NCBI GenBank assembly: GCA_951406725.2
Contig: OX597816.1
Location: 175,584,001 to 175,648,000, forward strand
DNA: 64,000 nucleotides
Origin: Octopus vulgaris
Taxonomy: Eukaryota
Reading direction: 5' to 3'
Shown here: positions 1 to 64,000 of the stretch, one piece after another
Layout of the letters: each line of letters begins with the position of its first letter
Numbering within the stretch: position 1 is the stretch's first letter
Translations under genes and position numbers: made by a program
The notes under the pieces: generated by a model
Seen by the model: only the letters and a program-made list of their open reading frames with translations
Database searches by the model: none
What the model was told of the DNA's origin: nothing

Positions 1-1899
1 TAAACGTGTGCCATGCCAAGCAGGTCGATCCATGACAATCTCCATCTTATACACTACTCCTTAGAGAGGGTGAGGAAACTTTGTGGTGCAGGGAGGGCAC
101 TGGTACATTTAGATCAGTCTAAAGCATTTGATAGGGTTGACCATCGGTACATGGCGGCGGTCCTCGAGAAGGCTGGCTTAAGCCCGACCCCCCGTGGTTG
201 GATTTCTGTGCTGTACAGCGATATTGAGTCTGTCGCGAAAGTGAATGGTTTCTTTTCAAAGCCATTCAAGACCGAACAATCAGTGCGTCAGGGGTGTTCT
301 CTGTCTCTGCTTTTGTATGTACTGGCTCTTGAGCCATTGCTGCGGAAGTTGGAGGCACTAGGGGGCACGCCACATGATCTATGGTGTGGAAGAGGAGCTA
401 CAGCATACGCGAATGACATCTCCATCATCACGGCAGATGAAGGCCAGCTTCCAGTGGTGGAAAAGGCCATTAAAAGTTACAAGGCGGTGGCAGTACTGTG
501 CAATAACGTCGTGGGGCGTTGGACGGGAGGTCCTGTTAAGCTGCTCGGAGTCTGGTTCGGGTCCAGACCTCCAGATAGAGAAAGATTGGAGTGAGGGGGC
601 CAGCAAGGTGACTGCTCTAACCCAGACTTGGTGTGGGCGGGCGTTATCCTTGCTAGGGAGGGCGGAGGTGGTGCAGACGTTTATAGCATTGGTTATCACC
701 TACCGTCTGACCATGGTACCTTGCTCTGGTTTGTGGCTGAACAAGTTGGAGAGAATCCTTTTCTGCTTTTAGTGGAAGCGAGGAAAGCCACTCGTGAAGC
801 GCTCTGTCTGCTGCCAGAAACCGCTAAATGGCGGGTTAGGGATGCCTTGGCTGAAGATGCGAAAATTCGTGTTAAGGTTGAGGCACCTCTGGCTTTACCT
901 GGATGGAGAGCAGGTGTGGTCACCGCACTTCCGGTTCTATCTCCCACAGTTAATGTCTTTAACAGACGTTGGTGCGTGGATCAAGAAGAGACCTAGGCTG
1001 GGGGACTGGCAATTGGAGTGCTGTCAGGCACTTCAGCTACTCTCTCGGATGGGTAATGCCGGCAGCAGGAGTTCCACCATGGATTTTTATAGCGGGTTAG
1101 TAGAGACCAAGTCCAAAGACGCCTTGGGGGAGACCCTGGGCTACGATGAAAATCAGTTAATCAACCTGTTCAGGAGAACATATGAGCCGGAGTAACTGGA
1201 TAATTACCAGAAATCCCTGGCTTGACAGTGCTTCCGTACAGCATCACCGGTTCATGACAAGCTTTCAAGGCACGGAAGTGCCGTCTTGCCGACATGCCTG
1301 AGATGTGGGCAGGATAGGGAGTGTCCGGAATTATCAGGACCGATAGCTTTCGTCAAACAACTGATGTCAGTGATGGGAAGAGGACAGCTACCAGCTGAGT
1401 CTATCATCAAGATCGTGCCACCCCCTTCCCTTAGCAGGTAAAGGAAGGCCTGTTTTTTCTGCGTAGTAGCCATACTGAAAGAAACAGTATGGAAGACGCG
1501 TGTGAAAGGTATAATGACAGGTACCTTTGTCACTGGTCAGGGGTCGGTCAACTTCTTTGGTTATCACCTCAATAGTAAGGTCAGGCTGGAGAAGAGGTGT
1601 CTGACACGGGATATGTTTGTTAAATGATGGAAACCTATGGAAAGTAAGTTAGGTGTGATTGGCACCAAGTAAGTGCATTCAAGATGAAAAGTAAAGGTTC
1701 TACCTAGGTGGCCGGAAGCCTTTAGGAAATACATTGCAAATCACAATGAACATAAAATTTTTTTTTATTTTAAAACTATATATATTTTTTTATGATTCAC
1801 CTATCATCCGAGACTATTTTTTAATCGATTAGCAGCTACTTCACCTTTTTATGTTTGTTTGTCTTTGTTTTTCCCCTCTGGCAAATTTGATGAAATAAA
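1..1899 (+). mobile_element. Tx1/L1-clade LINE, decayed ORF2 (RT and C-terminus) plus 3' UTR; runs off the window start
   Basis: Frameshifted ORFs 13-594, 374-772, 794-1195 contain RT motifs RSIHDNL, LDQSKAFDRVDH, SVRQGCSLSLLLYVLALEPLL, AYAND, LSLLGRAEV and NGGLGMP, typical of Tx1-type ORF2. AATAAA at ~1895. Confidence 0.9.
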
Positions 1900-2038
1900 G
1901 TAGCTTGCTTACCAATTACATGGTTCCGGGTTCAGTCCCACTGCATGGCATCTTGGGCAAGTGTCTTCTACTATAGCCTCGGGCCGACCAAAGCCTTGTG
2001 AGTGGATTTGGTAGACGGAAACTGAAAGAAGCTCGTCG

Positions 2039-2069
<31 letters not shown>

Positions 2070-2235
2070 GTATGTGTTTGTTCCCCCACTATCACTTGGC
2101 AACCAACAGTGGTGTGTCTACATCCACGTAACTTAGTAGTTCGGCAAAAGAGACCGATAAAATAAGTACTAGGGTTAGAAAGAATAAGGCTTAGGTACAA
2201 TTTGTTCAACTAAAAGTGGTGCTCCAGTATGGTTG
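1900..2235 (+). mobile_element. tRNA-derived SINE family A (possibly octopus OR1-like), 5'-truncated
   Basis: B-box-like GGTTCAGTCCC, GGGCAAGTGTCTTCTACTATAGCC, internal (TA)n; colinear with copies at 33090 and 40965. Confidence 0.85.
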
Positions 2236-2239
2236 TGGT

Positions 2240-5200
2240 GCAAAAACAGAATTACCTTTCGGACATGTCCTGCTCTACCACCTGATGTATGCCCAAAGCT
2301 AAGATCTGTAGCTTCCCTAAATCGCAACTCTGTGCCACAGGAAAGCTTTAACCTACGTGACAATGGGCAAATATGGAAATTCGTCAAGTCTGGTGAGTCG
2401 TGGATAAGGGATATCAGTTGGACTGAGCATACTACACCCACAATAACTGGCAATACAAAAATCATGGGAAACTAAACAAGAACAATCAGCCAGTTATTGT
2501 GGGTATATCATCGTCATCTGAAATCCAGATACAAACTGTTGTCCTTAAATGCCCGTAGTTTATGCAACAAGGTACATCTTTTTGACTCTTATGTCAAAAG
2601 TATCAACCCAGATTTCATCACATTCACAGAAACATGGGCACATTCTGCACTCTGTGATGGGGTTTTCAGCATAGCCGGCTATAAATTCTTCCGTAAAGAC
2701 TGCATTAATCGTTGTGGTGGGGGTGTAATGGTCTACGTTCATTCAAATCTATCGGCAATTCCTCGTGATGATTTGAACCAATCTCAACAGGAAGTATTTT
2801 TCTGCAATATACACATGACCATGTCAACACTTCTACTTGGAGTTGTTTGCCCCCCCTCCCCCAAATTATCATCAAGACACACAACTTTTTGATATCCATG
2901 AAAACAGCCACTTATGCTTATATTGCAGAGAACTTCAATTTCCCTGAGATTGACTTCCGTTGGCTGCAAAGTGCAGATGTTTTCCTTGAACTGGGGCTGA
3001 ATTCAAATTGGTCTCAAGTCGTTACCTCCCCCACAAGGGGTAACAACACTTTGGATCTGCTATTTACCACTTCTCCTGAAACAATTATTAGTGTCACTAC
3101 TGAAGAACCTTTTGGTGACTTTGATCATTCCATGATCATGACCGACTTGTCTCTGATTGGTTGTAACAAAAACCACAACCATCTTCAAACTACCCACTTT
3201 GACTGGAATAAAGCAGACTGGAGCTCTTATTGTACTGAGCTGCGATGCCCAAACTGGCTCGAATTTTATGCCTCTGGAGATGTGAACACTATACTTCAGA
3301 ACATTCTAAATATGGGCGGCATGTGCAGTATCAGTACCAAGCAAGCACAAAAAACCACACAATAGTGCAATTTGGGAGACTGCAGCAGTCTGACTTGCCA
3401 GGAAAGAACACCATAATGCTGAACAGGAATACAAATTGCACCAAACAGAGATCAACAGGAAAAAGTGCAATAGGTCAGCCAACCACCTCAAGCAGGTGAC
3501 AAAAAAGGCAGTGCTTGAATTCGAACAGTGCATAGCAACCAACCCTGACAGCAAAAGTGTTCTGGAAGTATGTACATTCAAAGCAGAGACCTCACTCCCC
3601 AGTTGGTCCCCTTCACAATCTCCACACAGGGGATCCCAAAGAATGTGCAGAAATCGTTGCTGGATGCAAAGCAGGCATCTTTACTGTCGAAGATCAAAAT
3701 GTTCCATCTCCATCACCTCTGAGACCAGACTCTATAACTACTATGAAATTTGTACCAGCAATGCTACAACGCCACCTTAAGAGTAAACGTAACTATGCCT
3801 CTCCTGGTCTCAATGGTGTTACATACCTACTTCTCAAACATGGTGGGTACTTTCTTCTAAACCAATTTTCACTATTCTTTCAATTCTGTTTTGACAATGG
3901 TGTTACTCCAGAGTAGTGGAAAACTGCCAGTGTTATCCCTCTGTTCAAAAAAGGCGACTGCACATCACCTGTCAGTCTTACTAGCTGCATCACCAAACTG
4001 ATGGAATCCTGTGTCAGAGAAACCCTCTGGAACTTCTGGAAGTCTCGCAGCCTCATCCAGCCATCACAATTTGGATTTATTCCTAACTCCAGCTGCTGTA
4101 ATCAACTCATCGAGTTTCTTGAGGACGTTACCCAAATCACTGATGGCAGCTCCTGGGTGGATGTTGTTTGCCTGGACTTTGCTAAGGCTTTTAATTCTGT
4201 GCCACACAAAAGACTTATGGTGAAACTCTCTGCAATGGGTGCAAGAAACAATCTCTATAACTGATTGAAGTCTTTTATTATCGGCCGAAAAGAGGTTGTC
4301 ACAGTTCTAGGACAGCACTCTTCACCCTATGAGATGACATCTGGTGTACCACAGGGATCTGTTCTTGGCCTCCTTTTATTTGTTGCATATGTTAATGACA
4401 TAGATGCCAACTTAAAGAATGCCACAGTGCTGAAATATGCAGATGACATCAAGCTGTACCTCGAAATAAAGAGGACAGATCCTGTACACTATAGATCTTC
4501 ATTGCAATCAGACCTGGACACACCGCAGCAGTGGGTATGGACTAGCAACTTAAGTTAGCTGTGGACAAATGTACCACCATGCATTTTGGGAGGAAAAACC
4601 CAGCGTCCACCTACTCTTTCCACAGCACTAATCTCAAAAAGTCTTCTTGTGAACGTGACCTGGGCAGTATTGTTGACAGCGATTTGCATTGGACAAAACA
4701 CATTGCTAAAATTGCTAAGAAGGCTGAGGATGTCTTGGCATCACTCACCAAGTCCTTTGTGAGCTGCTCTCCGGCTATCTATCTGAGGCTTTATATAGCT
4801 ATGGTGCATCCTCACCTGGAATTTGCATCACCGGTCTGGAACCCCTATCTTGCCCAGGATATTAATCGTCTGGAAGCCGTTCAGCAACGTGCAACCAAGA
4901 GAATACCCTACATCAGGCATTTGCCATATTCTGAACGCCTTACTTCCCTGGGCATGAACACATTGAAAATCCGACGTCTGGCAGCTGACTTGGCAGACAC
5001 CCATAAAATTATTAACCATATCTTACTAACAATAAGTCTGAGCACCTTTTCAAACTCCACCCATCTAACACCCGTGGGCATATTTACAAAGTCAGAAAAC
5101 AGCACAGCTCCCATGACTTTAGGAAACATTTTTTCCCGCTGAGAGTTGCTGAAGCATGGAACAAACTGCCGGCATCAGTTGTTAGTTGTCGGAGCACTGC

Positions 5201-5250
5201 ATCCTTCAAAACTTCCATGCTTTCTGAGTTTTGCCAACACTACACCTGAT
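2240..5250 (+). mobile_element. CR1-clade LINE, nearly complete but decayed ORF2 (APE endonuclease + RT)
   Basis: Endonuclease: LNARSLCNK, TETW, GGGVMVYV, NFNFPEID, PTRGNNTLDLLF. RT: QFGF, LDFAKAFNSVPH, SGVPQGSVLG, YADDIKL. C-terminus: HLEFASPVWNP, LEAVQQRATK, AWNKLP. Several stops and frameshifts. Confidence 0.93.
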
Positions 5251-5469
5251 TTTCTCTCTTATTTATTTAACGTAACAAATTACATCACAACATCTGATGA
5301 GGGTTTCAAAGCTCACATAGGTTATTTAACAATTTGTTTGTCATACAACTTGTTAAATAATAGAAGACCTATTAGATTCCATAGAACAGTTGCAACGGAA
5401 ACAACAAGAGCAGCAACAGGAGTTGCAAAATCAACTATTACAGCAGCAACTACAACAACAATTACTGGA

Positions 5470-5854
5470 TGGAAGCACTCCGTCGGTTACGACGATGAGG
5501 GTTCCGGTTGATCCGATCAACGGAACAGCCTGCTCGTGAAATTAACGTGTAAGTGGCTGAGCACTCCACACACACGTGTACCCTTAACGTAGTTCTCAGG
5601 GATATTCAGCGTGACACAGAGAGTGACAAGGCCGGCCCTTTGAAATACAGGTACAACAGAAACAGGAAGTAAGAGCGAGAGAAAGTTGTGGTGAAAGAGT
5701 ACAGCAGGGATCACTACCATCCCCTGCTGGAGCCTCGTGAAGCTTTAAGTGTTTTCGCTCAATAAACACTCACAACGCCCGGTCTGGGAATCGAAACCGC
5801 GATCCTACGACCGCGAGTCCGCTGCCCTAACGACTGGACCATTGCGCCTCCACT
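5470..5854 (-). mobile_element. tRNA-derived SINE family B (long tail) with 14-bp TSD
   Basis: Head GTGGAGGCGCAATGG..GGTTTCGATTCCC on the minus strand; direct repeat CAACAATTACTGGA at 5456-5469 and 5855-5868; matches the copy at 43581. Confidence 0.92.
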
Positions 5855-6902
5855 CAACAATTACTGGAGCTATATTCAAAGAAGTCCAAAACCGAGGAAC
5901 ATTCGTTTCCACCAGATGGCATTTTGAACTTCATTAATGAATTCAGTTATAACCCAGAAGAGGGTATAACTTCTGCATTGTACTACAGAAGATACAAAGA
6001 GATTTTGAAGCAAGATTGATAATCATGGTTCGATGAACAAAAAGTGAGATTGTTATTGCAAAAAGTAGCTCTGTTAGAGTATGAATATAACTGTAATTTC
6101 ATATTGCCCCCAAAAACCAATGAAATTTGTTTTAAAAAACAATAGAATTACTGTCTAACATATTTGGTGATAAAACTTCTCTATTTAACACTCGAATTGA
6201 GTGTTGGAATATAACAAAAAAAGGGAATGATTATTTTATCACATATGTAGGAACAGTCAACACAATGTGTAAAAGTTTTAAGCTCAAAGAACTTACACCT
6301 GCCTGAAATGTTCAAGTGTTTTATTTTTGTACAAATCCTTACAGCAAGCGAAGATACAGAAATTTGGACAAGGAGTCATTTTAAATTGGAACAATCAAAC
6401 TAAGATTAAACCTTACAGTCCGTGGCAGAAGAATGCCAAAGGATGGTAAACCTGAAATACGATGTAGAAAAATTCAAGAAAAAGATTCCTCAAAAATACA
6501 GATATGCTGACAGGAAAAGTACAACCAAAAAAGAGCACCACACCCTTATCCATGTTAGGAATGTGGGGGCATACATTTCAGAAAAGACTATCCATTTAAA
6601 AATCAAAAAAATGTTAGTTACAAAACAATTGGTCACAAGAGTTCACACTGCAAAACAAAATTGTGAAGGTCAAACGTTAAAAATCCTAGAATGCTCTCAG
6701 CAGAAATAAAAATCAACTCCCAAATGTAAAAATAAATGAAATACATATTAAACTTCCAATGGATATTGGAAGTGATATTTCAACAGTAAATATGGACACA
6801 CGGAAGAAAATATCGAAAGCTATGTTGAGAAAAACAGCGAAATCTGCTTGTAGCATGATGGGTGACAAATTACATTTCATAGGCAAAATGTGGACTAAAT
6901 AC

Positions 6903-7192
6903 TCTTTTATTTGTTCCAGTCATTTGACTGCAGCCATGCTACAGCACTGCCTTTAGTTGAATAAATTGACCCCAGAACTTATTCTTTGTAAGCCTAGTAC
7001 TTATTCTATTGGGCTCTTTTGCCGAACTGCTAAGTCACAGGGATGTAAACACACCATCATCAGTTGTCAACACACACACACATACATACGACAGGCTTCC
7101 TTCAGTTTCCGTCTACCAAATCCACTTACAAGGCTTTGGTCGGCCCGAGGCTACAGTAGAAGACACTTGCCTGAGGTACCACACAGCCACTC
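6903..7192 (-). mobile_element. SINE family A copy
   Basis: Reverse complement of family A (CAGTTTCCGTCTACCAAATCCAC...AGAAGACACTTGCC). Confidence 0.85.
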
Positions 7193-7715
7193 CTTTCACA
7201 TTTCAAGGGAAAACATGCAAGGCGTAAGTCTTTGTCATTAAAAATTTATGGGACCTCCTCATAAAACTCTATTGTAAAAATGTAAATGGTTGTCCCTCTA
7301 AAAATAATCTGTCTGAAGAGTTAAAGAAAAAATTAAAAAAGAATGTTTCTGCAAGTACTCTTGGACAAACTAAGTCTACATACAAAGACTGAAAGCCCAT
7401 GGTCCAGGATCCTTATAGACTACACTGGACCAGTGAACAGTGCATACTATCTAATCATTGTGGATAGCTATACAAAGTGGCCAGAGGTATGCAGACATAA
7501 TAAACCTACCGTAACAACAACAGTAAAGTTACTAGTTGAGTTATTTGCTCAATACAGTGTTCCAGACACATTAGTTCCAGATAATGGAAACAATTCACAG
7601 GATATGAATTAAGAAATTTCTGCAAAATACATTCCATAAAGCAATCTTTTCCCTGCCCTACCACCCAAGGTCAAATGGGTAGGTGGAAAGATCTGTTTTC
7701 ACATTCAAAAGAACT

Positions 7716-8113
7716 TAGTAGATTTAGTAGTAGTAGACAAAGGGAATAGAACGTACAAGATAATTGTCTTTACAGTTCCAAATGATGAGAAAGTCGATAT
7801 GAGAGGTACTGAGAAAACCAAAGTACTAGTACCAAGCCATTAAATTACAGGGACTATGGAAAGTGTGGGTAAAATGTATCCTTGTAGTTATAGATACACT
7901 AGGAACTGTCCCTAAAGATTTGAACAGATGGATAGATAAAATAGACATAAAACCTAGTTCAGTACAGCTCCAGAAAACAGTGTTATTAGGGACAACTAGA
8001 ATACTCAGGAGAGTTCTTGGAATCTAAGGTTATTTGTTGTAACCCGATGTTAGGAAGTTTTCTTTTCCAACAGTCTAATCTGTTGTGTACATAAGAAATA
8101 ATAATAATAATAA
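7716..8113 (+). mobile_element. R4/Dong-clade LINE 3' end (restriction-like endonuclease) ending in (TAA)n
   Basis: Translates as DLVVVDK..IIVFTVPND...LWKV..LVVIDTLGTVPK..LQKTVLLGTTRILRRVL*, then a short UTR and AATAATAATAAT. Dong elements are known to target TAA repeats. Confidence 0.85.
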
Positions 8114-8389
8114 TTTGAAAATGATCTCTGGCTTACCATCCTTGCAAGAAATGCAAAAAATTGTTTCAACATGTATTGCAAAGAGAATTGTCACAGTGAA
8201 AATGATTATCATCCAAACGAATAATTGTTTCTACATAACTTCATTTAACTTTGTAAATGAACAAACTGGCATGTTTATTTCAATGGCCTATCAATGTATA
8301 CAGTGAGTTTCTTTGCCCTAGGTGTCGAGGAGATACCTGGCAAGAAATGGAAACAAATTGAAAGAACAAAAACAGCAATAACAATGATA

Positions 8390-9000
8390 GTTTCTATTTA
8401 GGCACATGGTCAGAAATTTTGAGGTGAGAGTAGTTGATATCAACTCCAGTTCTAGACTGGTACTTGATTAACCCTGAGGAGATGAAAGGTGTAAAGTTGA
8501 CTGCAATAAGATTTGAACACAATGTTAATGCCAGAAGAATTACCCCAAAGCATTTTATTTGGTACTCTGATGATTCTGTCAATTCACCACCTTTAATAGC
8601 TTCTGATTTCAGCACAAGGCCAGTAATTTTGAGAGGCGGGGAAGTAATAGACAACATCAACCCCAGTACTTGACTGGTACTGTATTTATTGACTCAGAGG
8701 GATGAAAAGCAATGTTGACACTGGTAGGACTTGAACTCAGAGCATAAAGGGCTGGAACAGGGTAGTTTTTACCAATGATCTAATTATTCTGCCAGTTTGC
8801 CACCATATTGTTTCTGACTTAAGCACAAAGCCAACAGTTTTGAAAGGAGGAGGTATTTAACTGGTACTTCATTTTACTAACTCTGAAGGAATGAAAAGCA
8901 AAGTTGATCTTGGCAGGATTTGAACACAGAATGTAAAAACTTGGAAGAAATACTGCAAGGCAATTATTTTCTAATGCTCTAACAATTTTGCGAATCCAAT
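8390..9000 (-). repeat. Cluster of old, degenerate SINE family C copies
   Basis: Three diverged occurrences of ACTGGTAC..TT..GGATGAAA.GCAA.GTTGA..GGA.TTGAAC.CAGA. Confidence 0.7.
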
Positions 9001-9463
9001 AACAATTCCAGTATAGAGTACAAGGCAATAAATTTATTTGAGAATGGCTTGAGCTTGTATTTTTCTCAAGGATCTTAGAAGTGTAAATAAAATAGTTTCA
9101 TGCTCTATAACTTCTACACAATAATCATTAAACTAATTTTATATAATAAAAGAGAAGTGGATCTTCATCTGTCTGTCAGTCACAATGTCTATTATAGAGA
9201 GGAAAAAAGAGGAGGAGTCAAAATATACATCACAATGTATTTTTAGAAGAGGAAGAGAAACTGTTGTTGTTCAGAGAGAAATAGTGTGAGTGAGAGAGGG
9301 TGTGTGAAAGATAGATAGATAGATAGGTAGTGTTGTCACAATAGTAATTTACATGTTTTGATTTAAAAAGCAGGAATTTTAAGTGCAAGTCTGTCAACAC
9401 AGCACACTTCAAAAAAGACTATATGTGTACATATATATAGTTTTGAAACTAGCAAAATGGATA

Positions 9464-9547
9464 GGCCCTGAAGAAGCTGCACCAAATATTGTGCCAGGTT
9501 GCTTCTGCAACTGCCTGTAATTTGTGCAGTGGAAATATGTGTAGGTC
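9464..9547 (+). ncRNA. Type I hammerhead ribozyme-like motif HHR1 (decayed)
   Basis: Stem I GGCC/GGTC; core CTGAAGA 9468-9474; stem II GCTGCAC/GTGCAGT with inner hairpin GTTGC-TTCT-GCAAC; GAAA 9532-9535; short stem III TATGTG; triplet GTA. Confidence 0.6.
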
Positions 9548-10117
9548 ATAAAGATCATAAAAATATGTTGAATAAAGTTGTAAAATAAGAGGAAATAAAT
9601 TTTGAGGATGAACAAGACTCCATGTTCTCTATTGTTATAATTATTGCTAATATATACTCCAGGTAATATTACCATCCAGTGAAGCAAACACAGAATTACC
9701 CATCAGAGGCATTTACAGAGTGACTGACAACTAATAGTAGTGATAGATGCTAAATACTGATTGATGCGATTAGCCATAACTGGGAGCATAACTGAGAGCC
9801 ACCATAGTATCTGCCTGGATAATATATCCTTTCAAACTCACATTCATATATATACATATATAGATATAGTTTTTTTGTTGTTGTTGTTTGTGTTTGTGTA
9901 TTTCTGTGTCTTTCAACATATAGGCAAATACAACAAAGACTTTAAAAAAACTTTCACTTTGAATAGAAGAAAGAGAGGAAAAAAAGTTGTTGAGTGAGAA
10001 ATGCAGTGAGAGAGATAGAGAGTGTGTGTGTACGTCATCTTAATACCTAACAACTTTTGACTAAAAACGTGATAACTTTAAGTGCAAGTCAGTCAACACA
10101 GTGAAACACATCAAAAA

Positions 10118-10121
<4 letters not shown>

Positions 10122-10204
<83 letters not shown>

Positions 10205-10212
10205 TATATATA

Positions 10213-10274
<62 letters not shown>

Positions 10275-10375
10275 CTATATATATATATATTTATATATAC
10301 TATATATATATATATATTTATATACTATATTTATATACTATATATATATTTATATACTATATATATATATATATC
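10122..10375. repeat. (TA)n microsatellite with TAC/TTT variants
   Basis: Seen directly; a second tract lies at ~10660-10733. Confidence 0.97.
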
Positions 10376-10396
10376 GCATCGAAGACCGGTGATTGC

Positions 10397-10442
10397 CATG
10401 CACTGACGATGGGTAAATACCCAGAAACTCGGGTCCATGCGT
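10397..10442 (+). ncRNA. Minimal type I hammerhead ribozyme-like motif HHR2
   Basis: CTGACGA 10403-10409; stem II TGGGT-AAAT-ACCCA; GAAA 10424-10427; C-TCGG-G; GTC triplet. Stem I (ATGCA/TGCGT or CATG/CATG) is offset by 2 nt. Confidence 0.65.
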
Positions 10443-10665
10443 ATCATGTCAGGTCGATGATGGGAAGGATGGCTTCCCTTTGCAGATACGGATGGGGCAC
10501 AGAAAGTGTGTCAATAGCCAGCTGGAGAAGATGTTCTCCTGGGGCTACAAGCTACAGTAGCATCCACCCTTAGTGGATAACCACATTGAAGTGGCAAATA
10601 TACTTCACGTTGTCATGCAGCTACTGTCTATTACCTCATTCAGAGATTTATTATTGCTTATATAT

Positions 10666-10736
<71 letters not shown>

Positions 10737-10774
10737 CTGTGGCCATTTCATACGTGATGTGTGTTTCTTTATTT

Positions 10775-10856
10775 TTCCCCTGATGAAGGAGTAATTATCG
10801 TGATGCACCCTCATGCATTAAATACGGTGATGAACCCCTGAAATGGCCACAGGGAA
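10775..10856 (+). ncRNA. Type I hammerhead ribozyme-like motif HHR3 (decayed)
   Basis: Stem I TTCCC/GGGAA; CTGATGA 10780-10786; long stem II (AGG/CCT, ATTATCGT/ACGGTGAT, ATGCA/TGCAT); GAAA 10840-10843; palindromic stem III TGGCCA; triplet mutated to ACA. Confidence 0.6.
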
Positions 10857-11407
10857 TGTAAATATGGTTTCTTCCTTTTTTTTGCTTGGACACTGGCTTT
10901 TAAAAATAGGTTTTCCCTTATCTTGAAAAGTAATTTTTAATTGAAAAAATTTCTAAATGATGAACTTTTATCTTACCTTATATATTATTTATTTATATGT
11001 TTCCTATATATATGTATTTTTTATATCTTTTTATATATTTATATATTTCTTTATATTTTTATATATTTATTATTCTAGATGTTATAATGTTAAAATATAT
11101 TTTTTTTTAGTTGCTAACGTATTAATCATTAATTTTTAATCGCGATAGACTGTATTCAAACATTTTTCTTATATGCTTGTATTGATGAGTTGTGTTTCAT
11201 CTTCCGTGATTTTATACATGCATATTCTATGTGAAAGAAAAAGCATTATGTGGTCAAATGTTATGAGATATGAAATGACCTTATATTTGTTTGTTCTGCA
11301 ACCATGGTTTAATATATTTGTCTCATTCAATTGAGCACTTCTATAGCAGTCCTATTAAACATTTTGTTCCTGATAAGAAACAATCACTTTATTATTGATA
11401 TTTATAC

Positions 11408-11438
<31 letters not shown>

Positions 11439-12965
11439 CATATATAGCAATTTTATTTGGTTGTTTGTTTGTATGTTTATGTCCATGTGTGTTTCTGTGT
11501 CTTTCAACTTATAGACAACACAGAGTTTAAAAGAAGGACTTTCACTTTGAATAATTTATGAAAGTATGTGCATGATTAATAAATATTTTTACTGGCAGCA
11601 TAAGAACAGGCAACAACCTAGTTACAATAATAATAATGATTACTAACATTAGCATAAGGCTACACACAGGTTTTGGGAGAGAGTATATATAATTAAATCA
11701 ACCCAAGGACTTAACTGTGCTTTACTGACTTTAGAAGGTTGAAAAGCAAAGTTGACCAGGATAGAATTTGAATTTGGAATGTAAAGGACCATTACTAAAT
11801 ATGGTACTACAGGAAAATATGAGTCCCATTAATTTACTTTCATTAACATTAGCAAAGATATAACTGCTCTTTAAACACTTTCATTCTTTCAATACTGACA
11901 TGTATACAGACAGTGGTGAATTGTTTGGTCAAACTGCTGGTGATGCATTTCACAACATTTTAAAACCTTTTTAAATTCCTAAATAGTATCCAACTCCATA
12001 ACTAATAGTTATTTAATTCATGATAGAAATATTTGCATTCATGGTTATGCTTTTAATATCCTTCCACAGTTAAGTTTGATGACAATTAAATGATAAGACC
12101 TGTGTTTGCCAGTAGTGCCCTAAATACTGAAGTATTTTGTAAGATGCTTTTAATATTGGTTTCTAACATTGATACAAAGTCAGAAATTTCAGGAGAGACA
12201 ATTCTAATAATAACAACAAAAACATTGCTAATGATGTCTATTGTAAAATCATTTCCAAATCAACTAATTATGAACAACACTGAGTCTAGTGACATGCCAC
12301 TGACAATAAACATATGAAATTGAAGGAATTCAGTAAAATGAAATAAGAAACACAAGACAAAAATGCAAATAAAATTTGAAACAAAAAAAAACAAAACAGA
12401 ATACTTAAAATTAGGTATATTTTTATCATTTTAGAAATTTTGTAAATGCATTCATTAAAATATAACATGCTGAATAAATACCTAAGATCAAGGCTGTAGT
12501 GGAAAAGAGAAGGAAAAGCAAAAAATAGAGAACATATTAACCACGTGTTCATTTCTGGTTCATGCAATTTAAGGGTAAGAAAACGAAAGGTAAACTGACA
12601 AGAATTTAGCTTTGAAAATGATTGGGGATAATAAAAGGTGACAAAAACACCACTCATTTGAAGGGAACATCTAAAAATTTTGTGTAACCCTTATGGAGTT
12701 TTTGGGACATCATACTATTGAATGAGTTTGAAAATCACAAGAATAAGATATGAGTCAAATGTAATTGCTCAGGCAGGAATTGAATTGTATCAACTTGTAT
12801 TACATTGAAGAATATACATTATCACTCACTCAACAGAACTATAGAGAATTATGACTTATCGATTAATGCTAAGGATAGTCTCCAGTATCGGTAGAACTAT
12901 TCCAGTATAGTGTTTGTTTATTGAGGCAATGCTTAACAGTTGGATGCTCTTTCTGACATTACACC

Positions 12966-13185
12966 TTAACCCTTTCGTTACAAAACCGGCTTTGGCTTTG
13001 TAGTACAAATGTCTTGTTTTCATAAGTTTTGAATAAAAATTTTCCACCAAACCTTAGTCACAATTTATGTTCCAAACACTAGCTTAATGATAATTATGTT
13101 ATTTTACTAAATTCTTTGTTATATTCAAAATTAAGTGAAATAAACACAGAACATCTCAAATTAAATACAGTAACGAAAGGGTTAA
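12966..13185. mobile_element. piggyBac-type MITE
   Basis: TTAA-CCCTTTCGTTAC...GTAACGAAAGGG-TTAA: 12-bp TIR and TTAA TSD. Confidence 0.92.
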
Positions 13186-13610
13186 CTGGCTTTCAAGTAA
13201 GGGATCTCTTCTTCCAATAGCTTTGAAGGCCATAATTAGGAAAGACTATCTGCCTTACTGATACATAAATTAACATCCCATAATCCATTGATTTACTGGG
13301 ATGGCATAGAAAAGGATGATGGATTACTTTTGGGTTCTCATGGAAGGATTTGAGATCAGTAACGAAACACTTGTCCATTATACAAAGTTTTATTGCTAAC
13401 TAAAAACAAGGTGAATTTATCTTCTTTTAGTCCTTGCAGTGTTAATAATGGAAATATACAACGGTACCTTTTACTGATAGCCTTAAAATTTTAATGCCAA
13501 AATATTGAGATTTTCTAAGTGAAAATTCAAAATAAAATTACAAAACCTTTTAAAAAAAGAGTTTAAAATTAGAAATGTTAAATAGTGAGTCATTAAAAAT
13601 ATGGTCTTAC

Positions 13611-13698
13611 CTAGCAAGAACTTGGTTATATTCTGTCTCTTGGTAAGGTGACATATATTCCAGAAGTTCCTCATGTGACATATTGGAAGCTTTTTGTT
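13611..13698 (-). CDS. Putative internal coding exon of an unidentified host gene (QKASNMSHEELLEYMSPYQETEYNQVLA)
   Basis: Minus strand: ttggtag| 88 nt open frame |gtaaga, phase 1 to 2, in non-repetitive sequence. Confidence 0.5.
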
Positions 13699-13932
13699 CT
13701 ACCAAATTAGAATTTTTTAAAAGACATTATAACAATTGCAACAAGAGTAATGTGTGTGTATATATATATATATATATAGTTCAGGTAACATTCTGTTTAA
13801 TAGCATAATGTAATAGGTATATACAATAAGTGATCAAGCTGACTTACCACCTAAAACTCTAGATTAAACTGTAACTAAAACAAGAAGCAGTGATTTTATA
13901 GCTGCTTGGAGGGAAGGTGGGGGGTGGGTGGG

Positions 13933-14362
13933 TATGTATGTATGTGTGTATGTGTGTGTGTATGTATGTATGTATGTATGTATGTATGTATGTATGTATG
14001 TATGTATGTATGTATGTATGTGTGTGTATGTGTATGTATGTATGTATGTGTGTATGTATGTATGTATATATGTGTGTATGTATGTATGTATGTATGTATG
14101 TATGTGTGTATGTATGTATGTATGTATGTGTGTATGTGTGTATGTATGTATGTATGTATGTATGTGTGTATGTATGTATGTATGTATGTATGTATGTGTG
14201 TATGTGTGTATGTATGTATGTATGTATGTGTGTATGTATGTATGTATGTGTGTATATATGTATGTATGTATGTATGTATGTGTGTATGTATGTATGTATG
14301 TGTGTATGTGTGTGTGTATGTATGTATGTATATATGTATGTATGTATGTGTATGTATGTATG

Positions 14363-14395
<33 letters not shown>

Positions 14396-14438
14396 GTGTA
14401 TGTATGTATGTATGTATGTGTGTGTGTATGTATGTATG

Positions 14439-14472
<34 letters not shown>

Positions 14473-14536
14473 TGTAGGTATGTATGTATGTATGTATGTA
14501 TGTATGTATGTATGTGTGTATGTAAGTATGTATGTA

Positions 14537-14570
<34 letters not shown>

Positions 14571-14728
14571 GGTATGTATGTATGTATGTATGTATGTATG
14601 TATGTATGTATGTATGTATGTATGTATGTATGTATGTATGTATGTATGTGTGTGTGTATGTATGTATGTATGTATGTATGTATGTGTGTATGTAAGTATG
14701 TATGTATGTGTGTGTGTATGTATGTATG

Positions 14729-14762
<34 letters not shown>

Positions 14763-14860
14763 GGTATGTATGTATGTATGTGTGTGTGTATGTATGTATG
14801 TATGTATGTATGTATGTGTGTATGTAAGTATGTATGTATGTGTGTGTGTATGTATGTATG

Positions 14861-14892
<32 letters not shown>

Positions 14893-14942
14893 TGTGTGTA
14901 TGTATGTATGTATGTATGTATGTGTGTGTGTATGTATGTATG

Positions 14943-14976
<34 letters not shown>

Positions 14977-15070
14977 TGTATGTATGTAGGTATGTATGTA
15001 TGTATGTGTGTGTGTATGTATGTATGTATGTATGTAAGTATGTATGTATGTGTGTGTGTATGTATGTATG

Positions 15071-15104
<34 letters not shown>

Positions 15105-15346
15105 TGTATGTGTGTGTGTATGTATGTATGTATGTATGTATGTATGTATGTGTGTATGTATGTATGTATGTATGTATGTGTGTATGTATGTATGTATGTA
15201 TGTGTGTATGTGTGTATGTATGTATGTATGTATGTATGTATGTATGTGTGTATGTATGTATGTATGTGTGTATATATGTATGTATGTATGTATGTATGTG
15301 TGTATGTATGTATGTATGTGTGTATGTGTGTGTGTATGTATGTATG

Positions 15347-15379
<33 letters not shown>

Positions 15380-15398
15380 GTGTGTGTATGTATGTATG

Positions 15399-15431
<33 letters not shown>

Positions 15432-15590
15432 GTGTATGTATGTATGTATGTATGTATGTATGTATGTATGTATGTATGTGTGTATGTATGTATGTATGTA
15501 TGTGTGTGTGTGTGTATGTGTGTATGTATGTATGTATGTATGTAGGTATGTATGTATGTATGTATGTATGTGTGTGTGTATGTATGTATG

Positions 15591-15624
<34 letters not shown>

Positions 15625-15640
15625 TGTATGTATGTATGTA

Positions 15641-15671
<31 letters not shown>

Positions 15672-15786
15672 ATGTGTGTATGTATGTATGTATGTATGTA
15701 TGTATGTGTGTATGTATGTATGTATGTGTGTATGTGTGTATGTATGTATGTATGTATGTATGTATGTATGTGTGTATGTATGTGTG

Positions 15787-15819
<33 letters not shown>

Positions 15820-15914
15820 GTGTGTGTATGTATGTATGTGTGTATGTGTGTGTGTATGTATGTATGTATATATGTATGTATGTATGTATGTATGTGTGTG
15901 TGTATGTATGTATG

Positions 15915-15947
<33 letters not shown>

Positions 15948-16214
15948 GTGTATGTATGTATGTATGTATGTATGTATGTGTGTATGTATGTATGTACGTA
16001 TGTATGTATGTATGTATGTGTGTATGTAAGTATGTATGTATGTATGTATGTGTGTATGTGTGTATGTATGTATGTATGTATGTATGTATGTGTGTATGTA
16101 TGTATGTATGTGTGTATATATGTATGTATGTATGTATGTATGTGTGTATGTATGTATGTATGTGTGTATGTGTGTGTGTATGTATGTATGTATATATGTG
16201 TGTATGTATGTATG

Positions 16215-16248
<34 letters not shown>

Positions 16249-16448
16249 TGTATGTGTGTATGTATGTATGTATGTATGTATGTATGTATGTATGTATGTA
16301 TGTATGTGTGTATGTGTGTGTGTGTATGTATGTATGTATGTATGTATGTGTGTATGTATGTATGTATGTATGTATGTATGTGTGTATGTATGTATGTATG
16401 TATGTATGTGTGTATGTGTGTATGTATGTATGTGTGTATGTATGTGTG

Positions 16449-16481
<33 letters not shown>

Positions 16482-16600
16482 GTGTGTGTATGTATGTATG
16501 TGTGTATGTGTGTGTATGTATGTATGTATATATGTATGTATGTATGTATGTATGTGTGTGTGTATGTATGTATGTATATATGTATGTATGTATGTATGTA

Positions 16601-16631
<31 letters not shown>

Positions 16632-17762
16632 ATGTGTGTATGTATGTATGTACGTATGTATGTATGTATGTATGTGTGTATGTAAGTATGTATGTATGTA
16701 TGTGTGTATGTGTGTATGTATGTATGTATGTATGTATGTATGTATGTATGTGTGTGTGTATGTATGTATGTATGTATGTATGTATGTGTGTATGTGTGTA
16801 TGTATGTGTGTATGTGTGTATGTATGTGTGTATGTATGTGTGTATGTATGTATGTATGTGTGTATGTATGTATGTATGTGTGTATGTATGTATGTATGTA
16901 TGTGTGTATGTATGTATGTATGTATGTGTGTATGTATGTATGTATGTGTGTATGTATGTATGTATGTATGTGTGTATGTATGTGTGTATGTATGTATGTA
17001 TGTATGTATGTATGTATGTGTGTATGTATGTATGTATGTATGTATGTATGTATGTATGTATGTATGTGTGTATGTATGTATGTATGTATGTATGTATGTA
17101 TTTATGTATGTATGTATGTATGTATGTATGTATGTGTATGTATGTATGTATGTATGTATGTATGTATGTATGTATGTGTGTATGTATGTATGTATGTATT
17201 TATGTATGTATGTATGTATGTATGTATGTATGTATGTATGTATGTATGTATGTATGTGTGTATGTATTTATGTATGTATGTATGTATGTATGTATGTGTG
17301 TGTGTATGTATGTATGTATGTATGTATGTATGTATGTATGTGTGTATGTATTTATGTATGTATGTATTTATGTATGTATGTACGTATGTATGTATGTATG
17401 TGTGTATGTATGTGTGTATGTATGTATGTATGTATGTATGTATGCATGTACGTATGTATGTATGTATGTATGTATGTATGCATGTACGTATGTGTGTATG
17501 TATGTATGTATGTGTGTATGTATGTATGTATGTAAGTATGTATGTGTGTATGTATGTATGTATGTATGTATGTATGTATGTGTGTATGTATGTATGTATG
17601 TATGTATGTGTGTATGTATGTATGTATGTATGTATGTATGTATGTGTGTATGTATGTGTGTATGTGGGTATGTATGTGTGTATGTATGTATGTATGTGTG
17701 TATGTATGTGTGTATGTATGTGTGTATGTATGTATGTATGTATGTATGTATGTATGTATGTA
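13933..17762. repeat. ~3.8-kb (TATG)n/(TG)n compound microsatellite
   Basis: Seen directly; source of all the MYVC-repeat ORFs. Confidence 0.99.
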
Positions 17763-18169
17763 TTTGTCTAACTCATGCTAGCATGGAAAACAGACATTAA
17801 ATGATGATGATGAAAATGACATATATATCATCATCATCATTCTCATCATCAATTTAACGACCACTTTCCCATGCTCACATGGGTTGGATGGAATTTGTTG
17901 AGGTGAATTTTTCTACAGCCAGATGCCCTTCCTGTTGTCAACCCTCACCTGCTTCCCAAAAAAGGTAATATTTCTCCATAACTAGACAAGTTTTCAAGGA
18001 AGATTGACAATGAAGGACACTGCTTCAACTATTATTACTTAATATTCTAAAGCAACACATACTAAAATCAATCTCAACACATAATAACAACAATAAATAA
18101 TATATTTAACCATAATATCATTACAAGCAATAATATAAATAAACATCATTAAATATAAATAATATTAAA

Positions 18170-18932
18170 GTGCTACACCCTGGCAGTTGAGGGAACCTGT
18201 GGAAGAGGCAGACCCAGGAAAACCTGGAATGAGGTGGTGATGCACGACCTTTGAACTTTAGGTCTCACCGAGGAAATGACTAGAGACCGAGACCTTTGGA
18301 AGTATGCTGTGCATGAGAAGACTCAGCAGAACAAGTGAGTCCATAACCCATGGCCTCAGTCCACTTATGCATACCTTTCCTTCTTGGGACACAAAACTCT
18401 ACTTGTGAAGACCTGTTGAGGCAAGTGAAAATCAAAAAAAATCAAAAAAATCAAAAATCAAAATCGATCAACATCAATGGAAATTGTAGCTGTGATACCA
18501 GTGCCGGTGGCACATAAGAGAACCATCCGAACGTGGCCGTTGCCAGCGCCGCCCCGACTGGCTTCCATGCCGGTGGCACATATAAAGCACCACCCGATCG
18601 TGGCCGTTTGCCAGCCTCGCCTTGCTCTCCGTGCCGGTGGCACATAAAAAGCACCATCCGATTGTGGCCGTTTGCCAGCCTCGCCTTGCTCTCCGTGCCG
18701 GTGGCACGTATAAAGTACCATCCGACCGTGGCCGTTTGCCAGCCTCGCCTGGCACGTAAAAAGCACCCACTACACTCATGGAGTGGTTGGCATTAGGAAG
18801 GGTATCCAGCCGTAGAAACATTGCCAGATCAGACTGGGCCTGGTGCAGCCTTCTGGCTTCCCAGACCCCAGTTGCACTGTCCAACCCATGCCAGCATGGA
18901 AAGCGGACGCTAAATGATAATGATGATGATGA
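18170..18932 (+). mobile_element. RTE-LINE 3' end or derived element with internal ~60-bp tandem units and (GAT)n tail
   Basis: RTE-like C-terminus (GRGRPRKTWNEVV..DL..LGL..EMTRDRDLWK), repeated GTGGCAC.TAAAAGCACC units, tail AACCCATGCCAGCATGGAAAGCGGACG..(GAT)n. Confidence 0.85.
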
Positions 18933-19149
18933 TTAATAACAATAAATACAATTAAATAACATAAATTTCACTAATCATTATTAATCATTCATCAATAAGA
19001 TTAAATAACTTATTTATACTCAAATACATATAAATACTATTAAGTTCCTATTATAATTTGTGATATTTAAATAAAACTTATATATTATATAAATACCAAA
19101 AAATTCTTTTACAATTATCATGTGAAGTTAAAGCAAGGAAACAGTAACA

Positions 19150-19345
19150 CACACACACACACATGCACACATGCACGCACACACACACACACACACACAT
19201 ATACAGAGTTTCTTTCAGTTTCCATCTACCAAATCTGCTCACAAGCCTTTGGCTGTCCTAATAATAGCCACATGCCCAAGGTACCATGCAGTGGGACTGA
19301 ACCCAAAATTATGTGCATGGGATGTAAACTTCTTACCACACATCC
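19150..19345 (-). mobile_element. SINE family A copy (degenerate)
   Basis: CAGTTTCCATCTACCAAATC...GCAGTGGGACTGAACC. Confidence 0.75.
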
Positions 19346-19524
19346 ACAGTTTCACCTATCTACCTGTGTGTGTGTGTGTGTGTGATGCATGCATTTGCTA
19401 TGAAATGCCATCAGATATAGTAAGGTTTAGTCATTCCAAAAGTGATGGTCTAGAAGTGTGTTATATATGAGTTCTGAACATATCGTGATGTGAGCTTATT
19501 ATTTTCTGATGTTTACTGTCATGT

Positions 19525-19840
19525 ATCATCATCATCATCATCGTTTAGCGTCCGTTTTCCATGCTGGCATGGGTTGGACGGTTCAACTGGGGTCTGGGAA
19601 GCCAGAAGGCTGCATCAGGCCCAGTCTGATCTGGCAGTGTTTCTACAGCTGGATGCCCTTCCTAACGCCAACCACTCCGTGAGTGTAGTAGGTGCTTTTT
19701 ATGTGCCACCTGCACAGGTGCCAGGCGGGGCTGGCAAATGGCCACGGTCGGATGGTGCTTTTTACGTGCCACCTGCACAGGTGCCAGATGAGGCTGGCAA
19801 ACGGCCACGATCGGACGGTGCTTTTTACGTGCTACCTGCA
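19525..19840 (-). mobile_element. RTE 3'-UTR element copy
   Basis: (CAT)n-CGTTTAGCGTCCG..CCATGCTGGCATGGGTT, with three GGTGCTTTT.A.GTGC units. Confidence 0.88.
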
Positions 19841-20460
19841 CATATCTTGTATCTTGTATATAAATGTAAAAACATTTCTGAGTGGATGGATCTGTATTAC
19901 TTGAGTATGTGTTGGTAGAGCATGGGTAAGGTGCCTATACAGCAGCTCTTCTCTTTCCATACCAGAGATGTCATCCAAGGAAAGGGCAAGGACTGCTACA
20001 GTATGGTACAAGTGTCACCACGGGAATTGCTGTAATGAAGTTGAAGACGATGTTGGGTTGCCTTATGGACACCAGTTCTTGCTCTGTAGCCAAATCCAGT
20101 CTTTGATTGGTGCTGCCATCCTTTTCATCCAACTCAAAAGAATAAAAAGCAAAGCTGCAGAAGAAATAACCTGAACAGATGAACGAAAGTTTGTTCAAAG
20201 CTCTAACAATTCTCTCATCGACTGCTCTATTTTTGTGCATATGTGCATACACGTCCATGCTCTCCAGATTTTAGATCATAACAGGAGGTTGTGATATTTC
20301 TGCCTTTTCCACAGGAATCAATAATAAAAATGCGACAGCCTCAACTGAGAATTTGAAACTAGATTAGAAAATGGATTCGCAAGTAACTCATCAGAGCATC
20401 AAAGCATCAAAGCTACACACACACACACACACACACACAATTGACAGATGAAACGATTAC

Positions 20461-20517
20461 CTTCATATTGTTTCATACGAGCTACTTCATGTTCTGATAG
20501 GTAACTGAACTGCTTTG
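20461..20517 (-). CDS. Putative 57-nt symmetric coding exon (KQFSYLSEHEVARMKQYE)
   Basis: Minus strand: tttttttcag| 57 nt |gtaatc. Only the phase-1 frame is open, and it joins in frame to the 13611-13698 exon. Confidence 0.5.
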
Positions 20518-21059
20518 CTGAAAAAAATATAAATAAATGTATAAACACTAATGACTAAATGTATTTTCATAACTTGCCAATTTAACATTGAAGCGATCAA
20601 TGCGGAAACAAACTTACGCAGATTGTAAACAAACACAAAATGGGGGATCAAATTTCGGAAAATTTGTGAAGCAAATTACTGGGTACTGCGTGGATTTAGT
20701 TTTTATACAGAGAAAATAATGTTAGTCAGCATGGCCTAGGGAACGATGTGGTCTGGAATTTATCACTTCCATACCATAACCAGGGCCGTATATTATTTTT
20801 TGACCGATTTCTTTAGTTCGGTCAAACTTGCGGTGGATTCCTTTTTGACCAATTTCTTTAGTTCGGTCAAACTTGCGGTGGATTCCAGTATTTCAGTTTA
20901 TTCCACCTTTATGGTACACCTGTTGTGCATTAAATTCAACTGAGGATCTAGTGATATGCACAATTCTTCTTTATCAAAATTTTGTTGCATACCCATTTGA
21001 ATATTAGCTGATGATTCATTTTCTATGGTGATGTTTAAACAAAATTTTAATTTTTTACC

Positions 21060-21297
21060 TTTTGCTCAATTTACCTGGATTTACCTGTAATTAAAGTCAC
21101 TTTGAGACAAAAGTTATGCAATAGAATTGATTAAGAACCCTTTCTTTAATTATGTTCCAAATATCACATTAATATGTTGATAAGTAAAAAAGTTACAGTT
21201 ATTTAATGAAACAAGCCTAACTTCATGATTATTTTAGAATTTAATTGAAACTCATGAGGGGTGTATTTTGGTCAGAAATATAGTAACGAAAGGGTTA
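21060..21297. mobile_element. piggyBac-type MITE, partial (right TIR only)
   Basis: Ends GTAACGAAAGGGTTA like 12966-13185; left TIR not found. Confidence 0.6.
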
Positions 21298-21579
21298 CAT
21301 GCTTTTTGAACCTCAACATTCCAAATTTTCACAGTAAGATACACACATGTTTATAGATTACTTCATATGCCATGTGGAGTAATTAATGTGAAATTAATGT
21401 TCATTTGTTTATTGTTAAAGTAATGAGCATTCTGTAAGTAAACAGACGAAGAAAATATATGATTCAGCTCCACTGCATACAAGGAAAATATAGTAATAAT
21501 AAAATCTCAAAATCCAGTTGGTAAATACAAGCTTTCTTTAACTTCAATTTTACTCCAAATCAATCTTCATATTGATTTC

Positions 21580-22270
21580 AAAATTTGGCACAAGACCAGC
21601 AATTCCAAGGAAGGGTACAAGTCAATTACATTGACCCCATTACTTACTGATACTTATTTTAACAACCCAAAAGGTCTCTTTAAAATAATTATCCAAAGAC
21701 AAATTTATTATCATTGGCAGCAGAGCAACAGAGTTGTTAGAATGTTGGACAAAATACCTTGCAGTATTTCTTCAAACTTTTATGAGTTCAAATCCTGCTG
21801 AGGCCAATTTTGCTTTTCATCTTTTTGGGGTTGATAAAATAAAGTACCAGTTAAGTACCTGGACTGATATATAAACTAATCCTTCCTCCTCTCAAATCTC
21901 GGGTCTTAGAAAATTTCATAATTAAAGCATTATCGATAGTACTGGTAACGGTCATTAAATTGTCAGATAAAATGCTTTGAAGTATTTGTTATCCCTCTTT
22001 ACATTCTGAGTTTAAGCCTTTTTGTCTTTCTTTCTTTTGGGGTTGATACCAATCAAGTATTGGCATCAATGGTATCAACTAACCCCCATTCCCACATTTT
22101 AGGCACTGAACAAAATGCTTAGTGGAATTTCTTTTGGATTTACATGCTGAGTTCAAATTCCACTGAGGTCAACTTTGCCTTTCCTCTTTTTGGGGTTGAT
22201 AACATGAGTACCAGCTGAACACTGGGGTTGATGTAATCAACTATCCCCATCCCCACAAATTTCAGGGATT
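21580..22270. repeat. Cluster of degenerate SINE family C fragments
   Basis: Repeated GAGTTCAAAT.C..CTGAGG.CAA.TTTGC.TTTC..CTTTT.GGGGTTGATAA. Confidence 0.75.
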
Positions 22271-22349
22271 TTTATTATTATTATTATTTGGATAATTTCT
22301 CCATCTCTTTTAGAGATTTATTATCATCTGCTGGGACTGAGGGAGGAAT

Positions 22350-22600
22350 TTTTTCCTGGTTGTACATGAGAATATCTGACCAGTGAGCCTTGAGCTCCCG
22401 GTCAGTGTGCAATGGCATATCCCAGAGCATGGTTGCTTTGCCATTCTCAGAGACCTTTTTGGTATATATCTACGCAATCTCTTTTCTGTTGGTATTTCAT
22501 AATACTAGCATTACTTCCAGTGTATGTAAGACCTAGTTCAGTCATGACTTCATGTTTTTTTTTTCTTGGCTAACACAGGGTAGCTAGAGAAAATGCAGAT
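22350..22600 (-). mobile_element. R4/Dong-clade LINE fragment (zinc knuckle to endonuclease)
   Basis: Minus strand, with frameshifts: PVLAKK..HD..SYIHWK..YEIPTEKR..SENGKATMLWDMPLHTDRELKAH.SDI, matching ILWDMPIHTDREIKANRPDI of R4 elements. Confidence 0.8.
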
Positions 22601-23040
22601 AACCACCACCACCACCACCACCACCACCACCACTATTATTATTGTTGTTGTTGTTGTTGCAGCTGCTACTGGCATTCTAGTAAGCCATGCTTAACTTTGG
22701 TTCCAGAAAATTTGTCAACAAATTCATGTTTTTATCCTGAAATTCACTGTTTCCATTTCATTTTTGTATAAACATAGAAAAGAAGTGAGCTACTAATTGC
22801 TTATGAGCTTCTTTTTTGTATAAAGACCTCCATTTCTTGAGGGACTTTCTGATTTAAGTTTTGCATCATATAATAGGAAAGTTTATCTTCCTTTCATTTT
22901 TCATCATGGATTCAATAATAATCATTAAAGGAAGAAAGTACATCAATGTGAGAAGGGCAGAGATGGAAGAGAGTAACATTAATGTTGTTGTTGTTATGAT
23001 GATGATGATGGAGGAGGGAGAGGGGCTGGGGAGGGGAGAA

Positions 23041-23131
23041 GAGGAAGAAGAAGAAGAAGAAGAAGAAGAAGAAGAAGAAGAAGAAGAAGAAGAAGAAGAA
23101 GAAGAAGAGGAGGAAGAAGAAGAAGAAGAAG
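23041..23131. repeat. (GAA)n trinucleotide repeat
   Basis: About 30 GAA/GAG units; source of the poly-E and poly-S ORFs. Confidence 0.97.
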
Positions 23132-23534
23132 AGACACTAGCCGGCCTTGCTGCTGAAACAAAGCAAATCTGTGTCATCTCATCCCAAAGTAGACAGCAGG
23201 ATCAACAACAGCAACATGGAAAATAGAAAAAAATGACTGCAGCAGCAACAGTAACAACATCAATGAATTTCCACCTTTGCCGCCAATCAACTGCACCAAC
23301 AACATAGACATCATCTTCACAACTTTTTAGGGTTGCAACTTTATCCACAGCCACAGATGTTGCTACAACACCATCTCCTCCAACAACAACGACATCAACA
23401 ACAAAAGTCACTCATTTGTAGGAGTAACAAGGTTTCTGGAGAAAGTCTCCTTGATTGAAGCAGAAGAAAGAGAAGAAGCTGACATTGCCATTCCTTCAGA
23501 ATTGATGGAAACAACTGCCAAAAGAACTATTTTA

Positions 23535-24108
23535 TGCCGAGACCTATGGAAGTATGCTGTGCGTCAGAAGACCCGGCAAGACCAGTGAGAACAATCAAAA
23601 TCAAATCATATATCAGAAAGCAGGGGTTAAGTGACCCATCCATTCGTGTCCGCTGCCAGCTCTGTCTGGCCCCCGTGTCGGTGGCACGTAAAAGCACCAT
23701 CCGTTCGTGTTCGTTGCCAGCCTCGCCTGGCCCCGTGCCGGTGACACGTAAAAGCACCATCTGTTCGTGGCCGTTTGCCAGCTCTGTCTGGCCCCGTGTC
23801 GGTGGCACGTAAAAGCACCATCCGTTCGTGTTCGTTGCCAGCCTCGGCTGGCCCCCGTGCCGGTGACACGTAAAAGCACCGTCCGTTCGTGGCCGTTCGC
23901 CAGCTCTGTCTGGCACCTGTGCAGGTGGCACGTAAAAAACACCCACTACACTCGCGGAGTGGTTGGCATTAGGATGGGCATCCAGCCATAGAAACACTGC
24001 CAGATCTGACTGGGCCTGACGAAGCCTTCCAGCTTCACAGACCCCAGTTGACCCGTCCAACCCATGCTAGCATGGAAAGCGGACGCTAAATGATGATGAT
24101 GATGATGA
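23535..24108 (+). mobile_element. RTE 3'-UTR element copy with five ~60-bp units
   Basis: Same head remnant (GAGACCT.TGGAAGTATGCTGTGC) and (GAT)n tail as 18170-18932. Confidence 0.9.
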
Positions 24109-24322
24109 TTAAAAATTAGGTGGGGTTTTAATGCTTTACACATCAAAGTCAAAAAATGTTTAAAGACATTATGGATTGACGTAAACTTTGTAACAGATAC
24201 ACACACAGACACAATATGACTCTTTGAAAGTGAGATTCCTCACAGAATCCTTTGCACAGAAACATCAATTGTCCAGGGCAAACATGAGGAATTGTGTGTG
24301 ATAAAAATCAAAATATTAGTCA

Positions 24323-24711
24323 CTAGCAGTATCACCCGGTGTTGCTTGGGTTTGTTTTGACCTTTTAGAATTGGAATTTTTGAAAAGTAAAAATTTTGCA
24401 TTATGCAACTTGTTATTCTCTTCAAGTGAACATTTTTCCAGTTGAAATACACCGAAAAATGGTGACACAGCAGTCAAAAATCGTAAAAAATAGGGATTTT
24501 CATAGAAAAAAAGCACCTTTTCGATGTAAATAATTTTTGGTGTTAATATAGTCCGATTTGAATTTTATCTTCTACAGAATGAAGAGCAAGCCTTCTTCTA
24601 ACATACTCTCAATTTTGGTCAACTTGCACTGCAGGGTCTCGAAGGAGATAGTGTTAGTTGAAGGCTACCAAACCTGCCATACACAGACAACTTCAGCTTT
24701 ATATATATAGA
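24323..24711 (-). mobile_element. Non-autonomous Helitron
   Basis: Minus strand begins TCTATATATA and ends in hairpin CCCAAGCAACACCGGG followed by CTAG; inserted between A and T. Confidence 0.85.
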
Positions 24712-25259
24712 TTTGCTACACACTACTTTCCATCTTTAATAATGAAACTTGGTAGATCCAAAAGTTAAACACACAGACACACAAGTTGAGTTTTATATAT
24801 ATAGATTTCTCAACGGGGATTTCAGGGGAGAGTTTCAGGGAGTTGCTGGCAATGTATCGTGATGATCAAAAATTCAGCCTGCTAAAATTTGGTTAAAGTG
24901 ATTCAAACTGCAAACTCAACACAAAATGGTCACATTTAATTTAAAGTGTTAAAAATGTTATGAAAACAATTGGTATGTGTTCACAAAGTCCAAACGATTA
25001 ATACGAAAAAACCCTCCAGGCTACATCCCGAAAATTCATTTCTTGGCCGAATTTCTACAATGTTTACGGCGATTCTTTTTTATATCTTGATTTTTTATTT
25101 TTCATGCAATTTACTCATGCTTGCACGCGTGGTGAACACAGTTCACGTCAAACAGCTGACTGAGTAAAGTTCACAATTCAATGCATGGGATAAGGCCTAA
25201 ACAAACACATTATCGATTTTTGCACTTGCAAGATGAATTTCGGAACAGAAATAGCGCAG

Positions 25260-25476
25260 AATCGTTAGCACGCCGGGCAAAATGCTTAGAGGTATTTCGT
25301 CTGCTGTTACGTTCTGAGTTCAAATTCCGCCGAGGTCGACTTAGCCTTTCATCCTTTCGGGGTTGATTAAATAAGTACCAGTTACGCACTGGGGTCAATG
25401 TAATCGACTTAATCCCTTTGTCTGTCCGTGTTTGTCCCCTCTGTGTTTAGCCCCTTGTGGGCAATAAAGAAATAAG
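25260..25476 (+). mobile_element. SINE family C (central domain resembling MetaSINE), young copy with 13-bp TSD
   Basis: GAGTTCAAATTCCGCCGAGGTCGAC..GCCTTTCATCCTTTCGGGGTTGAT.AAATAAGTACCAG; flanked by AGAAATAGCGCAG on both sides. Confidence 0.9.
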
Positions 25477-25599
25477 AAATAGCGCAGTTCAATTTTCATT
25501 CGCCTAAACTTTAAGTGACCCATTTTTGGTGGTTCTACGATTTGTTGGCTAGGAGGACATGTGCCGGGAAGTTAAACACACAGACACACAAGACTTAGA

Positions 25600-27012
25600 C
25601 ATCTGGTAGGTGGTGGCATGTGTAGAAATTAGAGGCCTGAATACCCTGGTTGAACAAGGTACAATTCTGGGACATGGTAGAAAGCAGAAAACCAAAATGC
25701 CACATTTGCAACTCCCATTTAAAAGACTTCTGCTCACAACAACAAAACAAAGCTGGAGAAAAGCTGACTAACAGCAGCAAGAAAAACACAAACTTCCATG
25801 TACGATGACAGCAGCAACAACCTCAATATCAGGAAATGCATTGAAAAACAGCCACAAGAAAAGTAACGGTAGAGATGAGCATAGTGAACAATGAATCAGT
25901 TATTCAGCAATTACCATCCTTACAGGCAGGAGAGTTATCACTCATCTGTAAGTCCACTAACTCAGAGAATCAATTACACACACACTTAGAGATCCACATC
26001 TTACTCCTAACACAAATTAAATGGATGCAGAAACCTTATCATGTAAGGAGGAAAAAAGATGTGTCACAATAAAGATGAAAAACAATTTTAAAAAAGGTTG
26101 CCCCAAATTAAAAAAATCTTGCAGACAAACAAACCTTATGTAGGCCTTTGAATAATTCTTCCTACACCAATGAGGAGGCTGAATCTACAAAGGGCCCCTT
26201 ACAATTCTTTTTTGTCTTTGAAAAATATGGCTGTTCTCAGAGTTGAGCATATAAATGTATGCAGTCTGGGATTTATTTGGAAGCAAGGTCATTTGTTTAA
26301 TGATTTCAGGTTCCTTAACGTGGCTGTAGTAACAATCAGTGAAACTAGGTTCTTTGCAGAGCATACACTAAAGTCCCATTTTTGATGACTATGAGATTTA
26401 TTTCCTTGTGTAATCTACTGAAATCAACTGGCAGGATGGTAGTGTTGTTTCGGAAACCCTTGGATTATAAGGTATGGGTAATCTTCTTGAACCTGGACAG
26501 TAAGCTGGTGGTCCAGGATGTGAATGTAGATGGCTGTTTATGCCCAGACAGGAGCTGGAAGACCATATTTCTTCAAACATCTAAAAGCATTTCTGGGAAT
26601 ATCTTGTGAGTGAGTGACTGGAATTGCATTTTTGAAGCACAAGAAGAAAAATTGCCTTCTCTGCCTGGTTAAAAGAAAGCAGTAGGGCATCAAGGCTTCC
26701 TCATCATGGACTCAGCAGACAGCTGGATCTATTCCACACATGACAACAATACTCAGATGCTGAAAGAATGCATGCAGAACAATTTTCATCATTCTGTACA
26801 CATCTTGGACAGGACTTTCTGACAGTACTTCCATGCCTTTTTTTTTAATATTCTATACCATATATACTGATATATCTTTCTTTTTTTCTCTTTATATTGT
26901 AAACTGTCTATGCTTACATTTTTTTATCATTCAATTCTATGTAAATCCCCAAACCTTAAATCTATCTTTGTATCATCCCTATCATCCATCACCCAGGTGG
27001 CAAATAAAAGAA
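25600..27012 (+). mobile_element. Tx1/L1-clade LINE remnant (ORF1 knuckle, endonuclease, 3' UTR; RT deleted)
   Basis: ESRKPKCHICNSH..C knuckle at ~25680; INVCSL..ISETR (26170 ORF); VVLFRK..DSKLVVQDV..VYA; 3' end GGCAAATAAAAGAAAT. Confidence 0.75.
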
Positions 27013-27029
27013 ATCATCATCATTATTAT

Positions 27030-27560
27030 CGAGTAAGAGAGCACCGCATGCCATCAAAGTGACACTGGGGTACAAATATATGATGCCCAATATACCCATC
27101 ATGACTATAAGGGTACACCAGGCACATTGCATCACAACCATATGTGCCAGCAGGGTGAACTCAGACCAAGATTAACAACACATGACCTAGCAGGTAGGGT
27201 GTAGTCAGAATTTTCTTCAGGTCAAGTAGCTCATCATGCTCAAAAGGTCCTTGAATAAGGGTTGCTTAAGGATGATGAATGACGCACCCATGTTTCCAGA
27301 GGTCAATTATCCAAACCCCAAAGAACATGGAAATGATGCTCTCCCACTACTCCTGCTCATGACCATGCACATATCAGCCACTAATGGATATGCTCAACTG
27401 GTTACAGTCAGCGACTGACAAACAAATCTTTTAGTAGTGAGCAGAATATTTGTTGTAGCCTATCTTTTACACCAAGACAAAACATGTATATTTTAACACT
27501 TCCAATCAGTCAAGATAAGAAGCCATAAGAGCTAGTGCCTAGTAATGTATCAGGGCATTT
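27030..27560. repeat. Unclassified ~530-bp insertion bounded by (ATT/ATC)n
   Basis: GC-richer block with ATTATC-type tracts at both ends. Single copy in the window, so repeat status is inferred. Confidence 0.4.
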
Positions 27561-27599
27561 ATTATCATCCTCCTCCTCCTCCTCCTCCTCCTCACCATC

Positions 27600-27900
27600 A
27601 ATATTTAATGTCCATCGTCCATGCTGGCATGGCTTGGGTGGTTTGACCAAGGTAGGCAAGCTGAGGGGCTGACCAGACTCCATTCTGATTTGGCATGGTT
27701 TCTACAGCTGGGTGCCTGTCCTAATGCCAACCATTCTGAGAGTGTATTGCGTGCTTTTACATGCCAGTTGCATGACACCAGTGTCTGCCACAACTAGAAT
27801 TTCACTTGGCTTGATGGGTCTTCTACTGAAAGTTTCAGTCATTTGTCATTGCCTCCATGAGGCCCAATGCTTGAAAGTGCTTTTTACATGCCACCAGCAT
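27600..27900 (-). mobile_element. RTE 3'-UTR element, old copy
   Basis: CCATGCTGGCATGG..TTTCTACAGCTGG..CCTAATGCCAACCA..GTGCTTTTACATGCCA. Confidence 0.75.
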
Positions 27901-28176
27901 AGATGGTAGTTGTGTGATACAGCCAGTGAATTGTCTTTCATCTTTTATTATTCTGGCAGAATTGTTAGCATGCTGGATAAAATGCTTAGCGGCATTTCTT
28001 CTAGTTTTATGTTCTGGACACAAGTGCTTCCAAAGTCGACTTTGCCTTTTATCCTGTCAAAGCTGATAGAATAAGCACCAGTAGAAGACTGGTCAATGTC
28101 ATCAATTGGCCCCCTTCACAAAGTTTCAAGCTTTGTGTTTATAGTAGAAAGAATTATTATCATCATTATTATAAAT

Positions 28177-28478
28177 GTGGAGGCGCAATGGCCCAGTGGT
28201 TAGGGCAGTGGACTCGCAGTCGTAGGATCGCGGTTTCGATTCCCAGACTGGGTGTTGTATGTGTTTATTGAGCGAAAACACCTAAGAGCTCCACGAGGCT
28301 CCGGCAGGGGATGGTGGTGATCCCCGCTGTACTCTTTCACTACTCTTTCTTTCACTCTTTCTTCTGTTGGCCTGCTCGCTTAGCCAGCGGGGTGGCGTCA
28401 TTCGAAGGCTAAAACAATGCGAACACATTGTGACCAGCGATGTGTAGCAACATCTGATGGTCTGTTCGGTCACGTGAT
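28177..28478 (+). mobile_element. SINE family B' (family B head, GTCACGTGAT tail)
   Basis: GTGGAGGCGCAATGGCCCAGTGGTTAGG head; TSD-like TTATAAATGT on both sides; colinear with 54902. Confidence 0.9.
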
Positions 28479-28489
28479 TATAAATGTAG

Positions 28490-29460
28490 TGAGCAGGCAG
28501 AAACAAACTGCTTAGTGGTATTCTTTTGGCTTTACATTCTGAGTCCAAATTCTGCCAAAGCTGACTTAGCATTTTATCCTTTTGGGATTGATAAAATGAG
28601 TATTAGCACTGATTGATGAAATTGACTAGCACCTTCCCCCAAAATTTCAGGCCTTGTGCCTATAGCAGATAGGATTATTGTTGTTGTTGTCGTTGTTATA
28701 AAAGGTGATAAACTGACAGACTTGATAGTGAATTGAATGAAATGCTTACAGGCATTTCTTCTGGATCTCAATATTCTGAGTTCAAATGCTGCCAAGGTTG
28801 ATTTTGTCTTTCATCCTTTCAGACTGAGCAGCACTGGGATCAATGTAATTGACTAATTCCCTCCCCCAATAATTACTGGTCTCATACCAAAACGTGGAGC
28901 CATTGAGGTGGCAAGCTGGCAAAATCATTACAGCATCACAAAAAAATGCTTTGTAGTATTTTTCTGGCTCTATACAGTCTGAGTTCAAATTCTGCAAAGG
29001 CTGATTTTGCCTTTCTTTCTTTTTGGAGTCAATAAAATAGGTACCAGTTGAGTCAATAAAATAGGTATCCCAAAACTTCAGGTCTTGTCGTTATAGCAGA
29101 AAGAATTATTATGTCCCTTTATATTGTGAGCTCAAATCTTACTGATGTCAACTTTGCCTTTCATGCTTCTTTCTGGTGAGGGTGGTAAAATAAAGTATCA
29201 AACAAGTACTGTCTTTATAAATGTCTGTAAAATGTGTGGCTTTTTCCCATGTCATAATTCATTATTATGTGAGGTCAAAGGATGGAAGAATCAAACATAT
29301 GAAAGATAAAATATCAAGCAGTATTTAGTTATGACTCTTTATGATTTTTAACTCAATTTGACTTAGAATTCAGCTAGGTTTCAATCTGTCTTGTATCTTC
29401 TTGGGAGGTGGGGGCAATAAAATAAGTTGCAGTCAAGTACTGAGGTCAATTTAAACCCTA
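28490..29460 (+). repeat. Tandem run of degenerate SINE family C units
   Basis: At least four diverged TTCTGAGTTCAAAT...TTTGCCTTTC units in the same orientation. Confidence 0.7.
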
Positions 29461-29543
29461 AACCTCACTAAAGGCATTGAAGAAATGAAATTAAGACATT
29501 CCCACCTCCAGCTTGAAAAATAAAAAGTGTACAAAATAAAGGT

Positions 29544-29772
29544 TTAACCCTTTTGTTACTATATTTATTCTGAGATGCTCTGTGTTTCTTTCAATTACTT
29601 TAAATATAACAAAGAATTTAGTAAATTAACTTAGTTATCATTCAGCCAGTGTTAGGAACATAAATTGTGGCTAAAGTTTAGTGGAAGATTTTAATTCGAA
29701 ACTTATGAAAACATGACATTTGTACTACAGAGCCAGAGGCGGTTTCAGCCGGGTTGGTAACAAAAGGGTTAA
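29544..29772. mobile_element. piggyBac-type MITE (same family as 12966, inverted)
   Basis: TTAA-CCCTTTTGTTAC...GTAACAAAAGGG-TTAA. Confidence 0.92.
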
Positions 29773-30245
29773 AAAGATGTTATATAATAAATGTTAATAT
29801 ACTTGGTTGCCGTGGAACGCCTGAAGCTTGATGTTGTATTTCTCTTTCAAAGTATTTCTGTTTTTCAATGAAAGACATTCCTTCAGTAGGGTTTTCAGAC
29901 TAAAAGAAGAAAAAAAAGCAAAACACATGAAGAAACAGAATTGTAAGTCAAATAATAAAACAAGTAACCGGATCAACAGGGTTAAAACAGGATAAAAGCA
30001 TTCCCTCCCCTTCTCCTCACACACAATAGTTTCATTGTTTTAAATTATGTAGAAAAGGTTGAAAATAATTTTCAGTTCATTACTGAATTAATTAATTCAG
30101 TGATTCCCAACATGGGGTATATACCTCACAGGTGGGGCCTGGAAAAATTGTGGTGGGGGCATGGGATCCAAATTTTCTTTTCTTTTTTTTTTTAGTGGAA
30201 CATGAAATTGTGAAAATCTTTTTCTCACAGCAAACATACTACACC

Positions 30246-30557
30246 TATACTCAGCCTAGCCAAACCAATCCCTGCAGCCAAGCAGACTGTGTAAAGACTG
30301 CTGCAGGACAGCAGGTATACTCAGCCTAGCCAAACCAATCCCTCCAGCCAAGCAGACTGTGTGAAGACTGCTGCAGGACAGCAGGTATACTCAGCCTAGC
30401 CAAACCAATCCCTGCAGCCAAGCAGACTGTGTGAAGACTGCTGCAGGACAGCAGGTATACTCAGCCTAGCCAAACCAATCCCTCCAGCCAAGCAGACTGT
30501 GTGAAGACTGCTGTAGGACAGCAGGTATACTCAGCCTAGCCAAACCAATCCCTCCAG
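30246..30557. repeat. 70-bp minisatellite, ~4.5 copies
   Basis: TATACTCAGCCTAGCC recurs at 30246, 30316, 30386, 30456 and 30526. Confidence 0.97.
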
Positions 30558-31236
30558 AAATTTAAATGTTGAAAAACAGCTAGTACAAGTGGATGAATCT
30601 AATTTTGGAGATAGTGATGCTCTGTTATTGGCATATGTGGGGTGAGGTATATTGATGAAGAGGAGTTTCAAGAAGAGATGTTCTGTGAATCATTGAATCA
30701 TTAGAAATGGCTGTTAACACAGTTGGTATCTACAGTAAAATAAAACAGTCTATCATATGCTGCATATGATGGGTTATGAAACAGGATACTTAAAAGTGAT
30801 GAAGGATGAAAATCCAAACATGTTAATTGTACATTGCATCATCTACAGAGAAAACTTAGTTGCCAAGAAACTTTCCCCTGTTCTTAACAAGATTTGGCAA
30901 TCTAGGATCAACTGTATTAACATCATCAAATCAAAAACCAAATCTGAATGACTTTTTAAGCAGTTCTATGTGATTCAAACTGCAGAGCCTGTTCAATTAT
31001 TACTTCATACAGAAATAAGATGGTTGTTAAAAGGAAATTACTTGAAGAGATTCATGGAATTATTTGATGATCTCAGTGAGCTTTTGTGAACAACAGATGA
31101 CTAAGCATATGTCAATTATTTGATAAATATCTTTGAGAAATTAAGTAACTTGAACAAGAAACTCTAAAGAGCAAATAGAACTTTTGTTGACGCAAAAATA
31201 AAGATTTTTGGATTCACTACAGTTTTAGAATTATGT

Positions 31237-31464
31237 TTAACCCTTTAGCATTCAAACCGGCCATATTCGGCCAAAATATTTAACCTGTTTTATATTGAAA
31301 CTGACCAGATCTCGCCTCTCACCTCAGCCCTACCATGTCATTCTAAAACTAAGAAATCAAATCACCGAAATCTCTAAATTACAAGATAATGCATGATTAA
31401 TTCAAACCATTTTAAATAAACAAACATCACATTTGACAGAATAATCTGAACACTAAAGGGTTAA
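31237..31464. mobile_element. piggyBac-type MITE (second family) nested in the hAT element
   Basis: TTAA-CCCTTTAG...CTAAAGGG-TTAA; colinear with 62318-62545. Confidence 0.92.
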
Positions 31465-33089
31465 GGAATATTTCTACAAGAAATTTCAGTCAATTTTACT
31501 GGTTGATTCAATGTGAGATAACAAATACTATTACATATGTAATTGCTGATCATTTGAAAATGCTGAAAAGAGACTTTAATGACAGATTTGGTGATTTAAA
31601 GAAAATAAATTTTCCTTCTAGGTTATCTCAACCATGCTAGTAGATATCTCTGAAGTTCCAGTGCAGTTCCAAAAAAAGCTATCAGAATTGCAACATGAAT
31701 ACTTTGTTCAAAATGAATGGTACCAAGATGAGGTTATGTGATACAGTTGAAAGGAAATGTCCTAACACTGCCATTTCAGCAAAGGAACTTTTGATTCATT
31801 TCCCTATGTCTTAGTTGGCTGAGTGTGGCTTTAGTGCTGATGATTTGCTTTGAGCTCAGAGAAGCAGGCTTGAAATTACAAAATGTGGGGATTTACAGCT
31901 GAAGCAAACAAAATTGTCTCCTTGAATGAAGGAAATCTGCTATAGTCACCAGGTACAATGTTCTCATTAAAGGGATTCATTTTTATTTCTTAATTAATAA
32001 TGTACTTTTTTTTTGTACTTGGTACTTAATAAAAGAGTTACCAGTAGATTCTTTAGTATAAAACAATTGTGATAAAATATCAAAAATAAAGCTGTTTTTT
32101 CCTACCACTGGCAGGGGATACATTTTTGGGGCAAGTTATAGTGGGGCCTGGGGGGAAATAGGTCCTCTTCCAAAATTGGTTATGTCTGGGCAAAAGACAT
32201 CTTTAGATTCATTTTTGTCAGATAAATGATTTCAATAAGGAGCTAGTTCAATGGTTCCTAGTACAAGTAGTATATTCCACCAGAATTCACTTTACATTTT
32301 AAAAAGGTTGTTAAACTAGAACTAAGTACCCATATTATATTGGCAATGATTCAACTGGCCATATCCTTCTCTCCTTATAAAACAATAAACATGTGGTTTA
32401 TTAAGTGAAAAAATGCATTGGAGGAAGAATAGATTAAGTGGGTAGACTGACAGATAAATAGAATAGATAAGTATAAAGATAGATAGATAAACAATTAGCT
32501 ACCAAAGAGACAAAATGAGATTAAAAAATGAGAGATTTCATGAGAATAAATGGGAAAATTTAGATGCAAATCATATGAAAAAAAATACAATTCAAACTCT
32601 TAAAGCCAAAGAAAACAAAACAAAAAAGAAAACCAAATGGAATAGAGGGAGAAAAGAGAAAGGGAGAGAGGCTGAGATAAAAGTTCTTCTCTATTGAATA
32701 ATGAGGTTGTTTTTGTCATTGAGTACTTCCTTTGTTCTGTAAGTTCTCACTAAATTCTTTCCTATGTTCTGTCATTAGAAAGTAATTCACACAGTCCACT
32801 GATTGAGTTGGGGACAGTTGCAGATAACTCATTATAACTTTCTCTTTCTATTCAGTAGTCATAAAAATCAGTCTTTGTGTGTATGTGTGGATGGCCAGGG
32901 TATAGACTATACAAATGAAGCTACCACTAAATCAGTATATGTGTATGTATGTATATATATATATATGTATATATAGTGGGAAGGTGTTATTTATGTGGGA
33001 GGAAGTGCATAAGCAAAAGCGAGTAGGGAACATTTATGCTAAATCTTAGATCAAGAAAGTGAAAAACCATTGTTACACACATGGTATAT

Positions 33090-33496
33090 AGGCGCAGGAG
33101 TGGCTGTGTGGTAAGTAGCTTGTTTACCAACCACAGGGTTCCGGGTTCAGTCCCACTGCACGGCACCTTGGGCAAGTGTCTTCTACTATAGCCTCGGGCC
33201 GACCAATGCCTTGTGAGTGGATTTGGTAGACGGAAACTGAAAAGAAGCCCGTCGTATAAATATATATATATATGCGTGTGTGTGTTTGTGTGTCTGTGTT
33301 TGTTCCTCTAGCATTGCTTGACAACCGATGCTGGTGTGTTTATGTCCCCGTCACTTAGCGGTTTGGCAAAAGAGACCGATAGAATAAGTACTGGGCTTAT
33401 AAAGAATAAGTCCCGGGGTCGAGTTGCTCGACTAAAGGCAGTGCTCCAGCATGGTCACAGTCAAATGACTGAAACAAGTAAAAGAGTAAAAGAGTA
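33090..33496 (+). mobile_element. SINE family A, full-length
   Basis: GGCGCAGGAGTGGCTGTGTGGTAAG (A box), GGTTCAGTCCC (B box), tail GAAACAAGTAAAAGAGTAAAAGAG. Confidence 0.93.
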
Positions 33497-33835
33497 AGAG
33501 AAGGAAAATCGCAAATGGAAGTCAGGACTAAAAATGGTCATTTTCGAGAGAAGAGCAGACACAAGGAGGGAAGCAGTAGAAGAAACCTGAGTAAGGGAAG
33601 AAGTATTGGCAGGTTAAAGAGTGAGCAGCAAAGCTGAAGTGACAGGTGGAAGAGTAAGTGAGAACGGTGACAAATAAAGCGAGGAGTGCTGATATGTAGA
33701 AGAATGTATGTGCTAATGTGCCAGTGAGAGTGTGTGTGAGTGTGTGCATATGTATATGTGAAGGGAGTGGATGGCCAAAGAGTGGAAGAATGTAAGTATG
33801 ATAGTGCCAGTGGGTGTGTATGTATGTATATATAT

Positions 33836-34840
33836 AGTCAGTTACTTCCACACTGAATGCTTTCGCAGTGCTCTTGAATTGAAGAACGTTGAGGGCGTGA
33901 CTGTAAGGTAGACATTTGCTTTTTTTTTGGATTTAGTGGGATTTTGTTATTTGATATTGTTTTTCTTTTCGCAAATAAGAAATCCTCACTGGGCCCTGGA
34001 CATTTGTCTGCCTGCAGTTGCACTAAGTGACTCACTTAGTTATGAGAATTGTTGTTTTGGGGGCGTGTCTCACCTCCCAAAAAAAAAGTTGTGGATCTTA
34101 CAAAAATTTGTGAAAGTCATACCAATTTGTGGAACTGTTCCTCCTGGTGGATTATCCGAGGCCAGGAGTACCGTCGGCTAGAATTGTGCTTTATTTTGCT
34201 GTGTTTTGAACTGTCTTCTTTCTTTCTTCTGTCTTCCTTTTGTTTTGATTTCGAACATTTTTTTGAACTTTGATTTGGACTTTTTTGCTCGCAAACATGG
34301 CAAAGAAAGATAAGGTGTAGGGGTGGGAAACTGCTTCACCCAAACAGTAGTTAAAAGGTCTCTAGGAGAGGATGGTGGTGCTGCGAAAGTACTCTAAGTC
34401 GCTCGACACATCGCCCGCTTTAAAAAGACCAACATAGAGAGAGAGTTGGCGGAGTATATGCCAACTATAAGATATATTTCCAGGGGTGTCAAATATGCGA
34501 CAGTGTGGTTGCTATTTGACACCCCTAAAGACGCTCGCAATTTTGCAAGTTGGCCCTTAGAGGGCGAAGAAATATTGTTTCTTCCCATGTATTGTGGGAA
34601 GAAGTTGAGAAGGGCTTGGGTCTGTCGTTTGCCACTCGGGATAGAACCCGAGTGGATAGGCTGATTGGGTGTGGTCAAAAGCTGATTTTACCATGTGGAC
34701 CCAATCAGCCAAGAATCTGGTTTTTCCAGATTTTTTTTTAAATGGCCAGTTCTAGGTACCCGGTGATTCTTGGGGACACCCCCCAACAAGTGTCACCTGT
34801 GCCTAGAACCAAGCCACATTAAAGAAAACTGTACCCATGA
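33836..34840 (+). mobile_element. Tx1/L1-type LINE 5' UTR and ORF1 remnant
   Basis: IRYISRGVKYATV..F.TP.DA..F..P.....FLPMY.G..RLP.GI.PEW, then CCHC knuckle CHLCLEPSHIKENC at ~34790-34833. Confidence 0.65.
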
Positions 34841-34869
34841 TTTTCGTGGCCACTTTTAATATACAAGGT

Positions 34870-36110
34870 AGCCTTGTAATGCGTTCATTAGAAAGTGGCT
34901 AGGCTACCTCGGATGTTGAACAGTTCAGCTCTTTATCGTAAAAGAGGTTCATTGCAGTTACCACTGGCGTCAATAGACGAAATTTATAAACTGGGGAAGA
35001 TACAGACGGTCATGATGCTGAGAGAATTGAAGGACATGGAAATCAGGCATAACCCACCAGAGGTGAAAGCAGCCAGGAAATGGAAAGCAGAAGCAGAGAC
35101 TGATGACATCTTGGCTTCTCTTATACACAGAGATATGGTGGGAGCAACGCAGAACCATCGGAAAGGACTTGGTTTTGGCGCGGATCAGTTCAGACCATTT
35201 GCAAGCATGATGCGGAGTGAACGCAGATCTGTTGTTAGCAACAGCATCAAAACGAGAGAAGCAGAGAGAAGAGAGCTTCATTTGATCCGATGTGTTCATC
35301 AAGGTCAGATGACGAGTTGGGAAGAACATGTTGTTGAGATGGAAATAAGTTGGGATGAGATATAAAGGTGGACCACATCTCGGCTAAGTTTTCTCACTCG
35401 TTCATCCTGTTTTGCCATCACCTGCAAATCTAGTAAGATGGAATGTCTCAGAGAATGATAGATGCAAATGCGGAAAGGCTGGAAGACTGAAACATATTCT
35501 TTCCAACTGTTCACTAGCATTGAATAGGTATACATGGAGACACAACCTGGTCCTTAAGGTCATTTTCAATGCTATAAAGAACCAAATTCATCTCAACAGC
35601 ACTGAGAAAAATCGCTGAAAGTACCAACTAGAGATTTCATTACTTTCGTGCGCTCAGGACAGCGGATCCGTTTCAAGAAGAAGAACAAGGAACTTCCTGT
35701 GAGAAATGAAAAGTGGCTATTGGGAAAGGACTGCAGATTTACCAGGGTGCCAAGGACTCCTACCCATCCCAGTTATGAAAAAACTGGACATTTTAATGTG
35801 GTGTGAAAGAAAGTTGTGAATCTAGTCAAGTTAACGGTTGTTCATGAAGATAACATGGACGCCTCTCAGGCTCGAAAGATTGACCGTTATGTAAACCTCC
35901 TCGAGGAATGTGAAGACGCAGGATGGAAAGCAGAGCATTTTCCAATCGAAGTTGGATGTAGAGGGTTTGTTAAACACAGTGTGAAATGACTGTTGTTATC
36001 ATTAGGCCTAGCTCATCGTAAGGTAAATACCACCATGACCGCTATCCAAACTACAGCGGAGAAGGTTAGCCACTGGATTTGGTTAAAAAGAGACAATGAG
36101 CAATGGCTTG
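34870..36110 (+). mobile_element. HERO-clade non-LTR retrotransposon 3' portion (zinc knuckle + restriction-like endonuclease)
   Basis: LPRMLNSSALY..LQLP..RKWKA..VGATQ..RKGLG; LPSPANLVRW..C.CG...LKHILSNC..RYTWRHNLVL; LTV.HEDNM..RK..RY..C..AGWKA..FPIEVGCRGF. Confidence 0.88.
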
Positions 36111-37044
36111 AGAAATACACTCATTTTTCTCCTCAGCTCAATTGTGCTTTACCAGTCATGCACACAAACATTACACATCTAGCTTGCTTCATTTCTTTCC
36201 AACCTTCAATACTCACACTACATTACCCTTAGGATAAGCATCATGCAATTTACCCTTCACTTGAAGAAAGACTCCCTTTGTTGCCAACATCAATAATAAT
36301 AACATATGCACAGGTTCAAGTTCACTTCTTCATTGTTAGTGAATTGGTTAAATATTTAACCAACTAAATAAGTGATCATTTGTTTAAAGAACAAGTTAAA
36401 TAATTAATCAATTGTTTGTTAGTCAAAGTTGTTTTGTTGTTGTACGTGGCCTTTTCAGTGACTTAATGACTTCCCTTCTTGCTCCAAGGTCTGCTCTGAG
36501 TCTGTCTGAGAATAGGTCTTATGTCTGTGTGTATATGCACACTTGTATGTGTATATGTAGATGTGTGTTTACTTACAAGAGAAGGTAAGGGTGAAAGTAA
36601 AGAAAGGATTTTGAATGTATGTGTGTGTGAGTGTGTATGGGGTTGTGTGTGTACACCTGTGTAACTGCTTGTATGTGTGTGTGTGCACTAGCTATCTGTG
36701 ACCTATTTAAGGGCCTGACCTTTTGTTCTAGGTTAATTTGGTCTCATATCTGCTGAAGATTTATGGATGGATTTAGGGTGTAGTTCTTTATGTGAGGTAT
36801 GGGAGAAGGGGGGGGGAGAACAAAGTAGGTGTGTGCAAGCATCTGTGTGTGTGTGTGAGAATCTGCATGTACATGTATGTGTGTGAATGCTCACATGAGT
36901 GTTTGAACAAGTGTGCATGTTCATGTTAAATTGGTTCAGAGAATATGTATTACAGAGAATATGTATGTGTGTGTGAATGTGTTTTCATGTTTGAGTAGAT
37001 TCCAGCATGTATGTGTCTGTAGTTAATTGGTCAGGTATTTAACT

Positions 37045-38030
37045 ATCTTTTATCTTTTACCTATTTCAGTTATTAGAATGTGGCCATGCTGGGGTACCAT
37101 TGTGGAGAATTTTAGTCGAACGAAATGACCCCAGTACTTATTATTATTTTTGTAAAGCCTAGTACTTATTCTATCAGTCTCTTTTGCCAAGCTGCTAAGT
37201 TACAGGGACATAAATACACCAACACCGGTTGTCAAGCAGTGATGGGGGACAAACAAGACACAAAGATATACACACACAAACATTATATGTAAATACTTAT
37301 ATGACGGGCTTCTTTCAGTTTCCATCTACCAAATCCACTCACAAGGCTTTGATCAGTCCAACGCTATAGTAGAAGGCACTTGTTTAAGATGCCATGCAGT
37401 GGGACTGAACTGGGTATCATGTGGTTAGGAAGCAAACTTCTTACCACAAAGCTACATCTACGCCAACTGACTAACAATAAAGAAGTGGAATTGAACCTGT
37501 GAATGTGTTATTATTGGCAAAATGACCTCCCAAGATACAACATGATTTGTCTCAACACAGGAATTTACATCAAGAATCTTGCAAACCAAATACAAAAAAA
37601 AGTACAAACTATTTGTTATCTATCTTTTATCTTTTATTTCTTTCAGTCATTTTACTGTGGCCATGCTGAGGCACAGCCTTCAAGGGATTTTTAGTTGACC
37701 AAATCAATCCCAGGACTTACTTTTTAAGCCTAGTACTTATTCTATCAGTCTCTTTCTTCAAACCACTAAGTTATGGGGATGTAAACACACTAACACCGGT
37801 TGTCAAGTGATGGTGGGGAACAAACACTCACACATACACGCATATATGACAGGGTTTTTTCTTCAGTTTCTGTCTACCAAATCCACTCACAAGGCTTTGT
37901 TTGGCCTGACTATAGTAGAAGACACTTACCTAACGTTCCATGCAGTGGGACAAAAGCTGGAACTATGTGGTTGGGAAGCAAGCTTCTTACAACACAGCCC
38001 CACTTGCACCTAACTTCTTACCACAAAGCC
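37045..38030 (-). mobile_element. Two SINE family A copies (~37045-37462 and ~37625-38030)
   Basis: Both are reverse complements of 33090-33496. Confidence 0.88.
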
Positions 38031-38299
38031 CCACTTGCACCTATATGGACTTCTTTCCAGTTGTACAATTGTGACAATAGATGTTTATGTTTGTTTATGG
38101 ATTCATTATAGCAGAGTCAGCTATGATGAATCCAAAAGCAAACATAGAAACATCTATTGGTATATTTTTTGTTCTCTCTGAAGATATTATGCTCAGAAAT
38201 ATGAACTTAATATTCAATTAATTCAGTGTATAACTGAAACAGCTGTAAAGGATGATCTTCAATTTGTTGTTGATAATAAACCCTTATTAACTTCACAAT

Positions 38300-39730
38300 C
38301 TCCATTTTCTTCTTCTTCCTATATGCATCTTTCTGAAATGCATCTAACTCCTCATGTAACAGACATGGAAGCACACATACCAGAGTATTCTGTATTTTGT
38401 ACAAGCAGAAGAGAAAGAAGCCATGGCAGAGTTTCTATGTACATCCATGAAGATGTCACGCCTTTTGTATAACTGTTACATTCAAACCGAGTTTGTGATA
38501 CCTTAATATTACATATAAAATAAGTTGATGTAGTTGTATGCACAATATATCATCCACTGGATACCATGAAATATGATGGCAAATTTGAGGATAGCCTTAG
38601 TCACATAGAAAAGGTATTGGCAAACTTAGATCAGCACATCAATATACTTCTCCTGGGTGACTTCAACTTCCCAAATGTTAAATGGTCAGAAGGCCACATC
38701 CTCTCTGGGATGTCGCCACCGCATAAACAAAAGCATGTAGAGCCATTACTGGAACTCTCTAATATGCTGTTCATGGAACAAATTATACTCACACCAACCA
38801 GGGAAAATAACAAATAATGTGGACCTTATCCATAATGTGAGGGTGACACCAACAGCACTGTCAGACCACAACATTGTGGAAGTAAGTATGGTCCTGCACA
38901 AACTGCTGGTATCTAATCTATGAGGAAGACTCAAGCCATGTCCAGCCAAAATTTCAATAAAGCAAAACAAGAATCAATCTGCAAAGGGATCCACAAATGA
39001 AACTTGTTCAACATTCTACGTATGCAAGACATTGCCTTGAAACTCAGTTTATGTCAACAGTTCAAACTAAATGCACTAGAAAGAAAGAAAGGCCAACATA
39101 CCCACAAACAAGACTCCGAGGGACAGAAAAATCCTTATGAGACGCAGATCAAAAGTTTCAAACTGAATGAATAGACAACTGAAGGATGGGAGAAGTCTAT
39201 TTTAGTACAGATACTCTTAGAAATCGAAAGCAAGATCAAACTCTCAAAGAGCAGAGAGAGAGAGAGAGAGAACAGAGCTGTGGAAAGCTTAAAAACAAAC
39301 CCTAAAGCTTTCTATAAATTTGCAAAAGAAAGAGTCACAATACAATATGAAATAGGACCATTGTTCCAAGGGAATGGCTCACTAACTGCAGACCCAGAGA
39401 GAATAAGTGAGGTACTCAGTGAACAATTTAAATGTGTCTTCACTTCCCCCCTTAAACACATGCAGATAAAAAACCCGAATGAACTCTTTAATATTACAGC
39501 TCTAAAAAATGAGGTACCAACCACTGATTACACCAACATTGAGGCAACAAATGTAACAGCAGCCATAGATGAAATGAGTTCAAACTCTGACACTGATTCT
39601 GTTGGTTTCCTAGCTATTCTCCTGAAGAAACCACTTCAGATACTTTTCAAAAGTTTGCTTGCAAGTGGTAAACTACATAAAAAGCTAAAACAAGGCATTA
39701 TATGCTCTATTCACAAAGGTGATAACAGTA
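38300..39730 (+). mobile_element. CR1/L2-group LINE remnant (endonuclease to pre-RT region)
   Basis: LLGDFNFPNVKW, QIILTPTRENN, LSDHN, LKTNPKAFYKFAK, IGPL, SEVLSEQFKCVFT, GIICSIHKG. Confidence 0.85.
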
Positions 39731-40964
39731 AAATCAATTCAATTTAAATACAGCCACTCTTCAGGTCCAAGATAAAAACAATAAAATAACTAAATAAATA
39801 AAAATACATATATAATCTTGTAAAACACGAAATATCTTAACAAATATATTCTGGTGAAAATAAAACTAGAATAAATAGGTACAAATATTTATTATATCTA
39901 AGAAAATATATTTTAACTTATATAAAAAAAGAATAACAAACTATAATATATCATTACTAGAAAATTAAAATACAATTAATTAAAATATTTAAAACAAATA
40001 AATATAAATATATATATATAAAATACAAAATAAACATTAAGTGAAAACTACAATACTATAATTTGATCTATATACATTAAATCAAATTATTTATTAATTA
40101 ATTTATTTATTTAATAAACATCTAAGTTAAATCTTATTCTAATTAAGTAATATATACTAAAAAAACTTCATGTTAAGTTATATACATAATGCTAGTACAA
40201 ACTATGAACATTAGAATTAAAAGTATAAAATGGTTCAAATATATACACACCTATAATTTAAACTTACAATATTATTAATTTATATATAGTATTTATAGAT
40301 TTAATATTACACTCACTTATAGAATTGACCAAAATATCAATTAATATTAAACTTATTTACTTCAATATAATACTATGTAGCAAATAAACAAATAATATAT
40401 TTTTAATTTATTGTTTTGTACATTACTTAATCATTGGTATATGTTTTGATCTTATATTTAATCTTTTTCTATATGGTATAATTTAATTATTTCATTGTTG
40501 AATTGATACAAGGTGGGTTTTTTTCTAATTTATGTACATATAGAAATTTGATTTAGTATTAATAAATTGAATTTTTCCCTGTAAGTTTGAAATAATATTC
40601 CCTAATATTATTATTATTATTATTATATATATATATGTATATATATCTTATCTATAAATAGCAGATTTTCCCTGTGTGTGTATGTTGAAAATCGGAATTA
40701 ATATTCTAAATACCATTAATTAGGTCATACGGGCATATTTTTCGGTCAAAATAACTCCCAATTACGAAAAAAATAACTACATACATAACCATTTCCCCCT
40801 CTAATAAAATTTACTTTCCTCTTGCTGCTACCAGTAACTGCTACTTACTCTTATGAACGTTTATGAATGATCCAAGAAAAAAGTAACTTTCACATCGACA
40901 CTCAAACATTTATTCCCTACAAATTGTGAGTTTTTTCAAAGTCTTTTTTAAAATACATTTACTT

Positions 40965-41327
40965 AGGTGTAGGAGTGGCTGCGTGGTAAGTAGTTTGCTT
41001 ACCAACAACATGGCACCTTGGGCAAGTGTCTTCTACTATAGCCTTGGGCCCACCAAAGCATTGTGAGTGAACTTGATAGATGGAAACTGAAAGAAGCTCG
41101 TTGTATATATATATATGTATGTATGTGTGTGTATATGTTTGTGTGTCTGTGTTTGTCCCTCAAACATTGCTTGTGTGTTTACGTCCCCGTAACTTAGCGG
41201 TTCAGCAAAATAGACTGATAGAATAAGTACTACGCTTACAAAGAATAAGTTCTGTGGTAGATATGCTCAACTAAAGGTGGTGCTCCAGCATGGCCGCAGT
41301 CAAATGACTGAAACAAGTAAAAGAGTA
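40965..41327 (+). mobile_element. SINE family A copy
   Basis: Colinear with 33090-33496. Confidence 0.9.
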
Positions 41328-41454
41328 ATATATATATATAGAACACACATACATACATACATACAAATACACACATACATATAAATACCTGTCAATCTTT
41401 TTCAAATACGATTGACAGTCAAACATTTATTCCCTACAAACTCTCTCTCTCTCT

Positions 41455-41830
41455 CTTTTACTCTTTTACTTGTTTCAGTCATTTGACTGTGGCCATGCTG
41501 GAGCACCGCCGTTAGTCGAGCAAATCGACCCCGGGACTTATTCTTTGTAAGCCCACTACTTATTCTATCGGTCTTTTTTGCCGAACCGCTAAGTGACGGG
41601 GACGTAAACACACCAGCATCGGTTGTCAAGCAATGCTAGGGGGACAAACACAGACACTCAAACACACACATATATATATATATATATACATATATACGAC
41701 AGGCTTCTTTCAGTTTCCGTCTACCAAATTCGCTCACAAGACACTTGCCCAAGATGCCACGCAGTGGGACTGAACCTTGAACCATGTGGTTGGTTAGCAA
41801 GCTACTTACCACACAGCCACTCCTGTGCCT
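41455..41830 (-). mobile_element. SINE family A copy
   Basis: Reverse complement of 33090-33496 with a short internal deletion. Confidence 0.9.
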
Positions 41831-42896
41831 GAGTTTTTTTGAAAGTCTTTTTTAAAACACATTTACTTATTACCATATATATAGACAGACAATAAACACT
41901 AATACATACAAATACCTGTCAGTTTATTTATTTGCCTTTTTTTATAAACCTTTCCCCCTTCAATTTTACGCATACTTTCCAAGAAAATTTCTCGGTACAA
42001 GTAACTTTCACCCTTTGCTGCCGTCGGCATGATATTATTGCCAAGGTTTTCAGGCAGAAGCTGGCTAAGCTAATTGATTTAATCAAAAAAGGGCAGGTTT
42101 TTCGGCCTGTTAAGTGCCACATGTATACTGTTGAGTGGCAGAAGACAGGGTCTCCAAACGCGCACATTTTGGTTTGGTTGGTCACCCCACTGTTGACCAG
42201 CAGCTGTATGACATTATGAAGGACACATGGTGCATGGTCCGTGCGGTCTCGGCGACGGATATCCACTGTACAGACGAAGGCGGCCTGCAAATGGGGGATT
42301 CACTATGACGTTACGGGGTCGTCAACTTGATAATAGATGGGTGGTCCCATACTGTCCCTTTCTGATGAAAATTTTCAACGCTCATATAAATGTGGAGTTC
42401 TGTCATTCAGTAAAATCAATCAAGTACATATGTAAATAAAGTAAATATGTTAACAAGGGTACTCACACTGCCAAGTTCGGCCTTCAAAAGGACAATAGCA
42501 TGGACGAGGTGTCGCAGCACTTGGCAGGTGGATATTTTAGCAGTGGAGAAGCTTTTCAGCGAATGTTTGGGTTTCCACTTCACCAAAGGAACCTCGCCAT
42601 CATACAACTAGCAGTTCATTTGGAAAGGAATATACCGTATTCACCTGCGAACGTTTTACACACTCTTCCAGGACTACCTACCAAATTGTTACAATTGTGA
42701 GAACGATAACACAGCTTTTTCAGGGCCACCTCACATTCTATTGTTACCCACTTCTGAGAGGGTTGCAATGCTCTTTGCAGGGCTTTCTATCCAGTTGCAA
42801 ATCGATTGCAGTAACACCAGATGCATTTAAGGTCTACTTTGTAAACCTTAATTCTTTAACTTTAAATTTGAATTTATATATATATATAATTACAAC

Positions 42897-43424
42897 ACAA
42901 TTACTGATTGTTCATTGCTGATTGTCACATGCCTCTCTTCCTCATTTTCTTTTTTTACCCCACCATCACTACCACCACCACCACCTCCTCTGCATTTGGC
43001 AATCTAGTGTCCCTACAACATATCTACCTTCCTATCAGACTCTCCATTCAACATATATCATCACATGCCTTTTATTCAATACCTTCTAAGACCATTGTTC
43101 TCACAAATTCATTTTAATCTCAAGAGAAAGGTGATTTAAGGAGGCAGTTGATACATACACACACATATAGATATCAACTGCTTCCTTAAATCACCTTTCT
43201 CTTGAGATTAAAATGAATTTGTGAGAACAATGGTCTTAGAAGGTATTGAATAAAAGGCATGTGATGATTTATGTTGAATGGAGAGTCTGATAGGAAGGTA
43301 GATATGTTGTAGGGACACTAGATTGCCAAATGCAGAGGAGGTGGTGGTGGTGGTGGTGGTAGTGATAGGAAAATAGTGAGAAAGAGAGGCATGTGACAAT
43401 CAGCAATGAACAGTCAGTAATTGT
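42897..43424. repeat. Long near-perfect inverted repeat (arms 42897-43153 and 43172-43424, 18-nt spacer)
   Basis: Arms read as reverse complements; ORFs 42908(+) and 43208(-) share the same peptide. Confidence 0.97.
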
Positions 43425-43580
43425 ACTGTAAATGGTGAAATTATGGTTGTATCCTGTGGTTTCATTGGTACACACAGATGAGGATGAGATAAGGATAGAG
43501 AGAGACTGACAGAGTGTGTAAACTCAATGAACTTGAGTAATCTGTAAATGTGTGTGTGACTTAATACATATATGACAGGA

Positions 43581-43972
43581 GTGGAGGCGCAATGGCCCAG
43601 TGGTTAGGGCAGTGGACTCACGGTCATAGGATCACGGTTTCGATTCCCAGACTGGGCGTTGTGAGTGTTTATTGAGTGAAAACACCTAAAAGCTCCATGA
43701 GGGTCCAGCAGGGGATGGTGGTGATCCCTGCTGTACTCTTTCACCACAACTTTCTCTCACTCTTACTTCCTGTTTCTGTTGTACCTGTATTTCAAGGGGC
43801 CGGCCTTGTCACTCTCTGTGTCACGCTGAATATCCCCGAGAACTACGTTAAGGGTACACGTGTCTGTGGAGTACTCAGCCACTTGCACGTTAATTCCACG
43901 AGCAGGCTGTTCCGTTGATTCGGATCAACTGGAACCCTCATCGTCGTAACCAACGGAGTGCTAAGTAGTGCT
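43581..43972 (+). mobile_element. SINE family B (long tail)
   Basis: Same as 5470-5854; TSD-like ATATGACAGGAGTG on both sides. Confidence 0.92.
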
Positions 43973-44989
43973 TCCATATGACAGGAGTGTGTGCATGTGT
44001 GTGTGAGTGGAGAGAGAGATGAGAGACACAAACATAGGAAATGATAAAGACAGATAGAAGGAGAGATATGAAGAGGTTTATCTGAGAGCAAGTATCAGTT
44101 CTTCCTTAAATGTTCTCAACTTCACCATGAGTCACTCATACCTATCCATGACAACAGAGCATCTTGTTACACAAGGGTTCCACTCCTAAGTATTTTAGAA
44201 AACACTCACTCTTCAAACTGATATAAATTCATCTACGTTCAATAAACTATGCAACCTATTTGCTAATAACTGAAGAATTTTGAAATGTTATGTTCCAAAA
44301 ATGTGAAATACTGATATCCAAAGAAAACTCTGGTCTGTTTCCTTTTTTATAGAAAATCATTAGAATCATTGGTTAGGTGTAGGACTTCTGTTTGTTGGGA
44401 TGAAAAATCAGCAGTGCTGGGTCCCTGGTAAAGAAGACTCATCAATAAATGAAGAAACTTTAGAAAAATAATCCTTTCCCTCTTTTTAATTAGTTTTTAG
44501 AAAGAAGGGACAGAGCCCATAGCCTTTGCAATCCATTTCAGATTGGTGTGATTACTGTTGCTACAGTTTGGATACAGCAAATCTAAAATACTTTTGCTAA
44601 ATCATAGATATCATCATTTTCTTAAGATGGCTGGATGTAATTTGAGGGCAAGTTGGTTATTTCTGAAATGTTGAGTGATCATGAACAGGCTCTTTTATTG
44701 GCTGAAGACTGGAAGTGAAATCGATGCTATTCATGTTCAGTTTGAGCATCACAGGTTGAAGCTTGATGCCCTTTTTTTTATCAGTAGGGAAACAGGGATA
44801 AGGAATCTATTATTACCCTAGCTCTGATGTCACACTAAACACCTTCTCATGAACTGCATCTGCCTGAAACATTCCTCCTTTGTTTTCTAATACTTAATTG
44901 TTCTACCCTCACCAACGATGTGGCCACCGATGTTCTGATGAGGTGATAACCGGGATTATGATTATCCCCTCAATTCTTAAATGCACACA

Positions 44990-45290
44990 CAAGGGGAAGT
45001 CAAAAATTATCTGCTTTTTCACCGTAACATATCTTTATTATTGTCACACCCCCTTCTGAGCATGCATGCTTATAGTTGGTACTATTGTGGTCATGTGATC
45101 AAAGTCTGATTGCACCATATTTCTTTTTCGCTTTACAGTGTAATCATGGCCACTCCACCAGCAATGTGCACCAAAGAGCAGTGATCCAATTTCTCTGGTC
45201 GGAAGGTGAGTCAGGTGCTGAAATTCATCAGAGGCTTTTAACTCAATATGGAGACAGTGCACTACCACGTAGAAGTGTATATGAGTGACA
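44990..45290 (+). mobile_element. Mariner transposon 5' fragment
   Basis: QRAVIQFLWSEGESGAEIHQRLLTQYGDSALPRRSVYE, the mariner N-terminal HTH. Confidence 0.85.
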
Positions 45291-45499
45291 ATATATCCTG
45301 TCAAAGTCCAACACCCTTGTTGAAATGTTTCAACTCATCACTATATAGAAACTCAAATCGAAACAATCATTTGGGCATTTGCATAGGTTCATAGCAACCA
45401 GAAGACACCCATTAATCACAAACTCTTAGAAGTAATTAAAATGCATAAATGTAACAAGGCCACCAAAGAGGATAAAATTTGGTTTGAGATGATAAAAGC

Positions 45500-45695
45500 C
45501 TTAATTAGAGAAGGAGATGATCCCAATTTTTAAAAAGAGAGACGAGGGAGTGTGCTAATTATAAAGGAATTTCCTTGGTGAACCTCCCGGATAAAATCTA
45601 CACCAAGTGTCAGGAAAATAAATGTACAGTAACTGTCAAGCCCAAGCTAACCAAAGTACAGTATGGCTTCCATCCTGGACACAGCACAATTAATT
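45500..45695 (+). mobile_element. RTE LINE RT fragment
   Basis: PIF..CANYKGISLVNLPDKIYTK..QYGFHPGHST. Confidence 0.75.
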
Positions 45696-45699
45696 ATAT

Positions 45700-46850
45700 A
45701 AATGTCTGTTTCAGCTGAAGAGCTGGAGTCAGGCTGGAGCACCATTGGTTTTACTACATTTTCATTAATCCTTCTTTAATAGTAGGCATTTGGTGAATGA
45801 AGGAGTCTGATGTCACTGGCCCCATTTGCATTTATTGATGTGAAGTTGGTACATCAGGGACTCTTTATAGCAGGATATCAAGTTCTATTTTGAAGACATC
45901 TACATCTACCCCATGTAGATCTTGAAAGTCTTTCAAGAGAATACCAAAGAGTTGTAGGCTCATGAATCCCAAGGTATTGCAATATCTGGCCATGTATTTT
46001 GATAGCAAGGGGGAGATCTTTGGCACTATGCAATGGAATCATGTTCTAGTCGTAGTATAACTTTCAATGCCAAAGTTTGTGACAAAGTCCTTCCAGGATC
46101 TTACAGCATGTCTTTCCTGTCTTCATTCCAGAGAGTAGAGATGTAAACTCTTGAGTCTTAAGTTAATCAGCTGCATTGAGACTATCTTCTTTGTGTAGCT
46201 TTGTTGGATTGCTTTGAGTTCTGCTATTAAATTTAAACTATGTGGTGACCATGGTTGAAAGCAATACTCAAAACAGCTTAGGACAAATGTCCTCAAGGAA
46301 ACCATGTCCTGCTCTCTTGTTCTGAAAGTTCTATCCATCTAGCTAGTTGCCCACATCTCATTGCCAACTTAGTAATATGCATATGGAAGATTGTATCATT
46401 AACCATGTCAATGCCCAATTGCATTTAGGTTTGCCTGCAGATAGCACAGGGCTTGGAACTTTTCAGCATTAAACTGCATGTTATTGTCCTCAGCACACTT
46501 GTATATTACATCTAACTCTTGTTGCAGATGTGTGGTGTTGCCAGGGTTCTGTGAGACATATGTATCATCTACACAGCTTGTAAGGGTGGCTGTCTGTGAG
46601 GCTAAAGGCATATCTGAGAGGGCTACTATGAACAGCAATGGCTCCAAGAAAGTGCCCTGAATGACTCCGTACAATAATTGTGTTTCCCATTGGTACTGCT
46701 GCCAGGCTTCTATCTTTTAGAAAGTTATGCAGTCACTTTCCTAGTTTTCATATTCTATATGTTACAAATCTTTGCGAAGGCCTTTGATAGGCCCTCACAA
46801 AGTTGAGATATATACAATATCCACATTTCAAAACGCAGTCATAGTGTTGC
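45700..46850 (-). mobile_element. CR1/L2-group LINE RT and C-terminal remnant
   Basis: GVIQGTFLEPLLFIV..DDT..LQQELD..NNMQFNAEKFQ; FEYCFQPWSP..IQQSYTKKI..L.LYSLE. Confidence 0.85.
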
Positions 46851-46879
46851 AGTCTTCTCTTGAAATTTGATACCTCTGC

Positions 46880-48250
46880 AGTTACTTCTGCCTAAAGTGC
46901 CTGCTTTACCTTTGTAGCAGTTGACTATGGAACTGCTACACTAGTTGTTGGGTATGACCCCTTCCCTTCCTGGACAACCTGATTAAATATAGGGGTGACT
47001 AGGTTGTAGTCCACTCTACCAGATATTTTAAACATTTCAGTAGTAATTCCTGATGGACCAGGAGCAGTACCTCCATTGGGTCTATATTAGGAAGACTCTC
47101 TTTTTCCCATGCATTCTCCACAGCCTTTCACTGCTGCACTACCATGCCTTTTTTGTTTCAGAATCACTAAGAGAATGTGTACCATCATCCATTTGTATTC
47201 AGTTCTGTTATACCGTTCTGTAATCCATAACATCTCATACTTCTGGGTTTCATACTGTAGATTATTGGAAAACCTCTTTCTTTCCATTTCTCTCCCTACT
47301 GCAAGGTCCTAGCTTCTCTTCTAACCACGAGTATATTTCTTCTAATCCATCCAAACCAGCCTCGTCTCTTTTACTGCTCTCTCTACTTCACTGTTCCACC
47401 ACCACATCACTGATAGCCTGGCTGAAACTATGGACCTGCTACTGATTTGATTTGTTACTTTCATTAGGTTGCTACAAAAGAACTTGTCTCAAAGGAAATT
47501 CTCTTCCATGTTATAAATCTCTAGCTTCTTGTTCAATGTTTTGGTTACTATTTCTCTAAATTCCTGATTGTTCATTGAATCTGTAAGCTTCCATAATTTT
47601 CTTTTCCAGATTGGTTTTGCAACTCTGAGTCCTTTTAGCTTTAAGTCTGACCTATGTTGGGTTGTACATTCCTCACCTGAGAAGGACTTTGCATTCCAAA
47701 GCATTTGTCTATCCTATTTTCTAATGAGAATGCAGTAAATCTAGCTTGCATGCCCACTTGACTGATGGGTGATCAGGTGACTGACTGGTTTCCTGAAGTC
47801 AGTGATGCAGATCATCAGATTATTTGCATCACAGAACTTCAAGAGCCATATTGTCTCCTCATTTCTAGGATCAAAACTATATCTTTAATGTACACTATGG
47901 AATCTATTGGGTTGCTGCCCAACATGTCTGCTGAAGTCACCAACCACAAAGATAATGCCACTGTTACTCACCATTGCGATCATCTGCAAAAGGAGCTCAC
48001 AAAATCAATCCTTTGGTCATCTACCAATCTTGATTGAGGAGTAAATACAGAAATAAACGTTGCTGTTGTATTTTCCAAGATTGGTCCAAGCTTAGTTACC
48101 CTGTCACACACTCTGACTACCTTGATCATCTTCTCTATCCATTTCTCTGCTGAAAGTATGCCTACATCTCCCACACCATCTATTGCCCACCCAGAAAAAT
48201 TTATATCTCTGTTCCTTACCCATGAGACCATAATACAGAACTTATAATGC
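46880..48250 (-). mobile_element. RTE LINE endonuclease/linker remnant
   Basis: Minus strand: FISVFTPQSRLVDDQRIDF, KPVSHLIT, KSFSGEECTTQHR, WKL, WWNSEVERAVKEK, APGPSGITTEM. Confidence 0.8.
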
Positions 48251-48299
48251 ATGGTCCAAAGCAAATAGGGGATGTATACCACATAGGAAGAACCGAAAC

Positions 48300-48900
48300 C
48301 CTATCCAGTCTGTACTTCTACAAAGTTGACTTGGAATTGGTTGAAAAAGAGATCCTGAAACTAGATTATCTTGAAAGTCTCTCTATGCAAGACAATGACA
48401 TGAAACTTGAAGAATATGCATTGGTAATGGAAGCCACTGAGCCACACAAAGAGATATTATTCCTAGACTAAAGAATCCTTAGGTGATGAAGAATAAAAAT
48501 CTCAAATCACTAAAGTAAACTAATGACAATGAGTAGTCCTACTTAAAAAAAGATACTTTCAAAGACTGGAAACAAACTCTGTGAAAAGAACGAGAAACAA
48601 GGGAAATTCAAAAATATGAAAATGAGTCTTAAGGCCTTCTCCAAATTTGCAAAGGTATCAGCTTCAGTGCATTACTAGATAGGGCCACAGTTCACGGAAT
48701 GCAAATCCTGAAAAGATAAATGAAATACTAAACAATTCCAAATTGCTTTCACTTCTCTATTAGCTCCATTAGGAGATATGCAAATAGATAAGCCTGATGA
48801 GTTCTTTAAGACAGCAGCTCAACACATCGATTATATTGACATAAAAGAAGAGGATATAATATTGGCCATTAATGAAAAGTAACTTGAATGAACCCTGATG
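48300..48900 (+). mobile_element. CR1/L2-group LINE linker remnant related to 38300-39730
   Basis: KAFSKFAK...IGP..FTS and IDIKEEDI..AINE parallel the 39280 ORF. Confidence 0.6.
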
Positions 48901-50362
48901 GTGTGTGAATATATATGGATCACTTTCACCATTATTTTAATATCTATTTTTTCATGCTTGCTTGGGTCGGACAGAATTTGTTGAGACAGATATTCTTATG
49001 GCTGAATAGATTTCTTGTTGCCAACTTCTAAGCAAGTTAATATTTCCCTATGGCCAGGCATGTTTTTGAAAAATACTGAAAATGAATGATACTCATTTAC
49101 AGCTATCATCTCAAACCATATACTCACACACATATACTAATGTCTATTTTGGTATGGTTTATATGGTTGGATGTCCTTCATAATGCCAACTAATTTACTG
49201 GATGCTTTTTTCATGCTACTAGTGATGATTGCTCATAACTTGCAAGGCCTCCTATGAGGGAGATCAGAGACACAGGGAAGAAAGGATGCAGAAGTATGGC
49301 ACTGAACCGGGATTCGTGACAGGGCTGAGAAAAAGGGGAAATAAAGTTGAAAAGGTGATGGGATGGGTTGCATGTGTGGGTAGGTTAGGGGTATCCAAGA
49401 TTATAAAGAATGAGTATGGATCAACGGTGTGATGGAAAAGAGACAGGAAGAAAGTGCAATGTACACACACATGAAAACTTATGATAAAATTAAATGTAAC
49501 CAAAACAGACAATTTCAACTTAATATGTACTGTTGTGAATATCCTCGCTGCACATACTAAGTGTTAAGTACTTCAGTGAGAAGAAAAGGTCAAAGATTCA
49601 TAATATTGATTGTTGTTCTATTGTTCTGAGAACTTTGAAATTATTTCCGGTCTTTACACCATTTTGTCACTTTCACAACTCAGACTTCACCATGTTTTTC
49701 TGGCAATCCATCCCTCTCCCATCTATAAGTAAACACTCCATTCCCACTCACCTGCACAACCTACCCCATTTCCAAAACTAATATTTTGTCACCTAATTAC
49801 TCCTTCTACCACTCTTAAGTAGCTTGAGGCAGAAAATGTTATTTAATCTGGAGATAAGCCACAGATAAACAGATTATCATCTTCATCATTACTACTACTG
49901 CTGCTGCTAGCAAGCCAGTGTTTTATCTGAATCTCCAGTGAGGTGGAGGAGATGAAATATTGGAGCAGGTGCAAATGCAGGTGGCGCTGGCAATAGTAGC
50001 GTTGGTGGTGACAGTCACTAAGCATACTTAAATCTTTGGAAGAGTGTCTTAAACTAAATAATTAAATCATTTCTCCTTACTCTCTTCCCTGTTATCTATC
50101 TATCTTCCTTTTTCCTCAGCTGTTATCATTCAAAGACAGCTTCATCTAGACATATACAAAACTCCCCTCTCTCCCACACTTTCTCGTGCACATACACAGA
50201 CAATAAAACATCTACAAATTTTCATAAACACACTCGTTAAAGTAATTGAGATTGTCATACAGTCATTCCACTTTGTCTACTCCTATTGAAATATTATCAC
50301 AACAAACTAGACAGCAAAACAAGTGCACCATGCATTAATTTCCGTACTGCACTTATATCCAA

Positions 50363-50794
50363 CTAGCAGCATAGCCCGGCGTTGCCCGGGTATGTAAGAG
50401 CCCCTAGTAGGCAACGACTAATCCCAATCGGGTCCTTTCCCTCTAGGGAACGAAGGCACATGTGTAGGTTGCAATGTCTTCTCTTCACTCGAATACTTCT
50501 GTGTATACGATGTTCCTAGCTGTCCCTTTGGGCGATAAAAAGGTCGAGTTGTGTCCCCTAGACAGAAAATGTGTTGCATATAAAAAGCTTAGATTCTCGA
50601 CCCCATGTCGAATTTATCGATTTTTTTCAGAACTGGGGGAACTTTTCAAAATTTTCGCTGCGTTAGTTTTGAATTATGACATTGGGCTATGTGTGTGTCA
50701 AGTTTCATCAGAATCGGTTGAAAGCCGTGGTCAGGGTGAGGGTACAACCTGACAGACACACAGACAGACAAACTGCCGTTTATATAGAGAGAGA
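50363..50794 (-). mobile_element. Non-autonomous Helitron
   Basis: 5' TCTCTCTCTATATAAA; 3' hairpin CCCGGGCAACGCCGGG followed by CTAG; A|T insertion site. Confidence 0.9.
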
Positions 50795-51319
50795 TAAAAG
50801 AGAGGTAATTCTGGTTTACTCAGAATCATCTGCTTGGCTATCTCAATATGACAGAACTGCCTGAACTGAGTGGGACAAATTAGGAATAGCTGATATTCTT
50901 TTGATAGTAATGATGTTGTTTAACTAATTCCACTCAGTGTGACATGGAAGTTATTTGTCAACATTTTTCTTTCCTACTGCACAACTTTTGTCCATGGGAT
51001 GATTTGCACACAGCTCTGCATGGAGAAAAAGCACTAAAGCATGCTGTAAAATGTATGATTTGAAGCTTGGTGTGAGCTGAGAGAGTGACTGGGAATTGGA
51101 CAGTGTGTGCAAGACAAGCACTTGCATTAATAAGAATAGGGGATAGATAAATTTCATTAAAGAATTCTGATGAAATTTACTCAAGTGAATTTAGGGAGAG
51201 GAAATTCTGTTCATTTGTTCCTGACTATAACTAAACTCAGGATAGTGAAATACTAAAATTTGAATATATGAAGTCTGATGTTCTATCTTCACTTAGCGAA
51301 TAAAAGCAATAAGTTAAAA

Positions 51320-51652
51320 TCTCTGCCAAGGTAACACCAACGTCCTCTCAATTAGCCAGAGATGATTTTTAAAATGAGAATATCTGGAATAAACTCAACT
51401 TCTTTCATAAACGAGAATACTAAAAATGAACCCAACCGCTCTCAAAAAATAAGTAAAAAAGCAGGAAAAGTAATCCAGAATCCTTGTCTGATACCGGATT
51501 GGTCCCAAAATCTAATCAGTTTGTGCCAGTCATGAGGCCAAACATCCCTGAAAGTTTCATCCGAATCCATCCAGCGGTTCTTGAAATATCTTGTCCATGG
51601 ACAAACAAACAAACACAACTGAAAACAATACCTCTGCCTTCGCTAAGGTAAT
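51320..51652. mobile_element. Helentron/HINE-like non-autonomous element
   Basis: CTCTGCC(AAGG) near both ends, AAGTTTCATCCGAATCCATCCAGCGGTTCTTGA core, (ACAA)n, partial terminal hairpin. Confidence 0.55.
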
Positions 51653-52757
51653 CATGCATTTTTTTTTTTTATATTCACACAAACTCGTAGATTTGTAGTG
51701 GGTAGTATTATTGAATGCATTACTTCAGTATAATATTGATACTGGTTTTATTGATCATGAAATGATGAAAATCAAATTTATTCTGACAAGATTTGAAGTT
51801 AGTGGATAATGGGGGGAAAAAAACTAAATACTTCAGGCCATTTAGTATGATATTCCATTTCTACATCACTTTTTCTTTTGAAATAATAGTAATTCTTTCT
51901 CACCTTGGAACAAGGCCATACATTTTGGAGAGATGCAGTTGATTTAATTAGCCATGGAACTTATTTGTCAGATATTTGTTTTTTTCCCACCCTTGGACAA
52001 TGAGAGCAAATCAATCCTGACGTGATTTGATTTCCAAATGTAAAGAAATACAATTCTGTCCATCACAACAGATTCTGCTACTTTTATCAGCAACAATAAT
52101 AAAGGAGAAAAATGGCTGAGTACACAAAGTAATTACCACTTGAATAATTATGCGTCCAGATCTGTTACTACCTTTTCTTTGTTTGAGCAAGCTACTTTAT
52201 GATGCAGTTCATTTCTTCTGTCTGTGTTCACCATACCGTCTGATGCTAGGTACCTTTAGCTAACAACCAGGTCTTTTTGAACTTAACTTAATTTGTTCAA
52301 ACTTTGAACTTCTACAGCTCTTTAAAAGATTTTGCCATGACAATTAGGCAGTCAAGGGAAAAACTTCTTATACAATATATTTCTAGAATTCTTTTTTCTA
52401 AAGGTCTTGAATAAAAATGAGCAGGGGATAGAACCTTAGTGGTGACATAACTAGATTTTAAATTTCCTCTTAGTATCCAAGTAAATAACCTGGGCCATAT
52501 TCAAATCTTTCCTTACACAAAAAGGTTTGCTCATTGCCAAACTCTTCTCTGGTTCTATACTCTCAAACAAATGCAAACTGCCTCCTATCCAAGCTCCAGT
52601 ATCTTGCACTTCCTTTGCTAGGAGTCATTTGATGACAATTATTACTTGACTTGTTAACTTGATTACATGTAATTTTCCCCCTTGTTTAGCCCTAATCCAT
52701 CAGACCAATGATCAAAGAAATTTCAGTAGTGAACATGCTCTTTATTTTCATATAGTA

Positions 52758-53154
52758 CTAGTAATATTGCCCGGCGTTGCTCGGGTTTGTAAGGGAAATA
52801 ACTATATAAGCATATTTAGAGATGTAAAGTATAATAGCCATCTCAATATGGCTAACCACAAAGGAGGGGGTGTTACTGTAGCTTTTTACGTTCTGAGATT
52901 TAATAATAAATTTTTAGAGAGTTACTTCCCTTATATATGCCAAAAATGCATTAAAAATGTGAAAAATTGATGGTAAATTTTTTAAAAATCGTAGACTCAT
53001 CGTAGATGCGTGCTAATACCCAGAAGGGCTTGATATGAATCACGACTATAAGATACCCGGTTTTGGTTAAACTGCACCGCAAAATGTGGGAGTAGTTAGG
53101 AATCTAAATCGTAGGAGACAGACAGACACACAACCTCTCTTTTATATATAAAGA
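52758..53154 (-). mobile_element. Non-autonomous Helitron
   Basis: 5' TCTTTATATATAAAAG; 3' hairpin CCCGAGCAACGCCGGG followed by CTAG; A|T site. Confidence 0.9.
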
Positions 53155-53942
53155 TATGTAGAACTTCATTAGCTGATATATTTTTCCCTTTTAAGGAGCT
53201 GGTGTATAATTTGAAGAAGATTTGGTTGAAATTCAAGAAAGACTGCAAAGAAAGGTTTTATAAGAACTTCCAAGCTACCCTAGACAAGATATCTTATGTG
53301 TCCTTTTATAAGATGGTAGGGTGCAGACTGAAGGTTATTTGTCTATTATTTCTAACAGATCAAGTAACCATATAGAAGCTTTCAATGGCTATTAAGAAAA
53401 ATTTATATATGCAGCATAATGTTGCAGTGGAGGAACAGTAAGTACAAATTTTTCACTTCCTTCTCTCTGGAAAATAGGAGCTATCATATAAGGTTAATAA
53501 ACTGTTATAATTTTGTGGTTGAAATAGTAAATGTAAGATACATGAAGATGTGATTTTGGGGAGAGAAGAGTGAGCAATAGTATTTAATATAGGCTTGAGA
53601 GAAAATAAAACATAATGTGTGTGAGTGATAAGAATAGGATAAATGAAGGCATCTTTTTTGGATAAATATCACTAGGAAAACATAGATTGTGAGGCAAACA
53701 TAGTACTGTGTAAAGAAAAGAGGACAAAGTGATTTGTAAAGGTCCTCATAGAGAGGCGAAATACTATGGGGATATTTCAGTTTGCTAGTTCAGAGGATGA
53801 GAGACTATTGTAGTGGTGAAAGAAGAGACAGAAAGAAGACAGTATATTGATAGCAGAGCAATTGTTGTGATTGTTGGAACAGACTTATAATCTATCTACT
53901 GTGGGCAAGCTTTACTTTTTTCAGATATAATGTATTGATAAC

Positions 53943-54890
53943 TATGAAGAGGTACCCAAAAGTAACTGGAAACATTTTATGTGGAACAAGCTCACTGTAG
54001 CTCAGGCTTCACTACTAGAAGTCACTTGATGTGACCCTCAGACATCAGTCTGCCAACTAGTAGGAAATGTGCATTGAGTGAAGTGCAATGTCAAGAAGAA
54101 GCTGATTTGTTTTATTGATCATCATCATCATCATCATCGTTTAACGTCCGCTTTCCATGCTAGCATGGGTTGGACGCTTCAACTGGGGTCTGGCGAGCCC
54201 GAAGGCTGCACCAGGCCAGTCAGATCTGGCAGTGTTTCTACAGCTGGATGCCCTTCCTAACGCCAACCACTCCGAGAGTGTAGTGGGTGATTTTATGTGC
54301 CACCGACACAGGTGCCAGACGAGGCTGGCAGACGGCCACGCTCGGATGGTGTTTTTTATGTGCCACCGACACAGGTGCCAGACGAGGCTGCTGAGAAAAA
54401 AATTGTCCACACAGAATTTGTTCATCCTGGTCATACTGTTAACCAGACATTTTGCTTGGCAGTTCTGAAGCGGTTGCGAGATGCAGTGAGATAAAACGCC
54501 CCAAACTGTGGCAAAGTGGAGAGTGTTGGTTTCATCATGACAATGCACTTGTGTCCACTGCCTTGAGTGGGAGACAGTTTTTGACCCAAAATGGCATGAC
54601 CCCACTTACCCATCCTCCCTAATCCCCTGATTTTGCTCCCCGTGATTTTTTTTGTTCCCCTGAATCAAAAAGTCCCAAAGGAAAATGTTTTGCAGATGTG
54701 GAAGAGGTGAAGAAAAAACACAACAGAGGCGTTAAAAGGTATCACTTCACAAGAGTTCCAGGATTGCTTCGAACAGAGGAAATCAAGTCAAATGGAGAAC
54801 ACTTTGGAGGTGATAAAAGTGTAAACATGTAAAACTAAGTGAAGAAAATGATATTGCAAAATTCTGGTTTCTTTTGGTTACCCACTCATA
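53943..54890 (+). mobile_element. Mariner transposon, internally deleted, with nested RTE 3'-UTR element (54118-54390, minus)
   Basis: Imperfect TIRs TATGAAGAGGTACCCAAAAG / CTTTTGGTTACCCACTCATA; IVHTEFVHPGHTVNQ..LKRLRDAVR, HHDNA, HPP.SPDFAPRDFF. Confidence 0.9.
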
Positions 54891-54901
54891 TATTAACTTA
54901 T

Positions 54902-55202
54902 GTGGAGGCGCAATGGCCCAGTGGTTAGGATGGCGGACTCGCAGTTGTAGGATCGCGGTTTCGATTCCCAGACCAGGCATTGTGTGTGTTTATTGAGCTT
55001 AAACACCTTAAAAAGCTCCACGAGGCTCCGGCAGGGGATGGTGGTGATCCCTGCTGTATTCTTTCTCTCACTCTTTCATCTGTTGGCCTGCTCGCTTAGC
55101 CAGCGGGGTGGCATCATTCAAAGGCTAAAACAATGCGAATGCGTTGTGACCAGTGATGTGTAGCAACATCTGATGGTCTGGTTGGTCACGTGATCACGTG
55201 AT
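54902..55202 (+). mobile_element. SINE family B'
   Basis: Same head; GTCACGTGATCACGTGAT tail; TSD ATATTAACTTAT. Confidence 0.9.
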
Positions 55203-56007
55203 ATTAACTTATATCTTCGTTATTCCTTATAGAGTGTGATATGAAGATTTGGCTGCTTTTCCTTGTAGGGCAAACAACTATATAAAATGATGGTGAATGA
55301 TGACTTTTCTTTAATGCACGTGAGACTGTATGTGCATGTTTGGTGAGTCCATGTTGCTAACAATCTTGGGAAATGCATGTACATCACACCATCTCATTTT
55401 ATCTGTCTCCATATACCTGAGATATTGTGTTTATGCAAGAATTAAATATAGACCAAAAGGAAAAGCTAATAGTTTAAAATACTTAGACTAAAAATGGAAT
55501 TTGGAAATTATTGATAATTGTAATAACAAGGACACATTTTGGATAAGATTACAGAACATTTAACCAACCCCAATATATGACAAGTACTTATTTTATTAAC
55601 CTAGAAGGATGAGAATAATTAGATATCACAAAACATTTATTTCAGCATTCTGCTGACTTGGCTATCACTAATAATAATTGTTTTTAATTTAGGCATAAAC
55701 CATCAGTTTTGGGGGAGGAGGTTTAGTCAATTACATTGACCCTACCCCCACACTTGATTGGAACTTTATTTTATTGGGCGAGATTTGAATTTAGTATGTA
55801 AAAAGTCATAACAAAATGCTGCAAAGCATTTTCACCAACACTAATGATGCTGCCAATCTACCACCGAAGACAATAAGGATAACAACAACGGAACAAATTG
55901 TAGGAGAGAACTATAGAGCTCTCCTGTTTCTGCTATTTATTTTATTCAACCAAGAGGGCTGAACAGCCATGTCCTATCTGGTTAAGATATGAGCTTAAAA
56001 CATAAAG

Positions 56008-56156
56008 GGCCGCCGAGGTCGACTTTGCCTTTCATCCTTTCGGGGTCGATAAATAAAGTACCAGTTACGCACTGGGGTCGATTTAATCGACTTCATCCGT
56101 TTGTCTGTCCTTGTTTGTCCCCTCTGTGTTTAGCCCCTTGTGGGCAGTAAAGAAAT
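56008..56156 (+). mobile_element. SINE family C, 5'-truncated young copy
   Basis: CCGCCGAGGTCGACTTTGCCTTTCATCCTTTCGGGGTCGATAAA..GCCCCTTGTGGGCAGTAAAGAAAT. Confidence 0.9.
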
Positions 56157-57623
56157 ATATAAATTAATGGCACTTTGGGTAGGTGTCTTCCACTATAGCC
56201 CCGAGCCGACCGGAGCTTTGTGATTGAATTCGGTAGGTGGAAGTTACTGCCGTGTGTGTATGTGTGCGTATAGCTGCTCAGTGCCTCTCCGAAAGAGAGA
56301 GAGGGAGAGGGAAGGGGATGGAGAGAGAGAAAGAGAGACTTGATAGGTATGAAAATAAAATGGGAAGCTCTTAGACAGGCGTACAAGTAAGCCAAGGTGG
56401 TCAAACTGGAGAGACCAAGTAAAGCAAGAGAGATACGTTACATGCAGACAAGGACAATATGTGGTAAGTCTATGATATGGTGAACAGGTCAGTTGATATA
56501 CAAGTGGTGAAAGTGAGCTAGAGTGTAGGAAGAGAGCAGTGAATAACTGTATTCCAAAAGTGTCCCAGATAGAAAAATATATTGCTCCTACTTTTTCCCT
56601 CTGATCCATGTTCAGTGAAATAATATAAACAAGGGAAATCAATGATAATGATAATAGAATAACAAAATATAAAAGTAAAACAAACAACAGGACAAAAAGT
56701 ACTGCTACTATCATCACCACTACTGACTTAAGTCAACAAGGACATATCTTGGTAGTCACTCAACCAGCTAGAAATAGTAGCCAGATTGCCCTCAACTTAC
56801 ATTCTAAATAACAATTCCAACAATCAACTGTTTCTGTTATTTTCAAGAAACGCAAGGCTGGTCTTATTTCAGCCTCATTCTATGTCCCTTTCTTTTCTTT
56901 TCTTTAAATATAAAAAAACAAAACAAAAATAAAACAAAACTAAACAAAACTTGATCCCAGAACAAGCCATTGAGGAAGCTACTATGCAGCCAGTCAGCAT
57001 AGCAGAAACAGCAGCTAAATCTCTCTCAAATCCCATTTTAGAAAATTTTTTTAAGAAGGAAGGACTCGCTGGATAATGTGGTCCTAGATATACTCTATCT
57101 AAAAACATTAAAAAAATATGGTAGTTAATGACTGAAACATCTTTAATCATAAGTCTGCTTCAACCACAACAGACCCCAGAAAGTAGCCATTTGCTATAGG
57201 CATCTGCAAAGGTGTTAATCAATTTCAGTCTGTTTCTACCGGAATGAGAAGAAAATACTCTTCTAGCTTTATTAATATCTAGATATTCTTCATTAATATA
57301 TATCACAACAACAATGGCAAAGGCCACATAAACAATTTGAGAATAACTCTTGATAATTCAATTAGTTAACCTCTAACCACATTTCTTTCTTTATTGGCAT
57401 TTCAGCATGGTTAGAAATATATTAAAGCATCAACATCTCTTTAAGAACATGTGTACATGTATGCACGAGCACACACACACACAGCTTGTGGAGGAAAAGC
57501 AAATGAAAAACATATATCATGTCACTTATTTACACATACAATGAAGACAAAACATAACATGAGTAACTTACTCTCACAGGCAGACACACTCTCACTCAAT
57601 GCAATAGGAAATCACTCACTCAC

Positions 57624-57641
57624 CTTTGTATCAGGATCCAT
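57624..57641 (-). CDS. Putative start-codon exon end (MDPDTK) of a minus-strand host gene
   Basis: GGC-ATG-GAT-CCT-GAT-ACA-AAG|GTGAGT: good Kozak context and consensus donor, preceded by unique UTR-like sequence with an acceptor cctccttcag at ~58202. Confidence 0.45.
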
Positions 57642-58974
57642 GCCTATTGCTGGGAGTTGTGCACGTGTGTGTGTTGTAGGGATAACAGTCAGATGAAAGC
57701 TAGTATAGGTGTGTGTGTGTAAGGTATATAGGTATATAGGGAGATAAATTGATAGTTAAGAGAGTGTGTACAGGTATTGCATAGGGATGTTAAAAATCTG
57801 AATAGCACTGTAAACTATCAGTTCCGATCACCATGACAATCAAATGCAAAATCTACAGAAATTCAAAACCGCCTCTTTTAATAGCAAGAACACTGCTACA
57901 GTCACTACCAAGCATAGCAGCAATAAATACAAATCAACAATGATCAAAGTAAAGAGTTAAATAATTTTTGTTGTTCTTGCTTTTGTCTTGTGAATAGTTG
58001 TGTATGTTGTGGTGATGCAGATGCAGCAGGTTTTGCACAGTTTCATAATCTCACTTCATCCAACGAGCAGAGTGACTATAGAAGTCTTTTGATCATCAAT
58101 GAGATGGAATCAGTCCAGTTGTCTTCCATTTCAGCATGCAGTTTGTGTGCATGCAGTGAATATGACGCTACACAGGACTGGCTGATCATCTGATTGACTG
58201 ACTGAAGGAGGGAGGGGGGTGGGGGCAAAGGGAGAGAGAGAGAGATGAAGGAGGAGGAGGAGGAGGTGGAAGAGGAGAAGGAAGAGAAATGTGAAAACGC
58301 AGGAACAATGAAAAGGAAAAAGAGGGAAGAGTGGAATCAGATGAGGAAGAAGAAAGAAGAGAAAAGGTATGTTTAGTAAAAAAGAAAAAAAAAAGAGTGG
58401 GAGGAAGAAAAGGAAGAGAATGAAAATAGAAGAGATTTGTGGATTATAATGAAAGAGAAGAGAGGAGGAAAGAGGTGAAGAAAAGGGATTAGAGGAAAAG
58501 GGAATAAAGGAAGAACAAGGACTCCAAATATTAGAAGGGGGGAGGGTGACTGTAGGATGTGAATATGTGTGTGTGTGTGTGTGTGTGCTAGTAAAAATGT
58601 GCGTGTGTGTGTGGGGGGGTAGAGATAGAGATAGATCAATTGATTGATAGACAGACAGACAGACACATAGGGTATGTGAGACATAGAAGATATAGAGAGA
58701 GGGAGAAAACTAGAGAGGGGGGATAGCAGGAGGAAGACTAATACCTAAACACTGTATTATGGCTTCGTTACAATTTGTCTGTCGGAGACTTCCTACCTGT
58801 CTGGCTGTCAGTCAGACTGCCATTGTGTCTGTTGTCTCTGAAACCATTCAGAAGACATCAATGTGGTGCTGCTTGCTGCAACTGCTTATACTATTACTAC
58901 TATTACTACTATTACTACTATTACTACTACAGCTACTGCTACCACCACCACCACCACCACTGCCAATAACACTG

Positions 58975-59200
58975 TAAGGCCGACAAGGTGGCAGAATCGT
59001 TAGCACGCCGAGCGAAATGCTTAGCAGTATTTTGTCTGCCGTTAAGTTCTGAGTTCAATTTCCGCCAAGGTTGACTTTGCCTTTCATCCTTTTGGGGTTG
59101 ATTAAATAAGTACCAGTTGTGCACTGGGGTCAATGTAATCGACTTAATCCCGTTGTCTGTCTTTGTTTGTCCCCTCTATGTCTAGCCCCCTGTGGGCAAA
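58975..59200 (+). mobile_element. SINE family C full-length copy
   Basis: Colinear with 25260 and 61889. Confidence 0.9.
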
Positions 59201-60439
59201 AAAAAAAGCAATAAATAAAACTGCAAAAGAAGCTAAGGGAGAGTGGAAGAGAGAGAGAGAGAGAGAGAAAAAAGAGAGGAAAGATGGCTAGAAATGAGAA
59301 TTTCTCAGGGGAATGTTTCAGGTGACACCCGGGTATATTTATGTGTGTTTGGGGTGTAGGAATGAAAAAAAAATGGCATCTGCTGCATGTACAACTGTGC
59401 TGTGATTGAAGTAATTGCTTCATTGTTACCTCTACTCCAACTGCTAACAAGATCCTACACAGGTAAGAAAAATGTCTAATGGGTTGTTGAGAGGAAGAAT
59501 GGCAATGCCCATGACCCTTCTCAGCGCTTCAGAGACTAGCAGGAAGAAATTATCATCAGAAAGGAGACATGGCTTAAGTACTTGCAACAGAATAGGCTTC
59601 GTTAAAGGTACTGATAGGCTAGGTTGTGGTGGAAACAAGGCAATGGGCTAAATGTACTTCTAAAGGTTAAAAGGCAAAGGCAAGGGACACTTATAATTTT
59701 CTCCAGGTAAAATTGTTTCAAACTAATGAAATCAACCAGAGCACTTGATTGGTACATCACCACTCCAGAAGAATGAAAGTCATGAATGAAAGTCCCTGGT
59801 AGGATCTGAACACTGAATGTAAAGATGTATTTATACAAAATATTGTAGAATAATAACACTACCTTCAGCTGCTCCTGATATAACCACTGTCACCACTATA
59901 TACTATTATGAGAAGAGAGAGCTGCTATAGAGTCACTTGTTACTCTGCTAGAAAGAGCAGCACTCAAATCACACACACACACATAAAAGGAAGAATACAT
60001 TGGATAAAAGAAAAAGCAAGATTATTCATGGTTTGTATTTCTTGTAGGTCTCTTAGATAACAACAGACCTGGAACTAAACAACAAGAACACCGATAATAA
60101 CATTATCCCCACCAATACAACCATTGCTAGTATCAATCATCAACATTATCAGAAGCAGTCCCCCCCCCACCACTGTTGCTGCTGCTGTCATTATCATAAC
60201 ATCAGTGACAGTCCTTTGACACCACCATCAACAATACCATCACGTAAATACTAACAGAAAAAACTAACACCACTACAGTCATAACTATACATTACCACTG
60301 TGATATTAACATTAGCATCAGCATAAATACATGAATACTAAGAGTCACTCCTACTACAACTACCAATAACAACAACAGTATTACTACAATCACCACCACC
60401 ACCACCAACCAAAAAAAGATAACCATTATGCAGTCTCTT

Positions 60440-60590
60440 GACTTAGTAGAAATGATATCCAGATCTCTTTCCCATCACAGGCTACCAGCTTAAAAATGGA
60501 ATGATACATTGGATAATGTAGTCCTAGATAAATTATGCCGTTGCTCATAGGCCTGTTCATTCAGGGCTAACATGGGGTAAAATTACAATA
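60440..60590 (+). repeat. Old interspersed repeat; related pieces at ~57000-57180, ~59930-60085 and ~61490-61625
   Basis: Shared TGGATAA.GT.GT.C.AGAT and AGAAA..GCAG...AATCT motifs. Confidence 0.6.
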
Positions 60591-60934
60591 CCAAGAACAA
60601 CCAAAACTACAACACTCTTACCATTACCATCATCAGAGTCAGTGGTGCTACAACCTACAGTCCATCACCATTACCATTTCCACTATTCTCATCCATACAA
60701 CTTCTATTATTACACTACACCACCCCATTGTCTTCACACATTACCATCATCAATACTACAATCATTGACTACTACCACCACCATCAATAATAAAACTAAT
60801 CACAGAAAGACAGTACATTAACAACTAAAACATTGATGTGCGGAAGGTCAATAGAAGAATGACTGGAAAGCTATCCAAAAATGAATAACAACATAGCAAC
60901 AATACTATAATCTCCAGCATTACTACCAATGTAT

Positions 60935-61152
60935 ATTTCTTTACTACCCACAAGGGGCTAAACAAGGACAGACAAAGGGATTAAGTCAATTCCATCGACC
61001 CCAGTGCGTAACTGGTACTTAATTTATTGACCCTGAAAGGATGAAAGGCAACGTCAACCTCGGCGGAATTTGAACTCAGAACGTAACGGCAGACGAAATA
61101 CTGCTGCTATGCATTTCGCCCGGCGTGCCAACGTTTCTGCCAGCTCGCCGCC
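60935..61152 (-). mobile_element. SINE family C copy
   Basis: Reverse complement of 61889-62118. Confidence 0.9.
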
Positions 61153-61888
61153 AATATAATGGTGACAGAAATGGTGACAGAAATGCCACCAGCACCACAA
61201 TCACCACTATATTAACACCAACAAGCTGCCAACAACTCCACCACTTATACTACCTATAACCACTACCAATAATACCTAAGCTGCTACAAATACTTCCCTA
61301 TCACCACTAAAACTGTTACCATCTCCATGCCAACATTGCCACTAGAACTGTAATCATCGTATCAACTCATCAATAGACTATCATATCGCATCAGTATGCC
61401 ATTGTATGATATCATACCATACCACTGTACTATTTATACCACAAATCAACAACAGAGTTTCTACATAATGGTTTGACAAATTGTAACCCAACCTCCTCCA
61501 TATAAAATCTTGCTGTCTTAAGAAATAAATCATATTGGATAACGTAGTTCAAGATCAACTATGTCTGAAAAGATGGGATAGTCATGGTTGGAATGGTTAT
61601 GATCAGGGCGGTCATGGGTTAAATAACTATTATATCACTATTACCATACTACAATCACAACCAGCACCTGCACTGTCATTAAGCCACCAGAAGATGCTCA
61701 TCAATGTATCACACCAGAACATGGTTAGGATACAAAGAATATTGATTTTACTGTGTTACCATGGCAAAAGCAATATCAGCTGCTCAACTGTTCTTTCCTC
61801 TTACTTCCCCTCTCCTTCCAATAAGCAGTGTATGTTGCATTTCACATAAAGAAAGCTGGCAAGAGTACAATATCAGACAGGAGTCTAA

Positions 61889-62118
61889 AGGCGGCGAGCT
61901 GGCAGAACCGTTAGCACACCGGGCGAAATGCTTAGAGGTATTGCGTCTGTCGTTGCGTTCTGAGTTCAAATTCCGCCGAGGTCGACTTTACCTTTCATCC
62001 TTTCGGGGTTGATAAATTAAGTACCAGTTACGCACTGGAGTCGATGTAATCGACTTAATCCCTTTGTCTGTCCTTGTTTGTCCCCTCTATGTTTAGCCCC
62101 TTGTGGGCAATAAAGAAA
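61889..62118 (+). mobile_element. SINE family C full-length young copy
   Basis: GGCGGCGAGCTGGCAGAA (A box), GAGTTCAAATTCC (B box), central domain, tail GGGCAATAAAGAAA. Confidence 0.92.
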
Positions 62119-62191
62119 CAAATATTAGACATGAGTTTCAATATCAGCACTGCCATTTGTGTGTATTAGAAAATGTGTGAATCTGTGCAAG

Positions 62192-62229
<38 letters not shown>

Positions 62230-62317
62230 GCAAAGCAGATAATGGAGCTTGGTGCAGTCTTCTGACTTACCATCTCCTATCAAACTGTCCATTTCATGCT
62301 AATACGGAAGATGGACA

Positions 62318-62545
62318 TTAACCCTTTAGTGTTTAAACTGGCCATATCTGGCCAAAGTTTTCTACCTATTTTATGTTTAAACTGACCAGATCAGGCCTCT
62401 CACACCTAACCTACATTGACATTCTAAAAATGAACAATCACATCATTGAAACCTCAAAGCTATAAGATAATGCATGATTAATTCAAAACAATTTGAGTGA
62501 AAAAGTATTACGTTTAACAGAGTAATCTGAAGACTAAAGGGTTAA
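62318..62545. mobile_element. piggyBac-type MITE inserted in the TTAA of an old RTE tail
   Basis: TTAA-CCCTTTAG...CTAAAGGG-TTAA; flanks rejoin as GGACATTAAATGATGA. Confidence 0.9.
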
Positions 62546-62749
62546 ATGATGACAATGATGAAACACACACACTTCAAATTTTGTTCTCTTGTGGCTCAAG
62601 TTTCATGCTACTGTTATCTTCAGGGGAGAACTAGAATGAAATGTGAGTTGTGAGAAAAAGAAATTTAGGTTAAATAAACACTGTCTACATGCACTGAGTA
62701 CTTTCCTTTCCCTTAAACACTTGACCAAATACATAAATAAACCACTATA

Positions 62750-64000
62750 CTGTGGCTTTTATTGATTTGGAGATAGTGTTTTACAGGGTACCATGTTTTA
62801 TAATCTGGTGGGCATTGAAAAAACTAGGTGTAGTTGAATGGCTTGAGCAGGCAGTTCAAGCTATGTACAAAGATCCAACAAATAAAATCAGAGTTGGGAA
62901 CACTTCAGTGATGAATTTAACATGAAGATAGGAATCAGTCCTCTCTTCTTCATCATAATCTTACAACCCATCACAGAAGAATTTAAGGCTGGCTGCCCAT
63001 AGGAACTCCTATATGCTGATGATCTAGTCATCATAGCTGATTCTACAGGGGAATTAGAGAAGAAATTCCAGACATGGAAGTTAAACCTGGAATCGAGGGG
63101 CCTTAATGTTAACCAGGCAAAGACTAAGTAGGAAAGGAGATAGGACCTTGGTACCTTCAGGGAAATGATCTTGCTCAATATGCAGTGAAAGAGTAGTTAT
63201 AAACTTCCAATGTGGTACTAGATGTAAGGTATGGACACAAGAGATATAGTGGAATCAGTGACAGGCTGTCTGAAAATGTAATCTTCATATGCAGTAGATA
63301 CACTGCAACAGTTTATACAAGCACCTGGAAACTGAGTCTCTGAGATGTCCTGATAGCTCACTAGAACTATTTGTGGCACGTAAAAAACACCATCCGAATC
63401 GTGGCCGAAGCCAGTGCCGCCTCGACTGGCTTCCGTGCAGGTGGCACGTAAAATGCACCAATCTGACCGTGGCCGATGCCAGCCTCGCCTGGCACCTGTG
63501 CAGGTGGCACGTAAAAAGCACCCACTACACTCATGGAGTGGTTGGCGTTAGGAAGGGCATCCAGCTGTAGAAACATTGCCAGATAAGACCGGAGCCTGGT
63601 GCAGCCTCCTGGCTTCCCAGATCCCCGGTCGAACCATCCAACCCATGCTAGCATGGAGAACGGACGTTAAACGATGATGATGATGATGTAATTAGAAGGG
63701 GAAGTGGCTACTCAGAAAGAAAACTAGCAGAAAAGTTCAGGGAGCTATCAACTGCTAACAACAAAGATCTTTTCCCTAAGAGTGAAGGGCAGTTTGCACG
63801 ATGTTTATGCTAGAACTGCAATGCTGTGTAGTAGTGAGACATAGGCCTTGAATACAGAAGACACGAGAAGAAATTGAGAAATAAAGTCAGCATGCTCAAC
63901 TGGATGTGCAATGTGAGTGTACATGAAAGAATTAGTACAAATCTGATGAGTAAAAACTAGAGGAATCAGTTGTGTTCAAGAAGACTGAGCTGGTATGGAC
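62750..64000 (+). mobile_element. RTE LINE RT remnant with nested RTE 3'-UTR element (63372-63688)
   Basis: FIDLE..RVP, SPLFFII, ELLYADDLVIIA, LESRGL.VN..KTK, Cys-rich insert, AML.SSET. Confidence 0.88.

What the first reader, a model, noticed from the sequence alone, without database searches (positions are those of the whole stretch)
10376..10659. ~285-nt multi-hairpin, retrozyme-like RNA cassette sandwiched between two (TA)n arrays
Seen: a GC-balanced, CpG-retaining island in AT-rich DNA. After the intact hammerhead core come consecutive hairpins: GGGAAG-gatgg-CTTCCC, GGCACA-gaaag-TGTGTC, GGAGAA-gatg-TTCTCC, ATCCAC-cctta-GTGGAT and TGAAGT-ggcaaatat-ACTTCA. It has no credible ORF. Known: animal non-LTR retrozymes are a few hundred nt, highly structured and produce circular RNAs. 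Inference: a young non-autonomous ribozyme retroelement. Caveat: stem I is offset by 2 nt in this copy.
Basis: partly seen in the sequence, partly recalled or inferred. Interest (0 to 1): 0.75.

Follow-up and report, generated by a model that had tools for sequence, protein, structure and literature searches.

The report
Decayed copy of Penelope-moved retrozyme
This is a shortened, mutation-damaged copy of a 357-base non-coding repeat with hundreds of copies that carries a predicted self-cutting RNA and was likely pasted into TA repeats by Penelope-type retrotransposons: a new family of a known kind.

Summary
The cassette is real but incomplete. Window 10374-10659 is positions 73-357 of a 357-nt unit (family A) with hundreds of dispersed copies (222 exact ribozyme-core motifs, control 0). 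The family carries a canonical type I hammerhead. Its helices and three of the five listed hairpins hold against an older subfamily (73% identical), two of them with compensatory changes. In this copy CpG decay has broken helix I, so it is predicted inactive; copies lie about 5% from consensus. Insertions show a Penelope footprint: partial tandems, 5' truncation, two fixed 3' ends 44-49 nt apart, microsatellite flanks, and inverted arms that start at the other fixed end in 20 of 21 cases. The older subfamily has an array with three full units. No coding parent was found; Neptune-type and Hydra-type Penelope elements with long open frames are present, and a Hydra-type end lies right beside this copy. 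RNA reads of a related species show only read-through; circles are untested. Verdict: new member of the non-LTR retrozymes. The scan noted other retrozyme families with this footprint elsewhere in this genome, but not this sequence.

The parts
10122..10374 (.). (TA)n-rich array; inferred target microsatellite on the 5' side
10374..10659 (+). Family A copy, unit positions 73-357 of 357; 5'-truncated, single-armed, 93% identical to the subfamily A1 consensus
10377..10462 (+). Extended helix I domain enclosing the hammerhead (unit 76-161); distal helices covary between subfamilies
10397..10441 (+). Type I hammerhead: helix I strands 10397-10402 and 10436-10441 (3 of 6 pairs left here), core 10403-10409, helix II 10410-10423, GAAA 10424-10427, palindromic helix III 10427-10434, predicted cut after C10435
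   Evidence: a relative (L194) matches Rfam Hammerhead_1 at E 0.0042, below the gathering score
10462..10478 (+). Hairpin 1; 5 bp conserved in both subfamilies with one compensatory change
10496..10512 (+). Hairpin 2; conserved, G-U to A-U change between subfamilies
10515..10547 (+). Two-tier hairpin holding hairpin 3 (10524-10539); two compensatory pairs
10554..10627 (+). Conserved stem (unit 253-260 with 319-326) enclosing hairpin 4, a conserved hairpin partly broken in this copy, and 3' end site S1 (10609/10610)
10610..10659 (+). 'Tail' between the two fixed 3' ends, S1 (unit 308/309) and S2 (unit 352/353 and 357); this copy ends at S2
10660..10734 (.). (TA)n/(CA)n array; inferred target microsatellite on the 3' side, shared with the next insertion
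10736..11400 (+). Family B: separate, 5'-truncated 3' end (pseudo-LTR) of a coding Hydra-type Penelope-like element, with a minimal hammerhead at about 10776-10860 and a short inverted 5' piece; a candidate partner, not part of family A

Best explanation
It is a 5'-truncated, CpG-decayed copy of a dispersed 357-nt non-coding tandem unit with a predicted type I hammerhead (a non-LTR retrozyme family), likely pasted into a TA microsatellite by a Penelope-like retrotransposon. Shown: the unit, the copy structure, the conserved fold, the two fixed 3' ends and the microsatellite flanks. Inferred mechanism: tandem master copies were transcribed; neighbouring hammerheads cut the RNA, likely as dimers through the palindromic helix III, giving unit-length RNA that would circularise or stay multimeric; a Penelope RT/GIY-YIG protein would bind the structured 3' domain, nick TA-rich DNA on one or both strands and start reverse transcription internally at S1 and S2, usually stopping early. 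This copy started at S2 and stopped at unit 73-75, where many copies stop (possibly a transcription start). It has since lost helix I and is predicted inert. The likeliest partner is the Hydra-type family that ends in the same short motif; that link is weak.
For: Family: 40 scored places at 89-100% over most of the 284 nt, including the window itself; 222 exact core 17-mers and 603 exact mid-unit 19-mers, controls 0. Unit and tandems: head-to-tail junctions in 43 of 102 distinct insertions; three consecutive full units plus partials in an older-subfamily array. Structure under selection: 91.4% of cells paired over 82 pairs in 26 sequences, 15 pairs with changes on both sides, 85 such cells against 33 in shuffles, slid controls 36-46% paired. 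Helix I is 6 bp, helix II 4 bp, helix III 2 bp with a palindromic loop that covaries, matching the canonical description in PMC4209133. Penelope footprint: 92 of 102 3' ends at S1 (27) or S2 (65); microsatellite within 30 nt in 67 of 102 against 8% background; 31 of 102 carry an adjoining inverted arm, and where both outer ends fall at S1 or S2, 20 of 21 use one of each (p 1e-5). This matches the tail, partial tandems and inverted 5' copies of PMC8557442 and the two internal start sites of PMC11167929. Coding partners exist: 781-aa RT plus GIY-YIG frames and an 806-aa Hydra-type frame. One copy starts exactly at the predicted cut (unit 135, L115) and one ends at 133 (L059).
Against: Cleavage, circles and the enzyme are all untested. 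Only 1 locus has two exact cores one unit apart, and helix I is broken in both; 0 loci have two exact junctions, so no active dimer was seen. In the A1 consensus the predicted ensemble gives helix I in register only about 0.1 and helix II 0, against 0.6-1.0 in A2. A1 copies reach no Rfam hammerhead score. No DNA similarity to a coding parent in 41 Neptune-type and 70 Hydra-type loci, and the 3' alignment with the Hydra-type end is not significant (67 of 500 shuffles score as high). RNA reads of a related species lie on both strands, run on into unlike sequence (87-97%) and show no pile-up at the cut site. The covariation rests mainly on one split between two subfamilies, so cells are not independent events. 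The 3' end tally is biased towards S2 because many loci were best hits of queries that reach unit 357.
Confidence: 0.8

Rival explanations
1. Same element and same Penelope-type enzyme, but with no circular stage: templates were linear read-through transcripts of a master array now lost or not assembled, starting near unit 75-78, and the ribozyme played little part in copying.
For: 5' ends cluster at unit 68-78 in 9 of 19 position-unbiased copies (p 1.4e-4, window chosen after looking), about 25-30 nt after a TATA-like stretch; L081 starts at 78 and runs uncut through two hammerhead sites; one array unit restarts at 79; the anole element inserts from uncleaved RNA in vitro (PMC11167929).
Against: Pairing between unit 56-61 and 180-185 and the 20-38 hairpin covary, so RNA upstream of 75 is under structural selection; copies with two or more junctions exist (L059, L218). 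Both facts also fit long multimers.
Confidence: 0.35
2. Family A is only the terminal repeat (pseudo-LTR) of a coding Penelope-like element whose long copies were not sampled, as family B next door turned out to be.
For: Identical insertion footprint; family B shows that such short copies can be the ends of a coding element; Xenopus retrozymes are homologous to pseudo-LTRs (10.64898/2026.07.22.740005).
Against: In 43 of 102 insertions the sequence upstream of the main unit is the unit's own 3' end, and no shared other sequence was seen in that place in the loci examined; the closed 357-nt unit is kept in two subfamilies 73% alike; the hammerhead is canonical, not the long-helix-II minimal type of the coding families here; no protein similarity.
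Confidence: 0.07
3. The repeat spread at the DNA level as a satellite, or through a LINE enzyme, and the TA arrays grew afterwards.
For: The three full units of the old array share 4 non-majority bases, which local amplification could also give.
Against: Dispersed copies on many chromosomes, 5' truncation, no poly(A) tails seen in the flanks printed, fixed internal 3' ends and the one-of-each rule for inverted arms.
Confidence: 0.04
4. This particular copy is an active ribozyme cassette or a retained regulatory RNA.
For: Core nucleotides and helix II are intact, and helix II has gained a U-A pair.
Against: Helix I is broken next to the core, predicted pairing probability 0; divergence is dominated by CpG decay; it lacks the upstream 72 nt and a tandem partner.
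Confidence: 0.03

Closest known systems
Metazoan non-LTR retrozymes (Cervera and de la Pena 2020, PMC7229834; mussel 350-390 bp, axolotl HHR_Amex2)
   Same: Non-coding unit of 150-450 bp, GC under 50%, canonical type I hammerhead, tandem organisation, structured RNA; a mismatch at the base of helix II (C-A here, U-U in HHR_Amex2).
   Different: Mostly truncated monomers and partial dimers rather than long arrays; no dimer with two intact ribozymes seen; circles and cleavage not shown; no target-site duplication discernible inside the microsatellites.
Vertebrate non-LTR retrozymes as non-autonomous PLE derivatives (Li, Clavereau and Pollet 2026, 10.64898/2026.07.22.740005)
   Same: Co-occurs with coding Penelope-like elements; many dispersed monomers.
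   Different: Here the link is the insertion footprint (tail, inverted arms, TA targets), not sequence homology to a pseudo-LTR, which was not found; an invertebrate, outside that study's main sample.
EN+ Penelope-like elements: Poseidon of anole (PMC11167929); Hydra, Neptune and Naiad clades (PMC8557442)
   Same: Partial tandems, inverted 5' copies, a tail between two internal start sites, AT-rich or (TA)n targets.
   Different: No ORF; tail 44-49 nt rather than 30-40; canonical rather than minimal hammerhead.

Membership tests
Canonical type I hammerhead (family consensus) | Core CUGANGA, GAAA, NUH with helix I 6 bp, helix II 4 bp, helix III 1-2 bp and a palindromic loop | tested here: met
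   40 of 78 gap-free copies pass a simple intactness rule (sample favours intact cores); Rfam Hammerhead_1 E 0.0042 on L194, under the gathering score.
Canonical type I hammerhead (this copy) | Helix I paired in register next to the core | tested here: not met
   3 of 6 pairs; both core-proximal pairs broken.
Canonical type I hammerhead | Self-cleavage, and loop 1-loop 2 tertiary contact | not testable with these tools
   No assay possible; loop 2 differs between subfamilies.
Non-LTR retrozyme | Non-coding unit of 150-450 bp with GC under 50% | tested here: met
   357 nt; this copy 47% GC; longest ATG frame 46 aa; no protein similarity to the local Penelope ORFs.
Non-LTR retrozyme | Head-to-tail tandem copies, from dimers to multimers | tested here: met
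   Partial tandems in 43 of 102 insertions; three full consecutive units at L218 in the older subfamily.
Non-LTR retrozyme, 'active' in the sense of Li et al. 2026 | Two consecutive units, each with a complete hammerhead | tested here: not met
   1 locus with two exact cores, helix I broken in both; array cores decayed. Exact patterns can miss variant or collapsed arrays.
Non-LTR retrozyme | Expressed as monomeric linear and circular RNA | tested here: inconclusive
   Three cDNA runs of a related species show only low read-through on both strands; such libraries are not made to catch small circles.
Non-LTR retrozyme | Target-site duplications, when present, longer than 4 bp | tested here: inconclusive
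   Flanks are microsatellites, which hide duplications.
Penelope-mobilised element | Partial tandems, 5' truncation, inverted 5' copy, tail on one end | tested here: met
Autonomous Penelope-like element | ORF with RT and GIY-YIG between the terminal repeats | tested here: not met
   No ORF joined to family A in the loci examined; the one 2.2-kb-spaced pair (L112) gave no Penelope protein hit.
Derivative of a specific local Penelope family | Sequence homology to its pseudo-LTR | tested here: inconclusive
   None in 41 Neptune-type and 70 Hydra-type loci; other Penelope families in the genome were not sampled.

The most novel reading that the evidence does not exclude
Family A is an old, independently evolving circular-RNA replicon whose whole 357-nt fold has been kept by selection across two subfamilies, and a Hydra-clade Penelope dimer copies it from both strands of one TA cut, one subunit starting at S1 and the other at S2. 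That would tie a canonical retrozyme to a named Penelope clade by a shared 3' end signal rather than by descent from its terminal repeat.
Probability: 0.25. Interest if true: 0.6.

Novelty: new member of a known kind. Interest (0 to 1): 0.35.

Why it matters
The locus itself is an inert relic. The family is useful. The papers read propose Penelope elements as the movers of animal retrozymes from co-occurrence and repeat homology. Here the copies record the enzyme's footprint directly, with two fixed start sites used one per strand, and two subfamilies give a covariation map of what the RNA must keep. That yields a defined substrate and two candidate enzymes for an in vitro test of trans-mobilisation. 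My two searches for a cephalopod retrozyme in the held library (octopus + hammerhead ribozyme; cephalopod + Penelope + ribozyme) listed no paper describing one; repeat databases and subscription journals were not searchable.

Tried and rejected
Rfam scan of the whole window at gathering thresholds: 0 matches; the permissive scan gave only microsatellite-driven hits; an A1 copy gave no hammerhead hit. The loose hammerhead pattern is not above chance in the window (11 matches, shuffles mean 5.5, 8 of 100 reach 11), so the case rests on the family, not on the pattern. Sequencing-run search: no RNA holder listed. Search for a coding parent: none found. Penelope ORF fragments lie within 1.5 kb of several A copies, but they read as separate insertions in shared TA arrays or older decayed copies, not as parents. 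A pair of cores 2.2 kb apart (L112) looked like pseudo-LTR-ORF-pseudo-LTR but holds no Penelope ORF. Hard stop of templates at the ribozyme cut: rejected as a rule, since L116 and L081 cross two cut sites. The first de-duplication (98 insertions) wrongly merged a few loci and was redone (102 of 126 loci). Shared 3' signal between A and the Hydra-type family: a short motif only, alignment not significant. Earlier-findings look-ups by sequence, relatives and nearness returned nothing. Supplements of the bioRxiv preprint were not seen; they list species and families and could bear on novelty.

Full report
1. Observation. The sequence at 10376-10659 is as described: a 47% GC island between TA arrays, with a hammerhead core at 10403-10435 and the five hairpins. 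It folds somewhat better than shuffles (z -2.53; reverse strand -2.14), but the predicted structure does not form the ribozyme. Rfam gives nothing at gathering thresholds, and the loose core pattern alone is not above chance in the window. The case therefore had to come from relatives.

2. The family. The 284 nt match many places in the window's own 2.8-Gb genome (3008 first-look candidates, 40 scored, 89-100%). Exact motif counts are 222 for the ribozyme core and 603 for a mid-unit 19-mer, with reversed-pattern controls at 0; with copies about 5% diverged, true numbers are higher (inference). Flanks show that the unit is 357 nt and closes on itself: upstream of the window's part, other copies have 74 more bases and then the unit's own 3' end. 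The window copy is unit 73-357. Across 80 loci, copies differ from their consensus by 5.3% on average (13.1% at CpG, 4.4% elsewhere); the closest is 2.2% and this copy is 6.3%. A second, older subfamily (A2) has the same length and 73% identity, and the repeat is present in runs of other species labels. The host is probably an octopus; that is recalled from its repeats and genome size and echoed by earlier notes, not shown by a call.

3. The ribozyme. The consensus has a 6-bp helix I continued by an internal loop and further helices, a 4-bp helix II on a C-A mismatch, and a 2-bp helix III with a palindromic loop. This is the canonical metazoan type I form that works as a dimer (PMC4209133, part 1 of 4 read). 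An A2 copy scores against Rfam Hammerhead_1 at E 0.0042, below the gathering score; an A1 copy does not score. 40 of 78 gap-free copies pass a simple intactness rule, in a sample that favours intact cores. The window copy fails: G>A changes at CpG leave 3 of 6 helix I pairs and break the two beside the core; predicted pairing is 0. A caution: for the A1 consensus the predicted ensemble also favours another fold (helix I 0.1, helix II 0), whereas A2 forms helices I and II at 0.6-1.0.

4. Conserved structure. On 26 sequences (10 A1, the window, 13 A2 and 2 intermediates, chosen from the loci held), 82 proposed pairs are 91.4% paired, with 15 pairs changed on both sides; 0 of 500 shuffles reach the 85 compensatory cells, 23 of 500 reach the 15 pairs, and slid controls pair 36-46%. 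The structure was drawn from the two consensus sequences, and most changes are one event between subfamilies, so this is support and not a probability. Hairpins 1 and 3 covary and hairpin 2 is kept; hairpin 4 is kept in a shifted register in A2; hairpin 5 is private to this copy. Covarying pairs link unit 56-61 with 180-185 and hold a hairpin at 20-38, both involving the part this copy lacks. The RNA under selection therefore included the whole unit. A full unit folds at z -5.79.

5. The insertion footprint. Of 102 distinct insertions (from 126 loci), 92 end at one of two sites: S1 (unit 299-312, 27 cases) or S2 (349-358, 65 cases; sampling favours S2). 67 have a microsatellite within 30 nt, against 8% of 30-nt windows here. 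43 cross the head-to-tail junction. 31 carry an adjoining inverted arm; in 21 both outer ends fall at S1 or S2, and 20 of these use one of each (p 1e-5); the other 10 have an arm ending elsewhere. Partial tandems, inverted 5' copies, a tail on one end and TA bias are the Penelope signature (PMC8557442, passages). The anole enzyme cuts both strands in AT-rich DNA and starts at two internal sites that bound the tail (PMC11167929, parts 1-2 of 4). 5' ends cluster at unit 68-78 (9 of 19, p 1.4e-4, window chosen afterwards), where this copy stops, about 25-30 nt after a TATA-like stretch; a transcription start is an inference, and a stall at the base of the long helix is the alternative.

6. Tandems and template. 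Only 1 locus has two exact cores one unit apart, with helix I broken in both, and 0 have two exact junctions. A2 has an array with three full units plus partials, 79-82% alike and sharing 4 non-majority bases. L059 crosses two junctions and ends at unit 133; L115 starts at 135, the predicted cut. Templates longer than a dimer, or circles, therefore existed, but no active master was seen. In RNA reads of a related species (195, 527 and 377 reads in about 6% of three runs), both orientations occur, 87-97% run on into unlike sequence, depth is highest in the 3' half as in DNA, and no ends pile up at the cut. This is host read-through and says little about small circles.

7. The partner. The genome holds Penelope elements with RT, a CX4CX2C linker and GIY-YIG in 781-aa open frames (Neptune or Nematis type). 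It also holds a Hydra-type family (DKT, CxCX5C; 806-aa frame), and the element immediately downstream in the window (10736-11400) is a truncated end of that family. It too has two fixed 3' ends and finishes, like A, in TTTATTATTG before (TA)n, with a similar 5-nt choice of end. The wider alignment is not significant (67 of 500 shuffles), and no homology to A was found in 41 Neptune-type or 70 Hydra-type loci apart from one separate A insertion and one captured 62-nt piece. The partner is therefore unassigned, with Hydra-type a weak favourite.

8. Comparison and verdict. It works like, and by the tested features belongs to, the non-LTR retrozymes (PMC7229834: passages, first third of Results, Discussion), which a 2026 preprint derives from Penelope elements (10.64898/2026.07.22.740005, parts 1-3 of 5). 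It fails that preprint's test for an active element, and cleavage and circles are untested. Two searches found no paper on a cephalopod retrozyme. The scan has noted several other retrozyme families with this footprint in the same genome but not this sequence. New member of a known kind; the locus is a relic; interest 0.35.

Noticed in passing
window 10736-11400 (+): Truncated 3' end of a coding Hydra-type Penelope-like element with a long-helix-II minimal hammerhead; this copy has C in place of the U before the cut site (3 of 19 family copies do). It shares the TA array with the finding.
   Followed up: yes
window 52822-52884 (-); L248:660-720: A 62-nt piece of family A (unit 248-309, about 80%) sits inside the same other repeat at two places; its 3' hairpin followed by CTAG looks like a Helitron end (recalled motif), which suggests a captured fragment.
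   Followed up: partly
L147-L151 (G000 C16, C17, C6, C9): A young Neptune-type Penelope family with many intact 781-aa frames, 95-99% alike; its 3' region has repeated CCAAT and TGACGTC motifs, a TATA box and a splice donor, and my pattern found no hammerhead there.
   Followed up: partly
L152, L157, L120: A second Neptune-type family carries a minimal hammerhead about 500-600 nt after the ORF, with covarying helix II, and a roughly 32-nt tail before (TA)n.
   Followed up: partly
unit 54-61 of family A (absent from the window copy), e.g. L031: An octamer-like motif follows the TATA-like stretch in subfamily A1 but not in A2; snRNA-type promoters are recalled for newt satellite 2, not checked.
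   Followed up: no
window 9287-9439 / 9991-10141 and 9846-9965 / 11430-11553: Old local duplication (73-78% identity) around the insertion site.
   Followed up: no
window 13932-17763: 3.8-kb (GTAT)n array, 961 copies.
   Followed up: no
window 4-591 and 2476-2889: LINE-type fragments: reverse transcriptase (E 2.6e-13) and a weak endonuclease match. No host gene domain was found in the 23 of 43 long frames scanned.
   Followed up: partly
window 47779-47818 (-): Isolated hammerhead-like pattern match with a possible helix I; not above chance on its own.
   Followed up: no
   Followed up: no
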